From Nitrosopumilaceae archaeon (lineage in GTDB: Archaea; Thermoproteota; Nitrososphaeria; Nitrososphaerales; Nitrosopumilaceae), in contig CBDCCK010000002.1 in the NCBI GenBank assembly GCA_965214835.1, positions 352,001 to 416,000 on the forward strand: a stretch of 64,000 nt of DNA. Reading direction: 5' to 3'. Positions 1-64,000 of this stretch are shown here, piece after piece. Every line of letters begins with the position of its first letter. The stretch's first letter is position 1. The position numbers were made by a program, and so were the translations under genes. A model generated the notes under the pieces. The model searched no databases, had not been told where the DNA came from, and worked only from the letters and a program-made list of their open reading frames with translations.

Positions 1-1696
1 GCCTGTTTGGGCTTGCCTCGCCCAGAATCAGGATCGGATCATTGGTCTTGTAGATGTCCTTTGTAGTTGACAGCTGGATATCGTTCCTCTCGTATTCCAG
101 TCCCACCGCGAACACCTCTGTGGCCTTGGAATTGGCCCTGCCAAATATGAGCGTGTATGCCCCCGACGAGTACCCGTCTAGATCCAGTACGTACTCTAGC
201 CTTCCATTCGGCTGCAGGACAACTCTGCTGTCTGTAAACGTTTCCCTGTCTGACGGATCGACTACTACCAGTGACAGAGTCGCTGAGGGCGGCCCGTCAA
301 TCAGTATGACGGCGTCCTCTGATTTTTTATAGTTTAGCTTGTCTAGCTTTACAAATATGTTCTCCTTTGGCAGTTCCCCTAGCCCAGCAACTATGATTTC
401 CGTGTTGTCTGCCTGCTTTGCAATCAGGACATATGTTCCCTCGCGTGACGATTGCTCTGTCTGGTATGCAAACTCTACAAACCCGTCATCGCCGGTATCC
501 TTTATGGCGGAGATCACCTCCGAACCCTGCGGGTTTTCCAAGACAAACTCTATTGCCTGGCCGGGCCTTGCCGTTCCGTTGAAGACCATCACATCGCCGG
601 GCTCGAACTTTAGCATTGCAGGCTCTATCCTGATGGTCTTTGATGACTCTATCCTCCACGTTCTCTCAACTGTACTGGTACCATCTGTGATCACCATGTC
701 GTATTCTCCAAAGACTGCGTCCTGCTGAATCAGAGTCTCAAATGCCCATCTGCCCTCGGCGTCTACCTGCCGCGGCTCTGACGTGATGATGCCTCCTCCG
801 GGCCCCAGTATTTCCACCGTTACTGCACCCCCGGGAGCAGCCGTCCCCGAAATTCTCAGGACATCCCCCCTGTGCATCACTTCTGGCAGCCCGCCAGCTG
901 TTAGTGGAACGCTTTCCGTGCGGCTCATCCTGTTGTTCTCCTCTCCCACGCGCAGGCTCACCCTACTTTCGTTTCCGTCAGAGTCCCTCACTGCAAAATC
1001 CACTCTGGAGGGGCTGAGCGTTTCTGGAATCTTGCTAGTCACTACAAAGTTTCCCTGATCATTTGTTTCAAATGTAGCAGTCCTCTGCCCGTCTATGTAG
1101 AGGTCCAATACCTCGTTTGAAGCAAAGCTCATACCTATGACCCTTATCGTATCGCCAACCTTTGGCTTGTCCGGGATCAGCCTGAACGTGGAGGAATCAA
1201 AAATCGCACCCGTCTTTACAGGGTCTACCGCCGGGTCAACACCTTGGCCTGTCCCCGGGTCAACCACGTCCGCATCCGTCCCGGCCGGGACATTCAGATC
1301 CTCTGGCTGGGATACGCCGATGCCAACCTGCCTGTCTGACGCATCCAATACCTTCCAGTTAACGTTTGATTTTGCCCTGTCCGCCTTTAGTCCGAATTTT
1401 ACGGCCTCACCTGGCTTGAGCGCCGTATCTGCCGTGAACGCCACGACTCCCACCGAGTTCTTCTTGCCGGTCCAGCCCTCCTCGCTCTTAAACGACTCCA
1501 TCTCCACGCCGGAGGGCAGCCAGATCCTAACCTCGTTTAGATCCTGACTCGATATATTTTCAAACTCAATTATCGTCGTCCTGTCGAATCCTGTACTGCT
1601 GACTCGCACGTCAGGGGACTGTGCGCCTGCATCAGGAATCATGGGATCTGCAGCCATAAAAAGCAGCAGCAGCGAGAAGGACAGCCCTGCCGTCAT
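1..1696 (-). CDS. Large secreted/surface protein (thaumarchaeal 'biofilm-associated'-like, Ig-like repeats), 3' end outside window
   Basis: Reverse strand reads MTAGLSFSLLLLFMAADPMIPDAGAQSPDVRVSSTGFDRTTIIEFEN (signal peptide, then beta-rich sequence). It is missing from the ORF track, presumably because there is no stop before the window edge. The overlapping + ORFs are antisense shadows. Confidence 0.7.
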   Translation of the reverse strand, partial: MTAGLSFSLLLLFMAADPMIPDAGAQSPDVRVSSTGFDRTTIIEFENISSQDLNEVRIWLPSGVEMESFKSEEGWTGKKNSVGVVAFTADTALKPGEAVKFGLKADRAKSNVNWKVLDASDRQVGIGVSQPEDLNVPAGTDADVVDPGTGQGVDPAVDPVKTGAIFDSSTFRLIPDKPKVGDTIRVIGMSFASNEVLDLYIDGQRTATFETNDQGNFVVTSKIPETLSPSRVDFAVRDSDGNESRVSLRVGEENNRMSRTESVPLTAGGLPEVMHRGDVLRISGTAAPGGAVTVEILGPGGGIITSEPRQVDAEGRWAFETLIQQDAVFGEYDMVITDGTSTVERTWRIESSKTIRIEPAMLKFEPGDVMVFNGTARPGQAIEFVLENPQGSEVISAIKDTGDDGFVEFAYQTEQSSREGTYVLIAKQADNTEIIVAGLGELPKENIFVKLDKLNYKKSEDAVILIDGPPSATLSLVVVDPSDRETFTDSRVVLQPNGRLEYVLDLDGYSSGAYTLIFGRANSKATEVFAVGLEYERNDIQLSTTKDIYKTNDPILILGEASPNR

Positions 1697-1795
1697 GGCC
1701 GTGTGCCTAGCTTTCACTGGTCTTCCACCCTGCAGTGATTTTTTTTCGCGTTGATATTTCTTTGTTGCATGTCTTCCAGTCCTCATAAGCGTTGA

Positions 1796-3889
1796 TCAGT
1801 TTTTTGCCTTTGCCCTCCTTGACTCTTCGGCTCCCTCTATATTATTCTCATGCTGCCTGATTCTCTCTGCAATCATCCTGTACAGCGATCTGAACCTGTC
1901 CTTTGTCTTGTCTGACAAAAAGTCAGCCTGGCCCAGTGAAATCTTCTCGCAGATATACCTGGTAATCTCCTCATTATCGAATCTGCCCCACTCGTCTTCG
2001 TGGTGCTCGTCCCAGATCTCCTTGAGGTTCTCTATGATCCCCTTGTTGTTTTTTGCAAGAACCTCCTTGGAAGTCAGGTTTGAAAATCCCTCCGTCCTTA
2101 GCTTGATCTCATATGTCTGGTTAACTGCGTGCAGATAGTCCTCAAGCATGATATAGTCCTCCATTGACTCCAACGTCTTTCCCTCCCTCTCAAAAAATAT
2201 TGTCTGTGACTTTGAGAACTTGTTGGCCTCCAGCTGTGCAGAAATCTGCTTTGACTCGTCCGTGTTGTCCAGCAAGATAAACGTCCTGTATCCGTGCTTT
2301 TGATAAAAAATCGCCAGCGGCAAAACAGAGTTCTTGCTGTGCGCCGTAACGACGTTTAGCGGATTCATGGAAATGTTTGGATCCTGAAGGAACTTGTCGA
2401 ACGCATTTAGGTACATCGAGTCTGACATCGTCTCTACTATGATTACAGGCCTTGAGTTTGTCCCAATCTCCCTGTCCGTCATCGCCTCCACGTTTCCCCG
2501 TGACAGCCCGTACAGGATAGGCGTGAGTGTCTTATCATCTGCGTTCCAATAGTCATAGAAAATCCTGCTCAGGTGCTTTCTTTTGTCTAACTCGACCACC
2601 AGGAGATTTCCCGGCGTATAGTCAAAAATCATGAATGGTGAGTGTGTTGCATACAGTACTTGGTTTGAACCTGCTAGGTTCCTGAGCAGGTCTGAGATTC
2701 CCATCTGCTGTGTGGGGTGCAGGTTTCTTGCAGGCTCGTCTAGCAGCAAGATTGCCTCCTTTAGCTCGGCCCTCTGAGTCTCAGCTGCAAAGTTTACAAT
2801 AAACGAAAACGTCCATTTGAAGCCCTCTGCCCTTCGGTTCAGCAGTCCCGTATTGGTTACTGTCCCGTCCCTGTGCACGTCGGAGATTACCACGCTCATT
2901 ATGTTTCCCGGATTGTACCTCAGGTCAACGTGGATGGGATCCCCCTTCCATGCGGGGTTTAGCCTGCTTGTTAGCCTGTTGCTTGCAGTATGCAGGTATT
3001 TTATCATTTTTGAGGGGCTGTCGTTTAGTGCCTCAAGCTCGGCAACGTCCAGCTCGGCCAAATAGAACAGATTCCTGACCGTCTCTGCCTTGTCGAACTC
3101 CTCTACGAACTCTATTGCGTTTGCCCTCTGCCCCGCAGCCTCCCTGACGAATTCGTTGAGGTTTATGTTTCCGTAAATCTTCTTATAGTCTGAAAAATAA
3201 ACAAACCTTGGGTGCAGCTCGCCCTCAATAAAATTCTCCAACATGTTCCGCTCTGTCTTGCCGCTAAGCAGACTGGAAAACTGGCTTTCGGGGTCTCTGT
3301 AGATTTTTTCCCACTCTGTAACCGCCTGGGGCTCTTGCATTGCAACGACATGAAACCTGTTGCTGAATTCTGCCATCCTGCCGTCGAACACCTCTTTGGT
3401 TTTTGGTGGCGGACCCTCAAAGAACCCTGCATCAAGCTGGATTTTAAGGTGGTTTGGGATCGTATCCAGGAACTCCCTTATCTTCCCGCAGAAGTTCTCC
3501 CATGAGTTTAGTGCAGAGTTTTCCTCATCACTGACCTCCGTATCTGGAAACTCGTACTGTACCTTTTGACTCTTGTTTGTCCTGAACAGGCGCAGGTTCT
3601 TGATTTCTGGCACCTTGGGGAATTTGTCCTTGATTATGCTGCGCTCGTTCTCGTTGAGGTCAAATTCCCCCTCCGCCAGTCTGATTTCCTGCTTCAAATC
3701 CTCGGACATCTCATCACAAAGATCCAAGTCTGAGACCTTTTCATCCTTGTTTAACAGTGTCAGCGCCTGTAAAATGGTGGTTTTTCCGCTTTCATTTCTC
3801 CCAACAAATGCAGCAAGATCCCCAACGTTGATCTCCCCTGAATCATGAATACACCTGTATGCCCTGACTCTGAATTTTCGAAGTCTCAT
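1796..3889 (-). CDS. OLD-family ABC/AAA ATPase with TOPRIM-like C-terminal region (ATP-dependent nuclease-like)
   Basis: Walker A GRNESGKTT, Walker B LLLDEP, H-loop ATHSPF, then IIVETMSD and ILLDN TOPRIM-like motifs. Confidence 0.85.
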   Translation of the reverse strand: MRLRKFRVRAYRCIHDSGEINVGDLAAFVGRNESGKTTILQALTLLNKDEKVSDLDLCDEMSEDLKQEIRLAEGEFDLNENERSIIKDKFPKVPEIKNLRLFRTNKSQKVQYEFPDTEVSDEENSALNSWENFCGKIREFLDTIPNHLKIQLDAGFFEGPPPKTKEVFDGRMAEFSNRFHVVAMQEPQAVTEWEKIYRDPESQFSSLLSGKTERNMLENFIEGELHPRFVYFSDYKKIYGNINLNEFVREAAGQRANAIEFVEEFDKAETVRNLFYLAELDVAELEALNDSPSKMIKYLHTASNRLTSRLNPAWKGDPIHVDLRYNPGNIMSVVISDVHRDGTVTNTGLLNRRAEGFKWTFSFIVNFAAETQRAELKEAILLLDEPARNLHPTQQMGISDLLRNLAGSNQVLYATHSPFMIFDYTPGNLLVVELDKRKHLSRIFYDYWNADDKTLTPILYGLSRGNVEAMTDREIGTNSRPVIIVETMSDSMYLNAFDKFLQDPNISMNPLNVVTAHSKNSVLPLAIFYQKHGYRTFILLDNTDESKQISAQLEANKFSKSQTIFFEREGKTLESMEDYIMLEDYLHAVNQTYEIKLRTEGFSNLTSKEVLAKNNKGIIENLKEIWDEHHEDEWGRFDNEEITRYICEKISLGQADFLSDKTKDRFRSLYRMIAERIRQHENNIEGAEESRRAKAKN

Positions 3890-4104
3890 CTAGCGATAAT
3901 TGGATGGCTGCGATTTAACTCATTCGTCACAATGATACAACCCAAATCCAACTAATCTGCCAAAATGTAAGAGGTTACCCCTAGTCTGCCCTGCCGGCCA
4001 GGATCCTTGTGGCCATGTCCCCCCACGCCGTATGGTCAGAAAGGGGTAGGACTCGCGCCAAAATCTGACAAATAGATATATGGGCTCATTGAAACTAAAA
4101 CAGG

Positions 4105-4563
4105 GTGGCACGTGGAGTCGCATATCTTGTATTTTTGATACCCATAGTAATCTCAATACCCATTGCTGCATACGTCCTGTATGATATTGTATCCCAGCCC
4201 GGACGCGAGTTAAGCATGATGCCGGGGTCTGCAAGCACCGTGCATTCTAGCTCTGTGATTGATTTTGTCGGCATTGCTTCTAGCTATTCTACAAACGATC
4301 CCCTGAACATCAAGGCAAAAATCTTCGATGCCAGCTTTGACTGCGGCGACGTATACATTACGATTTATGACTCAGCAGACAACGCTGTTTCCCAAAGCGC
4401 GTTTTTTGATCAATGCTTCAGTAAAAACCAGTCCATAGTCCCCGTCGATGGGCAATTCTCTGACTCTGTTGCTGACGCAGGAAAATACCAAGTTGTCTTG
4501 GAAGTACTAGACAGGAACCAAAAGCATACAGAGTCTGCATCCGTGGTGATAAACGTAATTTAG
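4105..4563 (+). CDS. Membrane-anchored hypothetical protein
   Basis: 152-aa ORF with N-terminal hydrophobic helix and beta-rich C-terminal domain. Confidence 0.7.
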   Translation: MARGVAYLVFLIPIVISIPIAAYVLYDIVSQPGRELSMMPGSASTVHSSSVIDFVGIASSYSTNDPLNIKAKIFDASFDCGDVYITIYDSADNAVSQSAFFDQCFSKNQSIVPVDGQFSDSVADAGKYQVVLEVLDRNQKHTESASVVINVI

Positions 4564-4574
4564 GTGAATGTCTG

Positions 4575-6009
4575 GTGGCAATAAAAGACAGTCTTGCTGA
4601 AGAGGCCGAGCAAATCAAAAAGGAGCTGGCAGTACTAAAAGAAAAGAAAAAGCAACTAGACAAAAAACCCGCCAAAAAGGCAGAGCCAAAGAAGGTAACA
4701 AAGGATACTAAAAAACCCGCCAAAAAGGCAGAACCAAAAAAGCCCGATCCCAAGAGACTCACAAAGGCAGAACCAAAGGCAAAGGATGCCAAAAAGACGG
4801 CCAAAAAACCAGAGCCAAAAAAGACTACAAAGGACACCAAAAAGTCAGAGCAAAAAAAAGAACCTGAGCCCGGGAGCCTCAAAAAACCAGAGCCAAAAAA
4901 GACTACAAAGGACACCAAAAAGTCAGAGCAAAAAAAAGAACCTGAGCCCGGGAGCCTCAAAAAACCAGAGCCAAAAAAGACTACAAAGGACACCAAAAAG
5001 TCAGAGCAAAAAAAAGTCGTAAAGGATACCAAAAAGACGGCCAAAAAACCAGAGCCAAAAAAGACTACAAAGGACACCAAAAAGTCAGAGCAAAAAAAAG
5101 TCGTAAAGGATACCAAAAAGACGGCCAAAAAACCAGAGCCAAAAAAGACTACAAAGGACACCAAAAAGTCAGAGCAAAAAAAAGTCGTAAAGGATAAAGC
5201 CAAAAAGTGCCAAAAAGACGGCCAAAAAACCAGAGCCAAAAAAGACTACAAAGGACACCAAAAAGTCAGAGCAAAAAAAAGTCGTAAAGGATACCAAAAA
5301 GACGGCCAAAAAACCAGAGCCAAAAAAGACTACAAAGGACACCAAAAAGTCAGAGCAAAAAAAAGTCGTAAAGGATGCCAAAAAGACGGCCAAAAAACCA
5401 GAGCCAAAAAAGACTACAAAGGACACCAAAAAGTCAGAGCAAAAAAAAGTCGTAAAGGATGCCAAAAAGACGGCCAAAAAACCAGAGCCAAAGGAGGCAA
5501 AGCCCAAGAGACTAACAAAGGCAGAGCAGAAAAGATTAGAAAAGGAACAGGAGGAGGCAAAAAAGGCAGCAGAACGTACCCTTGAGGAGGAGTTGGAGGA
5601 ACAGCTCACAGAGGAGGAGATCGAGAACTTTCAAATCGAAAAGATGGATATGGAAAAGCTGATTAACAAGGTAAGCGAGATCGTCGCCACGTTTGAGCTG
5701 GAGGGAATGATGCAAAGCGCGCTTTGGAAAAAACTAAAGCTTTCCAGCCGGGACGGCTCACGGCTGGCACTCAAGCTAGAGCGCAGGGGGATTATTACCC
5801 GGGAAAAAATGCTGGAAAAGGGCAGGTGGACTTACAAGCTAATCATCAAAAAAACCCCCGTCAGCACCCAGTCCATTGAAAACGCGCCCTGTCTGGTGTG
5901 TCCTGTAGAACAAAAGTGCTCAGTAGACAGCGAGATCAGTCCGCGTACCTGCCAGTTTATCGAGGACTGGGTTCTTGCAGAGATAAAAAAGCCAAAGAAG
6001 GCGAAATGA
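4575..6009 (+). CDS. Lys-rich repeat protein with C-terminal winged-helix and Cys4 domain (putative transcriptional regulator), frameshifted near 5195-5207
   Basis: The 4575 frame encodes KKPEPKKTTKDTKKSEQKK repeats. After a 13-bp insertion the same repeats continue in the frame of the 5593-6009 ORF (wHTH QSALWKKLKLSSRDGSRLALKLERRG, CLVCPVEQKC..C). Confidence 0.8.
4789..5490 (+). repeat. Coding tandem repeat array, about 8 units of 78-84 bp
   Basis: Near-identical units ccaaaaagacggccaaaaaaccagagccaaaaaagactacaaaggacaccaaaaagtcagagcaaaaaaaagtcgtaaaggata, e.g. at 5029 and 5113 (84-bp period). Confidence 0.95.
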
Positions 6010-6599
6010 GGCCGCACGAGGCCCGTCGTGATCATTACCGGAGACTGGCAAGGGAGCAGGGATTTCGCAGCAGGGCAGCATACAAACTAAAGGAGCTAAA
6101 CAAATCGTATAGGATCATCGGCCCCGGATTCTACGTCCTGGATCTGGGGTGCGCCCCCGGCGGCTGGACCCAGGTGGCAGCAAAGCTGGTCGGAAACCAA
6201 GGAAGGGTGATGGGAGTAGATAAATCGTACGTGGAGGAGATCGAGGGCGCCCGAATCATACGTGAGGATGTCGCCGATGAGGGAATTGTTGATGAGATCG
6301 CCGAGTATTTTGGCAGGAAGGTTGACGCGGTAATCTGCGACCTGTCCCCCCAGGTTACCGGAAACTGGTCCGTGGATCACGCGGTCCAAATCTCGCTGAA
6401 CTACGACTGTGTCAAAATACTGGACAGGGTCCTCGGATTCAAGGGAAATGCACTGTTCAAGGTGTTTGACGGCGAGTACTCTGCGGAGTTTCGCGACTTT
6501 TTGAGGAAAAAGTTTGCCAGGGTAAAGCTGACAAAGCCCAAGGCGAGCAGAAAGCCTAGCAGCGAGCTGTATTTTGTCTGTCTGGGCTACCTGGACTGA
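6006..6599 (+). CDS. rlmE: 23S rRNA 2'-O-methyltransferase RlmE/FtsJ
   Basis: FRSRAAYKLKE, VLDLGCAPGGW, KPKASRKPSSELY motifs. ATG at 6006. Confidence 0.93.
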   Translation: MRPHEARRDHYRRLAREQGFRSRAAYKLKELNKSYRIIGPGFYVLDLGCAPGGWTQVAAKLVGNQGRVMGVDKSYVEEIEGARIIREDVADEGIVDEIAEYFGRKVDAVICDLSPQVTGNWSVDHAVQISLNYDCVKILDRVLGFKGNALFKVFDGEYSAEFRDFLRKKFARVKLTKPKASRKPSSELYFVCLGYLD

Positions 6600-7735
6600 C
6601 CTGCAAACATCCTCTTGATCTCGTCAACCGGCGCGTCTGTCTTGAATCCGGTCGGATCAAATGCAGTCGGGCTTGCAGCAAATCCGCCGCCTGTCAGCAG
6701 CCTTACGGCCTCGTCAAGCCCTATCGGTGATGCCCCCATCTCCGAGGCAATCTCGTCTAGCGTATAGTACGAGGCCGGCATGTCTGCCTCCAAGACGGCG
6801 GTGGAGAGGATCCTTTCACACCTCTTGTGGACCTTGAGGTGCCCCGACTCCCTGATCATCCTCTCCAGAAACTCCCTTTCATGCAGCCTTCCAATCCATA
6901 GCGGGCCTGAAAGCTTTACCGCCGAGCCGCACAGCCTGCAGGCCACCTGATGCCGGCTTGTGGCCCCCCTGTCCTTGCAGCTCTCACAGTGGGTGATGTA
7001 TCCGATGTTTTCCTCCTGATCCGGCCTGTTTAGAACCCTTACAAAGACCCTGTAGTAGTGCATGTCGCTTTCTGCAAACAGCGGCACGATCTCAATGTCC
7101 ATCCTGGCGGCAATGTGCCTCATGCACCCCAGAACCAACCTTATGGCAGTCTCGTCTCCGTATTGGGTACGGACCGGAGCTCCCCCGTATCGACGCATGC
7201 ACGCGTTCTGGAACAACCCGTTGAGGACCTGCAGATCCGTCGCCGTCACGGCCAGAATCCCGCCGTGCATGGTGGCACGGATTCCACAGTCGATGAACCT
7301 TGCAGGCGAGCCAAACGGATCAATGTCGACCATCGAGGCGCGCTCGTTCCTTTTTGAAAAGTCGCTGCACAGCCTGCAGGCCTCCTTTTCTGTAATCTCG
7401 ACGTTCTCAAGACCGTTGAGTCGGGCAGATTTTTTTGCCAGCTCTAACGCACCGGGGTTTAGATCATTGATGACCACCCTCTCCACCTGCAGCTCGTTTG
7501 CCACCCTCAGTCCACGTGATCCCAGGCCTGACATGCAATCGACGAAAATCTTTGGGCCGTGAAAACCCTTCACAAAGGCAGAGTATGCGAGCATTGAAAG
7601 ATCCCGGTTCATCCTGGCCCTTGGGTTAAAAAACGCAGGTTCTGTGGGCGGGGATTTCTCGGTGACTGACTTTTCTGGCACGAGGATCCTAGTGGTGCCC
7701 TCTGTGATCTCGACTATCCTGTGACCCTTTTGCAT
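6587..7735 (-). CDS. trm1: tRNA (guanine26-N2)-dimethyltransferase Trm1
   Basis: AFFNPRARMNRDLS, DIDPFGSP, AVTATD, GPLWIGRLH motifs. Confidence 0.93.
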   Translation of the reverse strand: MQKGHRIVEITEGTTRILVPEKSVTEKSPPTEPAFFNPRARMNRDLSMLAYSAFVKGFHGPKIFVDCMSGLGSRGLRVANELQVERVVINDLNPGALELAKKSARLNGLENVEITEKEACRLCSDFSKRNERASMVDIDPFGSPARFIDCGIRATMHGGILAVTATDLQVLNGLFQNACMRRYGGAPVRTQYGDETAIRLVLGCMRHIAARMDIEIVPLFAESDMHYYRVFVRVLNRPDQEENIGYITHCESCKDRGATSRHQVACRLCGSAVKLSGPLWIGRLHEREFLERMIRESGHLKVHKRCERILSTAVLEADMPASYYTLDEIASEMGASPIGLDEAVRLLTGGGFAASPTAFDPTGFKTDAPVDEIKRMFAGQSR

Positions 7736-7795
7736 TTTTTTTACAAGTTTTTTTCATCTGCATGGTTTAATACCTGTTCTCCCAGAGTCAGAGCC

Positions 7796-8413
7796 GTGCT
7801 GGTTTGCGGAGTCGATGAGGCAGGTAGGGGCTCTATGCTCGGGCCTCTTGTAATTGCCGGCGTCTCCATTCCCAAGTCCAAAATCAGAAAACTGTCCTCT
7901 ATGGGGGTAAGGGACTCCAAAAAGCTATCTGCAAAACGGCGCGTGCAGCTATACAAGAAAATCATCGAGTTTGCCGATGACTATTACGTCTCAAAAATCA
8001 ACCCCAGAACCATTGATCGCAGCGTTCACAAGCACGAGCTGAACAGCCTTGAGGCCAAGTACATGGCCAGGGTGATCACAAGGCTCCGGCCCGACGTCTC
8101 ATATGTCGACTCTTGTGATGTCAACCCCAAGAGATTCGGGCGTGAGGTCTCCCGGCTCTCAAGGAACAACAAGGTCCGCTCTTACCACAAGGCGGATTCA
8201 AAGTACGTGATAGTGTCTGCGGCCTCAATCATTGCAAAGGTCAGCCGTGACAGGGAGATATCGCGCCTGAACAAAAAGCACGACGTGGGAAGCGGATATC
8301 CCTCCGACTCCAAGACCGTCAAGTTTGTCAGGGACTATATCGGTGAGAACAGCTCAGTCCCCCCGTTTGTGAGGGCCAGCTGGAGGCCTGTCCGGACCAT
8401 GCTCAACCCTTAG
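7796..8413 (+). CDS. rnhB: Ribonuclease HII
   Basis: CGVDEAGRG, RDSKKL, SAASIIAKVSRD, GSGYPSD. GTG start at 7796. Confidence 0.95.
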   Translation: MLVCGVDEAGRGSMLGPLVIAGVSIPKSKIRKLSSMGVRDSKKLSAKRRVQLYKKIIEFADDYYVSKINPRTIDRSVHKHELNSLEAKYMARVITRLRPDVSYVDSCDVNPKRFGREVSRLSRNNKVRSYHKADSKYVIVSAASIIAKVSRDREISRLNKKHDVGSGYPSDSKTVKFVRDYIGENSSVPPFVRASWRPVRTMLNP

Positions 8414-9074
8414 CCCTTGCAACCACCATCGCATGATCCCTGTCGTACGGGTACAGGTTCAGTGTCTGAAGAATCTCAAACTTGCCCTTGAGCTTCTCCT
8501 CCTCCATCCTCACAACCCTCCTGGGCGATTTTGTGACGTCTATGCTTCTTGTCTTGATCACCAGAAACAAGAATCCCCTGGGCTTTAGAAACCTGTCACA
8601 GTTTGCAATCGTAATCTCTGTCTGATCGGGCTGTGCAATGTCTGCATAGACTATGTCCACCCTGCCATAGACCGAAAAGTACTCCCCTGGGCGCCTTGCA
8701 TCCTGCATGATTGGAATGACGTTTGGCCTGTGGTCTACCACCCTGTCAATCAGATCCCTTGCAACCCTGCTTGCATGCTCTACTGCAAAGATAACCCCGT
8801 TTGGGCCCAGTATGTCCGACAGGTGGCTCACCGTGGTGCCCGTCGACGCACCAAGATACAGCACAGCAGACCTTGTCTTGAAGGGAAAGTCATCCAGTCC
8901 GTTCATGATGGCAGCTGCAAGCTTGCTTCTAAACGGATCCCATACCCTGTATTCTGTCCCCTTTTTGCTGACCAGCCTTTCCCTATATACCTGGTTTCCC
9001 GGAACCAGGTTTTCAGTGGCCAGTCTTTTCTCTCCTTCTGAGCGTATCCAGAAAAAGCCCTCAGCGTCTTCCAA
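8403..9074 (-). CDS. flpA: Fibrillarin-like rRNA/tRNA 2'-O-methyltransferase
   Basis: YRVWDPFRSKLAA, VLYLGASTGTTVSH, DIAQPDQ, LYPYDRDH. Probable TTG start at 9074. Confidence 0.93.
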   Translation of the reverse strand: MEDAEGFFWIRSEGEKRLATENLVPGNQVYRERLVSKKGTEYRVWDPFRSKLAAAIMNGLDDFPFKTRSAVLYLGASTGTTVSHLSDILGPNGVIFAVEHASRVARDLIDRVVDHRPNVIPIMQDARRPGEYFSVYGRVDIVYADIAQPDQTEITIANCDRFLKPRGFLFLVIKTRSIDVTKSPRRVVRMEEEKLKGKFEILQTLNLYPYDRDHAMVVARAKG

Positions 9075-10443
9075 ATCTCTTTCTCGACTTGCCCCTGGAT
9101 CTGCTGCCGCCCCTTGGGCCACTGTCTCCCGGCCCGCTCCTGCCAAAGCAGCTGCTGCAGTATACCGGCCTGTCCTGGCTTGGCTTGAACGGCAGCTCGC
9201 ACTCTGCACCGCACTCATCGCATGCTGCCCTGTGTACCGGACGCCTGCCGCCCCCTGTCCTTCTGCCGCCCCCGGAGCTCCTTCCAAACCTTGGGCTCCT
9301 GTCGCCGAATCTCTGCGGATCCTTTTTTGCCGGCTCGCTGTATTTTTTGCCGATTTCGTTCACCCTTACGCTCAGCTTTTCAAGTAATGTGTCGTTGAGT
9401 CCCCCTCCGTACACGTCAACCCTGGCTGCAATCGCCGCCTTTGCAGCGACCGCCCTTGCAATCTTTCCCCTCTGCCATCTGGGCGCCGAATGAACCATGG
9501 CGTGCTGGAACAGCAAACCGTGCTTTGGCGGTTGCGAGCCCGTCTTTAGCGCCCTGAATAGCGCCTTTTCTGCCCCTAGTACCTGGATGGTGCTTGCAGG
9601 AAGCGATGCCAGTTTTTTCAGGCTGCCGGCCCTTGCAAGCAATCTGGCACCCACCGCATCCCCCAGTATCGCTGACAGGTTTGGAGCAATCGCTTTCATC
9701 TGCTCCCCTAGGTGCTCCTCTAGGTTCCTTCTTAGCTGATGCATTTCCAGAATCTGCCTGGCCAGGCCCTGCACCATTGCAAGGTTTTCCCTTGAGATGT
9801 CTCCCCCCTTGCTTTTTTCCTGTACTAGCGTAAGCATCTCCACCTTGGATTCTGGAAACCCCGCATCCTCAAATGTTGATCTTGTCAGATCCTCCCTTTT
9901 TCCTGCCATGACGACCTGGGAATACCCGTTTATGCTGTCGATTAGGTTGTCCAACTCGGGAAAGTGCAGTCCGTACCATTCCCGCAGCCTGGAGCTTAGC
10001 ACATTGGCGATTTTATCAGCCTCGTCTAGAGAATTGATCGCCTGAATCACGTGCAGGTCTGCCCTCTCCGACGTCTCTGCAACCTTGCTGGATGACAATG
10101 ATACTGCAAAGTCTCGCAGCTTGCCCAGCGCATCCATTGGATCCTGTGCAAACTGCGCATCGACTAGCAGCTGGGGCTTTTTTGACTGTATTTCCTCCAT
10201 CTGGGATTCCTCCATCAGCTTGGCATCAAGATCCTTTTTCTTTAGAATAGACAGCAGTGATTCGTCGCTTACGGCAAACCCCATCTGCAGCTCCTCCATG
10301 TATCTGACCAAGTCGTTTGGGACGCCCTCCTTGCCTTTTACGGCCAGATACTGCCCCAGGGAGTCTGAGAATGGAAATGTCCTAGCTATGCTGCCTCCGT
10401 CTGAGACGATAATTCCCAGCTCTGTCAGAATCACAGAATGCAT
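9061..10443 (-). CDS. nop5: C/D box sRNP protein Nop5 (Nop56/58) with C-terminal CxxC-x17-CxxC zinc ribbon
   Basis: REWYGLHFPEL, PASTIQVLGAEKALF, PKHGLLFQH, RGKIAR motifs. Adjacent to fibrillarin. Confidence 0.93.
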   Translation of the reverse strand: MHSVILTELGIIVSDGGSIARTFPFSDSLGQYLAVKGKEGVPNDLVRYMEELQMGFAVSDESLLSILKKKDLDAKLMEESQMEEIQSKKPQLLVDAQFAQDPMDALGKLRDFAVSLSSSKVAETSERADLHVIQAINSLDEADKIANVLSSRLREWYGLHFPELDNLIDSINGYSQVVMAGKREDLTRSTFEDAGFPESKVEMLTLVQEKSKGGDISRENLAMVQGLARQILEMHQLRRNLEEHLGEQMKAIAPNLSAILGDAVGARLLARAGSLKKLASLPASTIQVLGAEKALFRALKTGSQPPKHGLLFQHAMVHSAPRWQRGKIARAVAAKAAIAARVDVYGGGLNDTLLEKLSVRVNEIGKKYSEPAKKDPQRFGDRSPRFGRSSGGGRRTGGGRRPVHRAACDECGAECELPFKPSQDRPVYCSSCFGRSGPGDSGPRGGSRSRGKSRKRFGRR

Positions 10444-10580
10444 GTAGAGAGGGATCTAAAGACCATTAAAAAAGGTATTAGATTTGCGGGGGTTGTCCAA
10501 AAAATTTTCCACAGGCTGGGTTGTGCAACCGGCTAATTTGAAACCAACTGTTATATTCGAAAGTACGCCACGACCTGAGA

Positions 10581-11492
10581 GTGGCACCTAGCATTGCAGC
10601 CTCCATTGGCAGGATCCGGCTGGAAAGACCCACCATTTTGGCCTCGGGAATACTGGGAATATCGCTTGACGTCTTCAATCGCCTGCATGATGCAGGCGCA
10701 GGGGCCGTCGTGACAAAGTCCCTTAGCAGCGAGCCATGGGAGGGGTATCCGAATCCGACTGTTTTCAGCGTTGGAGGCGGCGGGTGGATAAACGCGGTGG
10801 GACTCTCAAACCCGGGGGCCAAAAACTTTGCAGGCATGATCGAGCCAAACAGGGACGTGCCGATCATTGTCAGCTTGGTGGGTTCGGCAGAAAGTGACTT
10901 TGAGTCCATGATCGGGGAGTTTGAGCACTGCAATGTCACCGCGTACGAAATCAATCTCTCATGCCCCCATGTGGCACGGGTGGGCTTGGAGGTGGGTGAC
11001 GACCCTGATCTTGTCACCAGAATAGTATCGGCCGTCAAAAAAACGACCGATGCCCCCGTACTGGCCAAGGTCGGACTGGGAACCACGCATTACATCAATA
11101 CGGTAAGGTCTGCAATTGAGGGAGGGGCAGACGGAATTACCGCAATCAACACCATTCGGGCCATGGCAATAGACGCCGAGACTCAGCGACCCATCCTGTC
11201 TAACAAGATCGGCGGCCTTTCTGGCACCCCAATCAAGCCCGTAGCACTGCGCTGTGTCTTTGAAATCGCATCAAAATATGACATTCCGGTTGTCGGCTGC
11301 GGCGGGATTTCAACGTGGGAGGACGCAGTCGAGTTCATCCTGGCAGGCGCATCGGCCGTACAGCTTGGCAGTGCCGTCGGGGACAACTGGATTGAGGCGT
11401 TTGGACAAATCAACTCCGGCATTGCCTCCTACATGGAGCGAAAGGGATATTCAAGCATAGGGGAGATGGTCGGCATTGCACAGAGATCCTAG
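10581..11492 (+). CDS. pyrD: Dihydroorotate dehydrogenase (family 1B) catalytic subunit
   Basis: NAVGLSNPG, EINLSCPH, INTI, GGLSG, GCGGI motifs. Confidence 0.95.
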   Translation: MAPSIAASIGRIRLERPTILASGILGISLDVFNRLHDAGAGAVVTKSLSSEPWEGYPNPTVFSVGGGGWINAVGLSNPGAKNFAGMIEPNRDVPIIVSLVGSAESDFESMIGEFEHCNVTAYEINLSCPHVARVGLEVGDDPDLVTRIVSAVKKTTDAPVLAKVGLGTTHYINTVRSAIEGGADGITAINTIRAMAIDAETQRPILSNKIGGLSGTPIKPVALRCVFEIASKYDIPVVGCGGISTWEDAVEFILAGASAVQLGSAVGDNWIEAFGQINSGIASYMERKGYSSIGEMVGIAQRS

Positions 11493-12288
11493 CCGTCATA
11501 CAATTGTCACGATTGAAAAGGTGGTTGACGAATCCCCCACCGTCAGAACGCTGGTATTCTCCGATGATGTGATGCCGACTGCAAGGCCGGGGCAGTTTGC
11601 CATGGTCTGGGTGCCCGGCGTAAACGAGCTTCCGATGAGCGTCATGATTTCCATGGAGCCTGGCAGGGCTGCGTTTACCGTCAGAAGGCATGGCCCTGCC
11701 TCCACCGGGCTTTACAATACCACGGTCGGCGCGCAAATCGGAATACGCGGGCCGTATGGCAACTCGTTTGAGCTCAAGCCCGGAAAAATCATGCTGGTGG
11801 GCGGCGGAACCGGCCTTGTCCCGCTGATGAGGCTGCTTGCAGCCGTGCAGCCAGACCATGACGCCACCGTGCTCATCGGGGCAAGGACCAAGGACGAAGT
11901 GTTCTTTGAAGACCTGGCAGGCAAGCTGCTGGCAAACAACGCCCACCGGATAATCGTGACCACCGAGGACGGAACATACGGCCGAAAGGGGCTAGTTACT
12001 GACACAGCCGACAGGCTGATCGGGGAGCAGGAGTTTGATGCCGTATACACGTGCGGTCCCGAAATCATGATGTACAAGACCGTCGAGCTTGCATATTCCA
12101 GGGGAATATTCGTCCAGGCAAGCCTTGAGCGCATGATGAAGTGCGGGGTGGGAATCTGCGGAAGCTGCTGCGCCGGCCCTGATCTGGTCTGCCGCGACGG
12201 CACCGTTTTTGACGGCACACATCTGAGGAACAATCCTGAATTTGGACGCACCCACAGAAACAAGGCCGGAATACTTGAAAACTACTAA
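11476..12288 (+). CDS. pyrK: Dihydroorotate dehydrogenase electron transfer subunit
   Basis: RGPYGN, GGGTG, CGPE, CGVGICGSC..C 2Fe-2S motif. Follows pyrD. Confidence 0.93.
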   Translation: MHRDPSRHTIVTIEKVVDESPTVRTLVFSDDVMPTARPGQFAMVWVPGVNELPMSVMISMEPGRAAFTVRRHGPASTGLYNTTVGAQIGIRGPYGNSFELKPGKIMLVGGGTGLVPLMRLLAAVQPDHDATVLIGARTKDEVFFEDLAGKLLANNAHRIIVTTEDGTYGRKGLVTDTADRLIGEQEFDAVYTCGPEIMMYKTVELAYSRGIFVQASLERMMKCGVGICGSCCAGPDLVCRDGTVFDGTHLRNNPEFGRTHRNKAGILENY

Positions 12289-12294
12289 CTAGCG

Positions 12295-12510
12295 GGTAGG
12301 AGTTTGCCCCCTTCCAGTCTTCCCAGCAGTAACCCATAAGGTGGTTCTAAAACTCGAAACAGTCCAGACCAGGCTGCCTGCAGATCCGCATATGGCCGTC
12401 TGCACCGCGATAAGTCAGGCACATTTGGGAGGACCGTCCCAAAATACGGCATTGGGGGCACGGTGATCAAGGCCCTAGCCGGCAAGACAGGCGGGGGATA
12501 AGCTCTTACC
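12295..12510. mobile_element. MITE-like element with GGTAGGAGTTT...AGCTCTTACC ends containing a dispersed repeat core
   Basis: Imperfect terminal inverted repeats. The internal segment aaactcgaaacagtccagaccaggctgcctgcagatccgcatatggccgtc recurs at about 40960, and inverted at about 14350 and 38520. Confidence 0.55.
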
Positions 12511-12587
12511 TCCGCCTAAGGGATAAAATCTTGCCCAACTAATTCCAGCAAGGTTTAAAATGAATCAATCAATTATTGCGGTGAAGG

Positions 12588-14315
12588 ATGATGGGTACAC
12601 CAAAGATCGTACTTACCGCAGATCGTACGCTGATGTCTCCATACCGCCACTTGTCCCTGGCGACGTTTTTCGGATGCGCCCCTGCCCTGGATCCGAACCG
12701 GGACAAGAGCAGCTTTTGGTATAAGATCCTCAAAAACCAAGTGACTCCCAAAATCCTGTTTGACTTTATCTGCAACTACATTCCTCACACCAACGGCGTG
12801 GCAAACTATGCCCCTTACGGGCTAAGAAAGGTAGAGGCCGGCTTGCTCCGTGACGGATTCAAGCGCGAGGAGGTCGTAGTAGCCCACCCCGATCATATTG
12901 AAAAGTTCATCGGTCCGGAAACGCAGGTTGTCGGAACATACGAGATGGATCCGCTGGGAATGGGCCCGGTTACCATGACCTTTACCTATGGCAGAAAGCA
13001 GACCTCATATGACGAGTTTTACAATGCCGAGCTTCACCATCGGATTAATGCGGCAAAAAAGAGGACCGGAAGCCGGGCAAAGGTGATTGCAGGCGCATCT
13101 GGCACCTGGCAGTACAACTATGCCCCCGAAAAAATTCAAGAATACGGCTTGTATGCTGTCCTGGAAGGCGAGCTGGGCGGAATCGCACCAGAAATAGACG
13201 GCCATGCCGGCAGGTTCTTCAGCTATCTGATGAACGGTGACTTTGAGAACATGGATCCGTTTAGAAAGCGAAGTGATTTCAAGGTAAACATCAAGGAGTT
13301 TGAAAGAAACGGGGAAAAGCTCCACGGACGGTTTGTCAACTTTTGGGATCGCCCGGATCTGGACGAGATTCCGGAAATCGTCGAGCCTAGCATGCACGGC
13401 ATGATCGAGGTCATGCGCGGCTGCGGCCGGGGATGCAAGTTCTGCGACGTGACACTGCGCTCGCTGAGATACTATCCCCCGGAGAAGGTCAAAAAAGAGA
13501 TCGAGGTAAACATCAAAAAAGGCGGCGAAAAGTCTGCATGGGTTCACAGCGACGACATCTTCGTATACGGGATGGATCCGCGGACCGCAAAGGGCATGGA
13601 GCCAAATCGGGAGGCGCTAGAGGATCTGTTCACCGCAATCATGTCTGCAGGAGTGGAGCACACCAATCCCACCCACGGGACGCTGGCAGGTGCCATTGCA
13701 GATGAAAAGCTGATTCCAAACCTGTCTGGGATCATAAAGTCTAATGCAGAAAACATGACCGGCATCCAGTGCGGCTTTGAGACCGGCAGTCTGAGACTGA
13801 TCGACAAGTATGCGGACAGAAAGCTTGCGCCCTACAAGCCAGAGGAATGGCACTGGGTGGTCAAGGAGGGAATCAAGACACTCAACGAGAACTACTGGGT
13901 TCCTGCATTTACCCTGATCATGGGCCTAGACAACGACGAGACCCCTGAGGATTCTTGGGAGACCATCAGGATCATCCACGAGGTGGAGCAGGAGCAGCCC
14001 GACTCTATGTTCACGACTACCCCCCTCACGTTTGTTCCGATCGGACTGCTGGAAAAATCCGACTTTTTCAACATTGGAAACGAGATGGATCCCGCGCAGC
14101 TGGGCGTGATGTACAAGACATGGCAGCACAACTTCAAGTATGGAATCCAAAAGTTCATGACAAGGACCGGCGGCAAGGGGCTCCAGAGGTACTTTTTCAA
14201 CATGATTGCACGCTCGCTGGGCGGCGTCCCGCTTGGCGCCATGGAGAGATATGCGCGGCGAAAGGGCCGCGAGCACGAGCGCGTAATCGAGAAGGTAAAG
14301 GCCCAGTACTATTGA
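12588..14315 (+). CDS. Radical SAM protein (B12-binding-domain family-like)
   Basis: RGCGRGCKFC CxxxCxxC motif, GFETGS, YAPYGLRKVEA. Confidence 0.88.
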   Translation: MMGTPKIVLTADRTLMSPYRHLSLATFFGCAPALDPNRDKSSFWYKILKNQVTPKILFDFICNYIPHTNGVANYAPYGLRKVEAGLLRDGFKREEVVVAHPDHIEKFIGPETQVVGTYEMDPLGMGPVTMTFTYGRKQTSYDEFYNAELHHRINAAKKRTGSRAKVIAGASGTWQYNYAPEKIQEYGLYAVLEGELGGIAPEIDGHAGRFFSYLMNGDFENMDPFRKRSDFKVNIKEFERNGEKLHGRFVNFWDRPDLDEIPEIVEPSMHGMIEVMRGCGRGCKFCDVTLRSLRYYPPEKVKKEIEVNIKKGGEKSAWVHSDDIFVYGMDPRTAKGMEPNREALEDLFTAIMSAGVEHTNPTHGTLAGAIADEKLIPNLSGIIKSNAENMTGIQCGFETGSLRLIDKYADRKLAPYKPEEWHWVVKEGIKTLNENYWVPAFTLIMGLDNDETPEDSWETIRIIHEVEQEQPDSMFTTTPLTFVPIGLLEKSDFFNIGNEMDPAQLGVMYKTWQHNFKYGIQKFMTRTGGKGLQRYFFNMIARSLGGVPLGAMERYARRKGREHERVIEKVKAQYY

Positions 14316-15119
14316 GTATTTCCGGATGTGGCCCGGCTCATGGCGGCGACGTGCGGATCTGCAGGCAGCCTAGCTTGAACTGTTCCGAGCTTGGAGGAGT
14401 TTTGCGGGGCACACCTTTGGGAAGACCGAGCGTACGAGGCCACCTACCCCCACCAGTCAGGCACGAATTAGCATGAATGATTGTGATCTTCACGCCTAGC
14501 TAGCAAGGGACGTGACCACATACGACCGAGCAGTTATGCTGTATACCTTATGCGTATTTGTCAAAAATGACGCAAGAACTGCCTGGTTTTTTTGATCTGT
14601 GCCGATCACGCATAAATCCCAGTGTGGACCTCCCGGGTACCCGCCCAAAAATTGAATTCATAGGCTCCCATTGCGGCATCGTGTCACACACACCAAATCC
14701 CGTGTTGTCTGTGTGGTAAGCTGTCAAACTGAATGTGTGTGACAAACACTGGTTAGGCATGACATCTACAGGCATGCTGTGAAGATAGAGGTAAACGAGG
14801 AGCCGCTAAAGGAGATGGCCGAAAAACTCCAGACCATACCCAAACAAGTGACTACGGGTTTTTTGTATCAGCTGCCAGATTCTGTCTTTCTTCGGGCAAG
14901 AAATGACTAGCTAGATGGAGCCATGGAAAGGCTAATGAAATCTGCCGAAGCCGGCCATGTGATCAGTTCGCTGATTGATGAGTTCATGGAAGGCCGTGAT
15001 TCAGAATGCGGTCAAATCAGAACCCGACACCTGACGTGTCACATGGAGAATAAACACCCGCCAATGCCCCAGTTCCTGACTAGGCAAATACATAAATTCA
15101 CTCATGACTGTCTTAGACC

Positions 15120-15302
15120 ATGGCAACTCACGGATCCCTTACAAAGGCAGGCAAGGTAAGGGGGCAGACCCCAAAGGTTGAGGGGAGAAAAAGGGTAGGC
15201 ACAAGCTCCAGCCTTAGAAACAAGAGCAACTTCAAAAAGAGGTTTGTCCTGAACCGCATTCCAGGCCAGAACAAGCCCGGCCAAAGGAGAAAGAGACGAT
15301 AG
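15120..15302 (+). CDS. rps30e: 30S ribosomal protein S30e
   Basis: MATHGSLTKAGKVRGQTPKV. Confidence 0.95.
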   Translation: MATHGSLTKAGKVRGQTPKVEGRKRVGTSSSLRNKSNFKKRFVLNRIPGQNKPGQRRKRR

Positions 15303-15353
15303 CCACACCGTCAATCTGCACTGTTTTTATAACATCACCCATGCCATGCCCTT

Positions 15354-16175
15354 ATGCGGATTCCGCTGCTTGCGCTCATGATAACCTCAGGTGTGCTTTT
15401 TGGCATTTACCTGCCCCCTGCTGATGCCCAGTCCGGGGTAGCAGTCTCTGTTGCCCCTGACTCGAGCCGTCCAGGATGCGAGTTTGACGACCGCTGCTAC
15501 GTTCCCACATCCATAACGATCAGGGCCGGGGATGTGGTCACCTGGACAAACGACGATGCAATAGTGCATACCGTAAGCGAGTATGACGGCGATCTGTTTG
15601 ACAGCGGAATCATGCAGCCTGAGGACGTTTTTGAGTTTACGTTTGACAAGCCCGGCACATATGACTATTTTTGCCTGCTGCATCCCCACATGGTGGGGCA
15701 GGTAACAGTCAGAGACGCCACCGAGGCCAAGTCCCAGGGATCCTCCGTGCCCAAGCCCGAGTTTGTAATTGTAGGATCTGAACCTGACACGACCGATAGC
15801 GGATGCCTGGTTGCAACTGCCGCGTTTGGAACAGAGCTTGCGCCCCAAGTGCAGCTGCTTCGGGAAATCCGGGACGATATCCTTTACAGTACGGCATCGG
15901 GCACTGCGTTTATGACTGGATTCAACCATCTTTACTATTCGTTTTCCCCGACGGTTGCTGACTGGCAGCGGCAAAACCCCACCCTCAAGGAGGCAGTCAA
16001 GATGGCAATCACCCCGATGATATACACTCTTGATATCATGGGCCTGGCAGATCAAGACTCCGAGATAGAGGTCTTGGGATATGGGATCTTGCTGATTGCG
16101 CTGAACCTGGCAGTGTACGCCGGGATTCCCGCAGGCGCAACATTTGCAGCCAGGAGGCGCTTCCTGACCGGCTAG
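15354..16175 (+). CDS. Plastocyanin/cupredoxin-domain protein with CFI-box-CTERM anchor
   Basis: Signal peptide, WTNDD..HTV, YDYFCLLHPHM type-1 copper motif, GCLVATAAFGTELAPQVQLLREIRD. Confidence 0.9.
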   Translation: MRIPLLALMITSGVLFGIYLPPADAQSGVAVSVAPDSSRPGCEFDDRCYVPTSITIRAGDVVTWTNDDAIVHTVSEYDGDLFDSGIMQPEDVFEFTFDKPGTYDYFCLLHPHMVGQVTVRDATEAKSQGSSVPKPEFVIVGSEPDTTDSGCLVATAAFGTELAPQVQLLREIRDDILYSTASGTAFMTGFNHLYYSFSPTVADWQRQNPTLKEAVKMAITPMIYTLDIMGLADQDSEIEVLGYGILLIALNLAVYAGIPAGATFAARRRFLTG

Positions 16176-16252
16176 CCCAAAAACAGGCTCTGGCAAATCT
16201 TCGGTGTTTTTCAATTGAGTGCTATGGTGGCGACTAAAAGTTTTCGAACAAT

Positions 16253-16332
16253 AGACTTTATGCGTAATCGACCTGAATGAGATGGATTTGTTCGTAATAA
16301 TCCTAGATCTGAGCCGATTACGCATAAAGTCT
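16253..16332. mobile_element. 80-bp MITE with IS5-type TIRs
   Basis: agactttatgcgtaatcg...cgattacgcataaagtct, flanked by 3-bp direct repeat AAT. TIR matches the IS at 26992-28709. Confidence 0.85.
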
Positions 16333-16486
16333 AATAGGTGAAAAGCGGTACTCAGTCAAACTGAGCAAGAGCAAGTTTGCCAGTTGAACGCATCACTCGA
16401 CGGTTAACACGGGGAATTATCACGCTATAAGTTAACAGAACCGCAAAACACAATCTTTATAATGTACTGGTACCGTACCTTACGGT

Positions 16487-17689
16487 ATGGAATTAGAAGC
16501 ATTCAATTTGTCTGACCTCGAAGGCGTAGGTCCGGTAACCAAGAAAAAACTAGAAGATGCAGGAATTAACACTCTTATGGATTTGGTAGTAAGAGGGCCT
16601 GTAGAGCTTGAAGAACTGTCAAGCATGACTTCTGAAACGTGCGAGAAGATAGTCACTCATGCACGTAAGCAACTAGCAGAATCAGGCGCAATTACCAAGG
16701 AATTTGCAACTGCCTCTGAAATTTACACCAGACGCAAGTCAATTGGCAAAGTTAGCACCTGTACTGATGCGCTAGATGAACTCCTAGGCGGTGGTGTTGA
16801 AACACAGGCTGTCACCGAAGTATATGGCGAGTTTGGTTCAGGAAAAACACAGCTTTGTCACACACTATGTGTCAGTACACAAAAACCAAAGGAGGAAGGC
16901 GGCCTTGGTGGCAGTGTCCTCTACATAGATACCGAGGGAACATTCAGGCCTGAAAGAATTGTCTCAATTGCACAAGCCCATAACATGGATCCTGTCGAGG
17001 TATTAGATAGAATCATCGTCGCAAGGGCATACAACAGCTCTCATCAGGTTTTGATTCTTGAGGAGGCAGGAAAAATGATCCAGGAGGAAAACGTCAAACT
17101 GATCATTTCAGACTCCACAACCGGCCTGTTCAGAATGGAATACTTAGGTCGTGGAACCTTGGCAAGCAGACAGCAAAAACTTGGCAGATACATTAGACTC
17201 TTGGCAAGAATTGCAGAAGCATACAACTGTGCCGTTGTTGCAACAAACCAGGTCTCCTCCAGTCCTGACTCGTTCTTTGGAGATCCAACCCGTCCTGTAG
17301 GAGGCAACATACTTGGACATGCAAGCACTTACAGAATCTACATCAGAAAGGGCGGAAAGAACAAGCGGGTTGCAAAAATGGTAGACTCTCCACACCATGC
17401 ACTATCTGAGGCAGTCTTTGAGCTGGGAGAGATGGGCGTACAGGATACCGAAGAACACCTCAAACAGGTTGAGAAAGATGCCGCAAAAGCCGAAAAAGCC
17501 GCTACAAAAGAAGCCGAAAAGGCTGCAAAAGAGGCTGACAAAGCAACCAAAAAAGCAGAGCGTGAATCTGCAAAACAGACCAAAGCCAAGCCAGCAGTTG
17601 AGACTACAAAAGCGCCACAAGAGATCCCAGAACCTGAGACCGTAAGCGCTGAAGTCGAAATTGACGACTTTGAGCCTACAGAAGAATAA
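16487..17689 (+). CDS. radA: DNA repair/recombination protein RadA with K/A/E-rich C-terminal tail
   Basis: GEFGSGKTQLCH, YIDTEGTFRPER, RAYNS, GGNILGHAST. Confidence 0.95.
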   Translation: MELEAFNLSDLEGVGPVTKKKLEDAGINTLMDLVVRGPVELEELSSMTSETCEKIVTHARKQLAESGAITKEFATASEIYTRRKSIGKVSTCTDALDELLGGGVETQAVTEVYGEFGSGKTQLCHTLCVSTQKPKEEGGLGGSVLYIDTEGTFRPERIVSIAQAHNMDPVEVLDRIIVARAYNSSHQVLILEEAGKMIQEENVKLIISDSTTGLFRMEYLGRGTLASRQQKLGRYIRLLARIAEAYNCAVVATNQVSSSPDSFFGDPTRPVGGNILGHASTYRIYIRKGGKNKRVAKMVDSPHHALSEAVFELGEMGVQDTEEHLKQVEKDAAKAEKAATKEAEKAAKEADKATKKAERESAKQTKAKPAVETTKAPQEIPEPETVSAEVEIDDFEPTEE

Positions 17690-17724
17690 CCTCCTCTTTT
17701 CTCTTTTTATTATACGCACAAGTG

Positions 17725-17841
17725 GTAACAGGTTAGCCCCTGCCTAGAGTTGGAATTGCGTCCCTTGCCGGACAGGCATGAAAATCACAACTGCAGGCAG
17801 ACTCGTACCTGATTGCTGCCTAGGTAAGGGCTAACCTGTAC
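17725..17841. mobile_element. 117-bp MITE (GTAAC-terminal family)
   Basis: gtaacaggttagccc...gggctaacctgtac, flanks cacaagtg/cataagtg (7/8 target duplication). Confidence 0.7.
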
Positions 17842-17882
17842 CATAAGTGTTAAAATAGGGCCCTCGGGGCTCCTAGTCAGAT

Positions 17883-18182
17883 ATGGCAACCAAGAAAACC
17901 TCTGGCCGCTCTCACGGGTTTAGACACAAGTCTAGATCGGTCATGACAAAAAAGGCACCTCGCGGTGTTGCATTTTTGCTCCGAGAGTACGCCGAAGGGG
18001 ATCGTGCACTGGTAATTATCGACTCAAGACAACATAAAGGCCTGCCTCACAGGCGCTACCACGGCAAGGTGGGCACAGTCACAAGCGTAGGCAGGCGTGC
18101 AGTCACATTGGACGTCAAGTTGGGAAACAAAACAAAAACCTTAATCACTAGATATGACCATATCAAACCATTCGGTGTTTAG
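17883..18182 (+). CDS. rpl21e: 50S ribosomal protein L21e
   Basis: SHGFRHKSR, HKGLPHRRYHGKVG. Confidence 0.95.
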   Translation: MATKKTSGRSHGFRHKSRSVMTKKAPRGVAFLLREYAEGDRALVIIDSRQHKGLPHRRYHGKVGTVTSVGRRAVTLDVKLGNKTKTLITRYDHIKPFGV

Positions 18183-18184
18183 TC

Positions 18185-18511
18185 ATGGAAGAGGTAAAAA
18201 AGAAAAAGACCATCTCGGTTTCTGAAGTAAAAGAAATTCTTGGCAAGGGGGATCCAGAATCAATGGATCAAATTCAGCGCTGGACGTACGATTATGTCTC
18301 AAAATTTGTAACAATTGATCCTGCGGACGCTAAAAAAATAAAACAAAAACTAGTCAAGGAATGCGGGCTGACCGAAGAGGAGGCGGTGGAAATAGTAAAC
18401 ATCAGGCCGACAACGCTGGCCGAACTTCGCTCATTTACCTTCGGCTGGAAAAAACTCATCCTTGCGGAGACCCTTGAGAAAATGCTCAAAATCATCAAGG
18501 AGCACTCCTAG
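18185..18511 (+). CDS. rpoF: RNA polymerase subunit Rpo4 (F)
   Basis: EEAVEIVNIRPTTLAELRS, conserved position after rpl21e. Confidence 0.88.
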   Translation: MEEVKKKKTISVSEVKEILGKGDPESMDQIQRWTYDYVSKFVTIDPADAKKIKQKLVKECGLTEEEAVEIVNIRPTTLAELRSFTFGWKKLILAETLEKMLKIIKEHS

Positions 18512-18532
18512 GTTCCAGGGGCGGATCTTATC

Positions 18533-19099
18533 TTGCAAAGGGCAAACGCGCCATCAAGAAAGTACGAAGAACACGCATACGTGCTAGACTTTAACACCCG
18601 CGGCAGGTCAACAACCGTCCGGGGGCGGGAGGGAATCATCATCACCGCAATCGGGGAGGACAGGCTCACGCTGCTTGAGGTATTGGGAGCTCCAAACTCC
18701 TCCTTTGATGTTGCCGAGAGGATCTACATCGGGAAGGAGGGACGAACCAAAGTCCTGTCTGTTCTGGGCAAAATGGACTATGACAACCTGTCGAATCCTG
18801 CACAAAATGAACTGCCGGCGGTTGTCGAGTACATCGTCACAAACAACGAACAAAGGTTTGTGGACTATCTGAACAATGCAGGGCCACTTACTCCTCGAAT
18901 CCATGCACTGGAGCTTATACCCGGAATTGGCAAGACCTACATGAAGGCAATGCTGGATGAGAGGGATCGCAAGAAATTCGAAAGCTATGCCGACTTGCAG
19001 GACAGGGTAGGGTTCAAGGAGCCAGTCAAGCAAATCTCAAAACGCATCATGGACGAAATCACCGGAGAGATCAGGATGAACCTCTTTGTAAAGCGATGA
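18533..19099 (+). CDS. DUF655 family RNA-binding protein
   Basis: EEHAYVLDF, RIHALELIPGIGK. Conserved rpl21e-rpoF-DUF655-ksgA order. Confidence 0.88.
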   Translation: MQRANAPSRKYEEHAYVLDFNTRGRSTTVRGREGIIITAIGEDRLTLLEVLGAPNSSFDVAERIYIGKEGRTKVLSVLGKMDYDNLSNPAQNELPAVVEYIVTNNEQRFVDYLNNAGPLTPRIHALELIPGIGKTYMKAMLDERDRKKFESYADLQDRVGFKEPVKQISKRIMDEITGEIRMNLFVKR

Positions 19100-19788
19100 G
19101 CAAGCGGCAAAGGCTAGGGCAGCACTTTCTCAACTCACAGTCAATCGCGTCCAAAATCGCAAAGGCAGCCGACATATCTGAAAAGCACACCGTCTTGGAA
19201 ATAGGCACGGGGCGCGGGATACTGACCCAGAGGCTATGCCAAAGCGCAAAAAGTGTAGTATCAATCGAGGCCGACTCCGGGCTGCACAAGGCGGCCCTGT
19301 CCAGGCTATCCATCCCAAACCTTGTACTGGTGCATGGAGACGGATTCAAAACAGACTGCACATTCTCAATCTTTGTCTCCAACCTGCCATACTCCAAAAG
19401 CAGGGCCGCAATAGAGTGGCTGGCCCAAAAAAGGTTCTCACACGCAGTCATCATGGTACAGCAGGAATTTGCAGAAAAGCTGCTGGAGCAGACTAGGGCG
19501 GTTTCCGTGATTGCCAATTATTGCTTTGACATAGAAAGGATAGCCCGGGTTGGAAAAAGCAACTTTAGCCCCGCTCCCAGAGTCGACTCTGTGGTGCTTC
19601 GACTGACCCAAAGACGCACCCTGAACCACGACGTAATAAAGGCAGTAAGCCTGCTGTTCTCGTACAGGCGAAAGACGGTCTCAAACATTTTAAAGAGGTT
19701 TGGGGTGGACAGCAGAATCCAAAAAAGACTCGACGAGTTATCCGGAGATGAGGTAGTCAGGCTTGGCAGGCAAATCAGCAGGCGGTGA
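19096..19788 (+). CDS. ksgA: 16S rRNA dimethyladenosine transferase KsgA/RsmA
   Basis: LGQHFL, LEIGTGRG, SNLPY, FSPAPRVDS. Confidence 0.93.
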   Translation: MSKRQRLGQHFLNSQSIASKIAKAADISEKHTVLEIGTGRGILTQRLCQSAKSVVSIEADSGLHKAALSRLSIPNLVLVHGDGFKTDCTFSIFVSNLPYSKSRAAIEWLAQKRFSHAVIMVQQEFAEKLLEQTRAVSVIANYCFDIERIARVGKSNFSPAPRVDSVVLRLTQRRTLNHDVIKAVSLLFSYRRKTVSNILKRFGVDSRIQKRLDELSGDEVVRLGRQISRR

Positions 19789-20299
19789 ATACTCTCCCGC
19801 CGAGGACACGTTCTTTCTGGCAGATCACATAATGGACGAGAGTGGCAGCGCCGCGCTGGACATCGGCTCGGGCTCTGGCTATCTGACCAGGCTGCTGTGC
19901 GAAAGGTTCTCCCTTGTCGTGGGAACCGACGTTGATTTTGGCGTCTTGTCACACCAGACCTACAGGACGCCAAACCTGGTCTGCTGCCACGGCGCCAGCG
20001 CGCTGGCTCGAAAGTTTGATCTAATAGTCTGCAACCCCCCGTACCTGGCAACCGAGGGGGTTGTGGACGTTGCAACTGACGGGGGCAGGGGCGGCCTTGA
20101 GGCGGCCCAGAAGATAATTGACACCGTGCCTGGGTGCCTGGGCAGGTCTGGCAGGTTTCTCTTCGTCACCTCCTCCCTGTCTGACTATGGGGGACTGATC
20201 TCCCACTGCAGCAACCTGGGCATGAAGTCCGGTATAATCGCAAGAAAGAGGCTGTTCTTTGAGGAGCTGATCCTGATTCAGGCCAGGCTACCTTCGTAG
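19763..20299 (+). CDS. HemK2/PrmC-like SAM methyltransferase
   Basis: YSPAEDT, LDIGSGSG, NPPY, DGGRGG. Confidence 0.88.
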   Translation: MAGKSAGGEYSPAEDTFFLADHIMDESGSAALDIGSGSGYLTRLLCERFSLVVGTDVDFGVLSHQTYRTPNLVCCHGASALARKFDLIVCNPPYLATEGVVDVATDGGRGGLEAAQKIIDTVPGCLGRSGRFLFVTSSLSDYGGLISHCSNLGMKSGIIARKRLFFEELILIQARLPS

Positions 20300-21319
20300 C
20301 TGCTGCTTTGCGGCATCCAAGATTGCACCAGACATTTGCGTGGTTGATGCGCCGCCCCCGATGTCCCATGTCACGGTTTTTCCCTCGTTGATCACCTGCT
20401 TGGTTGCATCGAATATGGCGTCCCTGATGTGCCCCTCGCCCAAATACTCTGCCATCCATGCGCCAGAGAGCACCGCCGCCGTCGGGTTTACCCTGTTTTG
20501 TCCTGCAAACTGCGGCGCGCTGCCATGCGCCGCTTCGAACATGGCAAAGCCATCTCCCATGTTTGCCGAATAAATCAACCCAATCGAGCCGACCAGCGCG
20601 GATGCCAGCTCCGATATGATGTCCATAAACAGGTTTGTGCTGACCAGGACTGACCCGTTGAACTGGTCTGTTGCGATGACCATCTGCTGTGCCATGTTAT
20701 CGATGTAGATCTCTGACAGCTTGATTCCGGTTCCCTCCACTGCCCTTTGCGCCTCCTCCCAGAATATCCCGTCTGTCTGCTTTAAGATGTTTCTCTTTGT
20801 AATCGCGACCATTTTTTTCATGTTGTGATCATCTGCCCACCTTATTGACGACTCGATTAGGCGTCTGGAGCCCTTTCTTGTGATCTTTCTGATTGCGATT
20901 GCCGCATCCTCCGTAATTCTGGCCTCTACTCCAGTGTAGAGTCCTTCTGTCGCCTCCCTGAAGCAGACACAGTCGAGCCTTCTGTCGGGAGTCAGCCTGT
21001 CGTATGTCTTGCAGGGCCTGATGTTTGCATACAGGTCAAACTTCTGCCGCAGCGTGACTGCAACGCTCCTAGGCGCCCCCGGAGCCGGAATGGTCGTGGT
21101 GGGCCCCTTGAAGCAGGCGTCGGATTCTCCCAAGACCTGCATTGTCTGATCCGGTATGTATGACGCATCCTTTCTGCCGTTTTTGTCCCACTGCTCGGAG
21201 CCTGCCTCGCACACAATGATCTCCGACTGCATGTTGCACTCCCTGAGAATCCTCAGCATGCAGTCGACTATCTCCGGACCAATGCCGTCTCCCCTCATCA
21301 CTGCTACCTTTTTTGCCAT
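20288..21319 (-). CDS. Isocitrate/isopropylmalate dehydrogenase family protein
   Basis: GDGIGPEI, LRQKFDLYANIRP, REATEGLY, FEAAHGSAP. Confidence 0.92.
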   Translation of the reverse strand: MAKKVAVMRGDGIGPEIVDCMLRILRECNMQSEIIVCEAGSEQWDKNGRKDASYIPDQTMQVLGESDACFKGPTTTIPAPGAPRSVAVTLRQKFDLYANIRPCKTYDRLTPDRRLDCVCFREATEGLYTGVEARITEDAAIAIRKITRKGSRRLIESSIRWADDHNMKKMVAITKRNILKQTDGIFWEEAQRAVEGTGIKLSEIYIDNMAQQMVIATDQFNGSVLVSTNLFMDIISELASALVGSIGLIYSANMGDGFAMFEAAHGSAPQFAGQNRVNPTAAVLSGAWMAEYLGEGHIRDAIFDATKQVINEGKTVTWDIGGGASTTQMSGAILDAAKQQLRR

Positions 21320-21376
21320 TGGCGAAAGCTCGTTTGGAGGTTTATTATTTAATTCTACTTGACATTTCAGCCATGC

Positions 21377-21780
21377 GTAGTGTGCACAGTTGAAAATGGT
21401 CTATTTTCGTAACAGCTCGGGCTCTGGAAGTTGTTCCTGATTTCAGGCACGAATCTGCCCAAGAGGGATCTTCAAGGTAGCAAAACTCACACCTGAGCTT
21501 CCAGAGCCCGAGCTGTTACCTATTTTCTTATCGAAATAGGCAAGATATGTCAAAATTATGTTGCAATTTTTGATGTGTGTACTACGGGAGGCCCAGCCTC
21601 ATCTAGGAGTGGATCCGGCGATTTGACAGGTGTCAGTACGGCCACCCTCTTCTATCCCTTGTCCACGCCACAGGTGCCTGTCCACGGTCCGTAATACACA
21701 CATCAAAAGTTGGAACATAATTTTGACATATCTTGCCTATTTCGATAAGAAAATATCTCATTTTCAACTGTGCGCACTAC
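21377..21780. repeat. 92-bp long inverted repeat pair around a 101-bp spacer (left arm interrupted by a MITE)
   Basis: Left arm 21377-21587 minus the MITE matches the reverse complement of 21689-21780 at 85/92 positions. Confidence 0.85.
21409..21519. mobile_element. 111-bp MITE (GTAAC-terminal family)
   Basis: gtaacagctcgggctctggaag...cttccagagcccgagctgttac, perfect 8-bp target duplication ctattttc. Confidence 0.9.
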
Positions 21781-21784
21781 ACCT

Positions 21785-23400
21785 CCATGGGTTCTGCATC
21801 TGGCTATGTATACGCCATGTCCCCGTGCCCCGTGCCGCCGTTTCCCCCGCCCGAGGAATCCGACAGGTCGCCCTCGAACTCTAGGCGTGCAGACGAGTGC
21901 GTCGTCATAGTCCCCCATGCACGCACGATCACCGGCGGGCGTGCCGACGATCCCGACATCTCCGGCTGACAGCGCGGCGGCCGTCTCCACGTGGCATTCA
22001 TGAACGTCTGACACATAGCCGGCAGGCAGTCGCACCGAGTATATCATTACATCATCCAGCATGGTGTCCTGTGCAGGCACCTTGCCGGTGCTGCTAGCGC
22101 CTATCGCAAGCGGATGATCGTTTGCGACGGATCCGGCAAGCCATGAGCTGAGCCGGCGCAGGTTGTCGACCTGTCCGTCCACGTACGCGTCGAGTCCGCC
22201 CCTGTTCCCGGAGCCATCATAGGTGAACACGACGTGGTGCCAGCGGCCGTCGGCCACGCCGGAGAACGTGTTGACTGTGATCTGGCTTTGCACACCGTCT
22301 TCCATCCGTAATGAAATCCCGCCGTACGGGTTGCCCCATATTGTGATGCCCTGCTGCCTAGCCGCGTCGGCCTTTGAGATGATCGACGAGTCGGGGTTGC
22401 CGGGGCCGGGCATCTTGATCCAGAAGGCCATGCTGAACGGATCGGCTCCGCCAAGATCGATGCCGGATGCGTCGGCAAGCGTGATATATGCGATGCCGTC
22501 AAGGTGGAGGGCTCTGCCGGCGGGGCCGTACGCAGGCAGGGACGTCCACCAGGGCGGGTTCCATTCCGTCACATCCACGCTCCGGTCAGCATGCGTGAGG
22601 AGCAGCGACGGTATCATCGTGCCCGGTTTTGAGGGGCTCTCAAACTCGGCCACCTTGCTGCCACTGTTATATATCTCAGCATGCCGCTTCTTCTGATCCG
22701 TTTCCGGAGACGCCGTCACAACGTTGCCGCCGCCGTAATGAGCCTCCAGCGAGTACAGGTTCGGTTCGATTGCACTGGCAAATTCTATTGTTACGATCTT
22801 TTTGGTTTTTTCTGGGTTTGAGTTGTAAATGGAATCACTTATCGTGCCAGAATCGGTCAGATTGTAGACACTTGATACCCACGATTCATGAATGTGCCGC
22901 ATGATTATTTGCGCGTCAGAATCCGCATAGTTTTGTAGCGTAAAAGACACCGCCTGAGTACGCAGATGGAGTCCCAGTGTACAAGCGCGGCCGACGCGGA
23001 CACTCCAAGTGCTGCGACCACAAGCACGGCCGCCAGCAGTAGCGTGTTGTATTGCCCCCTCGGGCCACGCTTTCCCGCCGACGCCCTTTCGATTCCGCCG
23101 CCGATCAGTACGGCAGCAGCAATGCACATCGGGATCCACAGCATTCCCAGATGAAACCACGATACCCATCCGATTGATCCGAAGAACAGCAGGACGGGCA
23201 CGGTCCACAATATCAGAAACCTATTGCACATGACAACTGCAGAGACGAGTCCCAATAGGCTCGGCAATGATCAAAACCACATCCGGGGGTTCGAAACCTA
23301 CCAACTGCCGGCATACGTAACTTGCCCGGGAGTAAGCTTGCCAATTCTGACATTTATTGTCTTGAGGGCATTCCCTCTGCTACGGATCCGGGGGCAGAAC
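21785..23400 (-). pseudogene. Degraded membrane protein with LamG/concanavalin-A-like domain
   Basis: TM segments in the 22905-23267 frame and a LamG-like domain (FSMAFWIK, DGRWHHVVFTYDG, YVDG, LDDVMIY) in another frame. Frameshifts near 22960 and 21890. The 3' end abuts the long inverted repeat. The 5' limit is uncertain. Confidence 0.65.
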
Positions 23401-23699
23401 GTCATGGCAATACTGGCATTCAAGGAGAATGTGATGATTTATCTCAACCCAAGGCCCCATCTAGCGTTCGATCCGGGACACATTTCACTTAGATGGACTG
23501 CAGCCTGTTGTACAGCCATACCTGAACGCGCAAAAACAGCCAATCTCTTGTGCCTAAAACCAGGATTGCGCAACAGGCTACATGGACACAGACCGTGCAT
23601 CGGCTCGATGCAACACCACCGGGAAGCGGCAGGTCTGGAACTGGCAGGATTTCTTATCAGGCTGCTATTCAATTATAACCAAAGAATCAGGTTCCATTA

Positions 23700-24020
23700 G
23701 TGTTGGGCGAAAAGGGAAAATACGCGACGGCTACAGAAAACAGGAGGTTTGTGTGGGGCGAGATCGTGTGGCCGCTGATTCTGGAGATCAACGACGTGGC
23801 ATTTACATTAAAGCAGTATCAAAGCAAGCGGGATCAGGTATGTGCCAAAAAAGACGCCAGCATAACCACCACATCAAGGGGCCTTGCATCACTGCTGCAG
23901 AAGGGAATCCTGAGAAAGGAGGGCGAGATCTACTCGATCCACTACAGGCTGATCCCGTACATGAGGCTCAGGGCCGCCTGTGACTATGCAACTGCGATTC
24001 ACGAGGTCAGGATCAAATGA
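23700..24020 (+). CDS. Conserved hypothetical protein (wHTH-like)
   Basis: 106-aa ORF, SRGLASLLQKGILRKEGEIYSI helix-wing pattern. Confidence 0.7.
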   Translation: MLGEKGKYATATENRRFVWGEIVWPLILEINDVAFTLKQYQSKRDQVCAKKDASITTTSRGLASLLQKGILRKEGEIYSIHYRLIPYMRLRAACDYATAIHEVRIK

Positions 24021-24065
24021 GTCTCACCAAATGATTATATGCCAAGTGCTGGGAGTTGCTGCAGT

Positions 24066-24168
24066 AGCCCGATAGTCTAGCGGTCAAATGGTTTCAGGCC
24101 AAGGATCTCGCGCTCTGGATCTCAGGAGAGGATACGCGGGGACGGCAGTTCGAATCTGCCTCGGGCTA
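24066..24168 (+). tRNA. tRNA-Gln(CUG) with two introns (D-loop and canonical 37/38)
   Basis: Acceptor AGCCCGA/TCGGGCT, anticodon arm TCGCG-CTCTGG[intron]A-CGCGG, T arm GGCAG-TTCGAAT-CTGCC, and an extra 15 nt in the D loop. Confidence 0.85.
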
Positions 24169-24179
24169 CTTTGAAAATT

Positions 24180-24779
24180 CTACCTGGATGCCTGCGCGAT
24201 TCTTTCCAGTTCGTTTTTTTTCTTGACAGAGTGGGATGCGGGATCGTTGGATGCTGCCAGGACAAGCTGCTCGGCCAGGTGCTCCTCCATTGCCTTGGGG
24301 TTCGAGAAGGTCGCCTCCTTTACGCCGTCTGCGATGAACCTCAGCGCCAGATCCACGCGCCTGATTGGCGCAACGTCGACTGATACGTGGTAGACGGTCC
24401 CGCCGTAGACGATTCTCGTGGTGTCCTCGTTGGGCGCCGAGTTCTCGATTGCACGAACCAGTACCTCGACGGGGTTTTTTCCCGTCCTGAGGTTGATTAT
24501 GTCAAAGGCCGCCTTTACGGTATTGTACACGTTGGTTTTCTTGCCTGCCATCCTGCCGGTGTTTTTTGCATAGCGCTTGCCAAAGTGCATCAGCTTGTTG
24601 CCTAGCCTTTCGACCACGTTGACATCTGCCTTGTTGAACCGCTTTAGCGCAGAGCGCCCAAAAGTCAGGGGCAGGATCATCTTTCTAAGGGAGATGGCAG
24701 TCTTGAGCCCGGGATCCCTGATCTCAATGCCAGAAAGATCCCACTTTCTAAACAACAGGAGGTTTTGTGTCTTTGCCAT
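24180..24779 (-). CDS. rps7: 30S ribosomal protein S7
   Basis: LLFRKWD, AIENSAPNEDTTRIVYGG, KKNELERIAQASR. Confidence 0.96.
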   Translation of the reverse strand: MAKTQNLLLFRKWDLSGIEIRDPGLKTAISLRKMILPLTFGRSALKRFNKADVNVVERLGNKLMHFGKRYAKNTGRMAGKKTNVYNTVKAAFDIINLRTGKNPVEVLVRAIENSAPNEDTTRIVYGGTVYHVSVDVAPIRRVDLALRFIADGVKEATFSNPKAMEEHLAEQLVLAASNDPASHSVKKKNELERIAQASR

Positions 24780-24783
24780 GTCC

Positions 24784-25221
24784 CTATCTCCTCGGCTTTT
24801 CCTTCTTTCCGATGACAAGCTCGTGCAGTGACGTCCCGTTTACCTTGAATACCTTGAATCTGACGCCGGGAATGTCCCCCATCGCACCACCCTGCGTCGC
24901 GCCCATTCCCTCGACATGAACCTCGTCGTGCTCGTCGATAAAGTTCATCGCGCCGTCCCGGGGCAGGAACGCAGTTACGGCCTTGCCGTTTTTGATCAGC
25001 TGAACCCTGACGCACTTTCTGACTGCGGAGTTTGGCTGCTTTGCGGCAATACCCACCTTTTCCAGGACGATTCCCCTTGCCTGCGGGGCGCCGCCCAGCG
25101 GGTCTGCCTTTTTGTCAATGCCCAGCTCCCTTCTTTTGTAAGTCGAGATTGCCCAGCGCTGCTCCTTTCGCTTTGTCTTTAGGACCCTGCCTGCAAATAA
25201 TCCCAGAGGCGACTTTGTCAT
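24784..25221 (-). CDS. rps12: 30S ribosomal protein S12
   Basis: [29 protein letters not shown]. Confidence 0.97.
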
Positions 25222-25223
25222 GT

Positions 25224-25688
25224 CTACATCTCCAGTGCGGCCCTCTCGGGGCCATTTATCAGGACGCTGGTAATGTCAAAGTATCTCCTGGCCAGGAGCC
25301 TTGCCTTTTCGGCGTTTCGCCCCTCGCGCCCGACGACGATGCCCTTCTTTCCCGGGTCGACTACCACTATGGCCTGAGTCGTCCCGTCTGCGCGCTTGTT
25401 TATCTTTACCTCAGAGATCATTTTTCCGTTAAGCATGTTCTTCAAAAAGACTGCAGGATCAGCGTCGTACTCGACCAGCTCCACGCTCTTCTTTACGATA
25501 TTTTGGAGTGACTTTATGTGGGATCCGCCCTTGCCGATTGCCAGTCCCATCTTGCCGTTATTGACTACAAAGATTACCCTGTTTTGCTTTTCATCCTCGA
25601 CGCAGTCACGTGCCGTTGCGCCGGTTACATTTTGAAAAAGCGACATTAATCGCATCTGATCAGTTGTAAGTTTGATTGCCTGTGTCAT
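25224..25688 (-). CDS. nusA: Archaeal NusA-like KH-domain transcription factor
   Basis: [23 protein letters not shown] motifs, and gene position. Confidence 0.95.
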
Positions 25689-25755
25689 AATTATTCCTTT
25701 TTTACTCCGACAGGCTCTGTCTCATTTAAACCTTGATTAAAACCGTGTAACCTCA

Positions 25756-26067
25756 TTATGCTGCTTCAGACTCTTTGATGATTGATGTTATGTTTGCCTC
25801 GGCCAATGAATTAAAGGAGACCGTTGATATTCTAAACTGCAGTCCGCACAGCTTTCCTAGTGCGACCGAGGTTCCCTCAAATTTTACTGTCGGTACCTTT
25901 TGCTTCTCTGCGGCCGCGGTGATTCTTTGCAAGGCCGCGTTGGTTAGTGACTGGGACACTATGACCAGCTTTGAGCTTTCAATTCCGCCTAAAACCTGCT
26001 TTGCACCAAACGTACACTTTTCCTCTTTAATGCCGTCCTTTAGTGCCTTTTCTAATATCTTGCCCAT
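25756..26067 (-). CDS. rpl30e: 50S ribosomal protein L30e
   Basis: FGAKQV, FEGTSVALGKLCG, upstream of nusA. Confidence 0.93.
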   Translation of the reverse strand: MGKILEKALKDGIKEEKCTFGAKQVLGGIESSKLVIVSQSLTNAALQRITAAAEKQKVPTVKFEGTSVALGKLCGLQFRISTVSFNSLAEANITSIIKESEAA

Positions 26068-26126
26068 TGCGTTCTCGTAATGTCGATCCTTTAGGAGACC
26101 TTTATAGGTCTATTGAAAGAGCCGGT

Positions 26127-26318
26127 GTAGGAGTTTACCTCCTCCCAAAGACGCGATGCAGGTGGGCACGGTCATGAAAGACCCTGATCAACGGTAACGC
26201 CCAAGGGGTAGACTTGCGCGCTGGTGTAAGATTACCCCCTCCCCCCAAGCGACACTGCCAGCCGAGGCCGTCATGATCACACCTGCCACGTCGTATCTCA
26301 GAAGGGGCAAACTCTTAC
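26127..26318. repeat. Two tandem degenerate GTA-terminal MITE-like elements
   Basis: gtaggagtttacc...ggggtagacttgc and gtaagattacccc...ggggcaaactcttac, with ends similar to 12295-12510. Confidence 0.45.
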
Positions 26319-26991
26319 GACTGCCCGTCCGGTTCTGTGTAAGATTGGTGACCTAGAATGCGGATATTCTCTGAATTGAGATTTTATTTTATGCCTAGAC
26401 AGAATACTTGCTTAGCGAGGCATTCTGGATGATGGTCTTCCACTTGTTGATGCCGTCCACGACAATCAAGGATGCCTCCGCAGGCGTCTTTCCCTCCAGG
26501 CTTCCGTGCTTTTTGGTGTAATTGTAGTAGACCCTCATTCCGTCAAGTATGGCCGTATCCATCTTCTTGAGGCCCCTGAACACCTTCTCGCGGTCTCTGA
26601 TCTCGCCGTTGAGCCTCTCCATCCTGTTGTTGTTGTCCCGGTCTCTTTTTCCTGCCAGGTGGATATGTCTTACGTGATTCGTACCCTTTCCGAATACCCT
26701 CCTTGAGGACTTGGCATATGCCGGCAGGCCGTCCGTGATGAAGTTTCTGGGGCTTTTTCCGGCATGTGATTTTGTCAGTTGTAATAGACTGTCCGCATTG
26801 TGCTGGAACTTGTTGTCTGCCAGGTCGGAGGCCAGCCAGTAGCGCGTATCGTCATCCATCGAGGCGAATAGATAGCACTGCCTGCCGCTGATTTTCACCC
26901 ATACCTCGTCGGCCCGGAACCAGCTGCCGACCCGTGGAACGATTCCGTTGAGGTATGTCGATGTCATCCTGGAATAGTCTCTAACCCAGTT

Positions 26992-28709
26992 AGACCTTAT
27001 GCGTAAACGAAATTAGCGGCGATGCCCCCGGCGCACGGGCTACAAATGAGGCAAGTCAGGGCCGGCGCACGCGCGACTGTACCTTACAACGTTGAAAATA
27101 TTTGATCAAAACCACAACTATTTTCAGACGATTGATTTAGATCCGGGATCCATTCTCGCATAAGAGTAATGGCAAAGTCCGAGACCGAGCAGATACGACT
27201 GCTGAAGAAGAGAATCGAGCAGTACGAGAAGGAGAAGGTACAGGACAGGAAGGAGAAGGCGCGGGACAAAAAGAAGATCAAGAAGTATGAGAAGAGGATC
27301 AAGAGGCACGAGAAGAAGAGCAGGCAGGACAGGAAGGAGAAGGCGCGGGACAGGACGGAGAGGATGCAGTACAGGAAGGAGATCAGAGAGTACGAGAAGA
27401 AGAGCAGGCAGGACGGCAGGAGGCAGGAGCGGGATCAGGAGAGGATAGGGCAGCTGGAACAGCAGCTGGACGCCGAGCGCCGGATGTGGCCCGCAACCTG
27501 GGATGACGACAGGCGCTCCGCGGACAACGCCGCCCTCATGCACAGGCTCGAGGTGCTCGATGACATAATCGGTGGCGGGTCCCTGCAGCCCACCACGTCG
27601 ATGAACCTCCGCCAGTTTGACTACATATATGACCGGTTTACGAAGCTTGCCAAAAAGCACACAGAAGGCCCCCTGTTCTCAGAAGACGAGGACAACTTGC
27701 CCGGAAACCGGTGCAAGCTGTCCTACCGCCACGCCCTGCTGATGTCGCTGATGCGCAAGTACGGAAACCCGACACAGGAGCAGCTTGCGGCATTCTTTGG
27801 CATAGACCAGAGCACCGTATGCAGGTACCTCAGGTATTGCGACATGATATTCACCAAGATACTGCCCACGCCGGACGCCGTATCGCGAAAGATACAAAAC
27901 GCCCGCACGATCAAGGAAGTCAAGAAGATCGTCCCGGATCTGACCGTGATTGTAGACGGCACGCACATCGACATACAGCGCCCCACAGACAAGGAGCCAA
28001 GAAAGGAGGCATACTCTGGCAAGAAGAAGAGCTTTACGCGCAACACCCAGGTGATTGCCGACAAGAAGGGACTGGCGATGTATGCAAGCAAGTCGGCGCC
28101 CGGAAGCACGCACGACCTCACCATGATAAAGAACAACCCACCGGATCTGGGAATCCTGACTGCCAGGATGCGCAGCAACAGAAAGCACCCCGAGGACGAG
28201 AAGGTAAAGATGTTCTCTGATCTGGGATACATGGGAATCGAGGAGGTGTATCCCGGGGCCACATCCGTGCAGCCCGACAAGAAGCCAAGGAAAGGCAAGC
28301 TTACAAAGAAACAGAAAGCGCAGAACAGGAGGATAAGCAGCAAGAGGGTGACAGTAGAGCACGCCATAGGACGGATAAAGCAGTACAAGCGGATGCGTGA
28401 TCCGTACGACGGGACCGCCGAGGAGTTCGACAGGGAGTTCCAGGTGACGGCCGGGCTTGCCAACTTTAGGCTGCTGTGGGACAAGCGGAACAAGAAGCTC
28501 ATGCATGGGTTCTGATACCACGATACGGAGCGCATTGCGGCGCCACACGATGCCGCACTATACTGTAGTTTTTACCAGCTGTAATGGCTCGTAGCTGCAC
28601 TATATACGGACTCTGCCGCCCTCATACACGTCATGTGATGCCGTCAGCCTTGCATGTATGGCCGGCCACCGTCGGAATATTTCGATCCGGTCGATTACGC
28701 ATAAGGTCT
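26992..28709 (+). mobile_element. IS5-family (ISL2/DDE_Tnp_4-like) insertion sequence, 1718 bp
   Basis: TIR agaccttatgcgtaa(a/t)cga (18/19), 3-bp TSD GTT. Confidence 0.92.
27169..28515 (+). CDS. IS5-family transposase (HTH_Tnp_4 + DDE_Tnp_4) with charged coiled-coil N-terminus
   Basis: LAAFFGIDQSTVCR, IVDGTH, YSGKKK, HD, DLGY, RVTVEHAIGRIK. Confidence 0.92.
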   Translation: MAKSETEQIRLLKKRIEQYEKEKVQDRKEKARDKKKIKKYEKRIKRHEKKSRQDRKEKARDRTERMQYRKEIREYEKKSRQDGRRQERDQERIGQLEQQLDAERRMWPATWDDDRRSADNAALMHRLEVLDDIIGGGSLQPTTSMNLRQFDYIYDRFTKLAKKHTEGPLFSEDEDNLPGNRCKLSYRHALLMSLMRKYGNPTQEQLAAFFGIDQSTVCRYLRYCDMIFTKILPTPDAVSRKIQNARTIKEVKKIVPDLTVIVDGTHIDIQRPTDKEPRKEAYSGKKKSFTRNTQVIADKKGLAMYASKSAPGSTHDLTMIKNNPPDLGILTARMRSNRKHPEDEKVKMFSDLGYMGIEEVYPGATSVQPDKKPRKGKLTKKQKAQNRRISSKRVTVEHAIGRIKQYKRMRDPYDGTAEEFDREFQVTAGLANFRLLWDKRNKKLMHGF

Positions 28710-29278
28710 GTTGTATACCGTCTTGTGGCTTACACTGATTCCAAGCATCTCGTAATGGTTGGAGATGTCACGGACGCTCATCCCCGTATAATACATCTGC
28801 AACGCGCCCGTTATGATGGATTCGTCAAACCTCCTGTTTTCGAATCCAAAGTTTGCAGTAAACCTTCTCTTACAGTCTTTACACTTGAACATCTGCATTG
28901 TAGAGCTTTTGTTCTTCTTTAATCCCTTCCTGACGATGTTGCCAGAATCGCAGAACTTGCACAGGTTCAGCCTTGACCTTTCAATGATTCTAAACCCGTC
29001 GTGTCCGAACACGTTTCTTCTGACATACTCCAGTATTACCTTGATGTGCTTGCAGTCCGATTTTCTGCTCCGGTGGTCCGGACACTCACAGACAAGCCCG
29101 CTGCCCGTCCTAGATACGGTATAGAACTTGGATGGATCTGACTGGGATCTGACCCTGAAATCATTCGTACCAATGATCTGGGTGGCGTGACCCGGAGTCT
29201 CCATGATCTGTTTTGCACGTCGGTCTCTTGCGTTCATTCACATCCCTCCTCGAAAATTAATATAGAACAAAAAAGAAG

Positions 29279-29363
29279 CGGTGAGTGTGGGATTCGAACC
29301 CACGAAGGCTTTCCACCTTGCAGGTCATAAGCCTGCCACTCTAACCAACTAAGTGAACTCACC
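29279..29363 (-). tRNA. Non-canonical class-II-type tRNA: anticodon UAU (Ile) with long variable arm and G73
   Basis: GGTGAGT TC ACTT AGTTGGTTA GAGT G GCAGG CTTATGA CCTGC AAGGT-GGAAA-GCCTT C GTGGG TTCGAAT CCCAC ACTCACC G. All stems pair, with an upstream TAAATA box and a downstream T-tract. Confidence 0.88.
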
Positions 29364-29450
29364 ATGTATTAGATTAACAGTATGGTTATTTATTAGTTGT
29401 GGTTAACAGATCGGTTAAGATTTATATTAGCAACGTTGCTTCAAAACAAC

Positions 29451-29636
29451 ATGACACGCTACAAAAAGGACGCAAGGGAGTTTGATGTGAGCCTCACCAA
29501 AAGCAGGAACAGGGACGGATCTGAAAGCCTGATCTGCCGCGTACCGAGAATCATAGTAGAAACACTGGGCGAGCCAAACAGCCTGAAATTCCTTATCAAG
29601 AGCAAGAACATAGTTGTGACCGCAGGTGAGAAGTGA
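29451..29636 (+). CDS. Small AbrB/MazE-like DNA-binding protein (putative regulator)
   Basis: MTRYKKDAREFDVSL...CRVPRIIVETLGEPNSLKF...IVV swapped-hairpin-like pattern. TTTATA box near 29420. Confidence 0.55.
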   Translation: MTRYKKDAREFDVSLTKSRNRDGSESLICRVPRIIVETLGEPNSLKFLIKSKNIVVTAGEK

Positions 29637-29742
29637 TGTTACCGTACCATAAGGAAGCCAACAGTAGAGATTTTGGGCAATCCAAACCAACTCGTGTTCA
29701 AACTTGTAAAAAAGAAGGCAATCATAAAAGGTGTAATCTGAA

Positions 29743-30532
29743 ATGAAAAAGTCCCTCCAACGGATATACAATACCGACTGTATGGATTTTATGAGTAGTT
29801 ATTCCGGTAAAAAATTCGATGTTATCGTCACATCCCCACCATACAACGTAAACAAGAAATACAACATCTATTTGGATAACCTGACCCTAGTAGACTACCT
29901 AAAGTGGGTGGAGTTGTGGGGGGGGGCTCTATGACCTACTTTCAGACAACGGATCATTTTTCCTAAACATAGGCTACACTGCTAAAAACCCGAACATACC
30001 GTTTGATGTCCAGCGCGTGCTGTCAAAGTACTTCAAGACGCAGAACATATTCCACTGGATAAAGTCAATATCAATACCTGAGTCAAACATATCCGTCGGA
30101 CATTTCAAGCCCATTAATACGCCACGTTTCGTAAACCAGTGCCATGAATTTGTGTTTCATTTCACCAAAAATGGTAACGTGCCTCTTGACAAACTGTCGA
30201 TAGGAGTTTCGTATGCAGATAAAAGTAACATAACGCGCTGGAACCACGGAAACACAAAACGTGACAGGGGAAACACGTGGTTCATACCATATGAGACAAA
30301 AAATGGGAATATGAGACATCCTTGTGAGTTTCCGGTCAAGCTCCCTGAAATGTGCATCATGCTACATGGCGTAAAAAACGACCTTTTTGTCTATGATCCG
30401 TTTATGGGAATCGGCTCCACGGCCATTGCGTGTAAAAGACTTGGTGTAAGGTGTGTCGGCACCGAGATAGATCCAGAGTATGTGGATGTTGCAAACCAAA
30501 GACTTGAAAACGAGGTGTTGATTTGTCAGTAG
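29743..30532 (+). CDS. Beta-class N4-C/N6-A DNA methyltransferase, frameshifted at a G9 tract (29918-29926)
   Basis: [10 protein letters not shown] in the first frame. [19 protein letters not shown] and DPFMGIGST in the +1 frame. Removing one G fuses them. Confidence 0.88.
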
Positions 30533-31074
30533 AGTTTCATAGTCTCATAAAGGACACATGCGATAAAACGGTACTGCAAACGCAAAAGAGCCATCCAATA
30601 CTGAAGATACTATCAAATGGTCTTAACATAATTCTACGAAAATCAAAATACACAAGGTATGAAGACAGGCGTATAAACGATTTAGGCAAGTCGTTGGAAC
30701 AGGAGATAAAGGACATAATAACACACGATAATGACATCAAGCTTATTCCATACAGTCAACACCTGGGTTATCCTGATCTACGTGTCCAAATACATGGTAA
30801 AGTCGTGTTTATTGAGATAAAGACAACGTCAAAAGAAGAAAATTTTGATTCAACTCAACGTGTGTTTTATTACACAAATGGCAACAAGATAAGCGACGAC
30901 GGATACCACCTACTCATACAGCTGTTCTTGGAAGCATCACCATCAAATCCAAATTCCTACATTTTCAAGAAGTGGAGGATAAGGGACCTGTATTCTCTAA
31001 GTGTAAGCCTAAAGCGAGAATACAATGCGAGCTATAGAGATTTAAACAACTTACCCGTATTGTGTGGTTCCTAG
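30523..31074 (+). CDS. Putative type II restriction endonuclease (PD-(D/E)XK)
   Basis: GYPDL...FIEIKT catalytic pattern, overlaps MTase end, AT-rich. Confidence 0.7.
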
Positions 31075-31075
31075 A

Positions 31076-31267
31076 ATGGAATGTAACAACCGCTGTGAAA
31101 AATTCAGAAAAGCTAGGAGATACAACACACAGGATTCCAAATACTGTGTTAATTGTGACATCTTTCTAGAAACCAAAAACAACCGCTGTCCTTGTTGCAA
31201 CAATCAATTGCGAACCGGGCCGGCAAACTCAAAAAACAGAAAAAACCACCGTAAAAAATCCGAATAA
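31076..31267 (+). CDS. Small Cys-rich zinc-finger protein
   Basis: MECNNRC...YCVNCDIF...RCPCCNNQLR. Confidence 0.6.
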   Translation: MECNNRCEKFRKARRYNTQDSKYCVNCDIFLETKNNRCPCCNNQLRTGPANSKNRKNHRKKSE

Positions 31268-31547
31268 ATGGCGCTGTCCAGCCACAAAAATTCATCTCAA
31301 AGATCTACACCCTAGGTGCCTAAAACTACACAAAACAGCCCGAAAGGTCAGATTGCCCAGGTATTCCTGATCCAAGCAAAATTCCATATCACCAAGATTG
31401 CACAGAACCGCCCGTCCTATACTTTTAATATGAGATATGAGAATACTAAGCAGGTGGGTAAAGTCTGTTGAGCAATCAATAGGATCTTGACCGAAACAAT
31501 GACGTCTGTTCGGACAGATAGGAAGGAGTAGGTCAAGAGTCACCATT

Positions 31548-32148
31548 AGACTTTATGATTAAAAATTCCGCAAGGTTTTCCAAGCGCAGTCGTGCTGATC
31601 AGACCAAGCTGCTGCATGCAGATGTGTCATGACGCATGCAAAAATCTGCTCATGTCAAAAAGACGTGCGCAGCCCTGCAGCACGGCCATGTGCCTTGCTG
31701 ACGAATCAGAAAAAAGGCGGCCCGTGCCGCCGTACGTTATATGTCAAGCAGGTGACCGTGGCGCCTTTTCTTTTTCAGTATCGTCTTGAGGTTCTCAAGA
31801 CCTGTAATTACCTGTATGAAATAGTTGAGATCCCTAGCGGTTCCGCCAAACGGCATGGTCAGGATGTCATATTTTTTGAGCCGCCCGATGTGGTGCACCA
31901 CCCTGACGCGCACCCTGCTTATCTGCTTACGGCGCCTCTTTTGCGTCGCGGCAAGCTCCCCGTCTCTGGGCTTCTTAGGAGGATGCCTGTTTGTGGCGTC
32001 CGGAGGCATCCTTTGAATGTCCTCAAAGCCCAAGCCGCTATAAACCACAAACGCCTTTCCCGGATCGTCTGCGTTTCCTGCGTTTTTCATTGATCTGGTG
32101 TGCCTCCCAAAAAATTTGCCAATCGAGTCTCTGATGCATTCACAGTGA
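31548..32148 (-). pseudogene. Degenerate IS5-family transposase remnant
   Basis: GLGFEDI..PPKKPRDGEL..QKRRRKQISRVRVRVVHHIGRLKKY mirrors the C-terminus of the 27169 transposase. TIR-like agactttatg at 31548. Confidence 0.75.
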
Positions 32149-32274
32149 GGTTGTTTCCTAATTCCACTTGCCTGATTCAATCTGTATGTTTTTCTGAATT
32201 TTCGCCCTTTTGCACGCCTGATCCATATGGCATCTCAACGGTTTTCAGGAATTCTGACGAATTAGGAAACAAGC
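32149..32274. mobile_element. 126-bp MITE (GGTTGTTTCCTAATT TIR), copy 1
   Basis: Terminal inverted repeats, with a highly similar copy at 45625-45750. Confidence 0.8.
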
Positions 32275-32371
32275 AGAGTTGAAGTCATGTACCCTGCCGG
32301 CTAGGCATGAAAACCACAGCTGCAGGCAAACGTGTGCCTAGTTGCTACCTAGGCAGGGCCATCCCATTACC

Positions 32372-32900
32372 ACACCACCAATGCTCCCACATACTGACAA
32401 GACAGGAGAGATGCAATACTCCGATGAGGCCGCATTCACGCTTCAGGAACGAGTGAAACACAGCGATCTGGTAATCGAAGGCATGGTGATCAACATGGCA
32501 TCGATGAAGCAGATAGATCTGGCCGATGATGATTGCTGGGATTTCATGATCGTCACGGTGAAGGTAAATGGTGTCCTCAAGGGTGAGGCAAAGAAGGAAA
32601 CCGTAGACGTGTAGCTGTATGACGGTGAAACTGACGATGTGATGGCTGTATTCGAGAGGCATGTCGTCGGGATCAATGATGATGTCATGATGTTCCTAGA
32701 GAAAAATCCAGACGGCATGGCTGATGACAATTAGACGTTATGCGTAATCGATTCAGATCTAGGATTGTTACGAACAAATTTGCCTCATTCAGGTTGATTA
32801 CGCATAAAATCTATTATGTCTTGGTCGGCCCAACATCTGGAATGCATCTGATCGAAGAGGACTCTGCCAAGCACTACTACGAAGAAATGTCGTTAACGGC
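32372..32900 (+). pseudogene. Degraded secreted-protein gene interrupted by a stop codon and a MITE
   Basis: LQERVKHSDLVIEGMV..IVTVKVNGVLKG, in-frame TAG near 32612. Removing the MITE restores DDN|YVLVGPTSG. Confidence 0.6.
32733..32812. mobile_element. 80-bp MITE with IS5-type TIRs (inverted relative to the 16253 copy)
   Basis: agacgttatgcgtaatcg...gattacgcataaaatct, 3-bp TSD ATT. Confidence 0.85.
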
Positions 32901-32997
32901 TAGGTGCTATAGATTCACCAAAAGGATCACAGCAGAGCAGACACCCATCAGGGCATACATGAACTTTCTATACCTGGGATGACGTGTTCTCAGCAAG

Positions 32998-33423
32998 CTA
33001 CTTTACCACCAGTACGGAAACCCTGCACTTGTGCATTACGAAATTCGAGACGCTGCCCAAAAGCACCTCCCTTATGCCCCCAAGATCCCGGGAGCCAATG
33101 ACTACCAGATCAATCCCGTTTTTCCTCTGGTTGGCATAGTTTGAGATGAGCGAGCCCGGGTGTCCCTTGAGGATCTTCGTCTGGACAGATATGTCGCGCT
33201 TTTTTGCGCCGTCCTTGATTTTTTCCAGGGCGTCCTTGGCGTCCGAATACATTGCCTCCTGTGCGACCCTTACGTTGCGGTACGACAGCGGCGAGAAGGG
33301 CAGCACGTAAAGCGCGACCAAGGAGGCCCCGTACTGCTTTGCAATCCCCATGGCCTCGTTGACTGCGTTTTTTGACTTGCTGGACGCATCCACCGGCACC
33401 AGGATTTTTTTATAGTCTGTCAT
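32998..33423 (-). CDS. Universal stress protein (UspA family)
   Basis: YKKILVPVD, DLVVIGSRDLGG..LLGSVS. Confidence 0.92.
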   Translation of the reverse strand: MTDYKKILVPVDASSKSKNAVNEAMGIAKQYGASLVALYVLPFSPLSYRNVRVAQEAMYSDAKDALEKIKDGAKKRDISVQTKILKGHPGSLISNYANQRKNGIDLVVIGSRDLGGIREVLLGSVSNFVMHKCRVSVLVVK

Positions 33424-33428
33424 TTATC

Positions 33429-33947
33429 TCAGCGCCCCACCTGCAGCCTCTGCTCCTTTCCAAGCACGAGGTTGCGGACCTTGACCATTTTTCTGGCCAG
33501 CATGAATCCCGCGCCGGACATTGAGCTTCCAAGTATGATGTGCAGTATGTTAGAGTCCTGCTGCGGCGCGACAAGCATGACATATGCAAATCCCGCAATC
33601 ATCAGCACCACTCCGAATGCCGCAAACAGGGCCATCATGGTCGGCACCCGCGCAGGAACAGGCGGCAGCGCCTTTTCGTCAGGTGATGACTCTGAAAAAT
33701 CAAGATCCTTGCAGACGTGGCAGCAGCGGTGGCGCTTTTTGTTTTGCCAGGAGGTGGTCAGAAAGAAGAACTCCTGACGGCACGAGTCGCACTTTCTCTT
33801 GGGCAGCGTGATGCGTCCGTTGTCGTCAAAGTCCTGGCCTACCTTTTTCATGCATTCCCTGCAAAAGTATCCGGGAACCCTCCACTGCTTTTGAAAGTTG
33901 TACTTCTTCCAGCCAAGCGTTACATTGCAGCCGGTGCACGAGGTCAT
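33429..33947 (-). CDS. Zinc-ribbon membrane protein, hypothetical
   Basis: Four CxxC pairs followed by two TM helices. Confidence 0.7.
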   Translation of the reverse strand: MTSCTGCNVTLGWKKYNFQKQWRVPGYFCRECMKKVGQDFDDNGRITLPKRKCDSCRQEFFFLTTSWQNKKRHRCCHVCKDLDFSESSPDEKALPPVPARVPTMMALFAAFGVVLMIAGFAYVMLVAPQQDSNILHIILGSSMSGAGFMLARKMVKVRNLVLGKEQRLQVGR

Positions 33948-35953
33948 GCGCCCCCTCCTCCCGAGGATTCGGGTGCCTGGTTCTTGCCAAGCACCTGCGC
34001 GATTCCCTTCCTTGCCTCGATTATTGGCAGGAAGATTATGAAGAACGATGCCACGCTGACCCAGACGACAGATATTCCAACCCAGACGCTGTATGCCATT
34101 ATGTCAAATACCATGCCGGATGCAATAAGCGGCATCGGCCACGCGATGATCAGCACCAGTGTCATGATTCCCCCGCCCTTGAGGCTGAACTTGAAAGCCT
34201 TTTTGAGGGTCTCCTCGTTCTCGGTTATCTGGGCAGACTCGGCCTCGGTCAGCTCGACAAGGGTGATCTTCTCCTTGAGATCCTTCCAGTCAAAGGCCGG
34301 CCTCTTTGTAGCAAGGCTTCCAAACACGGTTATCGCACCGCCGGTCAGGATTCCTGCAATGTTTCCAAACAGCATGGAATAGTTGTGACCTAGGCTGTCG
34401 AGGTTGATCTGGCCGCCGTACTCGGGCAGGGATGCGGCGACCGCCAGCCAGGTGGTCAGTGCGACGCCCAGGCCGATTATCGCGCCCGAGGTGGCAGCGA
34501 CCCGGTTTGTCCTCTTCCAGAGAATCGTCAGTGCGATTGGGATTACCGCGGCGCCGATTATGATGCCCATTGCAAGGTATACAAAGCCCAAGCTCAGTCC
34601 CATGTACAGCAGCATTACTGCAAGGCCCCCCATTCCTAGGCCGAACCCGACAATCGTCGCCCTGGAAACCTTGACGAGCTTTTTGCCGGAGGCATTGGGA
34701 TTCTTGTACGTCCGGTAAATATCATATGTAATCAGCGAGGAGACGGCAATCAGCTCCGCAGATCCCGCGGACGTTACTGCCATGAACAGCATCGTGAGCA
34801 CCATGATTGCGCCGACCTCGCCCATGAGCGCAGTTGCGGCGGCAGGAACCACCAGCCCCAGCTGGACCTGTGCGGGCGTCAGGTCAACGTCCAGCGCGAC
34901 TGCCGTGAGCCCCATCGTCGTGGCCAGGGTAAACGGAATTGCAAACCAGCATGCGCCGCCAAGCAGAAAGCCCTTTACGGTGGAGGACGGCTTTGCGGCA
35001 ATCGCCCTCTGCCAGTATGCCTGATCAACGAAGACGGTTCCAAAGTTTCCCACTATATTGATGATGCCAAACATCAGGCCGCCGATTGAGGCCATCGTCA
35101 GGAACGCGCCTGCGGCATTGCCCTCGATGGGCCTCAGCTCTGCTGCCTCTACAAGCTTGTGGTACATTCCCTCGACGCCGCCGGTGATATCGCTGTTGAC
35201 GTATACGGCCGCAACAAACGTCAGGATCACGACGAATATGATTATAGTGTGCATATAGTCGGCAACAAAGGTTGCCTTGAGGCCGCCGACTAGGGTGTAG
35301 ATCATCACGCCGACTGGAATCAAAAAGGCGGCAAGGGAGATGTCCATTCCAGTCAGGCCGTTGACTACTGCGGAGCCGCCAAGAAGAAGCATGGCAGTTA
35401 CGATCATGTTGGTAGTCAGCGCAAATACAAGGAACACCTTGTGCGAGCCGTCGCCATACCGCGCGCGAATGATTTCTAGGAACGTGTGCGCGTTTGGCGC
35501 CTTGCGTTTTAGCTCGATGGCCAGGATTCCAAACAGGAGAACCTGGATTGATGCGCCTGCAGCATACCAGAACGGGCCGCTGATCCCGTACTGGTATGCC
35601 ACCGTGGAGGACTGGAGCAGAGTTGCCGCCCAGGTCCAGGCAGAGACGATTGCGGCCGCAGTCAGCCCGGTCTTGATGGTGCGGCCCGCAGTATTGAACA
35701 TCTCGGAGGTCTGGTTGACGCCGAGGTATCTCTCCTCGATCTTTACCTCGATTGTAATGATGACGGCAAACACCGCGCCCAGGCCGACGACGACTGCCCA
35801 GCCTATCCATTCAGGCAGGGCCTCGCCGATTGCAAACCCCTCTGAGATCTCGCCTGCACCAAAGGCTGCCTGGGGGAAGCACACAGCAACTACGGCAGCT
35901 ATGGCAAAAAATGGAAGAATACCTACGAGCTTTCCAGGCACCATGAAACCCAA
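33944..35953 (-). CDS. dur3: Urea active transporter (DUR3, sodium:solute symporter family)
   Basis: SEMFNTAGRTIKTGL, VSAWTWAATLLQS, GNFGTVFVDQAYWQRAIAA. Adjacent to ureC. Confidence 0.92.
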   Translation of the reverse strand: MGFMVPGKLVGILPFFAIAAVVAVCFPQAAFGAGEISEGFAIGEALPEWIGWAVVVGLGAVFAVIITIEVKIEERYLGVNQTSEMFNTAGRTIKTGLTAAAIVSAWTWAATLLQSSTVAYQYGISGPFWYAAGASIQVLLFGILAIELKRKAPNAHTFLEIIRARYGDGSHKVFLVFALTTNMIVTAMLLLGGSAVVNGLTGMDISLAAFLIPVGVMIYTLVGGLKATFVADYMHTIIIFVVILTFVAAVYVNSDITGGVEGMYHKLVEAAELRPIEGNAAGAFLTMASIGGLMFGIINIVGNFGTVFVDQAYWQRAIAAKPSSTVKGFLLGGACWFAIPFTLATTMGLTAVALDVDLTPAQVQLGLVVPAAATALMGEVGAIMVLTMLFMAVTSAGSAELIAVSSLITYDIYRTYKNPNASGKKLVKVSRATIVGFGLGMGGLAVMLLYMGLSLGFVYLAMGIIIGAAVIPIALTILWKRTNRVAATSGAIIGLGVALTTWLAVAASLPEYGGQINLDSLGHNYSMLFGNIAGILTGGAITVFGSLATKRPAFDWKDLKEKITLVELTEAESAQITENEETLKKAFKFSLKGGGIMTLVLIIAWPMPLIASGMVFDIMAYSVWVGISVVWVSVASFFIIFLPIIEARKGIAQVLGKNQAPESSGGGGA

Positions 35954-36048
35954 TGTGGCGGGATTTACTTAGCAGTTCAAGAGGTTGGTTTCTTTAAATA
36001 TAAAACGCCTGATCGGGTGCCGGGGTTTCAGTCGATGTCGGCAAAAAA

Positions 36049-37757
<1,709 letters not shown>

Positions 37758-37761
<4 letters not shown>

Positions 37762-38135
37762 AAAGAGACCTCCCTGAATCCCCTCTCCCTTGCCCTTTGA
37801 AGCGCCTCCGTCCTTTTCTCGTCCAGGTCCCCGTTGACCATCCCGCTGAATCCAAAGACGATCCTTTTTCCGCCGTACTCGACAAGATCCACCTCCCGGG
37901 AGTCACCCGGCTCGAATCTTACAGACGTTCCCGCAGGGATGTTGAGATGAAACCCATAGGCCTTTTCCCTTGCAAAGGAGAGCGCCTTGTTTGCCTCAAA
38001 AAAGTGCGTGTGCGAGCCGACCTGGACCGGCCTGTCGCCCGTGTTGGATACACGCAGGGTGACGGTGTTTCTTCCCACGTTGGCAAGGATCTCGCCGTCA
38101 GATATCATGTACTCGCCGGGCCTCATGCATATCAC
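37758..38135 (-). CDS. ureB: Urease subunit beta
   Basis: [31 protein letters not shown]. Confidence 0.97.
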
Positions 38136-38434
38136 ACTATGGGGTCGTGGACCGTGACCAGCTTTGTCCCGTCCTCAAAGGTGGCCTCCACCTGAATCGA
38201 ATGAATCAGCTCCGGGACGCCGGGCAGCACGTCATCCTTTGAGAGGACCCTCCTTCCGGAGCTCATAAGGTCGGAGACGGATCTTCCGTCGCGCGCGCCC
38301 TCCAGGATGTGATCCGTGATTAGCGCCACGGCCTCCGGATGGTTTAGCTTCAGGCCCCTGTCCTTTCTGCGCCCGGCAAGCTGTGCTGCTAGAAAGACAT
38401 GCAGCTTGTCCATCTCCCGGGGGGTAAGCATCAT
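38132..38434 (-). CDS. ureA: Urease subunit gamma
   Basis: [37 protein letters not shown]. Confidence 0.97.
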
Positions 38435-38701
38435 TGAAGCGACTAGCCGGTCAATGTATTTAATAGTTAAAGGCAGTCTTCACAGATGTAACCGATTCGT
38501 GGCGGCGCAGGCGGTGGCGTACGGATCTGCAGGCAGCCTTGCTTGAACTGTTTCGGGTTTGAGGTCGTTTTGTGGGGAAATTTTGGGAAGACTGTACGGC
38601 ATCTCTTCAAACGATTCTCAGATTGAAGACAATCGTGCGCCTGTTCTGTCCCTCGGAGTTTGGTCGCATATCTGTGTCATGGGAGACATATTCCAGCGTG
38701 T

Positions 38702-40117
38702 CAGTAGTTCCTCGATGTACTTTTGCAGGCACGATAATTACGCAATTTGCCGAGATTTTTTGACCATCATACTATAGATCAGGCGGTGTGCCAACCATCA
38801 TCATGTCAGTAACACAAAACGACGTGTTTGCACACCAGTTTGACATAACATCGAGACAGTTTAAAACATTGCGACGGCGGTTTCCCAAGCTCGGGCTGGC
38901 CGTCTCAAAGAGTCGCAACGCAGTGTATGACCACATCGACGCACTGCGCGTTCTATATTTCATGTCTGAGAGGAGGATGTTTGCAGAATCTGCCGTGACG
39001 CACCTTCGCAGGCGGGCCTCAAAATGCAGCAGGCAGCAGCATGACGACGGGGCTGCCTCCAAGGGCGGCGCGTATAGTTGCCGTACGCCTAGTCCGGACT
39101 GGATCCTAAAGGCGATCCGGGGCGTCAGCCTGGATGATGCGCAAAAGTGGTGCAGCTCCATGCTGCAGCATACGGTAAGGTGCGCCCGCAGGTCAGGCAT
39201 GCTGCACAACACGGACGTCGTGGCAGTGGACGTTACCGACGTGGAATACTATGGCAAGGGCCTGGAGGATATCGCCAGAAAGTCAAAGCCCAAGAACGGC
39301 ACGTCGACGTTTCTCTCGCACATTACCATGCACGGAATAGGATCAGATGACGGGTCTGACCTCGTGCTTTCCTCGCTGCAGCTTCCAAAAGAGGCAAAAC
39401 TGGCCGATTTCGTGCCTAAAATGATCCGCAAGGCGTCCAGATCAGGGATGAGGATCAAGACGTTCCTGTATGACCGCGGGTTCTTTAACGTGGACTGCAT
39501 GAGGGCTGCAGAAACAAGCACGGGCAGCTACATCATGCCTGCCGTCAAGAACAGGAGGATAGTGGCGGCAATAGAGGAGCATGACCGCGGAGAACGCGGT
39601 GCGGTATCAAAATATACAATGACCAACAAGGACGGCAAGAGCGCCACATTCAGGCTAGTCATTGTGGAAAAGGACGAGGTAGAAAAGGACGGCACGGCAG
39701 CAGCAAAGAAGGACAAGGCAGAAGAGACCATAGCCGACAGGTATCTGGTCTTTGCCACCAACATGTCTGCTAAAAGTGCAGAGGCAGTCATTGAGCAGAT
39801 ACCGGAGGAGTACCGCAGTCGGTGGGGAATCGAGACCGGGTTCAGGGTGATCAAGGGGATAATGGGCAAGACGTGCAGCAATTCCCCGGTCGTCAGGCTG
39901 CTGCTGTTCTATATGTCTGTCATACTGTACAACCTGTGGAGGACTGCCGTGTTCATAGACGTGGAATCCAAGTGGGACGGATTTGCAGGAGGGAAGGGGT
40001 TTACCATGATGCTGTTTGTCGCGTGCATTGTCGATGCGGCCGACTCGTTTGTAAACGATCGCGGAAAGTAGCGGAGGTGCCGTGTCGGGTCTGCAAAAGT
40101 ACATCTAGGAAGTACTG
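38702..40117 (+). mobile_element. ISH3/IS4-like insertion sequence
   Basis: TIR CAGTAGTTCCTCGATGTACTTTTGCAG / CAGTACTTCCTAGATGTACTTTTGCAG (25/27). No target duplication seen. Confidence 0.85.
38788..40071 (+). CDS. ISH3/IS4-type DDE transposase
   Basis: VAVDVT..YYG, LYDRGFF, YRSRWGIETGFR (YREK-like motif). Confidence 0.9.
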   Translation: MPTIIMSVTQNDVFAHQFDITSRQFKTLRRRFPKLGLAVSKSRNAVYDHIDALRVLYFMSERRMFAESAVTHLRRRASKCSRQQHDDGAASKGGAYSCRTPSPDWILKAIRGVSLDDAQKWCSSMLQHTVRCARRSGMLHNTDVVAVDVTDVEYYGKGLEDIARKSKPKNGTSTFLSHITMHGIGSDDGSDLVLSSLQLPKEAKLADFVPKMIRKASRSGMRIKTFLYDRGFFNVDCMRAAETSTGSYIMPAVKNRRIVAAIEEHDRGERGAVSKYTMTNKDGKSATFRLVIVEKDEVEKDGTAAAKKDKAEETIADRYLVFATNMSAKSAEAVIEQIPEEYRSRWGIETGFRVIKGIMGKTCSNSPVVRLLLFYMSVILYNLWRTAVFIDVESKWDGFAGGKGFTMMLFVACIVDAADSFVNDRGK

Positions 40118-40844
40118 ATATGGACAGTTTGATTTAGAACGAATCATTCTTACATTGAGACAGACTCCAACAGGAAATCGTATTTGCGTAGATCAGAAGG
40201 GTAAGGATGCCATTGAAAATTATAGATTGGGAAGATATTTGATGCATGCTCAAGTATACGAACATCATGCACGTGTAGCAGCCGATCAAATGTTTCTCAA
40301 AGCACTAAAATTTGCCACAGATGATGAAATTATTGATAAAAAGACACTAACCACTTCCAAATCTTGCTCTCATAAAAAATTCTTGGACTATTATTTGAAA
40401 TTAGACGATCGTGGAATTTACCAAATGATTCTTGAGAAAGGAAAATCCAGATCTGCAAAAATTCTTAACGCGATAAAGTGTAGAAAGTTGCTTAAACGGG
40501 CATGTGACTATACATTAGGATCAAAGGAAGACTATGAAGCAAGTGAAAAAATTTTAAGATTGGATGGTGAAAAATTTGCAAATGAGCTTGCCGCTGCAAC
40601 CAAAATAAACCCTGCAGACGTTATTGTTAAAGTATCCAAAATCACGATTAAATTATATGATAAGGGGGATATTTTGGTTTTACAGAAAGGCATTCCATTA
40701 GATTTGAATGGCTTGTCCCCAATCTCCTCTGAGAACTCTATCACAAAGCTAATCATATTTGGTCCTAGAGATGACAAACAGCGAAAAAAACTAACAAAGG
40801 AAGTTTCAAATTACCTAAAAATCCCCATGAAAAACATCATATGA
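40118..40844 (+). pseudogene. C-terminal remnant of an HD-domain phosphohydrolase (dNTPase-like)
   Basis: YGQFDLERII, AIENYRLGRYLMHAQVYEHH, LDD, RKLLK. AT-rich, and the N-terminal HD core is missing at the IS boundary. Confidence 0.75.
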
Positions 40845-41233
40845 ATGCCTGCCCCACTCGCAATTTCTGCAAATTCGGCAAAAATAGTAACAGGTTGGGC
40901 TCTAGAAGCTCAGACGTGAATCTTGCCACTGCTTCCCGAAGTAACCCGTAAAGCGATTCTAAAACTCGAAACAGTTCAAACCAAGCTGCCTGAGGATCCG
41001 CATATGGCCGTCTTCTGCACTGCGGTGAGTCTGGTACATTTGGGAAGACTGTCGTACGAGCGCGGTTGTCCCATGATTCACCAGAATTCCTGAAAACCAC
41101 GGGGTGTCATCTGGACTAGGCATGCAAGGGGTGGGAATTCAGAAAAGCGTGCAGATTGAGTCAAACAGCCGAAATTGCGCGACAACCTCCATACGATCTA
41201 AGAAAATATAACTCATCAGAGCTATCAGATACC

Positions 41234-41734
41234 ATGCTGAGTGTAACCTCCGTTTCCGGAAATATTTTTCATGGCGGGAGGTACAAGTCGCTAAAGGACG
41301 GGGGGTTCGAGCGGTTCAAGGTCTCACGCGCAGAGCTTGAAAAAAGCCGCATCAGAAGGCAGACGGACAGGGGAACGGACGTCGGCCTGGCCCTCGCCCC
41401 GGGCGGGATCCTGCACCATGGTGACGTACTGCTGTCATCAGGTGACGGGAGGGTCATAGTTGTCGAGCAGCTGCCAGAAAAGGTAATCTCCGTCAGGCTC
41501 AAAAACAGCAAGGCGTCCCGGGTCGATCTTCTGGTGCTTGTTGGACACATTATAGGAAACAGGCACAGGCCAATCTCAATAAAAAACGACGTTATCTACT
41601 TTCCAATCCAGGCAGACTCTGAGCTTGAGGTGTTTCAAAGACTGTTTGCAGGCGTGATCGACGGCATCGAGTTGTCGGTTGGCGAGATGGTCTTTAGTCC
41701 GCATGCGGGGGCAGGTGTACACGACCATGGATGA
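41234..41734 (+). CDS. ureE: Urease accessory protein UreE
   Basis: KSRIRRQTDRGTDVGL, LHHGDVL, GHIIGNRH, terminal His motif. Confidence 0.93.
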   Translation: MLSVTSVSGNIFHGGRYKSLKDGGFERFKVSRAELEKSRIRRQTDRGTDVGLALAPGGILHHGDVLLSSGDGRVIVVEQLPEKVISVRLKNSKASRVDLLVLVGHIIGNRHRPISIKNDVIYFPIQADSELEVFQRLFAGVIDGIELSVGEMVFSPHAGAGVHDHG

Positions 41735-42422
41735 TCCTGCAGTGGAGCTTGGCATGATGCAGCTGTCCGACTCGTTTTTTCCCACGGGGCTGTTTGCGAC
41801 CTCAAACGGCCTGGAAAGCCTGTTTATGGACGGGAGGGTCACCTCCGCGCACGAGCTGGCCGAGTTCAGCAGGGTATGCCTTGAGCAGCAGGTGGGGCCG
41901 TCTGACTGCATAGCCCTCTCAAACGCATATGGTTTTGCAGAGTCCTCAGACCGCAAGGGCATCAGGGAGCTGGACGCAATATGCGCCTCCATGCGGGCGG
42001 TAAAGGAGGCCAGGGACGCGTCCCTGAGATCCGGGGCCCAGCTGGCAAGGTGCGTCAGGGGGTTTCAAGGCGGCGACGGGCTCCTGGGCTGGTACTATAA
42101 TGAGATTAAAAACGGGGGCGTCGCCGGCTCCTATCCCGTCTCGTTTGCAGTATGCTGCAACGCGCTGGGAATAAAAAGGGAAAAGGCGCTGCTGATGCTG
42201 CTTTACGGCTTTGTTGCAAGCAACGTGGGCGCCGCACTGCGTCTGGGAATGATCCAGCACCTTGAGGGCCAAAGGGTCATCCACGAGTTGAAACCGGTGA
42301 TGGCAAGGGTCGCACGGATGTACTCGGACAGGACGGTCGCGGACATGTGGCAGTTCGCACCGCAGATCGAAATCAACCAGATGTCACATGAGGGGATGGA
42401 CTCTAAGATGTTCATCACATGA
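41727..42422 (+). CDS. ureF: Urease accessory protein UreF
   Basis: QLSDSFFPTGLFATSNGLE, HEGMDSKMFIT. Confidence 0.94.
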   Translation: MDDPAVELGMMQLSDSFFPTGLFATSNGLESLFMDGRVTSAHELAEFSRVCLEQQVGPSDCIALSNAYGFAESSDRKGIRELDAICASMRAVKEARDASLRSGAQLARCVRGFQGGDGLLGWYYNEIKNGGVAGSYPVSFAVCCNALGIKREKALLMLLYGFVASNVGAALRLGMIQHLEGQRVIHELKPVMARVARMYSDRTVADMWQFAPQIEINQMSHEGMDSKMFIT

Positions 42423-42433
42423 GGCGCATCAGG

Positions 42434-43081
42434 ATGACAAGAATCCCGAGGATAGGCATCGGCGGCCCCGTCGGCTCTGGAAAAAGCATGCTTATCGAGA
42501 GGGTCGTTCCGGTACTGGCGGGGAAGGGCTACAGCGTCAGCGTGATCTCCAATGACGTCATCTCAAAGGAGGATGCAGACAGGATGAGGGAGAACCTGGC
42601 CACAAACCGCGGACTGCTGCCCGAGAACCTCGTGATCGGCCTTGCCACGGGGGGATGCCCGCACACGGCAATCAGGGAGGATCCATCGATGAACATCGCG
42701 GTAATAGAGGAGCTAGAGGAGAGCCACCACGAGCTGGATCTCATCATAATAGAGAGCGGGGGGGACAACATAACGACGACATTCAGCCCGATCCTTGCCG
42801 ATTACTTTATCTACATTATCGACGTTGCAGGGGGCGACAAGTATCCCAGAAAGGGGGGGCTGGGAATCGAGAGCTGCGACCTCTTGGCAATCAACAAGAC
42901 TGACCTGGCGCCGCTCGTGGGTGCGGATTTAGACGTCATGAAAAACGACGCCCGGAAGCTGAGAAAGGACAAGCCGTTTTTGTTGATAAACTGTAAAACC
43001 GACGAGGGAATAGGGGAGGTGGCTCAGCACATCATCCACGACGTGCTGTTTGACGCGCAGCCAAAGGCCGGCGCCTCCTGA
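42434..43081 (+). CDS. ureG: Urease accessory GTPase UreG
   Basis: GGPVGSGKS, TGGCPHTAIRED, ESGGDN, NKTDLAP. Confidence 0.96.
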   Translation: MTRIPRIGIGGPVGSGKSMLIERVVPVLAGKGYSVSVISNDVISKEDADRMRENLATNRGLLPENLVIGLATGGCPHTAIREDPSMNIAVIEELEESHHELDLIIIESGGDNITTTFSPILADYFIYIIDVAGGDKYPRKGGLGIESCDLLAINKTDLAPLVGADLDVMKNDARKLRKDKPFLLINCKTDEGIGEVAQHIIHDVLFDAQPKAGAS

Positions 43082-43090
43082 CGCAGGAAA

Positions 43091-44017
43091 ATGGACGGTT
43101 CGGATTTTTACACGCCATCGGACGTTCCTGAAAGCATCAGGGCCTTTGACTCGGAGGTGAGGCAGCTGGCAGTCGGAAAGGCCGGAAAAAACGGCTCCCT
43201 GAGGCTGGTCTTTCAAAGTGATCAGAATGGGAGGACCGTCGTGGGGGATCTGTTCTCCGAGGCGCCCCTTCACGTACAAAGGGCGCTGCACTATGACGGC
43301 TCGTGCCCGGACCTGGCATACCTGTACATGGTCTCGGCATCCGGCGGGGTGCTGCAGGGAGACCGATACAGGATTGACATCACGATGAAAAAAAACTCCA
43401 AGGCCCACGTTACAACACAGGGCGCAACCAGGATCTACGGCATGGATTCAAACAGCGCGACGCAGATGATCAACATTACGCTGGACGAGGACTCGTATCT
43501 GGAGTTTGTCCCGGACCAGATAATTCCGTATCGCAACTCGAGGTTCTACCAGAAAACGAGCCTGAAGGTGCACGACTCGGCCACCGCGGTCTGCTCGGAG
43601 ATTCTCACGCCCGGGCGGACTGCAATGAACGAGTCATTTGAGTATGACGTGTGCTATCTCAAGACCAGTGCAATCAATCATGAAAACGTTCTGAGATTCA
43701 CGGATGCCGCAAGCCTTGAGCCAAAAAAGCGGGGGCTTTCATCCCCCGGGATTCTGGGTGGCCATGCGGTTGCGGGCTCCGTATACATCCTGACCGGAAG
43801 GCAGAACGCCTCAGGGCTGCACGGCGAAATCAACGAGACGATTTCCGAAAGCGCGGGGGTCTCGGGCGGGGCAAGCCTCATGAGAAACGATGCCGGGCTG
43901 CTGGTCAGAGTCCTCGGAGACGAGACCGAGCCCGTCAGAGATGCGATTCTGGGCATAGTCGGCTCCGTCAGGCAGGCTGCAATAGGCGCATCGTTTTCAG
44001 GCGTCAGAAAGAACTAG
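43091..44017 (+). CDS. ureD: Urease accessory protein UreD
   Basis: SGGVLQGD, TTQGATRIY, EILTPGR. Confidence 0.94.
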   Translation: MDGSDFYTPSDVPESIRAFDSEVRQLAVGKAGKNGSLRLVFQSDQNGRTVVGDLFSEAPLHVQRALHYDGSCPDLAYLYMVSASGGVLQGDRYRIDITMKKNSKAHVTTQGATRIYGMDSNSATQMINITLDEDSYLEFVPDQIIPYRNSRFYQKTSLKVHDSATAVCSEILTPGRTAMNESFEYDVCYLKTSAINHENVLRFTDAASLEPKKRGLSSPGILGGHAVAGSVYILTGRQNASGLHGEINETISESAGVSGGASLMRNDAGLLVRVLGDETEPVRDAILGIVGSVRQAAIGASFSGVRKN

Positions 44018-44261
44018 ATGGGCGGCATCTGAGGGTGTTGCGGGGTTGCTTTCTAGTTCGGCAATCAGCCTAATTTTCTAAATTCTCTACCATATTGATC
44101 AGAACAGGTGTGGTTCCCTAATGACGAAACATGAGACGCAGGGAGTACCACAAGTACTACCATCGTGACTTCAATTCTGCCCGGGGGCTATCCTATTACC
44201 CCCAGCCTGTTCTACCACCATCCCGTGCCTGAGCCTAGCCTAATGTCCAAAATATTACTGA

Positions 44262-45173
44262 TTACCTGATGTTGGAAGGCGGGACAAATTCAATTATGTG
44301 TGACTTCCCCGCCTGATTTTCAATAATTTTTACCGCGTTTGTTTGTGAGAATGTCAGAATTGTAGCATGGTGTATGGATAATACTAAATCCAGCAACTTG
44401 GGTTCGTCTTCTATCATCGATATTTTCAGTTTAAGATCTTTGCATTTTTGTGCTGTAAATTGTCTATTGTGAGACTTGGTTTCATCGTTATCTGTTAGAC
44501 CCTTGACAATCCCGTTTACTATTTTTTCGGCATCTGTATCTCCTAGGTACATCCCGGTCAGCAAAGCGTTGGTTGCAATTTCTTTTGACCATCTGATTGC
44601 TCTTTCACACTGCCCAACCAATGTTGGCGAATATTTGGCCAAAATAGGCTGCCATACTGGAATCTTGTCTTTGTCTTTTTTGATTTCGTCTACCGCTCGA
44701 TTAAACTCATCCATTAATCCAACGGCTGGGAATCTCCCTTCTATTTGCGGATCAATTGGGCCTAAACTTGACTGCTTCCCCATCAGGATTTCTTTGCATG
44801 CACAAGAGATCATTGTACCTCCTGACATTGCCATCTGTGGTATTATTGCCCGAATGTTTGTTCCAAACATTTGTCGCAAATAATCTATCAACGACTCTGT
44901 TGCCGCAACGTCGCCTCCAGGAGTATGCAAAATCAGATCTAGGCCTTTATCGCGCTCTAATCCGTGTATGGCCGTCATGAATCCATTTTTATCGTTGTTA
45001 TTGATTCCCAGAACTGCTCCCAACTGAACTGGTTTTTGTAACCATCCTGAATAATAGATTATGACATTTCTGCCTGTATGCTCGCTCAGCTTGCGTTGGT
45101 AGTCTCTTCTAAAAATATCGTATGTGCTTCCACTACTGTTTACTATGTCTCTGATATCATTATAATTTGGCAT
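44262..45173 (-). CDS. ClpP/SppA-class (S49, SDH family) serine protease
   Basis: LDLILHTPGGD, PQMAMSGGTMI, SSLGPIDPQ. AT-rich. Confidence 0.88.
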   Translation of the reverse strand: MPNYNDIRDIVNSSGSTYDIFRRDYQRKLSEHTGRNVIIYYSGWLQKPVQLGAVLGINNNDKNGFMTAIHGLERDKGLDLILHTPGGDVAATESLIDYLRQMFGTNIRAIIPQMAMSGGTMISCACKEILMGKQSSLGPIDPQIEGRFPAVGLMDEFNRAVDEIKKDKDKIPVWQPILAKYSPTLVGQCERAIRWSKEIATNALLTGMYLGDTDAEKIVNGIVKGLTDNDETKSHNRQFTAQKCKDLKLKISMIEDEPKLLDLVLSIHHATILTFSQTNAVKIIENQAGKSHIIEFVPPSNIR

Positions 45174-45334
45174 TATTCTACTTTAGAAGTAACCGTTGTC
45201 AGTTTAAGAAACTTGCTATAATCTGCATTCGTCTCTCGGTAGTCAAATTTCAAAAAGCCTTCTCTCTTCTCACTGGTTTCAAGATCCAATTCTTCGAATA
45301 TTTCATGAATGTCCATTCCTTCTTCCGCACCCAT
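45173..45334 (-). CDS. Small acidic peptide translationally coupled to the protease
   Basis: Stop codon overlaps the protease ATG (TAATG). Start codon uncertain (45358, 45334 or 45316). Confidence 0.5.
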   Translation of the reverse strand: MGAEEGMDIHEIFEELDLETSEKREGFLKFDYRETNADYSKFLKLTTVTSKVE

Positions 45335-45509
45335 GCATTTTTTAAATTTTAGCACCATAAATAACTTTGGCGCGTCTCAGTGTAAGAGACGTGTACGAGA
45401 CACCTACGTTTTGACAGCCTGAGAGTTGATTCGAAATCGGCGGATTCGGATCATGCATGAATAAGTTTTACATCAAGCCGATTAAAATGCTCGCAGATGG
45501 TAAATTATC

Positions 45510-45621
45510 ATAACAGTTCGGATTCTGGAAGTTATTTCTGATTTCAGGCACAAATTCTATTTTGATCGGCATTCGCTAATAGCAAAATTCGTGCCTGAAC
45601 TTCCAGAGCCTGACCTGCTAC
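45510..45621. mobile_element. GTAAC-family MITE, degenerate copy of 21409-21519
   Basis: taacagttcggattctggaagttatttctgatttcaggcac...cttccagagcctgacctgctac. Confidence 0.75.
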
Positions 45622-45624
45622 GGA

Positions 45625-45750
45625 GGTTGTTGCCTAATTCCACTTATTTGACTCAACCAGTATGTTTTTCTGAATTTTCGCCCTTTTGCACGACTGATCC
45701 ATGTGGCATCTCAACGGTTTTCAGGAATTCTGGCGAATTAGGAAGCAACC
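45625..45750. mobile_element. 126-bp MITE, copy 2
   Basis: Highly similar to 32149-32274, with the same TIRs. Confidence 0.8.
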
Positions 45751-45993
45751 CCCTGCGGCTATGGGCCATCCTATTACGAGCAGTCCGTACGAAGGCTGTT
45801 TGTAAATGGGGAGGTTCTGCCAGTGAAACTGTTCCGACATTCAATGGGCTAACTACGCACGCAGCCGCCTGAACCGCCACTAATCGGCTACGTCTTGGAA
45901 GACTGCCATGCCTCATTTTCCAGCATGTTCTTTTCGTAATAGGGTGCGGTTATGAAAATACAACGATGGCAGATCGGTCTTCCTGCCGTGCGG

Positions 45994-48303
45994 CTAGCCA
46001 AGCAGGACTACCGGCTTTGAGGTAAGTTTTAGGACCTTCCTAGTCACGTGCCCAAAGTCATCCTTGGTGCCTCCAAGCCCCCGGCATCCCATTGCAATCA
46101 GATCCACGCCTAGCTTGTCTGCCAGCTCGGCAATCTTGACCGGGGGATTGCCCAGCTTTACGATTCTCTTGTAGTCGTTGATCTGCTTGGGAACCACGAT
46201 GCTTCTGAGCACCAAGTGTCCCTCCTCCTGCATCTGGGAGCTGAGTTCCTCATCCATGTTCTCCTCCTGCTCGTCAGGCCAGTCTATGACATGCAGTAGG
46301 TAGATCTGCACTCTTGCGGCGCCCCTAAAGAGATAGCTTGCATTGTCAAGTGCCTTGAGGGATTTTACAGAGCCGTCAACGGGCACTAGGATCTTCATCA
46401 CGGGAGTAATATCGCCTGAGTCGTCCTCAAATTCCGGCCTGTCGCGATACTCATCGGCGGTTCTAGCCCTTGAGATGATTTCCCTGATGCTGCTTCTGGC
46501 CTCAAGAAACGGCAGGACTATGACGGATCCCGCCGCGCCAAACGCCCATACTACCGCAAGAGCAATCCAGGCCGTAAAGGACTCGATGGAAAAGACGTAC
46601 TCGGTAAGGTAAAACGACATAGGCCAGACGATTACAAGGAATATCGTTATTCCAAACCCGACCCTCTTGCAGAACCTGGATGCATTCTCCAACAGCCTCT
46701 CATCGGTGTCGCGCTTTAGCATCGAGCGGACCCTGTCGTCGACTACGAGGATTTTTTGCTTCAGGGCGCGAAAGTCAAAGTTTTCTGGAACAAGCGCGCT
46801 TCCGCCGATGGTGAGTGCAAGGCTGGTGAGTATCGACGTTACGTTTCCCACAAGCAGCGGAATCGTATTCCCGGTAGATGAGATCGTAACCTCCCCAAAC
46901 ATCAGGCTTGCTGAAAAGATCCATGCAACCACCCCGCAAAACAGGCCTGCCAGTGCCCCGGCCGTTGCCGCGTACCTGTTCGTCTTTTCCCACAGGATTG
47001 AAAACGAGATGGGCGCCACCGCGGAGCCGATCAAAATCCCCATCATCAGGTACACATACTGCAGGCTGACGCCGAGCTGGAACAGTATTGATGCCAGGGC
47101 CCCCATCCCTATGCCAAAGCACAAGATGGCGAATCGGGAGACCCGTATAAGCTCCCTTCCCGTTGCAGAGGGCTTTAGGTATGTCCTGAATACGTCATAT
47201 GTCATCAGCGAGGAGACGCTGACCAGCTGTGACGAGCCTGCAGCCGTGACTGCCGTAAAGACGATTGTCAGGATAAGAATCGCCCCCAGATCGCCCATCA
47301 GCTGCACTGCCGCAGTCGGGGCTACGAGTCCAAGGCCTATCTGATCCTCGGTCAGCGTGACGCCCGTCGCGACTGCGGCCAGGCCAAGCGTCGTGGCCAG
47401 GGTAAACGGGATTGCAAACCACGCCAGCCCCCCCATTATAAAGCCGCCCGTCGCAGCCCTCGGCCTTGCGGCAATGGATCTCTGCCAGTACGACTGATCG
47501 ACGAAGACGGTCCCAAAGTTTCCCACTATGTTGATTATGCCAAAGATCAGGGCGCCGACTGAGGCAAGGGTCAGAAAGCTTCCCAGCGCGTTTCCCTCGA
47601 CGGGTGCCAGCGCAGAGGCGCCGCCAAGCTTGTCATACATCCCGGAGATCCCCCCGATATCCGGGCTCACAAAATAGATTACCGTGACAAAGATCAGGAC
47701 TACGACGAAGATAAACGCGGTGTTGATATACTCTGCAAAAAACGTAGCCTTTAGCCCCCCAAAGATGGTATAAAGTATTATCCCCAGGGGCAGCAGGAAT
47801 GCGGCAAGCGTTATGTCGACGCCGGTAAGGGAGTTGACTACTGCTGCGCCTCCGAGGACAAGCATTGCTGTAACTATGGTGTTTGTCATCAGTGCAAAGA
47901 ACAAAAAGACCTTGTGGGAGTGCTTGCCATACCTGACGTATATCATCTCCGGAAACGTGTGGGTCATCGGCGCCTTGCGCTTGAGCTCTATTGCAAGGAT
48001 TGAGAACAAAATCACCTGGATGCTGGCGCCTGCGGCATACCAAAACGATCCGGCGATTCCAAACTCAAAGGTCACGGTGGATGACTGCAGCAGGGTTGCT
48101 GCCCACGTCCAGGCCGATACTATGGATGAGGCAATCAGCCCCGTCTTGATGGTTCTCCCCGCCGTGTAGAACCATTCGGATGTTTTTCGCGTGCCAAGCC
48201 ATTTCGTCTCGGCCTTTACCATCAGGGTGACTGCAAGGGCCATGATCAGGCCGACTCCGATTAGCACGAGAAACCCGACATTTTCCGGCAGGATGGATGT
48301 CAT
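45994..48303 (-). CDS. Second DUR3-type urea/solute symporter fused to a C-terminal USP domain
   Basis: TSEWFYTAGRTIKTGL, GNFGTVFVDQSYWQR, then MKILVPVDGS...DLIAMGCRGLGG. Probable start MTSILP at 48303. Confidence 0.9.
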   Translation of the reverse strand: MTSILPENVGFLVLIGVGLIMALAVTLMVKAETKWLGTRKTSEWFYTAGRTIKTGLIASSIVSAWTWAATLLQSSTVTFEFGIAGSFWYAAGASIQVILFSILAIELKRKAPMTHTFPEMIYVRYGKHSHKVFLFFALMTNTIVTAMLVLGGAAVVNSLTGVDITLAAFLLPLGIILYTIFGGLKATFFAEYINTAFIFVVVLIFVTVIYFVSPDIGGISGMYDKLGGASALAPVEGNALGSFLTLASVGALIFGIINIVGNFGTVFVDQSYWQRSIAARPRAATGGFIMGGLAWFAIPFTLATTLGLAAVATGVTLTEDQIGLGLVAPTAAVQLMGDLGAILILTIVFTAVTAAGSSQLVSVSSLMTYDVFRTYLKPSATGRELIRVSRFAILCFGIGMGALASILFQLGVSLQYVYLMMGILIGSAVAPISFSILWEKTNRYAATAGALAGLFCGVVAWIFSASLMFGEVTISSTGNTIPLLVGNVTSILTSLALTIGGSALVPENFDFRALKQKILVVDDRVRSMLKRDTDERLLENASRFCKRVGFGITIFLVIVWPMSFYLTEYVFSIESFTAWIALAVVWAFGAAGSVIVLPFLEARSSIREIISRARTADEYRDRPEFEDDSGDITPVMKILVPVDGSVKSLKALDNASYLFRGAARVQIYLLHVIDWPDEQEENMDEELSSQMQEEGHLVLRSIVVPKQINDYKRIVKLGNPPVKIAELADKLGVDLIAMGCRGLGGTKDDFGHVTRKVLKLTSKPVVLLG

Positions 48304-48522
48304 GGACAGGATCAGGAATCGTGATTCCGGTATTAAAGTGGTCAGGACTCCGGGCAGGACACGGCCTGTCCTTTGGATTCCAGCACCCCCAAGAGCGCCC
48401 CACAAGACTGCTCCGACTAGGCACACATCTGTGATCTTCACGCCTGGCCGGCAGGGGAAGGCGGCCCCGTACCGTCGAGCCTTGAAGATATGTTAAATAC
48501 AAGTTTTACGGTTGTGGAATAA

Positions 48523-49062
48523 ATGGTAGACAGGATAGACGAGCTGATAATCTCTGCGCTCAGCCAGAACTCGCGGCAGAGTGTCTTTGAGCTTTGGGAC
48601 TTTCTGAAGGGATTCGGTCATAACGTCCCCGAGGAGGAGATCGAGTCGCGCAAAAAAACCCTGGAGGAAGAGGGGATTATCAGAAGGTATACGATTTCGG
48701 TTGACTCAAAAAAGCTTCCCGGCAGGGTCATACGCGTCGATCTGGTGACGTTTAGGACGTCGCAGGCCCTGCAAAAGAGGCTGGAGGGGCTGAAAAAATA
48801 CCTCAACGACGCCCCGTTTGTAGTCTTTACGGGAAAGACCAGGGGCGGATACGACTGGATTACGATAAAGTCATTTCTGTCATCGGAGATGGCAGACGAG
48901 GAAAACGACATATACAGGAACCTGTTCGGGGACATCATACAGACCTACGAGGTGTATGACTTTGTTCCACAGACTGACGCCTCGCTTTATGCCCTGGCAT
49001 ATACGGAGGCAGAATACAAGAGGTTCCTCAGGGAATGGGCCCCGCCGTTCATAGGCAAATGA
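48523..49062 (+). CDS. Lrp/AsnC family transcriptional regulator
   Basis: VDRIDELIISALSQNSR, LEEEGIIRRYTISVD. Divergent from the transporter gene. Confidence 0.85.
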   Translation: MVDRIDELIISALSQNSRQSVFELWDFLKGFGHNVPEEEIESRKKTLEEEGIIRRYTISVDSKKLPGRVIRVDLVTFRTSQALQKRLEGLKKYLNDAPFVVFTGKTRGGYDWITIKSFLSSEMADEENDIYRNLFGDIIQTYEVYDFVPQTDASLYALAYTEAEYKRFLREWAPPFIGK

Positions 49063-49073
49063 GTCGGCGTCGA

Positions 49074-49958
49074 CTAGGTGCCGCCTTTGGGGCGGGCGTG
49101 CTTTGAGCGGCCCTTTTTGTATTTCAGCGCATCGTCGATCATCGCATGCGTCTGTCTTCTCAGGCCCATCAAAAACTTGACCAGATCCACCCGCTCCTTT
49201 GGAGGGACCTTGTGGGCATCCTCGATTAAATCGTCTATTCTTGAAAGCGTAATCTTGAGGGCCAGGGTGCCCTTTCTGATGATTTGCGTCTCTTTGGACT
49301 TTGGCTCTTTTTTGTATCCGTACTCGTCTGACTCTGCCTTTAGCCTGCTCTTCATTTTTCTGATCTGCCTTACCGTAAGCTTGTTGTCGACTATCTCATC
49401 TACCAGCTCCGTCCTTAGTGCAGCGCCGACATTGGTAAGCTCCAGCGCCTGGCTGACGCTCAGGCCGCTGCCAGTCACCCTGTCTTTTACCTCCTCGGGA
49501 AGTCTCAGCAGCTGCATCCTGTGCGAGACATACTCCTCGCTCTTGCCAATTCTCCTCCCAAGATCGCTTACCCCGCCCCAGCCAAAGTCGACTACGTATT
49601 TTTGGTAGGCCTCTGCCTCCTCGATGGGATCCATTGATTTTCGCTGCAGGTTCTCTGTTAGCTGGATTTCATATGCCTGCTTGTCGGAGAACTCGCGTAT
49701 TTTGCACGGGATGAACCTCCACCTGAGGGACCTGCATGCGGCAAACCTCCTGTGGCCGGCTACGATCTCAAAGCCGTGCTCCAGGGGGCGGACGACTATG
49801 GGCTGGAGCAGGCCGTGATCCTTTATGCTTGATTTGAGGTTGGTCATCTCCGGGGAGTTCCTCGGATCAGGGTACCTGACCGGAAACTTTGAGGGCCTGA
49901 TCATCCGTAGCTCAATTGGTTCGACCAACGAATTGTCATAGGCCTCCGTACCAGCCAT
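49074..49958 (-). CDS. ParB/Spo0J family partition protein
   Basis: GLLQPIVVR, EIVAGHRRF, ENLQRKSMDPIEEA, HTH. Confidence 0.92.
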   Translation of the reverse strand: MAGTEAYDNSLVEPIELRMIRPSKFPVRYPDPRNSPEMTNLKSSIKDHGLLQPIVVRPLEHGFEIVAGHRRFAACRSLRWRFIPCKIREFSDKQAYEIQLTENLQRKSMDPIEEAEAYQKYVVDFGWGGVSDLGRRIGKSEEYVSHRMQLLRLPEEVKDRVTGSGLSVSQALELTNVGAALRTELVDEIVDNKLTVRQIRKMKSRLKAESDEYGYKKEPKSKETQIIRKGTLALKITLSRIDDLIEDAHKVPPKERVDLVKFLMGLRRQTHAMIDDALKYKKGRSKHARPKGGT

Positions 49959-50293
49959 GCCCGGTATACCCTACTCAGATATGATATTTATCGATTTATA
50001 GATCCCAGGGCAGGGGGTGTCTCTACCTGTAATTTCTGGCGGGGAGCTAGTCATACTCCTGTAAGCAAGAGACATTATGCGTAATCGGTGCAGATCAAAA
50101 AAATCAGGCAGCCTTTACGTCACTTTTGGCAGATATGCATGGGTCTAGGCTGCCTGCAGATCCGGCATCTAGACGCCTGCACCGCCACGAGTCGGGTTAC
50201 ATCTAAGACTGGTGCAGTACAAAAATCTGCCGGGTGGACGCTGCCCACGGCGGGGAGTTTTTCTGAGCTTTGCACTCCCAGGATTACCGCCAT

Positions 50294-51469
50294 CTATCGG
50301 ACATGGACCTGGGTTGTCTTGTGCGCAGATATCGGAATCATCGAGTGCACAGACTCCCACACAAAGGACTCTATCGTATAGCTGCCGGCAAGCGCAGGCA
50401 CCCACAGCTGGGATACCTCCAGGATTCCGTTGGGCGGAAAGGAGCTGGTAGCCCAGGATATTTTTGTCACTGCACCGTCAGAGTCCCTTACCTGGACAAT
50501 GAAGGCAAATGGCTGCTCGAATCCCTGGTTGTTTTTTATCTCGCCTACGACTTGGACCTGCTGGCCAGGCGAGATTTCTGAGAGCGGCCCTCCAGAGACG
50601 TCAGCCAGTGAGACGTTTAGCACCTGTGTCTTCCCGGTTGCCCCGCCGTCATGTTTCAGGAAGGCCTGTGCGGAAATATCAAGCTCGTCTGATACGTCAT
50701 GGGGGTAGGGCAGCGTGCGGTCCTGGTATCTGGCATATATCGTGCCCCCGGGCATTGCAAAAACGTTGTGTCCACTATTGTGGCCTGCTGACTGAATCCT
50801 AACCGTGCCCTCAAACAGGCCAGAGTCGGGACTCGTCTCGGTCATGTCGACACTTATCCCCGCCCTGTCAGTGTTGGAGAAGACAGCGATTTCGAACCCG
50901 TCGATCCTCTCGGGGTTCAGGTTCATGTCCGGATCATGCACGCGGATTACGGGGAATTGATTGGGGTCGCAATAATCGCACATGAACTCTATGGTTCCCA
51001 CGCTCCATGAGATCGGCGCCGACTCTGTTACGACCACGCCGTCTGCAAACTCAAATGATACCGTAATTGCAGAGTCACGCTCGGTCTCCAGGAATCCGCT
51101 GGTCGGCCCGCTGCCTGACGTTCTCGGGACAGTGTCAGGGCTGCCGTCACCGTCGACGTCGTGGGGGAATCCAGTAAGGATCACCTCCCCCGAAAATACC
51201 CCGCTGTTTGCATGGGTCTCTGCAAGCTTGTACTGATCCAGTGAAAAGCCGCGCGTAGAGATCTTTATCGGATGCTTGGGCTCGTTTCCAATCGCATCGA
51301 TCATATGCCTGTCCGTGTTCCAGCTGGGGGCAGCTATGGTGATGCTTACCTTGTCAGTCCAGCTGTAGGCCGGCTGATCAAAGAAGATCGGCGAGTACGG
51401 GTTGTCATAGTCGGGTATGGGCTCTGCAGACGCAAGAGGTAGCAGGAGGAGTAGCCAGATCAACGCCAA
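50294..51469 (-). CDS. Secreted hypothetical protein with Ig-like domains
   Basis: Signal peptide, ETHANSGVFSG/ETSPDSGLFEG repeats, YTIESFVWES. Confidence 0.8.
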   Translation of the reverse strand: MALIWLLLLLPLASAEPIPDYDNPYSPIFFDQPAYSWTDKVSITIAAPSWNTDRHMIDAIGNEPKHPIKISTRGFSLDQYKLAETHANSGVFSGEVILTGFPHDVDGDGSPDTVPRTSGSGPTSGFLETERDSAITVSFEFADGVVVTESAPISWSVGTIEFMCDYCDPNQFPVIRVHDPDMNLNPERIDGFEIAVFSNTDRAGISVDMTETSPDSGLFEGTVRIQSAGHNSGHNVFAMPGGTIYARYQDRTLPYPHDVSDELDISAQAFLKHDGGATGKTQVLNVSLADVSGGPLSEISPGQQVQVVGEIKNNQGFEQPFAFIVQVRDSDGAVTKISWATSSFPPNGILEVSQLWVPALAGSYTIESFVWESVHSMIPISAHKTTQVHVR

Positions 51470-51541
51470 TCCCGGTACGGCTCCGCCATTAATCTAGTTT
51501 ACCAAGAAGCCTTGAGTCTCCCGGCCTGCATGGGCGTGATG

Positions 51542-54500
51542 CTATGCCTGCTTTTTCTTGCTTACCTGCATGTACAGGTCTACCGTGCCGCTGCCGATCG
51601 GGATGTTGCTTCCAACGATGACGTTTTCGGTGACGCCCTTGAGCTGCTCGATTTCGCCGCCTAGTGCGGCATGCGCGATGGTCGGAACCGTGATCTCAAA
51701 TGCGGCCCTTGCCAGGACGCTGTCCTTGGTGCCGGCAATGCCATGCCTGCCGATCTGCTGCATGTATCCGCGCGAGCACATCAGGTCAGATACGAGCATT
51801 ATATACCGCAGGTCTACCTCGAGGCCCTGGTCCTCCAGGGTGTTTCTCAGCTCGCTGATCAGCGCGTTGCGTGCGGCCTCGATTCCCAGGGTGCTTGCGA
51901 TCTCAAAGACGTTGTTGGTCCTTACCTGGGTCCTGTCGATTCCCGGAACCTCCAGAACCTTGGGCAGGTTGGAGCCGGTCGTCTGGATGACCCACTCGTC
52001 GTCCTTTTGCACGAGGGTCACGCGCTCGATGTCGGGAACCCCCTTTACGGTGGTGTTGAGAACCTTGTTCCTGATCGTAATTACGGCCGGGGCATCGGAC
52101 TCCTCTACTAGCTTGAGGATCATTGTGTTTTCCAGGATTTCTGACTTGAATTTCTTGTTGGATGCAAGCGCCGCCTCGACGTCCTCCACGGCGCAGCCCC
52201 GCTCTCGCAGCCTGTTCTCGCTGAGGTTCAGCTTGATCTCGGTCGCATAGTCGGTCTCCGTATCGGTAATCAGCGCGCTTACCTTGGTCTGCAGCACGTT
52301 TCGTGCTACCTCGATGGCCATCTCCCTGGATTTCCTCGAGTCAGGATCCAGGTAGATGTCCATGGTTGGTGTGACCGGCTTTTTTCTGGCATCGACTAGC
52401 TCGATCAGTCTGGGAAGGCCCAGCGTTACGTTTCTCTCCCTTATGCCTGCAAAGTGGAAGGTCCTCAGGGTCATCTGGGTGCCGGGCTCGCCAATTGACT
52501 GTGCGGTGATAATCCCGACTGCCTGTCCGGGCTCGACCTTGGCCTTGTTGTAAAGATCCAGTCCCTTCCTTCCCACCTTGTTTACCCCGGACTTGCTGAG
52601 ATCAGACTTTGTCAGTGCTCCAGTCACCATCTCCCGCAGCCGGGGATTGAAGGTCTTGGTGTATTTTTTTGCAACGGCGGCAATCTCGTCCTTGGATGCC
52701 TTGGCGCCAGAGTCGATGATTTTCTCGGACTCGATGAGCCTTTCGACGTTGAAGGCCTCGCCGTGATCGCTCTTTGCGACGTCAATGCCGTCCTCCCCGT
52801 ACAGGAACTGGACGATATGCCCGTGGGGATCCCTCACCGTTCCGTCATATTCAAGCTTGATGTGCTCAAGGGCGTTGATGAGCCTGCGCTGCATATAGCC
52901 GCTCTGCTGCGTTCTGACTGCGGTGTCGACTAGTCCCTCACGCCCCCCCATGGCGTGGAAGAAGAACTCCAGTGCGGTGAGGCCCTCCCTGTAGTTGGTC
53001 TTTACAAATCCGTGTGCGTCCGGATCATCGTCATGCTCCTTGTAATGGGGCAGCGCCCTGTTATTGTAGCCGGTAAGGAGCCTCTTGCCACGCCTTGACT
53101 GCTGTCCCAGCGCGCCTGCCATCTGGCCGATGTTGAGTGCAGAGCCCCTGGCGCCTGTCGTGGCCATGATCCTTGCAGAGTTTGCCTCATCCAGCGCCTG
53201 ATCTGCGGCATTGCCTGCAGAATCCCTTGCCTTTGAGAGCTCGTTTACAATGTATGCCTCTAGCGCCTCCTCGGCCGAAAGGCCCCGGGTTAGCTTTAGG
53301 GTTCCCTTCTTTGCCTGCGATACCAGATCGTTTATGACATCATAGTGCCTTTGAATGCCCTCGTGGATGTCCCGCTTGGTCTTGTCGGTAAGCTCCAGAT
53401 CGCCATAGCCGTAGCTGAATCCGTAGTGGGTGATGAACTGCTTTGCCACGATAAGCACGGAGTTTAGGAACTTTTTTGCCTTTGCGTTTCCATAGTCCTT
53501 TGCGATTCTGTGCAGAACGCTTTCTGGCTCCTCGGCGCCGATGGATGACTTGTCGATTACCCCCGTTATCAGCTCGCCGTTTTTGATTACCACGTCCTTT
53601 TGTCTTCCCGACGTGCCCTTTGACCATTTTGACGTGATGACATAGTTAAAGTCGTCGGGCAGGAACACGGAGAACAGCTGCTTTCCGGTGTACAGCGGCC
53701 CGGATGCGCCCTTGTCTGCAGGCTTTGGGAGCGCGCCCGTATACCCGCCAAGCATGGCTAGGTTTGTAAACTCCTGGACGGTCAGCCTGGTATCGTCCTT
53801 GGTAAGCAGGTAGGAGCCGGTGATAAAGTCACGGAGGCCGCCGATGATCGGGCCGCCGTACCTCGGGGAAATCAGCTGGTCCTGGACCCTCATGAGCAGG
53901 ATCGCCTCTGCGCGCGCCTCCTCGCTCTGGGGAACGTGCAGGTTCATCTCGTCGCCGTCAAAGTCCGCATTGTACGGCGGGCATACCGACGGGTGCAGCC
54001 TGAAGGTCTTGCCGGGAAGGACGCGCACATAGTGTGCCATGATTGACATCTGGTGGAGCGACGGCTGCCTGTTGAACATTACAATGTCGCCGTCTGCAAG
54101 GTGCCGCTCGACCAGGTAGCCGATCTCAAGGGTCTCTGCAACCGTTGATCTGTCCTCCACGAAATCCAGCCTGATCTTGACGCCGTCAGGCCTCATGATG
54201 TAGTTGACGCCGGGGAATTCGTTGGGGCCGTTGACTACGAGCCCCCTCATCCTCTCAATGTTCCATTCCGTTACAATTTCGGGAATCGTAAGCTTCATTG
54301 CAACGGTTTCAGGGACACCTACCTCGGAGAGGTCCAAGTTTGGATCGGGTGAGATTACGGTCCTGCTCGAAAAGTCGACCCTTTTTCCGGACAGCGATCC
54401 CCGGAACCTTCCCTCCTTGCCCTTTAGCCTCTGCGTCAGGGTCTTGAGCGGCCTGCCGGATCTGTGGTGGGCCTGCGGGATTCCGGATACCTCGTTGTCA

Positions 54501-55339
54501 AAGTATGTGGTGGTGTGATACTGCAGCAGGTCGACTAGATCCTGTACGATCAGCGGCGGGGTTCCCGCCTCCTTGCTTTCCTTGAGCCTCTGGTTGACAC
54601 GGATGATGTCGACCATCTTGTGCGTCAGGTCGTCCTCTGAGCGGATTCCGGTCTCCAGTATGATTGACGGCCTTACGGTGACCGGCGGGACCGGCAGCGC
54701 CTGCAGAACAAACCACTCGGGCCTTGCGGTGTTAAAGTCATAGGACAGAAGGGTCAGGTCCTCGTCAAGGATCTGCGAGAACCTCTCCCGGATCGTGATT
54801 GGAAGCAGCCTGTGCTCGCCGATTTCGGTTTTCTCGACAAAGATGGTCGGCTTTGTGAATATCAGCTCGTATTGTGCCTTTCCACAGTGGGGGCACTCTT
54901 TTGCCTTTTTCGCCTTTTCAAGAATCTGCTCGGGGATTCTTTTTTGCGAGATGATGGTATATGCTGCCTCGCGCTTTTTGATTTTTGCAAACTCGTCAAG
55001 ATCCTCCTGTGGAACCTTGAGCCGCGAGCAGGAACGGCACGTTGCCAGCAGAAGCTTGTAGATGTTGTCTATGAACGCTATGTGCAAGACGGGCTCTGCC
55101 AGCTCGATGTGGCCAAAGTGCCCCGGACACCTTGCCGCGGTGTTCCCGCAGGTCAGGCACTTTTGTCCCGGCTCCAGCGTGCCAAGCCTCCCGTCCATAA
55201 GGCCCCCCTGAACAGGCATCCCGTCCTCGTCATATGTCTCCGGCGCGGTGATTTCCACAACGGAGTACTTGCGGATTTCGCTCGGGGACCAGACGGAGAA
55301 CTTGATTCCGTCAATTGACTTGATGGCCTGGATGGACAT
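51542..55339 (-). CDS. rpoA: DNA-directed RNA polymerase subunit A (A'/A'' unsplit)
   Basis: NADFDGD catalytic motif and the A'' motif AQSIGEPGTQMTLRTFH in one ORF. Start MSIQAIK at 55339. Confidence 0.97.
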   Translation of the reverse strand: MSIQAIKSIDGIKFSVWSPSEIRKYSVVEITAPETYDEDGMPVQGGLMDGRLGTLEPGQKCLTCGNTAARCPGHFGHIELAEPVLHIAFIDNIYKLLLATCRSCSRLKVPQEDLDEFAKIKKREAAYTIISQKRIPEQILEKAKKAKECPHCGKAQYELIFTKPTIFVEKTEIGEHRLLPITIRERFSQILDEDLTLLSYDFNTARPEWFVLQALPVPPVTVRPSIILETGIRSEDDLTHKMVDIIRVNQRLKESKEAGTPPLIVQDLVDLLQYHTTTYFDNEVSGIPQAHHRSGRPLKTLTQRLKGKEGRFRGSLSGKRVDFSSRTVISPDPNLDLSEVGVPETVAMKLTIPEIVTEWNIERMRGLVVNGPNEFPGVNYIMRPDGVKIRLDFVEDRSTVAETLEIGYLVERHLADGDIVMFNRQPSLHQMSIMAHYVRVLPGKTFRLHPSVCPPYNADFDGDEMNLHVPQSEEARAEAILLMRVQDQLISPRYGGPIIGGLRDFITGSYLLTKDDTRLTVQEFTNLAMLGGYTGALPKPADKGASGPLYTGKQLFSVFLPDDFNYVITSKWSKGTSGRQKDVVIKNGELITGVIDKSSIGAEEPESVLHRIAKDYGNAKAKKFLNSVLIVAKQFITHYGFSYGYGDLELTDKTKRDIHEGIQRHYDVINDLVSQAKKGTLKLTRGLSAEEALEAYIVNELSKARDSAGNAADQALDEANSARIMATTGARGSALNIGQMAGALGQQSRRGKRLLTGYNNRALPHYKEHDDDPDAHGFVKTNYREGLTALEFFFHAMGGREGLVDTAVRTQQSGYMQRRLINALEHIKLEYDGTVRDPHGHIVQFLYGEDGIDVAKSDHGEAFNVERLIESEKIIDSGAKASKDEIAAVAKKYTKTFNPRLREMVTGALTKSDLSKSGVNKVGRKGLDLYNKAKVEPGQAVGIITAQSIGEPGTQMTLRTFHFAGIRERNVTLGLPRLIELVDARKKPVTPTMDIYLDPDSRKSREMAIEVARNVLQTKVSALITDTETDYATEIKLNLSENRLRERGCAVEDVEAALASNKKFKSEILENTMILKLVEESDAPAVITIRNKVLNTTVKGVPDIERVTLVQKDDEWVIQTTGSNLPKVLEVPGIDRTQVRTNNVFEIASTLGIEAARNALISELRNTLEDQGLEVDLRYIMLVSDLMCSRGYMQQIGRHGIAGTKDSVLARAAFEITVPTIAHAALGGEIEQLKGVTENVIVGSNIPIGSGTVDLYMQVSKKKQA

Positions 55340-58300
55340 TACACCTTCTCCTTTATCTTCAGCCTGGGTGCGACGTTGAGGCTCTGCATCTCCTGCAGCA
55401 GCAGCTTGAAGGCGTATGCGACGGATACGGACGAGACCTTTGCCTTGTCGCCGCACACCCTGCAGACATACCGCCTCTGCTTGACGTCATGATAGGCCAC
55501 AAGGCCGCATCTCTCACAGACATAGACGTCGGACTTGTCAGACTCGTCTAGGAGCCTGTCCTTGAGAATCATGGATGCGCCGTAGGCAATCAGGCAGTCG
55601 CGCTCCATCTCGCCGAACCTCAGGCCGCCGCCGCGGGCCCTGCCCTCTGTGGGCTGCTTGGTGAGCATCTGGACCTGCCCGCGGGCCCTTGCGTGGATTT
55701 TATCTGCCACCATGTGGTGCAGTTTTTGATAGTATACGACCCCTATGAACACCTCGACGGGGAATGGTTTTCCGGTTCTGCCGTCATACATTGTTTCCTT
55801 GCCCGAGTACTCAAAGCCGTGCGCGTCCATAACCTCTCTGACCTCGTCCATTTTTTCGCCCACAAACGCCGAGCCGTCAAACTTTTTACCGCGTAGCGCC
55901 GCAGCCTTTCCACATACTGACTCCATGAACATTCCGACGGTCATTCTAGACGGGAATGCGTGGGGGTTGATCAAGACGTCCGGCGAGATTCCATCGGCGG
56001 TGTACGGCAGATCCTCGTTATTTGCCAGGATTCCAAGAACCCCCTTCTGTCCGTGTCTTGATGCGAATTTGTCGCCGATTTCCGGAATCCTCATGTCCCT
56101 GACTCTGATCTTGTACATTTTCCCGCCCTCGTTGGACTGGGTCATGACAACCGTATCAACGACGCCGGTCTCAGACGGCCTCACGCCAATGGAGGTGTCT
56201 CGCCTGTAGGGTCCGGATGACTCGAACTCGCGATACTCCTCCATGAAGCGCGGAGGACTGGTCTTTCCAATCAGGATGTCGCCGCCTAGTACGGAGGACT
56301 CTGTGGCAACTACTCCGTCCTCCTCAAGCAGGCGATACGCCTTTTCTCCCTTGTATCCCCTGATGTTGTCATCTGCGTTGGGAATCTCAAAGTTGTCCCT
56401 CATCCCGCCGGGATACTGCTTGGCCTCTGCATCGTAGATCCTGTAGAAGAACGTCCTGCCAAGGCCTCGGTCAACGGATGCCTTGCTGAGGACAATTGCA
56501 TCCTCGATATTGTAGCCGTCAAACGGCAACACTGCAACCACGCAGTTTTGTCCGGCCGGCCTGTCCTCAAGGCCGAGCAGGTTCATTGCCTTTGTATTTA
56601 CAATCGGCGTCTGCGGATACAGCATAAAGTGCTGTCTGACATAGGTGCTAGTATTCATCATCGGGGTTGAAAACCCGAGGCTTTGCTTTGCCATGGCAGA
56701 CTCGTACGTGTTTCTCGGAGACTGGTTGTGTTCCGGGTATGGAATGATCGAGGCGCCGGCCCCCAGGATGGCAGACGGGAAGATTTCCAGGTGCGTGTGT
56801 TTTTTGGAATCCCTTTTATCCATAAACCTGGGGCCATCGGCTAGCGTGCGCTCAGCTGCGCCAGAGTGCGCGTGTTTTTTGGAATCCTGTTCAAGCAGGA
56901 CATAGTAGTTTTCCTCCTCGTTTGCATCTATGAGCTCAATGATTCCCATTCTGATCAGATCATTCCAGGACAGCAGTTTTTTGGAGATCTTGTCTAATAG
57001 CTCCGCGGTAAGCAGCGACTTGCCGTCCTTGATTATAACCAATGGACGCAGTACCCTGCCTGCGTTACAGTTTATGTAGATTCTTCGGGTTGCACCCTCC
57101 TCGTCAGACTTGTGGAACGATATGCCCACGTGTGGGTGAATCTTTGAGTTCCGGCGAAGCTGGCGCAGCGAGTCGGTCAGCTGCTCGCCGTCCTTGTAGT
57201 ATCCAACCAGCCGTCCGTCTACAAATACACGGGCGCCATCTGCCTTTACGTCCTCCTTTGCGTCCAGAAAGTGCACGGTTCCCAAGTCGTACAGCTTTTC
57301 AACGATCTCCTCGGACGGGACGTTTACCGAGATGATTGCAGACAGTGCCAAGTTCTTTACCAGGCCACAGTTTGATCCTTCGGGGGTTTCACTCGGGCAA
57401 ATCCTCCCAAAGTGCGTCGCATGCAGATCCCTAGCCTCAAAGTTTGGCTGGGTCCTGCTAAGAGGGGATTGGATTCTTCTGAGATGGCTGATCGTTGAGA
57501 GGTAGTTGGTCCTGTCCAAGAGCTGCGTTACACCGACCCGCCCACGCCCCCAGTTTCCCGTGGCAATGGCGTTGTTTAGCTTGTCAGTTATAATGCCGGG
57601 CCTGATCGCCGCGGCAACCGCGTTGATGCCACGCTTTTGGCCGGAGCGCTCCAGCTGATACTTCATGTCACGGACCAGGTTCCTAAATGCGGTTCTAAAC
57701 AGATCTGCCAGCATCTGGCCTGCAAACTTGATTACCTTGTTTCCGTAGTGATCCTTGTCATCAGGAGCAATCCAGCCAAGCTTGAGCTCCAATAGCTTGC
57801 ATGCAGCCTCGCCCAGGAACTGCGCCTTTTCTTTGCGGTTTTCTGGGTGCTTTCCCAGGTGAGGTAAAAGGCCCCAGTCAAGGAGGGTCTCTGCCCGCTT
57901 GATCTGGAACTCCTCTAGCATGCCGGGCGCAATCCTCTTGCTTATGTATACAATGGCGTCCTTGGATGTTGGAACGTCTCCTGCCTTTTCAAACGAGCCC
58001 TCAAGCTCGTCTTGGATTTCATCTACAAGGGACACGGAGCCTGCAATCTCCCTGTCGGATTCCAGGCCAAGGGATCTCATCAGGGTGACAACCGGAATGT
58101 CCACGGGAGAGCCGGGTATTCTTGCAACGATGAGCCCGTCGTTTTTCATGACAAGCTCCAGCTTTGCACGATAGCCGACTATGGAGGAATAGACCTTGGC
58201 TTTGAAGATCGCGTTGCCGCCAACGGTCTCCTTGTCTACAATTATTTTGTTATACGACAGATCCTCCAACCCGACAATGACTCGCTCTGAGCCGTTGATG

Positions 58301-58758
58301 ATAAAGTATCCTCCCGGATCATTGGGATCCTCTCCGTGCTCGACTAGCTTTTGCGTGGAAAAGTTATGCAGTATGCAGGCGCTGGACTTTGCCATTACGG
58401 GAACGTCGCCAATGTGCACGAATCTAGACTCTAGGATTTTGCCGTCCTCCACTACGCTTGCCTCCATCATGACAGGTGCAGCATAGGAGACGTTTCGAAG
58501 CCTTGCCTCCGCAGGGGTGATGTGCGTGATTGATCCGTCAAGCTCCATCATCCTGGGCTGCTGTAGCTTTACTTTGCCAAGCTGGATTTTGTAAGGGTAT
58601 TCGGCATTTTCAATTTCGATTTGCTGGACTTCGTCAATAATGCTCTGGAGGCCGCGCTCTAGAAACTCGTCAAATGAGTTCAGGTGCTGTCTTGCAATGC
58701 CCTCCCTTTTGAGAATATCCTGAATTATCGGCCACCGCTTGATTGAGGGATCCGTCAT
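55339..58758 (-). CDS. rpoB: DNA-directed RNA polymerase subunit B
   Basis: GGYFIINGSE, ETPEG, GDKFASRHGQKG, GLRFGEMERD. Confidence 0.98.
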   Translation of the reverse strand: MTDPSIKRWPIIQDILKREGIARQHLNSFDEFLERGLQSIIDEVQQIEIENAEYPYKIQLGKVKLQQPRMMELDGSITHITPAEARLRNVSYAAPVMMEASVVEDGKILESRFVHIGDVPVMAKSSACILHNFSTQKLVEHGEDPNDPGGYFIINGSERVIVGLEDLSYNKIIVDKETVGGNAIFKAKVYSSIVGYRAKLELVMKNDGLIVARIPGSPVDIPVVTLMRSLGLESDREIAGSVSLVDEIQDELEGSFEKAGDVPTSKDAIVYISKRIAPGMLEEFQIKRAETLLDWGLLPHLGKHPENRKEKAQFLGEAACKLLELKLGWIAPDDKDHYGNKVIKFAGQMLADLFRTAFRNLVRDMKYQLERSGQKRGINAVAAAIRPGIITDKLNNAIATGNWGRGRVGVTQLLDRTNYLSTISHLRRIQSPLSRTQPNFEARDLHATHFGRICPSETPEGSNCGLVKNLALSAIISVNVPSEEIVEKLYDLGTVHFLDAKEDVKADGARVFVDGRLVGYYKDGEQLTDSLRQLRRNSKIHPHVGISFHKSDEEGATRRIYINCNAGRVLRPLVIIKDGKSLLTAELLDKISKKLLSWNDLIRMGIIELIDANEEENYYVLLEQDSKKHAHSGAAERTLADGPRFMDKRDSKKHTHLEIFPSAILGAGASIIPYPEHNQSPRNTYESAMAKQSLGFSTPMMNTSTYVRQHFMLYPQTPIVNTKAMNLLGLEDRPAGQNCVVAVLPFDGYNIEDAIVLSKASVDRGLGRTFFYRIYDAEAKQYPGGMRDNFEIPNADDNIRGYKGEKAYRLLEEDGVVATESSVLGGDILIGKTSPPRFMEEYREFESSGPYRRDTSIGVRPSETGVVDTVVMTQSNEGGKMYKIRVRDMRIPEIGDKFASRHGQKGVLGILANNEDLPYTADGISPDVLINPHAFPSRMTVGMFMESVCGKAAALRGKKFDGSAFVGEKMDEVREVMDAHGFEYSGKETMYDGRTGKPFPVEVFIGVVYYQKLHHMVADKIHARARGQVQMLTKQPTEGRARGGGLRFGEMERDCLIAYGASMILKDRLLDESDKSDVYVCERCGLVAYHDVKQRRYVCRVCGDKAKVSSVSVAYAFKLLLQEMQSLNVAPRLKIKEKV

Positions 58759-59010
58759 CTATACCTCCACCACATACCTATAGTAAATCGCCTCGCCGGC
58801 AGTTGCGCTCTTTCGCGTAATCTTTATCATGTCCCCGGGCTTGACTCCCAGTCCTAAAATGGCAGGATCGCTGGCAAAGATTAGCGGCAGCTCGGTCGGC
58901 TGGCAGTTGAATTTTTTGAGGACATCTTCGGCGTCGTCTTTTGTCATGATTTCGTGCTTTGGAACATAAACGTGATCCGGAACCAGGATTGGGTTCTTTT
59001 TAGTTGCCAT
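58759..59010 (-). CDS. rpoH: RNA polymerase subunit H (Rpo5)
   Basis: HVYVPKHEI, LPLIFASDP, GDMIKITRKS..YYRYV. Confidence 0.96.
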   Translation of the reverse strand: MATKKNPILVPDHVYVPKHEIMTKDDAEDVLKKFNCQPTELPLIFASDPAILGLGVKPGDMIKITRKSATAGEAIYYRYVVEV

Positions 59011-59180
59011 AGAATCTGTCTCCCAAAATAACATTAGCTGTAGAGAAAAATAATCCTGACAAACTGTCAACGAATCACCGAGAGGTTAATATATATCTAA
59101 TCTGAGAAATCTTACTTTTCTGCTATTAGTCAACTAATATTTTCCTAACCTTAAATAGTATTATCTCAGGCGTAAAGTCG

Positions 59181-60029
59181 ATGAAAACGCAGCTAGGGGT
59201 GTTATTTGTAACTGCAATGCTAATTGCAGGCAGCTCAATAACGCCATCGTTTGCACAGGTAGAACCAATCATGGTCTCAACAGACAAGGACTCTTATTCT
59301 GACGGAGACACCATTGTTGTTTCTGGTGAAGTGAGAAATCTGCTGTCAGAAACGGCGATTGCTCTTACTGTCAGAGCGCCAAACGGTAACATCGTCGCAA
59401 TTGCGCAACTCGATGTCGGAGCCGATAGAAAATTCAGTACAGAAGTAGTTGCCGGAGGATCTATATGGTCGACTGGTGGAACATATACAGTCAAAGTACA
59501 ATATGATCCTGCAGGATCAGCAGAGTCTTCCTTTGAATTCGGAGGATCTACGGGCCCAGGAACGATGAATGGTGGAGGTGGCGGATCAGAGCCAACATTT
59601 GAAGTCGACGCAGGCGAGGCAGGAAGCTTTCTAGTCGGATACTCAATCACGGGTGGAAGTCTAGACAATATTTCTGTCGACGGGGATTCAGCCACGCTAG
59701 TAGTGGAAATTAGTGCGACCGACGATGGAGAGCTAACATTAACCCTGCCAAGAGAATTGATTGACGCAAGAATGAACGGTTGCGAAGGTTCAGATGATGA
59801 ATTCTTTGCACTGGTAGATTCAGAAGAGGTAACCTTTGAAGAGACAAAGACCCCAGAATACAGAACAGTAACTGTGGGATTCGTTGCAGGCTCTGAAGAA
59901 ATCGAAATCATCGGCACTTGTGCAGTTCCAGAATTTGGTACTATAGCGGCATTGATTCTGGCAGTGGCAATTATCTCGATAATTGCAGTGTCTGCAAGAT
60001 CCAGACTCAGTATAATGCCAAAGTACTAG
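59181..60029 (+). CDS. PEFG-CTERM sorting domain surface protein
   Basis: Signal peptide, C-terminal VPEFG + TM helix + basic tail. Confidence 0.92.
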   Translation: MKTQLGVLFVTAMLIAGSSITPSFAQVEPIMVSTDKDSYSDGDTIVVSGEVRNLLSETAIALTVRAPNGNIVAIAQLDVGADRKFSTEVVAGGSIWSTGGTYTVKVQYDPAGSAESSFEFGGSTGPGTMNGGGGGSEPTFEVDAGEAGSFLVGYSITGGSLDNISVDGDSATLVVEISATDDGELTLTLPRELIDARMNGCEGSDDEFFALVDSEEVTFEETKTPEYRTVTVGFVAGSEEIEIIGTCAVPEFGTIAALILAVAIISIIAVSARSRLSIMPKY

Positions 60030-60079
60030 AATTTTTTTCTTTTTTCTTCTTTTTAGAATTAACGTATAGTGAAAACCAT

Positions 60080-60420
60080 AGGCTTTATGCGTAATCGGTG
60101 CAGGTCAGGGAAGTCAGGCGGTTTCTGTCATTTTTGGCAAAAGTCTCATAAATTCCCCAACAGCGGGAAGCATCTCCTTGCGCAGCTCATTCCCATATGT
60201 GTTGAAGAACCTGCAGCCAAGTGAAGTGTAAATGGGATTGTTGTTTTTGTCTTATTATTGAGGCGTCGTGTCTCTTGCCCAGCTTCTGTTTTTGCTCGAT
60301 TTTTTGGTACATTTCACTTTGACCTTGGTTTCACACCATATTTTACGCCCGCACGCATTGAGGAATCTTTAATCATCAGTGTTGTTCTGTTTTGGAACAT
60401 GACTCCGACAGGGATCAGCG
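60080..60420. pseudogene. Degenerate IS remnant (IS5-type TIR followed by decayed Zn-ribbon transposase-like sequence)
   Basis: aggctttatgcgtaatcggtgcagg end shared with 50070. Weak CGxK..KC-like coding trace on the minus strand. Confidence 0.4.
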
Positions 60421-61062
60421 GCAGGATTGGGTACGATTACACATGGGAGTGACGAGCAAAAACCCTTCAACGCATGTGTGTATGAACCACGCAGGGAAGT
60501 AATCCCCTGCAGCTGAAGAACTTACAATCAGCACTATTGACAATCATAAATTCTTGAAGACCGGCCACTGCCGGCAGGAGCATCCGATCATGAAATACAG
60601 GAGATTTTGCCCTGCAGTGTGGCTGGGCCGGCTAGGCAGGCCGTTCCATGCATGCAGCCATCATGTTTAGCCCCTCTGCCATACTTGATGGCCAATAGGA
60701 TTTTGTGGCTTGTCGATCTCACAGGGATGGCAGGGTACGGGGTCACGCCCCCTTGCCGGCCAGGCACGAAAGTCATAATCACACATGCCAACTTGTGTCT
60801 GATTGGCGGGGGCAGGTAGCCTTGTACATGACAGGCATTGCCAAAACACCCCCGCGGCCAAGCAAATGAGTCCCGATATTTGGTTGGCAGACTTGCAGGA
60901 GGGCTCCCGGAGAATCCGAATCTCGGACGATGACGGGCAATGCAAGCTGAAGTCCAAGATTTGTCAAAATAGTTGAAAATTAAAAAGATTGATCCATTTG
61001 GAAGCAAAATGATCATGCCCTTAAAAACGCTTTAATAATGACGATTATGTCTACAATGATAG

Positions 61063-61899
61063 ATGGTTTTGCAAAAAAAGACATCAATATCACTGGCGCT
61101 CATAGTAGTATCAGTAATCGTAATGGGCTCCATCGGCAGCTCGTTTGCACAGGATTCCGGAATGTCCATTACGGCAACTGCGCAAGACGGCTCTGATACC
61201 ATAACGGTGACAGGCAAGACAGTATACACAAACGACGTATCAATAACAGTAAAGGATCCAATCAGAAATGTGATTGCCATAGAACAAGAGACTCCAGATG
61301 AGAGTGGAAACTTTGCTGTAGACTTTAAGATAGACGGCATAGCATGGAGCCAGGACGGCTTTTATACAATCACCGCACAGCAGGGAGACGCCTCCTTGTA
61401 CAAGCTGTCTGTCAAGGTCCAGGTAGCAGGCGGCACAACCTTTGAGACCATGGAGACCCAGTCGACATTTGAGAACACAATGATAATACAAGAAAGCGGC
61501 ATGATGCAGGGATTGACAATGAGGGCAGATGCAATGGAGGGTTCCGATACAATTACCATAATTGGACATACGGACAAGACAGAGTTCCCTGTCTCAATTC
61601 AGGTGGTTGCTCCAAATGGGAATATCGTTGCAGTTGATCAGGCCTCACCAGATGCGGACGGCGACTTTTCAATTGACATTATAACCGGGGGAGAGGTCTG
61701 GAGCCAGGATGGTTTCTATACAATCACGGCTCAGCAGGGCGAAAGTTCCAAGTACGAAGCTTCGGTTCAAGTTGAGATACTAGACGGTTTGGTAATTCCA
61801 GAATTCGGTACTATAGCGGCATTGGTTCTGGCAGTGGCGATTATCTCGATAATTGCAGTGTCTGCAAGATCCAGACTTAGCATAATGCCGAAATACTAG
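61063..61899 (+). CDS. PEFG-CTERM surface protein with two tandem Ig-like domains
   Basis: Repeated GSDTIT..WSQDGFYTITAQQG, C-terminal IPEFG-TM. Confidence 0.92.
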   Translation: MVLQKKTSISLALIVVSVIVMGSIGSSFAQDSGMSITATAQDGSDTITVTGKTVYTNDVSITVKDPIRNVIAIEQETPDESGNFAVDFKIDGIAWSQDGFYTITAQQGDASLYKLSVKVQVAGGTTFETMETQSTFENTMIIQESGMMQGLTMRADAMEGSDTITIIGHTDKTEFPVSIQVVAPNGNIVAVDQASPDADGDFSIDIITGGEVWSQDGFYTITAQQGESSKYEASVQVEILDGLVIPEFGTIAALVLAVAIISIIAVSARSRLSIMPKY

Positions 61900-61959
61900 A
61901 ATTTTTTTCCTTTTTTTCAACATATACATAAATAGAGACATTGGTTACCCGGATTCAAG

Positions 61960-62829
61960 ATGAACATCCGTACGTCGTACATGCTAGCAACAGTTCTGTC
62001 CATGGCAGGAGTAATGGCAATCGTCCCTGCTTTTGCTTTAGAACAGGCTTGTCCAGGCTGTACTGAAGCTGAGGTATCAATGTCAGCTACCAAGCAGCTG
62101 ATGGGAGACATACCGGTTTTAGTGTGGACAGATGCAGAAGTATATGATCACAATTCCATCATAATGGTGGAGGGCACGGTAGCCAATATCAGGTCAGGAG
62201 TTCCAGTGACGATTACTGTGATTAACCCCACTAACAACATTGTTACCGCAGACCAAATAGATGTAAACAGTGATGGTACATACAGTACAACGCTGAACAC
62301 CGCAGGGAATTTGTGGAAATATGACGGCACATATACAATCAGAGTCCAATACGGTTCTCAAGATGTCAACAACAAGGTCCTAGTCGAATTAACGGGCGGC
62401 GTTGCCACACACATCAAACCAATAACACCCACAAGAGATTGTACCAGCACAGAGATATCAGTCGATGGTTACTGCATTCCATATACCATTACAGGCGGTT
62501 CAGTCACAGGTGCAAAAATCAATGCAGGAACGTCGATTGTGGTCATGATTAGCTCCACAGAGCCAGGCATGATTACACTTAGTCCGGCACCAAGTGTTTT
62601 CCGAGATTTGCAACTGGCATTTGTCGATGGTGAAGAGTGGGACGATGTGAAGGTGGAAGGAAATAATATCACAATTTACTTCCCGGCAGGGGCTGAAGAA
62701 GTTGAGATCGTCGGTAAGTTCGTAGTTCCAGAGTTTGGTACTATAGCAGCGCTGATCCTGGCAGTGGCGATTATCTCGATAATTGCAGTGTCTGCAAGAT
62801 CCAGACTCAGCATAATGCCGAAATACTAG
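61960..62829 (+). CDS. PEFG-CTERM surface protein
   Basis: Signal peptide, C-terminal VPEFG-TM. Confidence 0.92.
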   Translation: MNIRTSYMLATVLSMAGVMAIVPAFALEQACPGCTEAEVSMSATKQLMGDIPVLVWTDAEVYDHNSIIMVEGTVANIRSGVPVTITVINPTNNIVTADQIDVNSDGTYSTTLNTAGNLWKYDGTYTIRVQYGSQDVNNKVLVELTGGVATHIKPITPTRDCTSTEISVDGYCIPYTITGGSVTGAKINAGTSIVVMISSTEPGMITLSPAPSVFRDLQLAFVDGEEWDDVKVEGNNITIYFPAGAEEVEIVGKFVVPEFGTIAALILAVAIISIIAVSARSRLSIMPKY

Positions 62830-62897
62830 ACACCTTTTCTTTTTCATTTTTTAAAGTCAGCAGTAAAGGAAATATACAATAATTTGAGTAGAGATGT

Positions 62898-63722
62898 GTG
62901 TCACACCTAAAAGCGCTAGCGGCCTGCATGGCCTTGCTGTCAATCACAGTTCCGGCTTATGCGCAGTCCCTGATAGACGTGCAGGTGGTGGGAGACACGT
63001 TTACCGAGGGGGACGCGATAGTAATCTCCGGAAAGACGACGACTGTCATAAAGGACACGCAGGTGGCGCTGCAGATCCTGCTCGGGGATGGCAGCACAGC
63101 TTACGTTGCACAGATAACTCCGGCAGAGGACGGCAGTTTTACGGAGACAATCATAGCCAAGGGCAAATACTGGGAGAAAGACGGGGAGCGCATCGTGAGG
63201 GTGATATACGGTGCCGGGGACATATCGGAGACCACGTTTAACTTTGTAGCCAAGCACGAGACGGTGCCAATCGAGAATATCTTCGAAGTGCAGATCCCGG
63301 ACTCGACGTCAACTACGGACGTAAAGTACAGCATAGTCGGCGGGACCATCCAGGACATGATAATTGACAGGTCAAGATTCTCGCTCATCGTGGTGCTGGA
63401 TGCGGCCAGTTCAGGTGCCATGACGGTGGAGCTTCCGAGGGGTACAGTGGACGCAAGAACCGGAGGTTGTGAGGGAGGAGACGACATATTTATCGTATTA
63501 ATTGACGGAATAGAGGTTCCGTATCAAGAGATTCACGTCAGCTCCGATGAGAGAATAATCCAGATTGAGTTTGAGGGGGGGGATTCTGACGTTGAGGTAA
63601 TAGGAACCTGCATTGTTCCAGAATTCGGGGGAATTGCCATGGCGGTGTTAGCCGCCTCGATAATCGCCATAGTGCTTGTGTCAAGAAGATCGGCTGGACT
63701 GGCAGCTTGGCGGCAGTCATGA
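62898..63722 (+). CDS. PEFG-CTERM surface protein
   Basis: Signal peptide, C-terminal VPEFG-TM. Confidence 0.9.
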   Translation: MSHLKALAACMALLSITVPAYAQSLIDVQVVGDTFTEGDAIVISGKTTTVIKDTQVALQILLGDGSTAYVAQITPAEDGSFTETIIAKGKYWEKDGERIVRVIYGAGDISETTFNFVAKHETVPIENIFEVQIPDSTSTTDVKYSIVGGTIQDMIIDRSRFSLIVVLDAASSGAMTVELPRGTVDARTGGCEGGDDIFIVLIDGIEVPYQEIHVSSDERIIQIEFEGGDSDVEVIGTCIVPEFGGIAMAVLAASIIAIVLVSRRSAGLAAWRQS

Positions 63723-63801
63723 GACATGCCTGCACTCGTTCACGGGCTCTCGGACTTGCGTGCTGCACAACCATGCCTGAACGCGTAAAAGCAACTATAC
63801 T

Positions 63802-64000
63802 AGACCTTATGCGTAAACGAAATTAGCGGCGGTACCCCCGACACCCATGCTACAAAGAGAGGGCGCAGTAGTGACGGCACACACACACATGACGGTGCCT
63901 TGCAATGTTCAAAATATTTGATCAAAACCACAACTATTTTCAGACGATTGATTTAGATCTGGGATCCATTCTCGCACAAAAGTGATGGAAGTCCGAGACC
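63802..64000 (+). mobile_element. Left end of a second copy of the IS5-family element (continues beyond window)
   Basis: agaccttatgcgtaaacgaaattagcggcg and aaaatatttgatcaaaaccacaactattttcagacgattgatttagatc match 26992-27186. Confidence 0.9.

Follow-up and report, generated by a model that had tools for sequence, protein, structure and literature searches.

A one-transposase IS6-family element with restriction-modification cargo and an internal class II tRNA gene in a Nitrosopumilaceae archaeon

Borders and gene content of the element

We identified a 5079-bp unit at positions 26331-31409 of a 64,000-nt stretch of DNA (the window) from an ammonia-oxidising Nitrosopumilaceae archaeon. Below, G000 is the genome that holds the element, G002 a relative, L numbers denote related loci, and X3, X4 and X7 are other runs. 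The unit is bounded by terminal inverted repeats (TIRs) that agree at 18 of 21 positions (26331-26351 and 31389-31409). The IRR, GGTTCTGTGTAAGATTGGTGA, lies at the transposase C-terminal end (26331..26351, forward strand) and agrees with the L022 and L023 TIRs over their first 21-24 nt. The opposite end is a 110-bp IRL-end segment (31300..31409, reverse strand), recognized by its similarity to IS6 ends, that finishes in the TIR GGTTCTGTGCAATCTTGGTGA. Directly outside are exact copies of an 8-bp target site duplication (TSD), GCCCGTCC, seen by direct reading at 26323..26330 and 31410..31417. A TIR search of the window returned these two sites only, and none of 100 shuffled controls had any match. 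Genome-wide, a scan for the TIR core gave 368 forward and 372 reverse matches, among which a TIR match and a TSD with at most one mismatch coincide in only four pairs, this element included.

A nested IS5-family element of 1718 bp (26992..28709, forward strand) was recognized by its inverted repeat and by Pfam and NCBIfam IS5 matches. It has 19-nt TIRs that are 95% complementary and a 3-bp TSD, GTT (26989-26991 and 28710-28712), and encodes a 448-aa DDE_Tnp_4/HTH_Tnp_4 transposase (27169-28515, forward strand; Pfam/NCBIfam). Eight copies elsewhere in the genome are 100% identical among the matches listed. The insertion splits the single IS6-type transposase gene; taking it out with one TSD copy gives a 3358-bp unit with an open 373-aa transposase frame, and contigs of X3, X4 and X7 hold the exact joint that skips 1721 bp. 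Thus, the TIR comparison, the shuffles and the 3358-bp length bear out the preliminary description of 18/21 TIRs, an exact 8-bp TSD and 5079 bp, or about 3.36 kb without the nested IS.

The C-terminal transposase fragment (190 aa, DDE catalytic; 26395..26967, reverse strand) matches PF13610 (DDE_Tnp_IS240) at 56.4 bits (cutoff 27), with NF033587 (IS6) as best match. The N-terminal fragment (28713..29237, reverse strand) contains a Cys/His-rich zinc-binding region and an HTH, identified by weak profile matches (an IS1/IS1595 Zn domain at 26.3 bits, cutoff 28, and IS6 profile positions 1-46). Once the nested IS is removed, its frame runs on into 26395-26991. The Cys/His-rich N-terminal extension spans about 130 aa. 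For an intact paralogue, NF033587 is the best NCBIfam model at 115.6 bits, which is under the curated cutoff of 125, and we therefore regard the transposase as a divergent IS6 member. A 67%-identical homologue carries the NCBI name 'IS6 family transposase', and the TIR tips fit the GG...cTGTt motif quoted in the available text of PMC7986276. The IS6 assignment made earlier is upheld by PF13610, NF033587, the TIR tips and the 8-bp TSD together.

A class II tRNA gene with a long variable arm, anticodon UAU, G73, G37 and G30:C40 is present at 29278..29363 on the reverse strand (ARAGORN; Rfam tRNA, 59.6 bits; covariance model R1). It lies 40 nt upstream of the transposase on the same strand, and the intervening trailer and leader (29238..29277, reverse strand) contain, by direct reading, a T6 run, a TATATTAA box, GGAGG and the ATG. 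This layout is kept in L021, L022, L024 and L028 and in a remnant at G000 C2:702407. On its other side is a divergent control region (29364..29450; direct reading) in which the direct repeats CTGTTAAC / CTGTTAAT surround a TATA box that precedes the 5' end of the tRNA by about 30 nt. The repeat-TATA-repeat layout recurs in six tRNA-bearing and six tRNA-less elements, with lineage-specific repeat sequences.

Across the control region is a gene for a 61-aa AbrB/SpoVT-like protein (29451..29636, forward strand). Homologues divergent from the transposase were found by tblastn at 12 related loci and in two other G000 copies. No Pfam match and no significant Foldseek match were identified; the putative AbrB assignment comes from a motif and from the nearest Atlas cluster, AbrB/MazE/SpoVT (score 0.88). 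After its TGA stop, the C-terminal half of the ORF is repeated in part and in frame (29637..29742, forward strand; CRVPRIIVETLGEPNSLKFLI versus IRKPTVEILGNPNQLVFKLV).

We identified a type II N6_N4 DNA methyltransferase with an SPPY motif (29743..30532, forward strand; PF01555; PADLOC MTase_II, 1e-63). A G9 run (29918-29926) marks a frameshift: one frame matches PF01555 positions 2-36, the other positions 39-220. The run is covered without an indel by contigs of X3 and X4, and the gene is out of frame in assemblies from two independent studies. Such a G-run frameshift resembles those of phase-variable restriction-modification (RM) genes. Adjacent is a type II restriction endonuclease with a PD...EIK motif and a predicted EcoRV-like fold (30523..31074, forward strand; PADLOC REase_II, 7.2e-11). 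Its AF2 model has a pLDDT of 69, the best Foldseek match is EcoRV (1az0_A, E=5e-4), and it has five homologues at 68-78% identity. Overlapping the nuclease stop is a Cys-rich ORF of 63-67 aa taken from the ORF list (31064..31267, forward strand). It is probably a zinc ribbon; no family was identified in Pfam, NCBIfam or PADLOC. A 2181-nt contig (X3 and X4) covers 29317-31497, including the right TSD, with no differences.

The cargo has a GC content of 0.37-0.44, compared with 0.526 for the genome, as anticipated by the claim that it is more AT-rich than host genes; the flanks are at 0.50-0.60. The element flanks are repeats. All of the gene contents listed previously (one transposase, UAU tRNA, AbrB-like ORF, methyltransferase, nuclease and Cys-rich ORF) were confirmed. 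With its transposase split and its methyltransferase frameshifted, the window copy is defective and non-autonomous.

Related elements in Nitrosopumilaceae

A single transposase match within TIRs that are flanked by an exact 8-bp TSD was found at 21 of 67 related loci, in elements of 1098-7034 bp, most of which have TIRs agreeing at 22-24 of 24 positions. Methyltransferase and/or restriction-nuclease domains are present in 14 of the 19 elements examined. The catalogue of related loci that had been proposed thus recovered both the anatomy and RM-type genes, and these elements apparently form an undescribed IS6 clade of Nitrosopumilaceae. The cargo of the window element was found at none of the 67 loci. 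From the IRR to a point 30 nt upstream of the tRNA, L022 and the window element are 99% identical; beyond it, L022 has another RM pair. Other G000 copies include one of 4030 bp with an Mrr_cat gene and one of 2129 bp with perfect TIRs and TSD.

Judged from these sequences, the AbrB-like gene and the tRNA are conserved backbone of the clade, and the variable cargo consists of the RM pair and the Cys-rich ORF only. Of the 'defence-plus-translation module' suggested previously, the RM pair stands as cargo, but the tRNA is backbone and not a passenger. The same applies to the small regulator: the AbrB-like ORF is present, but as backbone, and it starts at 29451 rather than 29397.

Structure and possible roles of the tRNA

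By model R1, the window tRNA scores 93.2 bits, compared with 66-86 for genuine Ser tRNAs and 46-62 for Leu tRNAs. Serine determinants named in the available text of PMC9976931 are G73, the variable arm and G30-C40. All universal tRNA features are present, and the tRNA carries serine identity marks despite its UAU anticodon. The UAU tRNA noted earlier is indeed at 29278-29363, but its body is of the serine-type class II and it is no ordinary tRNA-Ile. In an alignment of 12 copies, 96.7% of 300 cells are paired and 19 of 25 pairs show compensatory change; none of 500 shuffles was as good. Invariant columns include those read as U8, A14, G19, A21, U33, the T-loop and G73. Similar tRNAs in sister elements show strong covariation and have the anticodons GAA, CAG, GAG, UAA, AUC, ACG or UUC. 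The window tRNA is a complete gene with a promoter and T-run of its own, 1.2 kb (without the nested IS) and 2.0 kb away from the two element ends, and there is no integrase. Thus, the tRNA is not an att site, in agreement with the preliminary description.

The tRNA could serve mainly as a cis-acting module of the transposase, with RNase P/Z processing and the T-run setting the level and 5' end of the downstream mRNA, decoding irrelevant and the anticodon free to drift. This is possible, but we consider it unlikely. It is consistent with the same-strand position just upstream of the T6 run, TATATTAA and GGAGG, with anticodons that vary among lineages, and with the coincidence of the tRNA 5' G with the G of a former leaderless ATG behind the repeat-TATA-repeat promoter. 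However, conservation with covariation extends to the anticodon stem, the 7-nt loop and U33, a feature that processing alone does not require. The tRNA of L030 and L065 is encoded on the other strand, behind the transposase, and the anticodon loop CUUAUGA recurs in four dissimilar tRNA bodies (window/L021/L022, L051, L095 and L098).

Less likely still is a true extra AUA decoder, charged with Ile, that would help translation of the AT-rich cargo without the agmatidine-modified tRNA-Ile2. The UAU anticodon is kept in several lineages, ATA codons make up 45.8 per 1000 cargo codons versus 21.8 in long host ORFs, and the transposase ATA codons fall at conserved Ile positions. The serine marks on the body argue against this, as do sister tRNAs, in which this body type is combined with GAA, AUC, ACG or UUC. 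Also, A37 is usual in tRNAs that read A-starting codons, and the window tRNA has G37. The host already has three CAU-anticodon tRNAs, one of which we take to be a tRNA-Ile2 candidate.

It is improbable that the tRNA is a decaying, functionless pseudogene copy of a host tRNA-Ser that the IS acquired. Defects that would suit this reading are seen in other copies: a 6-nt anticodon loop together with an acceptor mismatch at G000 C2:702318, and a T-stem mismatch in the L051 tRNA. Against this stand the pairing and compensatory changes across the 12 copies, the conserved promoter and T-run, and the window tRNA itself, which is free of structural defects.

We infer expression of the tRNA and, most likely, its charging with serine, in which case AUA would be decoded as Ser to some small extent. 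The host genetic code is standard, and residues aligned with host ATA codons are I in 45 of 72 cases, then V (17) and L (7). Thus, the host reads ATA as Ile and serine insertion at ATA would be an error, not a code. Codons matching the tRNA anticodons fall at conserved Ile/Leu positions in the transposases.

Insertion, origin and relation to known systems

In three paralogues of the target repeat within this genome, and in one copy in G002, the sequence runs uninterrupted through the insertion junction, with a single GCCCATGC(T) at the place of the left TSD. Deletion of 26331-31417 makes the window sequence continuous in the same way. Thus, the whole unit was inserted in one piece. An orthologous empty site was not identified; the closest relative is rearranged at this locus. 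For the empty-site check proposed earlier, the single-copy target is thus that of the paralogous repeats.

The IRL-end segment shares 74-82% identity with IS6 end segments found at three further sites in the genome. Its last 29 nt are 100% identical to C2:254530, a place without a nearby transposase match, and over its first 46 nt it matches the L021 IRL at 83% identity. The IRL resembles the L021/c656 type; L022 and L023, by contrast, have 24/24 TIRs. The two TIRs thus stem from different lineages, making the unit a mosaic, and because they also differ at 3 of 21 positions, this mosaic may have moved only once.

A right end of 110 bp of IS6 end sequence from another lineage could also be what is left of a second IS6 in a decayed two-copy (pseudo-compound) transposon that moved its cargo IS26-style. 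We give this little credence. Tandem TIR-like sequences at the IRL ends of L022 and L023 are consistent with it, as are the dozens of TIR-like sites in the genome, many of which have no transposase match nearby, and the presence of deletion derivatives, one of them 733 bp long. However, the 110 bp come from the IRL side and are inverted, whereas a direct repeat is expected of an IS26-type compound, 21 related elements share the one-transposase layout with mostly 22-24/24 TIRs, and nothing of a second transposase is seen in 29237-31409. Two unrelated insertions (an IS6 at the left, a solo IS6 end or MITE at the right) around resident host DNA that never moved would fit the scattered TIR-like sites and the repeat flanks, but are very improbable given the identical 8-bp direct repeat directly outside both TIRs, the continuous paralogous target repeats, the low cargo GC and the recurrence of the layout with exact TSDs at 21 of 67 loci.

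A transporter IS (tIS), as defined by ISfinder and known from other IS families, has passengers inside the IS's own inverted repeats and one transposase. The window element shares this build, and its passengers move with a single transposase; it differs in that its cargo is mostly RM and is swapped between near-identical backbones (99% between the window and L022). With IS6-family members (IS26, IS257, IS240; described in the available text of PMC7986276) it shares the PF13610/NF033587 DDE transposase, GG-start TIRs with a CTGT core, the 8-bp TSD and one transposase gene. It differs in size (3.4 kb, with sister elements at 1.9-7.0 kb, versus about 0.8 kb) and in its conserved second gene, tRNA, passengers and ~130-aa Cys/His-rich extension. 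In the available text of that review, one IS6 tIS is listed, ISDsp3, with a single hypothetical passenger, Zn-finger extensions are placed in Clostridial clades h and i, and we found no thaumarchaeal member. IS26-type pseudo-compound transposons and translocatable units also mobilise adjacent genes by IS6-type ends with an 8-bp TSD, but need two direct-repeat IS copies, or an IS and a target IS, whereas the window has one transposase and inverted ends. Mobile RM systems likewise place a type II methyltransferase and nuclease pair on a mobile element; here the vehicle is a single IS6 element and the methyltransferase is out of frame. The nev-tRNAs of nematodes, according to the available text of PMC3333845 and PMC4300185, are class II tRNAs whose anticodons, UAU among them, belong to neither Leu nor Ser, in an organism with a standard code, and share a charge that is mismatched to the anticodon (predicted here). 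However, they are eukaryotic chromosomal genes and leucine-charged, whereas the window-type tRNAs are archaeal, have serine marks (G73) and are transposon-borne beside a transposase.

The unit at 26331-31409 is thus very likely an IS6-family tIS in a clade with a two-gene core and variable cargo, with a tRNA at the regulated promoter in this lineage. This well-supported reading agrees with the original proposal of a passenger-carrying, single-transposase IS6 unit, through the TIRs and TSD, the analogues of an empty site and the 21 of 67 like loci. It has one DDE transposase and one TIR pair, and all DNA within the pair moved as a single unit, leaving the 8-bp TSD. The clade core comprises a transposase of about 373 aa with an N-terminal zinc-binding extension and a divergent 58-62-aa AbrB-like protein, presumably a regulator, with a common control region of a TATA box flanked by direct repeats. 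Variable cargo, mostly RM genes, is placed between the IRL and the AbrB-like gene. In the window lineage, the class II tRNA occupies the regulated promoter at which tRNA-less relatives start a leaderless transposase, and the transposase here comes after the T-run, a second TATA box and GGAGG. Movement may proceed by IS6-type replicative cointegrate formation followed by host recombination; in the available literature we found no demonstration of this chemistry for an archaeal IS6. The different lineages of the two TIRs suggest capture of the cargo through transposase action on a heterologous IRL that lay farther away. A one-transposase cargo build shared by many relatives is unusual for the IS6 family, and the tRNA is the most novel part of the element.

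Ends and insertion of the element

The element lies at window positions 26331-31409; the window is C2:352001-416000 of the source genome (G000), which measures 3.22 Mb and has a GC content of 0.526. Its terminal inverted repeats (TIRs) are short, with GG tips and a cTGTt core at both ends (GGTTCTGTG...), which fits the terminal motif GG...cTGTt described for IS6 elements (PMC7986276). The left TIR (IRR, at the C-terminal end of the transposase) reads GGTTCTGTGTAAGATTGGTGA from 26331, and the reverse complement of 31389-31409 (IRL) reads GGTTCTGTGCAATCTTGGTGA, with 18 of 21 positions identical. A degenerate pattern for both TIRs found only these two sites in 64 kb, and none of 100 shuffles matched. 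An 8-bp target duplication (TSD), GCCCGTCC, is present directly outside each TIR. Direct reading and the pattern scan confirm the bounds proposed in the preliminary description.

The flanks on both sides are repeats. The left flank (26241-26319) is a member of an 80-nt repeat family with at least 43 further matches. The right flank (31418-31547) has three near-full paralogues at ~90% identity and carries the DUF3800-X RNA motif (RF02984, 52.2 bits; gathering score 38.2). With 26331-31417 removed, the window aligned to the three paralogues continuously across the junction (...GACTGCCC[G/A]T-CC/GCTTATACTTTTAATAT...), and a copy in the closest relative (G002) is likewise uninterrupted at the junction position. 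The orthologous locus of G002 is rearranged and divided among contigs. Thus, the paralogous repeats serve as empty-site analogues and not as an orthologous empty allele. A 2181-nt contig in two runs of another study (X3 and X4) matches window 29317-31497 with 0 differences, and a contig in these runs also bridges the left junction; the insertion is therefore present in independent samples. No contig joining 26330 to 31418 was found among four runs, which is uninformative either way.

The element is, with high probability, an IS6 unit with cargo that was inserted as a single piece. As in a transporter IS (tIS), the passengers lie inside the IS's own inverted repeats, with one transposase, a TSD outside both TIRs and empty-site analogues. 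The same layout recurs in sister loci, and the earlier proposal of a passenger-carrying IS6 unit is supported. IS6 elements are the textbook case of gene movement only as two-copy compounds. The two IS copies around the cargo that define a compound or pseudo-compound transposon are not seen here: there is a single transposase, and the right end, which terminates the element, is a 110-bp segment of IRL-side sequence. We also agree with the earlier view that the tRNA gene is internal and not an att site, as it is complete, no integrase is present, and neither end has a partial tRNA copy.

The DUF3800-X motif spans window 31452-31545 (+), 43 nt downstream of the insertion point of the IS6 element, and its paralogues form a small repeat family (C2:2767001-2767130, 1928597-1928725 and 1974249-1974377 of the source genome, G000). 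The 80-nt repeat is GC-rich; the stretch from the L30e gene to the element holds two units in tandem, and a related unit at ~26127-26316 aligns to C2:267839-268023. A 185-nt repeat with ~20 copies occurs at window 31556-31740, and next to it is the C-terminal part of another DDE_Tnp_4 transposase (31737-32180, minus strand). The neighboring repeat family and transposase fragment place the element in a patch of mobile-element debris.

Transposase, backbone and restriction-modification cargo

The IS6-type transposase scored 56.4 (C-terminal piece), 53.6 and 54.2 bits against PF13610 (cutoff 27). An intact paralogue scored 115.6 bits with NF033587, below the curated cutoff of 125, yet this was the best model by >60 bits. 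A homologue at 67% identity is named 'IS6 family transposase' by NCBI. The family includes 2976 proteins at E <=1e-10, one of them named by NCBI 'IS6 family transposase [Nitrosopumilus ureiphilus]'. The N-terminal piece of the transposase has two Cys/His clusters, one with weak matches to IS1/IS1595 Zn domains. The CxC...CxH cluster resembles what we take to be a SWIM finger, unsupported by any profile match. N-terminal Zn-finger extensions of IS6 transposases have been assigned to the Clostridial clades h and i in the part of the IS6 review consulted (PMC7986276).

The transposase gene is split by a nested IS (26992-28709) with 19-nt inverted ends that are 95% complementary and a 3-bp duplication, GTT. 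The nested element encodes a 448-aa DDE_Tnp_4/HTH_Tnp_4 transposase for which IS5 is the best NCBIfam model, and has at least 8 further full-length copies in G000 at 100% identity. The N-terminus of this protein is encoded by a region with five copies of a 21-nt period (27206-27436, plus strand) and is Lys/Arg/Glu-rich and heptad-like. Removal by coordinates of the nested IS and one GTT restores a 373-aa IS6-type transposase frame and leaves a unit of 3358 bp; the same joint, with 1721 bp skipped, occurs in contigs of X3 and X4 (one study) and X7 (another). Compact IS6 elements are ~0.7-0.9 kb and encode the transposase alone, whereas this unit carries five more genes. We classify the element as a divergent IS6-family tIS, outside both the NCBIfam cutoff and the compact single-gene definition.

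Another IS abuts the start codon or leader of the IS6 transposase in three other G000 copies (C2:680600-680640, 657881-657920 and 702407-702460). In the L016 stretch of G000 this IS encodes an IS66-family transposase, and the three copies fall in the L017 and L016 stretches. These three cases point to a hot spot for insertion immediately before the transposase ATG.

Adjacent methyltransferase and nuclease genes have the layout of a type II restriction-modification (RM) system (PADLOC MTase_II, 1e-63; REase_II, 7e-11). The N6_N4 methyltransferase (PF01555) matches profile positions 2-36 in one frame and 39-220 in another, with the switch at a run of nine G at 29918-29926 and no intact reading frame. 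Contigs of X3 and X4 cross this run unchanged, and those of X1, which may be the source sample, are interrupted at it. The frameshift is real in at least two studies, and variation in the length of the run is possible. The nuclease (183 aa, PD...EIK motif) had no match in a PDB sequence search; the fold search did find one, and its predicted fold is EcoRV-like (model pLDDT 69; best Foldseek match 1az0_A, E=5e-4, then SwaI and HincII). A Cys-rich ORF had no family match. The GC content of the cargo is 0.37-0.44. With a split transposase and a frameshifted methyltransferase, the window copy is defective.

We fetched 67 related loci from species-representative genomes using an intact paralogue (L017:2641-3765, 375 aa, 80% identical) as the query. 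Nearly all are from Nitrosopumilaceae MAGs, and one is from Methanoperedens. A script required a TIR pair and an identical 8-bp flank around the transposase match; 21 of the 67 loci pass, with lengths of 1098-7034 bp (20 of the 21 are at least 1855 bp). Among the remaining 46 are truncated contigs, partial transposases and TIR pairs that lack a TSD. Pfam domains were assigned for 45 ORFs from 19 elements, comprising 14 with a TSD by the first script (one with 1 mismatch) and five TIR pairs without an exact TSD. DNA methyltransferases and/or restriction-type nucleases were identified in 14 of these 19 elements (N6_N4 methyltransferases, HNH, CfrBI, EcoRI-methylase with GmrSD-HNH, GmrSD, Eco57I/type IIG, N6_Mtase with an S domain, and an MmeI system); the other five carry a NurA gene, a beta-propeller gene, DUF4760 or unknowns. 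The MmeI-type RM gene, in a 7034-bp sister element (L047:1703-5921), is split by an IS5-like (DDE_Tnp_4) insertion, which parallels the nested IS of the window.

Further copies occur in G000 itself. A 4030-bp copy has near-identical TIRs, no TSD and a Mrr_cat gene inside, and a 2129-bp copy has TIRs identical at 21/21 positions and the TSD AAATTCCA. A 12.1-kb stretch (C2:2069498-2081604; L103:499-12605) has TIR-like ends (19/21) and an exact 8-bp TSD, GATGTGGA, with no intact IS6 transposase. Its contents include genes for a periplasmic-binding protein and DsbA/thioredoxin, and IS3-, IS66- and IS4/5-type transposases.

At one locus from another genome, L022, the stretch that starts at IRR, takes in the transposase and tRNA and ends 30 nt upstream of the tRNA matches the window element with 99% identity. 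Beyond this stretch L022 has a different RM pair (methyltransferase and HNH) and another TSD. The same stretch is common to L021 at 82% identity, and the transposase alone to L023 at 96%. A small ORF diverges from the transposase, with a conserved start at ATG 29451 (61 aa); after it, its C-terminal half is partly duplicated in frame. By tblastn, 12 related loci and two other G000 copies have homologues, placed immediately before the transposase and in divergent orientation. These homologues share the signature M-[TP]-[RK]-W-K-K-D-x-T-E-F ... C-R-I-P-K-P-I-x-E-x-L-G, and the motif R-[IV]-P-K-P-I-x-E-x-L-G is visible in their alignment. This motif and the predicted order strand-strand-strand-helix-strand-strand are compatible with AbrB, and the nearest Atlas cluster is named AbrB/MazE/SpoVT (score 0.88). 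A Pfam search, in which the AbrB/MazE/SpoVT domain PF04014 was sought, gave no match, a PDB sequence profile search found nothing relevant, and every Foldseek match had E >=1, with AbrB, MazE and VapB among the weak ones.

Because the small ORF is conserved beside the transposase across loci, these two genes make up the core of the clade, and the cargo occupies the stretch between the small ORF and IRL. The RM pair is thus cargo, as the preliminary description held, and the tRNA and AbrB-like ORF, which it had also placed among the passengers, belong to the backbone.

The IRL of the window element is not a mirror of its IRR; in L022 and L023 the TIRs are identical at 24/24 positions. A site at C2:254530, where no transposase match lies close by, is identical to the last 29 nt of the IRL of the window element; the first 46 nt share 83% identity with the IRL of L021. 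Cargo may be captured when the transposase pairs its own IRR with a more distant, heterologous IRL. Two IS6 TIR-like sequences belonging to different lineages stand in tandem on one strand, separated by 70-91 bp, at the IRL ends of L022 (3855-3960) and L023 (839-945). Further tandem pairs, with no transposase match nearby, are at 1508061/1508152, 816618/816709, 640610/640701 and 635952/636043 of C2 in G000.

Class II tRNA genes of the IS6 clade

The tRNA gene (29278-29363) is on the minus strand, as is the transposase, 40 nt upstream of its ATG. It encodes a 7-bp acceptor stem, a D arm with GG, the anticodon stem GCAGG/CCUGC, a helical 16-nt variable region, the T arm GUGGG-UUCGAAU-CCCAC and a G discriminator. 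The anticodon loop, CUUAUGA, has U33, UAU and G37, with no serine anticodon (NGA or GCU). The long variable arm makes this a class II tRNA; archaea are not known to have class II tRNAs other than those for Leu and Ser. The window tRNA has all three serine marks named as determinants in PMC9976931, a long variable arm, G73 and G30:C40 (the last found in 9 of 12 sequences). G73 and then G30-C40 are reported as strong elements for bacterial-type and archaeal SerRS, and G73 as a LeuRS antideterminant in H. volcanii (PMC9976931). From these marks the tRNA is predicted to be serylated. The UAU tRNA of the preliminary description is present inside the element, with a body of serine type.

A covariance model of these genes (R1) scored genuine tRNA-Ser of G000 at 66-86 bits, tRNA-Leu at 46-62 and class I tRNAs at <=60, and the window tRNA groups with Ser. 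Conservation of structure points to working tRNAs. Across 12 sequences, the cloverleaf and variable-arm helix are kept in 96.7% of 300 cells, and both sides have changed in 19 of 25 pairs, a figure approached by none of 500 shuffles and by no slid register. The invariant columns (read as the universal tRNA positions U8, A14, G19, A21, U33, GTTC, A58 and C61) are accompanied by G73. An intron as the source of the 16-nt variable arm was rejected, as the arm is shared with genuine Ser tRNAs and its covariation is that of a helix (helix 4).

In 9 of the 67 related loci, ARAGORN and R1 identified a similar tRNA gene no more than ~130 nt from the transposase ORF. Four share the strand of the transposase and lie ~40-50 nt upstream of it (L021 and L022 with UAU, L024 and L028 with CAG). 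Two, L030 (UAA) and L065 (AUC), are on the opposite strand between the transposase stop and IRR; both lie inside TIRs, L065 with an exact TSD. Two more are just behind partial transposase matches (L058, ACG; L068, UUC). The tRNA of L025 (A73, UAA) resembles an ordinary tRNA-Leu carried as cargo. In G000, a GAA copy is 51 nt upstream of the paralogue at C2:2806277, and a copy at C2:702318 has a 6-nt loop, the transposase leader and then an IS66-family insertion. High-scoring matches in relatives include GAG beside a transposase in G001, GAA and UAU in G004, and UAU in G002. Serine-like matches at E <=1e-13 mostly number 2-4 in the 25 relatives searched, with six in G000 and G004 and five in G001, G002 and G022.

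A second class II tRNA-like family occurs in G000 (GTTGGCG...CGCCAACG, G73), with loops GAU, GAA, GAU, GAU and CAG at C2:182875-182969, 1090321-1090417, 1824008-1824096, 1826707-1826802 and 2887467-2887563. The two members among the R1 matches listed scored low (~33 bits). Two singletons at C2:914323-914410 and 148333-148419 have CAG and CCU. None of these genes adjoins an IS6 transposase. Whole-genome ARAGORN with intron search also identified a tRNA-Ala(CGC) with an 8-nt intron at window 24066-24169 (+), where the default window scan was silent.

Possible roles of the tRNAs and significance

The genetic code of the host is standard. In S7, S12, NusA and L30e compared with eight relatives, ATA faces I 45 times, V 17, L 7 and others 3, TTT/TTC align with F, and CTG aligns with L; a host code change was thus rejected. 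A private code, in which element genes would need Ser at the codons of their own tRNA, was also rejected, as these codons fall in conserved Ile/Leu columns of 16 aligned transposases. No pattern of avoidance or enrichment of the matching codons was seen in the transposases. Codons in such columns, read with the standard code, imply that a serine-charged tRNA would cause errors and not serve a private code. A serine-charged mis-decoder is our leading, though tentative, guess for the tRNA. Many tRNA-Ser anticodon variants are reported to be lethal on accumulation in yeast (PMC6125640).

The tRNA could instead be a cis-acting module for processing or expression, a reading that we consider doubtful, if next in rank. 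In the tRNA-less elements L032, L042, L043, L044, L050 and L052, a direct repeat, a TATA-like box, the same repeat and ATAATA(T/C)... precede the transposase ATG (GTG in L052), and the mRNA is likely leaderless; the repeat sequence varies by lineage. Elements with a tRNA have the same layout ending ...CAT|G, where G is nucleotide 1 of the tRNA. The promoter, taken to be regulated by the small protein, would thus drive the tRNA. Downstream come a T-run (T6 here), a TATATTAA box, GGAGG and then the transposase. This arrangement suggests that transcription or processing of the tRNA may be coupled to transposase expression. The upstream, same-strand position is that of four of the nine tRNA genes in related loci.

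A broader and rather unlikely proposal is that an archaeal IS6 clade domesticated serine-identity class II tRNAs under a promoter controlled by the AbrB-like protein, either as a mobile, switchable mistranslation module or to couple transposase expression to tRNA processing. The anticodons would cover abundant sense codons (AUA, UUY, CUG/CUC, UUA, GAU, GAA and CGU). A mistranslation module would convert Ile/Phe/Leu to Ser, and might act as a toxin-like or anti-viral device accompanying the RM cargo; in the alternative role, the tRNA would couple transposase expression to its own processing. Among published cases, the nearest parallel that we found is a group of nematode class II tRNAs, the nev-tRNAs, which carry Gly or Ile(UAU) anticodons and receive leucine (PMC3333845, PMC4300185).

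A true Ile decoder is improbable. The UAU anticodon is that of tRNA-Ile(UAU), for which a class I body, A73 and A37 are expected; the window tRNA has the 16-nt variable arm, G73 and G37, and the host tRNA-Ile(GAU) is class I. Least probable of all is a pseudogene, a reading to be set beside the 6-nt loop of one G000 copy and the paired changes that keep the fold in 12 sequences.

The sole passenger-carrying IS6 member named in the part of the IS6 review consulted is ISDsp3, with one hypothetical gene (PMC7986276), and IS-like transposons of the thaumarchaeal mobilome are described as one- or two-gene elements (PMC6563490). A keyword literature search found no IS6 elements with RM cargo and no transposon-borne class II tRNAs with mismatched anticodons. 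The interest of the element lies in clade-wide RM cargo within single IS6 units and in recurrent identity-mismatched tRNAs. A whole clade in globally abundant ammonia-oxidizing archaea moves RM systems in single elements, and the exchange of RM cargo between near-identical backbones offers a simple route for the spread of defense genes in Nitrosopumilaceae. The class II tRNAs built into these elements combine serine marks with non-serine anticodons, a mismatch of identity and anticodon that occurs naturally and repeatedly on a mobile element and is conserved in structure. If either proposed role is true, they would be the first family of tRNAs with mismatched identity to be carried by transposons.

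Follow-up and report, generated by a model that had tools for sequence, protein, structure and literature searches.

A long-arm tRNA with a UAU anticodon, carried by an IS6-family transposon of a Nitrosopumilaceae archaeon, that may mistranslate or serve its mobile element

Mismatches between the body of a long-arm tRNA and its anticodon are already known from nematodes and soil bacteria. In nematodes, nev-tRNA-Ile(UAU) is encoded by eukaryotic nuclear genes and combines a class II body and a long arm with a UAU anticodon that is proper to neither serine nor leucine; the portions of the two reports drawn on here describe it as conserved within its lineage and as leucylated in vitro (Hamashima et al., 2012, PMC3333845; Hamashima et al., 2015, PMC4300185). 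The allo-tRNAs of bacteria, mostly Acidobacteria, join a long-arm body of the serine type to acceptor and T stems of the 8/4 or 9/3 arrangement, and UAU is the commonest anticodon of the group. According to the relevant passages of the original report, allo-tRNA(UAU) genes occur near transposon and toxin-antitoxin genes, six of their variants were inactive in an amber-suppressor test in E. coli, and they were suggested to play no part in translation (Mukai et al., 2017, PMC5389517).

We describe here an archaeal tRNA that resembles allo-tRNA(UAU) in its long-arm, largely serine-like body, its anticodon, its proximity to mobile or toxin-antitoxin genes and the suspicion of a missense or non-translational role, and that shares with nev-tRNA-Ile(UAU) the class II body, the long arm, the UAU anticodon and conservation within a lineage. 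It differs from the bacterial group in its standard 7/5 acceptor and T stems, its archaeal host and its position within a defined IS6 transposon with a target-site duplication, and from the nematode tRNAs in its G73, which favours serine and disfavours leucine, and in being cargo of a mobile element. Archaea without TiaS read AUA with an ordinary class I tRNA-Ile(UAU), whereas the present genome encodes TiaS and the tRNA in question is class II with G73. The ProX tRNAs of Streptomyces reportedly work with a dedicated synthetase, unlike the situation in this host, in which a single SerRS and no extra one was found. The likeness to ProX, a natural mistranslating tRNA, is that the anticodon stands for one amino acid and the body for another (PMC10404621). 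A full-text literature search, with supplements and subscription journals outside its scope, returned no published description of such archaeal tRNAs.

The window, by which we mean the whole stretch of 64,000 nucleotides that was analysed, contains a single tRNA according to ARAGORN, the program that an earlier note on this DNA had proposed to run; it is called at 29278-29363 on the minus strand with the anticodon tat. We place the 85-nt class II gene at 29279-29363 (minus strand), with the UAU anticodon at 29327-29329, and Rfam RF00005 covers it over the full model with 59.6 bits (E 2.3e-10; gathering score 29). Seven of seven acceptor positions pair (GGTGAGT/ACTCACC), the D stem (ACTT/GAGT) has four pairs, one of them G-U, and the anticodon stem GCAGG/CCTGC encloses a standard 7-nt loop, CTTATGA, that comprises U33, UAU, G37 and A38. 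These are followed by a 16-nt variable region with a stem of 4-5 bp, AAGG(T)/(G)CCTT, by a T arm with a standard loop (GTGGG-TTCGAAT-CCCAC) and by the discriminator G73, CCA not being encoded. Every universal tertiary base is in place (G18 G19, U8, A14, G15/C48, with G30-C40), and all 21 to 22 stem pairs are intact. The variable arm cannot be taken for an intron: it folds into a simple, bulge-free hairpin, the excision of which would leave two or three bases, and it covaries in the family described below (three of three pairs, 100% paired).

The flanks suggest that the gene may be a transcription unit of its own. A TAAATAA box at 29386-29392 on the minus strand, at -29 to -23 from the 5' end of the tRNA, is a candidate archaeal TATA element and probably serves as its promoter; a comparable A/T box lies at equal distance in the two paralogues x2806 and x702. 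On the other side, a run of six T at 29269-29274 (minus strand), five bases past G73, is a candidate archaeal terminator, and the trailer cttctttt is common to this tRNA and x702. A search of sequencing runs listed no RNA run with this sequence, a result that is neutral as to transcription. The cloverleaf with its variable arm, G73 and UAU, the upstream box and the downstream oligo-T had all been reported in the earlier note, and each of them was borne out.

The same note had considered that the anticodon could be a sequencing error. It is not an assembly slip, as a contig of 2,181 nt from an independent public run, belonging to another study, covers 29317-29700 with no differences and has UAU unchanged. 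Diverged copies with 9 and 24 differences likewise have no change at 29327-29329, and the three of their changes that fall in stems (29359, 29351 and 29318) keep the pairing. In seven of seven pairs compared, the similarity between family tRNAs exceeds that between their flanks (one example pair has 0.90 for the tRNA and 0.58 and 0.79 for the flanks, another 0.89 for the tRNA and 0.50 and 0.46 for the flanks). A cloverleaf alignment of the family plus unrelated tRNAs has 95.9% of its cells paired and both sides changing in 20 of 24 pairs, and together with the closer likeness of the tRNAs this points to selection on the RNA.

To which amino acid the body belongs can be approached by comparison with the host's own tRNAs. 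An isoleucine tRNA has a short variable loop and A73, and the host tRNA-Ile(GAU) is a class I molecule of 75 nt; apart from an anticodon that fits an isoleucine codon, the tRNA studied here has neither the class I body nor A73 nor A37. With canonical archaeal tRNA-Ser it shares the long variable arm, G73, G30-C40, a D loop of nine bases (eleven in tRNA-Leu) and, in one possible reading, a variable stem with one unpaired base on its 5' side and two on its 3' side, but its UAU is not the GCU, NGA or GGA of a serine tRNA. Covariance models of our own making, built from only five Ser and four Leu sequences, gave it 67.2 bits as serine against 44.6 as leucine; true Ser tRNAs reach 81.8-108 and the best canonical Leu tRNA 66.7 on the former model, and host Leu tRNAs reach 105.8-111.4 on the latter. 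Of 21 non-canonical long-arm tRNAs run through both models (13 from the family, seven archaeal UAU tRNAs and the locus L064), 20 score higher as serine than as leucine. With the family model R1, on which the window tRNA scores 91.1 bits, the next-best host matches are Ser(GCU) at 68.0 and Ser(UGA) at 66.5, and all 12 class-wide matches checked are tRNA-Ser. Plain pairwise identity, which does not separate Ser from Leu, makes Leu(UAG) the closest canonical host tRNA; the anticodon arm and T arm are close to it, and G37 is common to this tRNA and the Leu tRNAs. A73, present in all three host Leu tRNAs found, and a Leu-type long arm are lacking. In the part of the literature used here, G73 is a strong and G30-C40 a weaker serine determinant in Methanosarcina barkeri, G73 is an antideterminant for the LeuRS of Haloferax volcanii, leucine identity requires A73, and t6A37 is an isoleucine determinant (PMC9976931). 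The serine-like body claimed in the earlier note is thus upheld by class, G73, G30-C40 and the preference for the Ser model, and is qualified by a score comparable to that of the highest-scoring canonical Leu tRNA and well under those of true Ser tRNAs, and by an anticodon arm like that of Leu(UAG).

The carrier of this gene is well delimited. Members of the IS6 family have terminal inverted repeats beginning with GGTTCTG and an 8-bp target duplication. Such ends bound an element of 5,079 bp at 26331-31409, inserted as one unit: the right inverted repeat, GGTTCTGTGTAAGATTGGTGA, lies at 26331-26351 on the plus strand and the left one, GGTTCTGTGCAATCTTGGTGA, at 31389-31409 on the minus strand, and the 8-bp duplication GCCCGTCC stands in perfect copies on the right flank (26323-26330) and the left flank (31410-31417). 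The transposase gene lies on the minus strand in two parts. Its C-terminal DDE part at 26395-26967 matches Pfam DDE_Tnp_IS240 above the cut-off (E 4.6e-15) and NCBIfam transpos_IS6 with 71.3 bits, under the 125-bit equivalog cut-off; its N-terminal part at 28695-29237, a zinc-binding and HTH region, matches transpos_IS6 and an IS1/IS1595 zinc domain of NCBIfam, both below their cut-offs. The earlier description of the tRNA as transposon-borne is therefore correct. The N-terminal reading frame, of which tblastn finds full-length paralogues, is truncated by another insertion sequence that encodes its final residues. This inserted element (1,719 bp, 26991-28709, plus strand, ends TAGACCTTATGCGTAA) carries a transposase frame at 27169-28515 that matches Pfam DDE_Tnp_4 (E 1.7e-27), and has 15 further full-length copies in the genome at 99% identity or more.

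A conserved leader (29238-29264, minus strand), starting tatattaattttcgagg, separates the tRNA from the ATG of the transposase gene and is a candidate transposase promoter and ribosome-binding site; it aligns with x702, x2806 and two transposase copies without a tRNA, and it also follows family tRNAs in other genomes. The plus strand of the element holds a frameshifted N6/N4 DNA methyltransferase gene at 29743-30532, in overlapping frames 29743-29934 and 29903-30532, the second of which matches Pfam N6_N4_Mtase (E 2.9e-27); the NCBIfam methyltransferase matches of both parts are all under cut-off. It adjoins a reading frame of 183 codons at 30523-31074 (plus strand), the "endonuclease gene" of the earlier note. 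The count given there, 13 ATA among 18 isoleucine codons, is right, whereas the identity did not find backing in Pfam or NCBIfam, neither of which has a family match for it; a stretch resembling PD...E-x-K, seen by eye, leaves a restriction endonuclease as a possible assignment. With its IS6 transposase split by another IS and its methylase frameshifted, the carrier is decaying.

The tRNA belongs to a wider family of sporadic, diverged long-arm G73 tRNAs with the anticodons GAA, GAU, GAG, CAA and UAU, all with A35 and, by our reading, most of them one change away from a serine or leucine anticodon. UAU occurs in one of 151 family genomes, and anticodons are stable inside sub-lineages. Family neighbours include IS6 (three copies in G000), IS1595 (two copies in G144) or IS66 (G014) transposases, or DNA methylases, and also a gene with a SocA/Panacea antitoxin domain. 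The earlier note had overlooked this family, with its other anticodons and several transposase families. A pattern scan of contigs, in which 80 of 118 matching stretches were examined as loci, further found long-arm G73 UAU tRNAs in at least seven other archaeal lineages, at least two of them next to IS6 transposases (L079 and L150). Many of the thaumarchaeotal pattern matches were false, namely intron-containing genes for tRNA-Lys(CUU) or tRNA-Leu(UAA). In a metagenome scan by anticodon stem with free anticodon, the 80 loci listed were chance matches: ARAGORN called one tRNA amongst them, an unrelated tRNA-Gln, and the lone TAT match is not a tRNA. At the loci of the closest transposase homologues, 0 of 29 carry a tRNA of this kind (ordinary tRNAs lie near three), which rules out a tRNA built into this IS6 family as such and implies that it is dispensable for the transposon.

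How such a tRNA might act depends on the way in which the host reads AUA, a codon that makes up 34% of its isoleucine codons (21.6 per 1000). The presence of tiaS and of tRNA-Ile(CAU) had been named as a point to check, and the genome encodes TiaS together with three tRNA genes of anticodon CAU, so that a UAU tRNA is unnecessary for reading AUA. We tentatively put first, with confidence somewhat short of even, that this tRNA is a serine-charged transposon cargo that competes at AUA and causes low-level missense from isoleucine to serine, to the benefit of the element and not of the host. Its TATA-like box would drive transcription and the T run would end it, after which host enzymes would mature the RNA and add CCA. 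The single SerRS of the host, encoded at C2:472011-473201, would most likely charge it with serine, since an archaeal SerRS is expected to read the long arm together with G73 and G30-C40 and to ignore the anticodon, and LeuRS would be blocked by G73; nor are isoleucine tRNAs marked by G73, G37 or a long arm. If serylated, the tRNA would compete for AUA with the tRNA-Ile2 made by TiaS, the probable outcome being a low level of misincorporation. Efficient insertion of serine would harm both host and element, because AUA is common in the host and in the cargo reading frames. If mistranslation is what happens, mobile elements could alter the meaning of a common host codon.

That same cost speaks for another reading, which we regard as possible but rather doubtful, namely that the RNA is made and acts outside translation, as a tRNA-shaped RNA that serves the mobile element or nearby conflict genes and might regulate, signal processing, or be a decoy or substrate of enzymes that target tRNAs. 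The family lies repeatedly beside transposases, DNA methylases and the antitoxin-domain gene, its cloverleaf is kept across diverged copies, and some members have features odd for translation, such as C33 in both GAU copies of G059 and an anticodon loop of 6 nt in x702; a role of this kind was also proposed for allo-tRNA(UAU), as far as the passages used here go (Mukai et al., 2017, PMC5389517). The window copy itself, however, has the 7-nt loop, U33, tertiary bases and T loop of a working tRNA, the stable anticodons and an intron at 37/38 kept in three family members speak for ordinary maturation, and across loci no conserved partner protein was found beside the tRNA.

A bolder generalization of serine missense extends it to the family. 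We speculate, and consider it unlikely, that archaeal transposons of the IS6 and IS1595 families spread serine-accepting long-arm tRNAs whose anticodons were redirected, towards hydrophobic NUN codons (Ile AUA, Ile AUY, Phe UUY, and those of Leu), as deliberate mistranslators, either as a toxin-like or host-manipulating payload or as a weapon against rival elements.

It is improbable that the gene is a neutral relic, a Ser or Leu tRNA gene captured by a transposon, whose anticodon drifted and whose function was lost. The broken carrier, the short loop of x702, the degenerate stems of several relatives (G063 and G033), the closeness of most family anticodons to a serine or leucine one and the rarity of UAU amongst family genomes would all fit such decay. 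They are opposed by the intact stems of the window copy, by anticodon and pairing retained in copies 9 to 24 changes away, by the conservation of the tRNA above that of its flanks, and by the recurrence of UAU tRNAs in other archaeal lineages.

Quite improbable, in our view, is a true tRNA-Ile that reads AUA without agmatidine and aids the translation of ATA-rich cargo genes. UAU does pair with AUA, the AT-rich cargo has a GC content of 40.9% where the whole window has 51.8%, and ATA accounts for 13 of 18 and 11 of 16 isoleucine codons in cargo reading frames, well above the host share. The earlier note had entertained a supplement to AUA decoding as its alternative, which proves weak: the host, which has TiaS and three genes for CAU tRNAs, already uses AUA widely, and where isoleucine tRNAs have A73, A37 and a short loop, this one has G73, G37 and a long arm. 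Sister copies bear the anticodon GAA in a host that also has a normal tRNA-Phe, which indicates that codon supply does not explain the family.

Least probable of all is leucine charging with a mild Ile-to-Leu substitution at AUA, for which the Leu(UAG)-like anticodon and T arms and nearest identity, the G37, an anticodon one change from UAG or UAA and the nev-tRNA precedent in vitro (PMC3333845, PMC4300185, in the parts used) could be invoked, against which stand G73 where all host Leu tRNAs found have A73, the corresponding antideterminant and determinant of H. volcanii LeuRS (PMC9976931, likewise in part), a D loop of serine length and the far lower Leu-model score.

What sets this locus apart from the nematode and soil-bacterial cases is the combination of an archaeal host, a standard cloverleaf and a cleanly defined IS6 carrier with target duplication. 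There are, moreover, sister copies that bear different anticodons, and similar tRNAs occur next to transposases of this family in archaea of the methanogen type and of the marine ammonia-oxidiser type. This natural set of variants makes two questions tractable, whether such tRNAs are charged and used, and why UAU recurs. The sequence 3' of x702, considered as a marker of a tRNA-specific element, turned out to be of another kind: GTACGAGGTCAC forms the terminus of an IS/MITE that is abundant, with 111 sites.

The UAU tRNA gene (29279-29363, minus strand) matches the Rfam tRNA model RF00005 over its full length (59.6 bits against a gathering threshold of 29, E 2.3e-10), one of 58 such matches in the host genome, and ARAGORN reports it at 29278-29363 (-), anticodon tat, as the sole tRNA in the 64-kb window. 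Its cloverleaf comprises the acceptor GGTGAGT/ACTCACC, a D stem ACTT/GAGT with D loop AGTTGGTTA, G26, an anticodon stem GCAGG/CCTGC around the loop CTTATGA (U33, U34-A35-U36, G37, A38), a 16-nt variable region AAGGTGGAAAGCCTTC with a stem of 4-5 bp, the T arm GTGGG-TTCGAAT-CCCAC and discriminator G73; CCA is not encoded. The conserved and tertiary bases U8, A14, G15/C48, G18 G19, T54 T55 C56 and A58 are present. A TAAATAA box lies at 29386-29392 (-29 to -23), and a six-T run (29269-29274) five bases past G73. Direct reading and both searches thus recover every element described in the earlier note: cloverleaf, variable arm, G73, TAAATA box and oligo-T tract.

The UAU anticodon is real rather than the sequencing error that had been considered, and it is retained in diverged copies. 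Contigs, rather than reads, of four public sequencing runs were compared over 29100-29700. A 919-nt contig of run X1, possibly the origin of the window DNA, shows no differences, and a 2,181-nt contig of run X3, from a separate study, is identical across 29317-29700, including the anticodon (29327-29329). More distant copies carry nine differences across 29321-29393 (X3 record 15 and X7 record 22) or 24 differences and one gap across 29207-29393 (X8 record 27, at a depth of only 4.9); none of these has a listed difference at the anticodon. Within the tRNA they differ, by our mapping, at 29359 (A5>G, facing U68), 29351 (U13>C, facing G22), 29318 (A46>G, facing U), 29347 (a D-loop base), and 29314 and 29311 (variable-loop bases), and pairing is retained after all three stem changes.

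That the gene is transposon-borne, as first proposed, is confirmed by the ends and the transposase of its carrier. The motif GGTTCTGTG(Y)AAT..., common to the right ends of paralogous transposase copies and counted 49 times in the host genome, occurs at 26331 (+) and inverted at 31409 (-), and the 8 bases flanking both ends are identical (GCCCGTCC); the 5,079-bp unit 26331-31409, with the UAU tRNA inside it, was therefore inserted as a single piece. One transposase half (28695-29237) lies directly downstream of the tRNA on the same minus strand; the other (26395-26967) matches DDE_Tnp_IS240 (E 4.6e-15) and scores 71.3 bits with NCBIfam transpos_IS6, under the equivalog cut-off. Between them lies a 1,719-bp DDE_Tnp_4 insertion sequence (26991-28709), which splits the IS6 transposase and has 15 further full-length copies in the genome at 99% identity or more, a number that suggests a recent burst. 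Without this later insertion the carrier measures about 3,360 bp. The cargo (GC 40.9% vs 51.8% for the window) includes an N6/N4 DNA methyltransferase broken in two frames (29743-29934 and 29903-30532, both +) and an unnamed 183-aa ORF (30523-31074, +). The latter had been called an endonuclease gene with 13 of 18 Ile codons as ATA; the count holds, but neither Pfam nor NCBIfam gives it a family match. ATA accounts for 11/16 Ile codons in the C-part of the methylase, 3/22 in the transposase halves and 34% across 716 long host ORFs (21.6 per 1000 codons).

An Rfam DUF3800-X RNA match (31452-31545, +; 52.2 bits vs gathering 38.2) begins 35 bases beyond the left target duplication of the transposon and is followed by an ORF (31629-32093) with no Pfam family. 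Elsewhere in the window, a match to the 5' ureB small RNA (37316-37608, +; 46.1 bits vs gathering 40), with many model pairs unpaired, may merely reflect conserved urease coding sequence.

The host genome (3.22 Mb, 52.6% GC) holds two paralogues arranged in the same way: an A/T box, then the tRNA, its T-rich trailer, a tatattaattttcgagg-type leader and the ATG of a transposase. The sister x2806 (C2:2806142-2806225; loop CTGAAAA, G73) reads GAA, and the IS6 transposase gene that follows it contains a single TAG. The other, x702 (C2:702318-702405), has G73 but a loop of six bases (CTGAAA); GGGCCACG closes its leader, beyond which comes an abundant IS/MITE end, GTACGAGGTCAC. At the transposase copy C2:657881, the opposite end of this IS type is followed by GGGCCACG and ATG, and we infer that tRNA and transposase were formerly adjacent. 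The GTACGAGGTCAC end (111 sites genome-wide, e.g., C2:702445 and C2:657891) belongs to a MITE of ~95 bp and at least one IS of ~1.7 kb, and three of the odd tRNA-like genes of the host have it within 60 bases.

R1, a covariance model built on seven members of the family, gives the three copies of the host (G000) 91.1, 83.6 and 73.8 bits; tRNA-Ser(GCU) (68.0), Ser(UGA) (66.5) and Leu(UAG) (61.0) follow. By this model, family-type tRNAs occur only in a minority of 151 genomes of the same family level; some survey tallies include the unpublished genomes G077, G092, G093, G305 and G344, of which the named results are independent. The anticodon is GAA in G014 (14-nt intron at 37/38), G041 (intron present), G144 (two copies) and G020 (A73), and GAG in G033 (A73, weak acceptor stem); G063 has two degenerate intron-bearing copies, and G059 two GAU copies. 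Looser relatives with G73 read CAA (G059; 69.0 bits, under the 72-bit line), UAA (G144, G065) and GAG (G018, G039), and all anticodons seen in the family carry A35. The G059 GAU tRNAs (L062:3001-3089, loop CCGATAA; L069:1948-2033, loop CCGATGA) have long arms, are 76% identical and both carry C33 in place of the universal U. According to Pfam and pairwise comparison, both G144 copies precede IS1595-family transposase fragments, and the units are homologous from 55 bases 5' of the tRNA through the transposase (77.6% identity). Other neighbours are an upstream IS66 transposase (G014), an N6_N4 methylase-HNH fusion (G041), an N6_N4 methylase (G059) and a T2SSE secretion-type ATPase (G033).

In all seven family pairs similarity is higher in the tRNA than in the 150 bases on either side, with identities for tRNA, upstream and downstream of 0.90, 0.58 and 0.79 (the two G144 copies), 0.89, 0.50 and 0.46 (G014/G041) and 0.68, 0.52 and 0.60 (UAU copy/x702). 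An alignment of 24 model matches has 95.9% of cells paired and both sides changing in 20 of 24 pairs, which none of 500 shuffles reached; being fitted to the model and including unrelated tRNAs, it shows the tRNA fold and nothing beyond.

Long-arm UAU tRNAs also exist elsewhere. Searching a single genome of each species for an exact pattern (CTTATRA, 17-32 bases, GGGTTCRAATCCC) gave at least 118 stretches, 80 of them as loci, and ARAGORN calls a tat tRNA in 24 of these 80. Bacterial matches include Acidobacteriota, the group from which allo-tRNAs were described (PMC5389517, in its available part). By record title, seven of the 24 among the matches listed are archaeal: Methanoregulaceae (L079), an uncultured archaeon (L085), Iainarchaeum (L091), an Asgard MAG (L098), Thermoplasmatales (L102), Methanoperedens (L127) and Nitrosopumilus (L150). 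G73 is present in all seven and G37 in five; the neighbours of six were searched with Pfam. At L079 an intact 394-aa DDE_Tnp_IS240 transposase follows 325 bases after the tRNA on the same strand; at L150 an IS6-type end (GGTTCTGTGTAATCTT) begins 8 bases past the tRNA and is followed by a fragment of an IS6 transposase; at the other four, the neighbours tested included no transposase. Behind the L079 transposase (L079:4554-5493, -) lie a gene with a SocA/Panacea antitoxin domain and a 119-aa unnamed ORF, a likely toxin-antitoxin pair.

The Ser-like body that had been proposed stands in part. With a Ser model from five canonical Ser tRNAs and a Leu model from four canonical Leu tRNAs (three from the host in each), the UAU tRNA scores 67.2 bits for Ser vs 44.6 for Leu, the GAA sister 75.7 vs 43.3, x702 54.2 vs 33.2 and L150 78.1 vs 50.0; the held-out, intron-bearing host Ser(GGA) scores 81.8 vs 48.4, and canonical Leu tRNAs 56.9-66.7 vs 105.8-111.4. 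The Ser model is preferred by 20 of 21 non-canonical long-arm tRNAs (13 family members, the seven archaeal UAU tRNAs and L064), the exception being L091; two GAG and two UAA G73 tRNAs are near ties. In a class-wide R1 scan all 12 checked non-family loci were tRNA-Ser (seven GGA, five GCU). The UAU tRNA is thus on the Ser side, but its margin falls short of a true Ser tRNA, and by plain identity its nearest canonical host tRNA is Leu(UAG), whose anticodon arm it resembles apart from one altered loop base and a shorter stem register. The A35 rule would be compatible with either ancestry, since a single position-35 change converts Ser GGA, GCU, CGA and UGA into GAA, GAU, CAA and UAA, and Leu anticodons carry A35 already.

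The host has one SerRS, with Seryl_tRNA_N and the class-II core in a single 449-aa frame, and no second copy was found in its genome. According to the available part of PMC9976931, both SerRS types of M. barkeri rely strongly on G73 and less so on G30-C40 as determinants, and SerRS ignores the anticodon; Leu identity in H. volcanii requires A73 and specific variable-arm bases, and its LeuRS is blocked by the G73 of tRNA-Ser; t6A37 is a determinant of bacterial-type IleRS. By these rules the UAU tRNA should suit SerRS and poorly suit LeuRS and IleRS and, by analogy with other archaea, would as a SerRS substrate be a Ser donor reading AUA. We tentatively prefer to see it as a charged, low-level missense tRNA, and hold this no more firmly because several points argue against efficient translational use: reading a frequent codon wrongly would be costly, the carrier is decaying, the closest transposase homologues lack such a tRNA at all 29 of their loci, and allo-tRNA-UAU variants were inactive in E. 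coli (PMC5389517, available text). A tRNA-shaped RNA acting outside translation is rather unlikely, though next in rank. That the gene is a relic appears improbable: although its carrier has decayed, its stems remain paired in diverged copies. A true Ile tRNA is very unlikely despite the UAU anticodon, given the poor fit expected with IleRS. The host also has both tiaS and CAU tRNAs, whose presence had been left to be checked: PF08489 (TiaS_FLD; control positive only in four archaeal control genomes) matches the host once, at 110.9 bits, within an open frame of 450 aa, and one of three CAU genes is initiator-like. Least probable is a Leu acceptor, its likeness to Leu(UAG) being set against G73.

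The nearest precedents are bacterial allo-tRNA-UAU and nematode nev-tRNA-UAU. The former combines a Ser-type long arm, UAU as the commonest anticodon, and transposon and toxin-antitoxin neighbours, but has an 8/4 or 9/3 architecture that the UAU tRNA does not share (PMC5389517, available part); the latter is leucylated in vitro (PMC3333845 and PMC4300185, as far as accessible). Full-text searches of main articles outside subscription journals, and the accessible part of a Thaumarchaeota integrated-element survey (PMC6563490), yielded no account of archaeal long-arm non-Ser, non-Leu tRNAs or of IS6 transposons with tRNA cargo.

The host carries further odd tRNA-like genes. L233 (C2:1726841-1726941), a tRNA-Ser(cga) with intron in the intron mode of ARAGORN, is more likely an intron-bearing tRNA-Leu by model score (Leu 78.8, Ser 47.1 bits). 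Four 72-nt genes share one body (C2:66616-66687(-), 2234423-2234494(+), 2756709-2756780(+) and 3019690-3019761(+); anticodons AAG, GAA, AAG and GAG, respectively); ~50 bases 5' of each, D arm and anticodon arm are partly duplicated, and the anticodon-arm sequence of the duplicate varies in step with the gene that follows. A second family of ~95-nt genes (C2:182875, 1090321, 1824008, 1826707 and 2887467, and also 914323) has a long arm, a G past the acceptor stem, GAU, GAA or CAG loops (A35) and common flanks, and scores 30-48 bits on RF00005.
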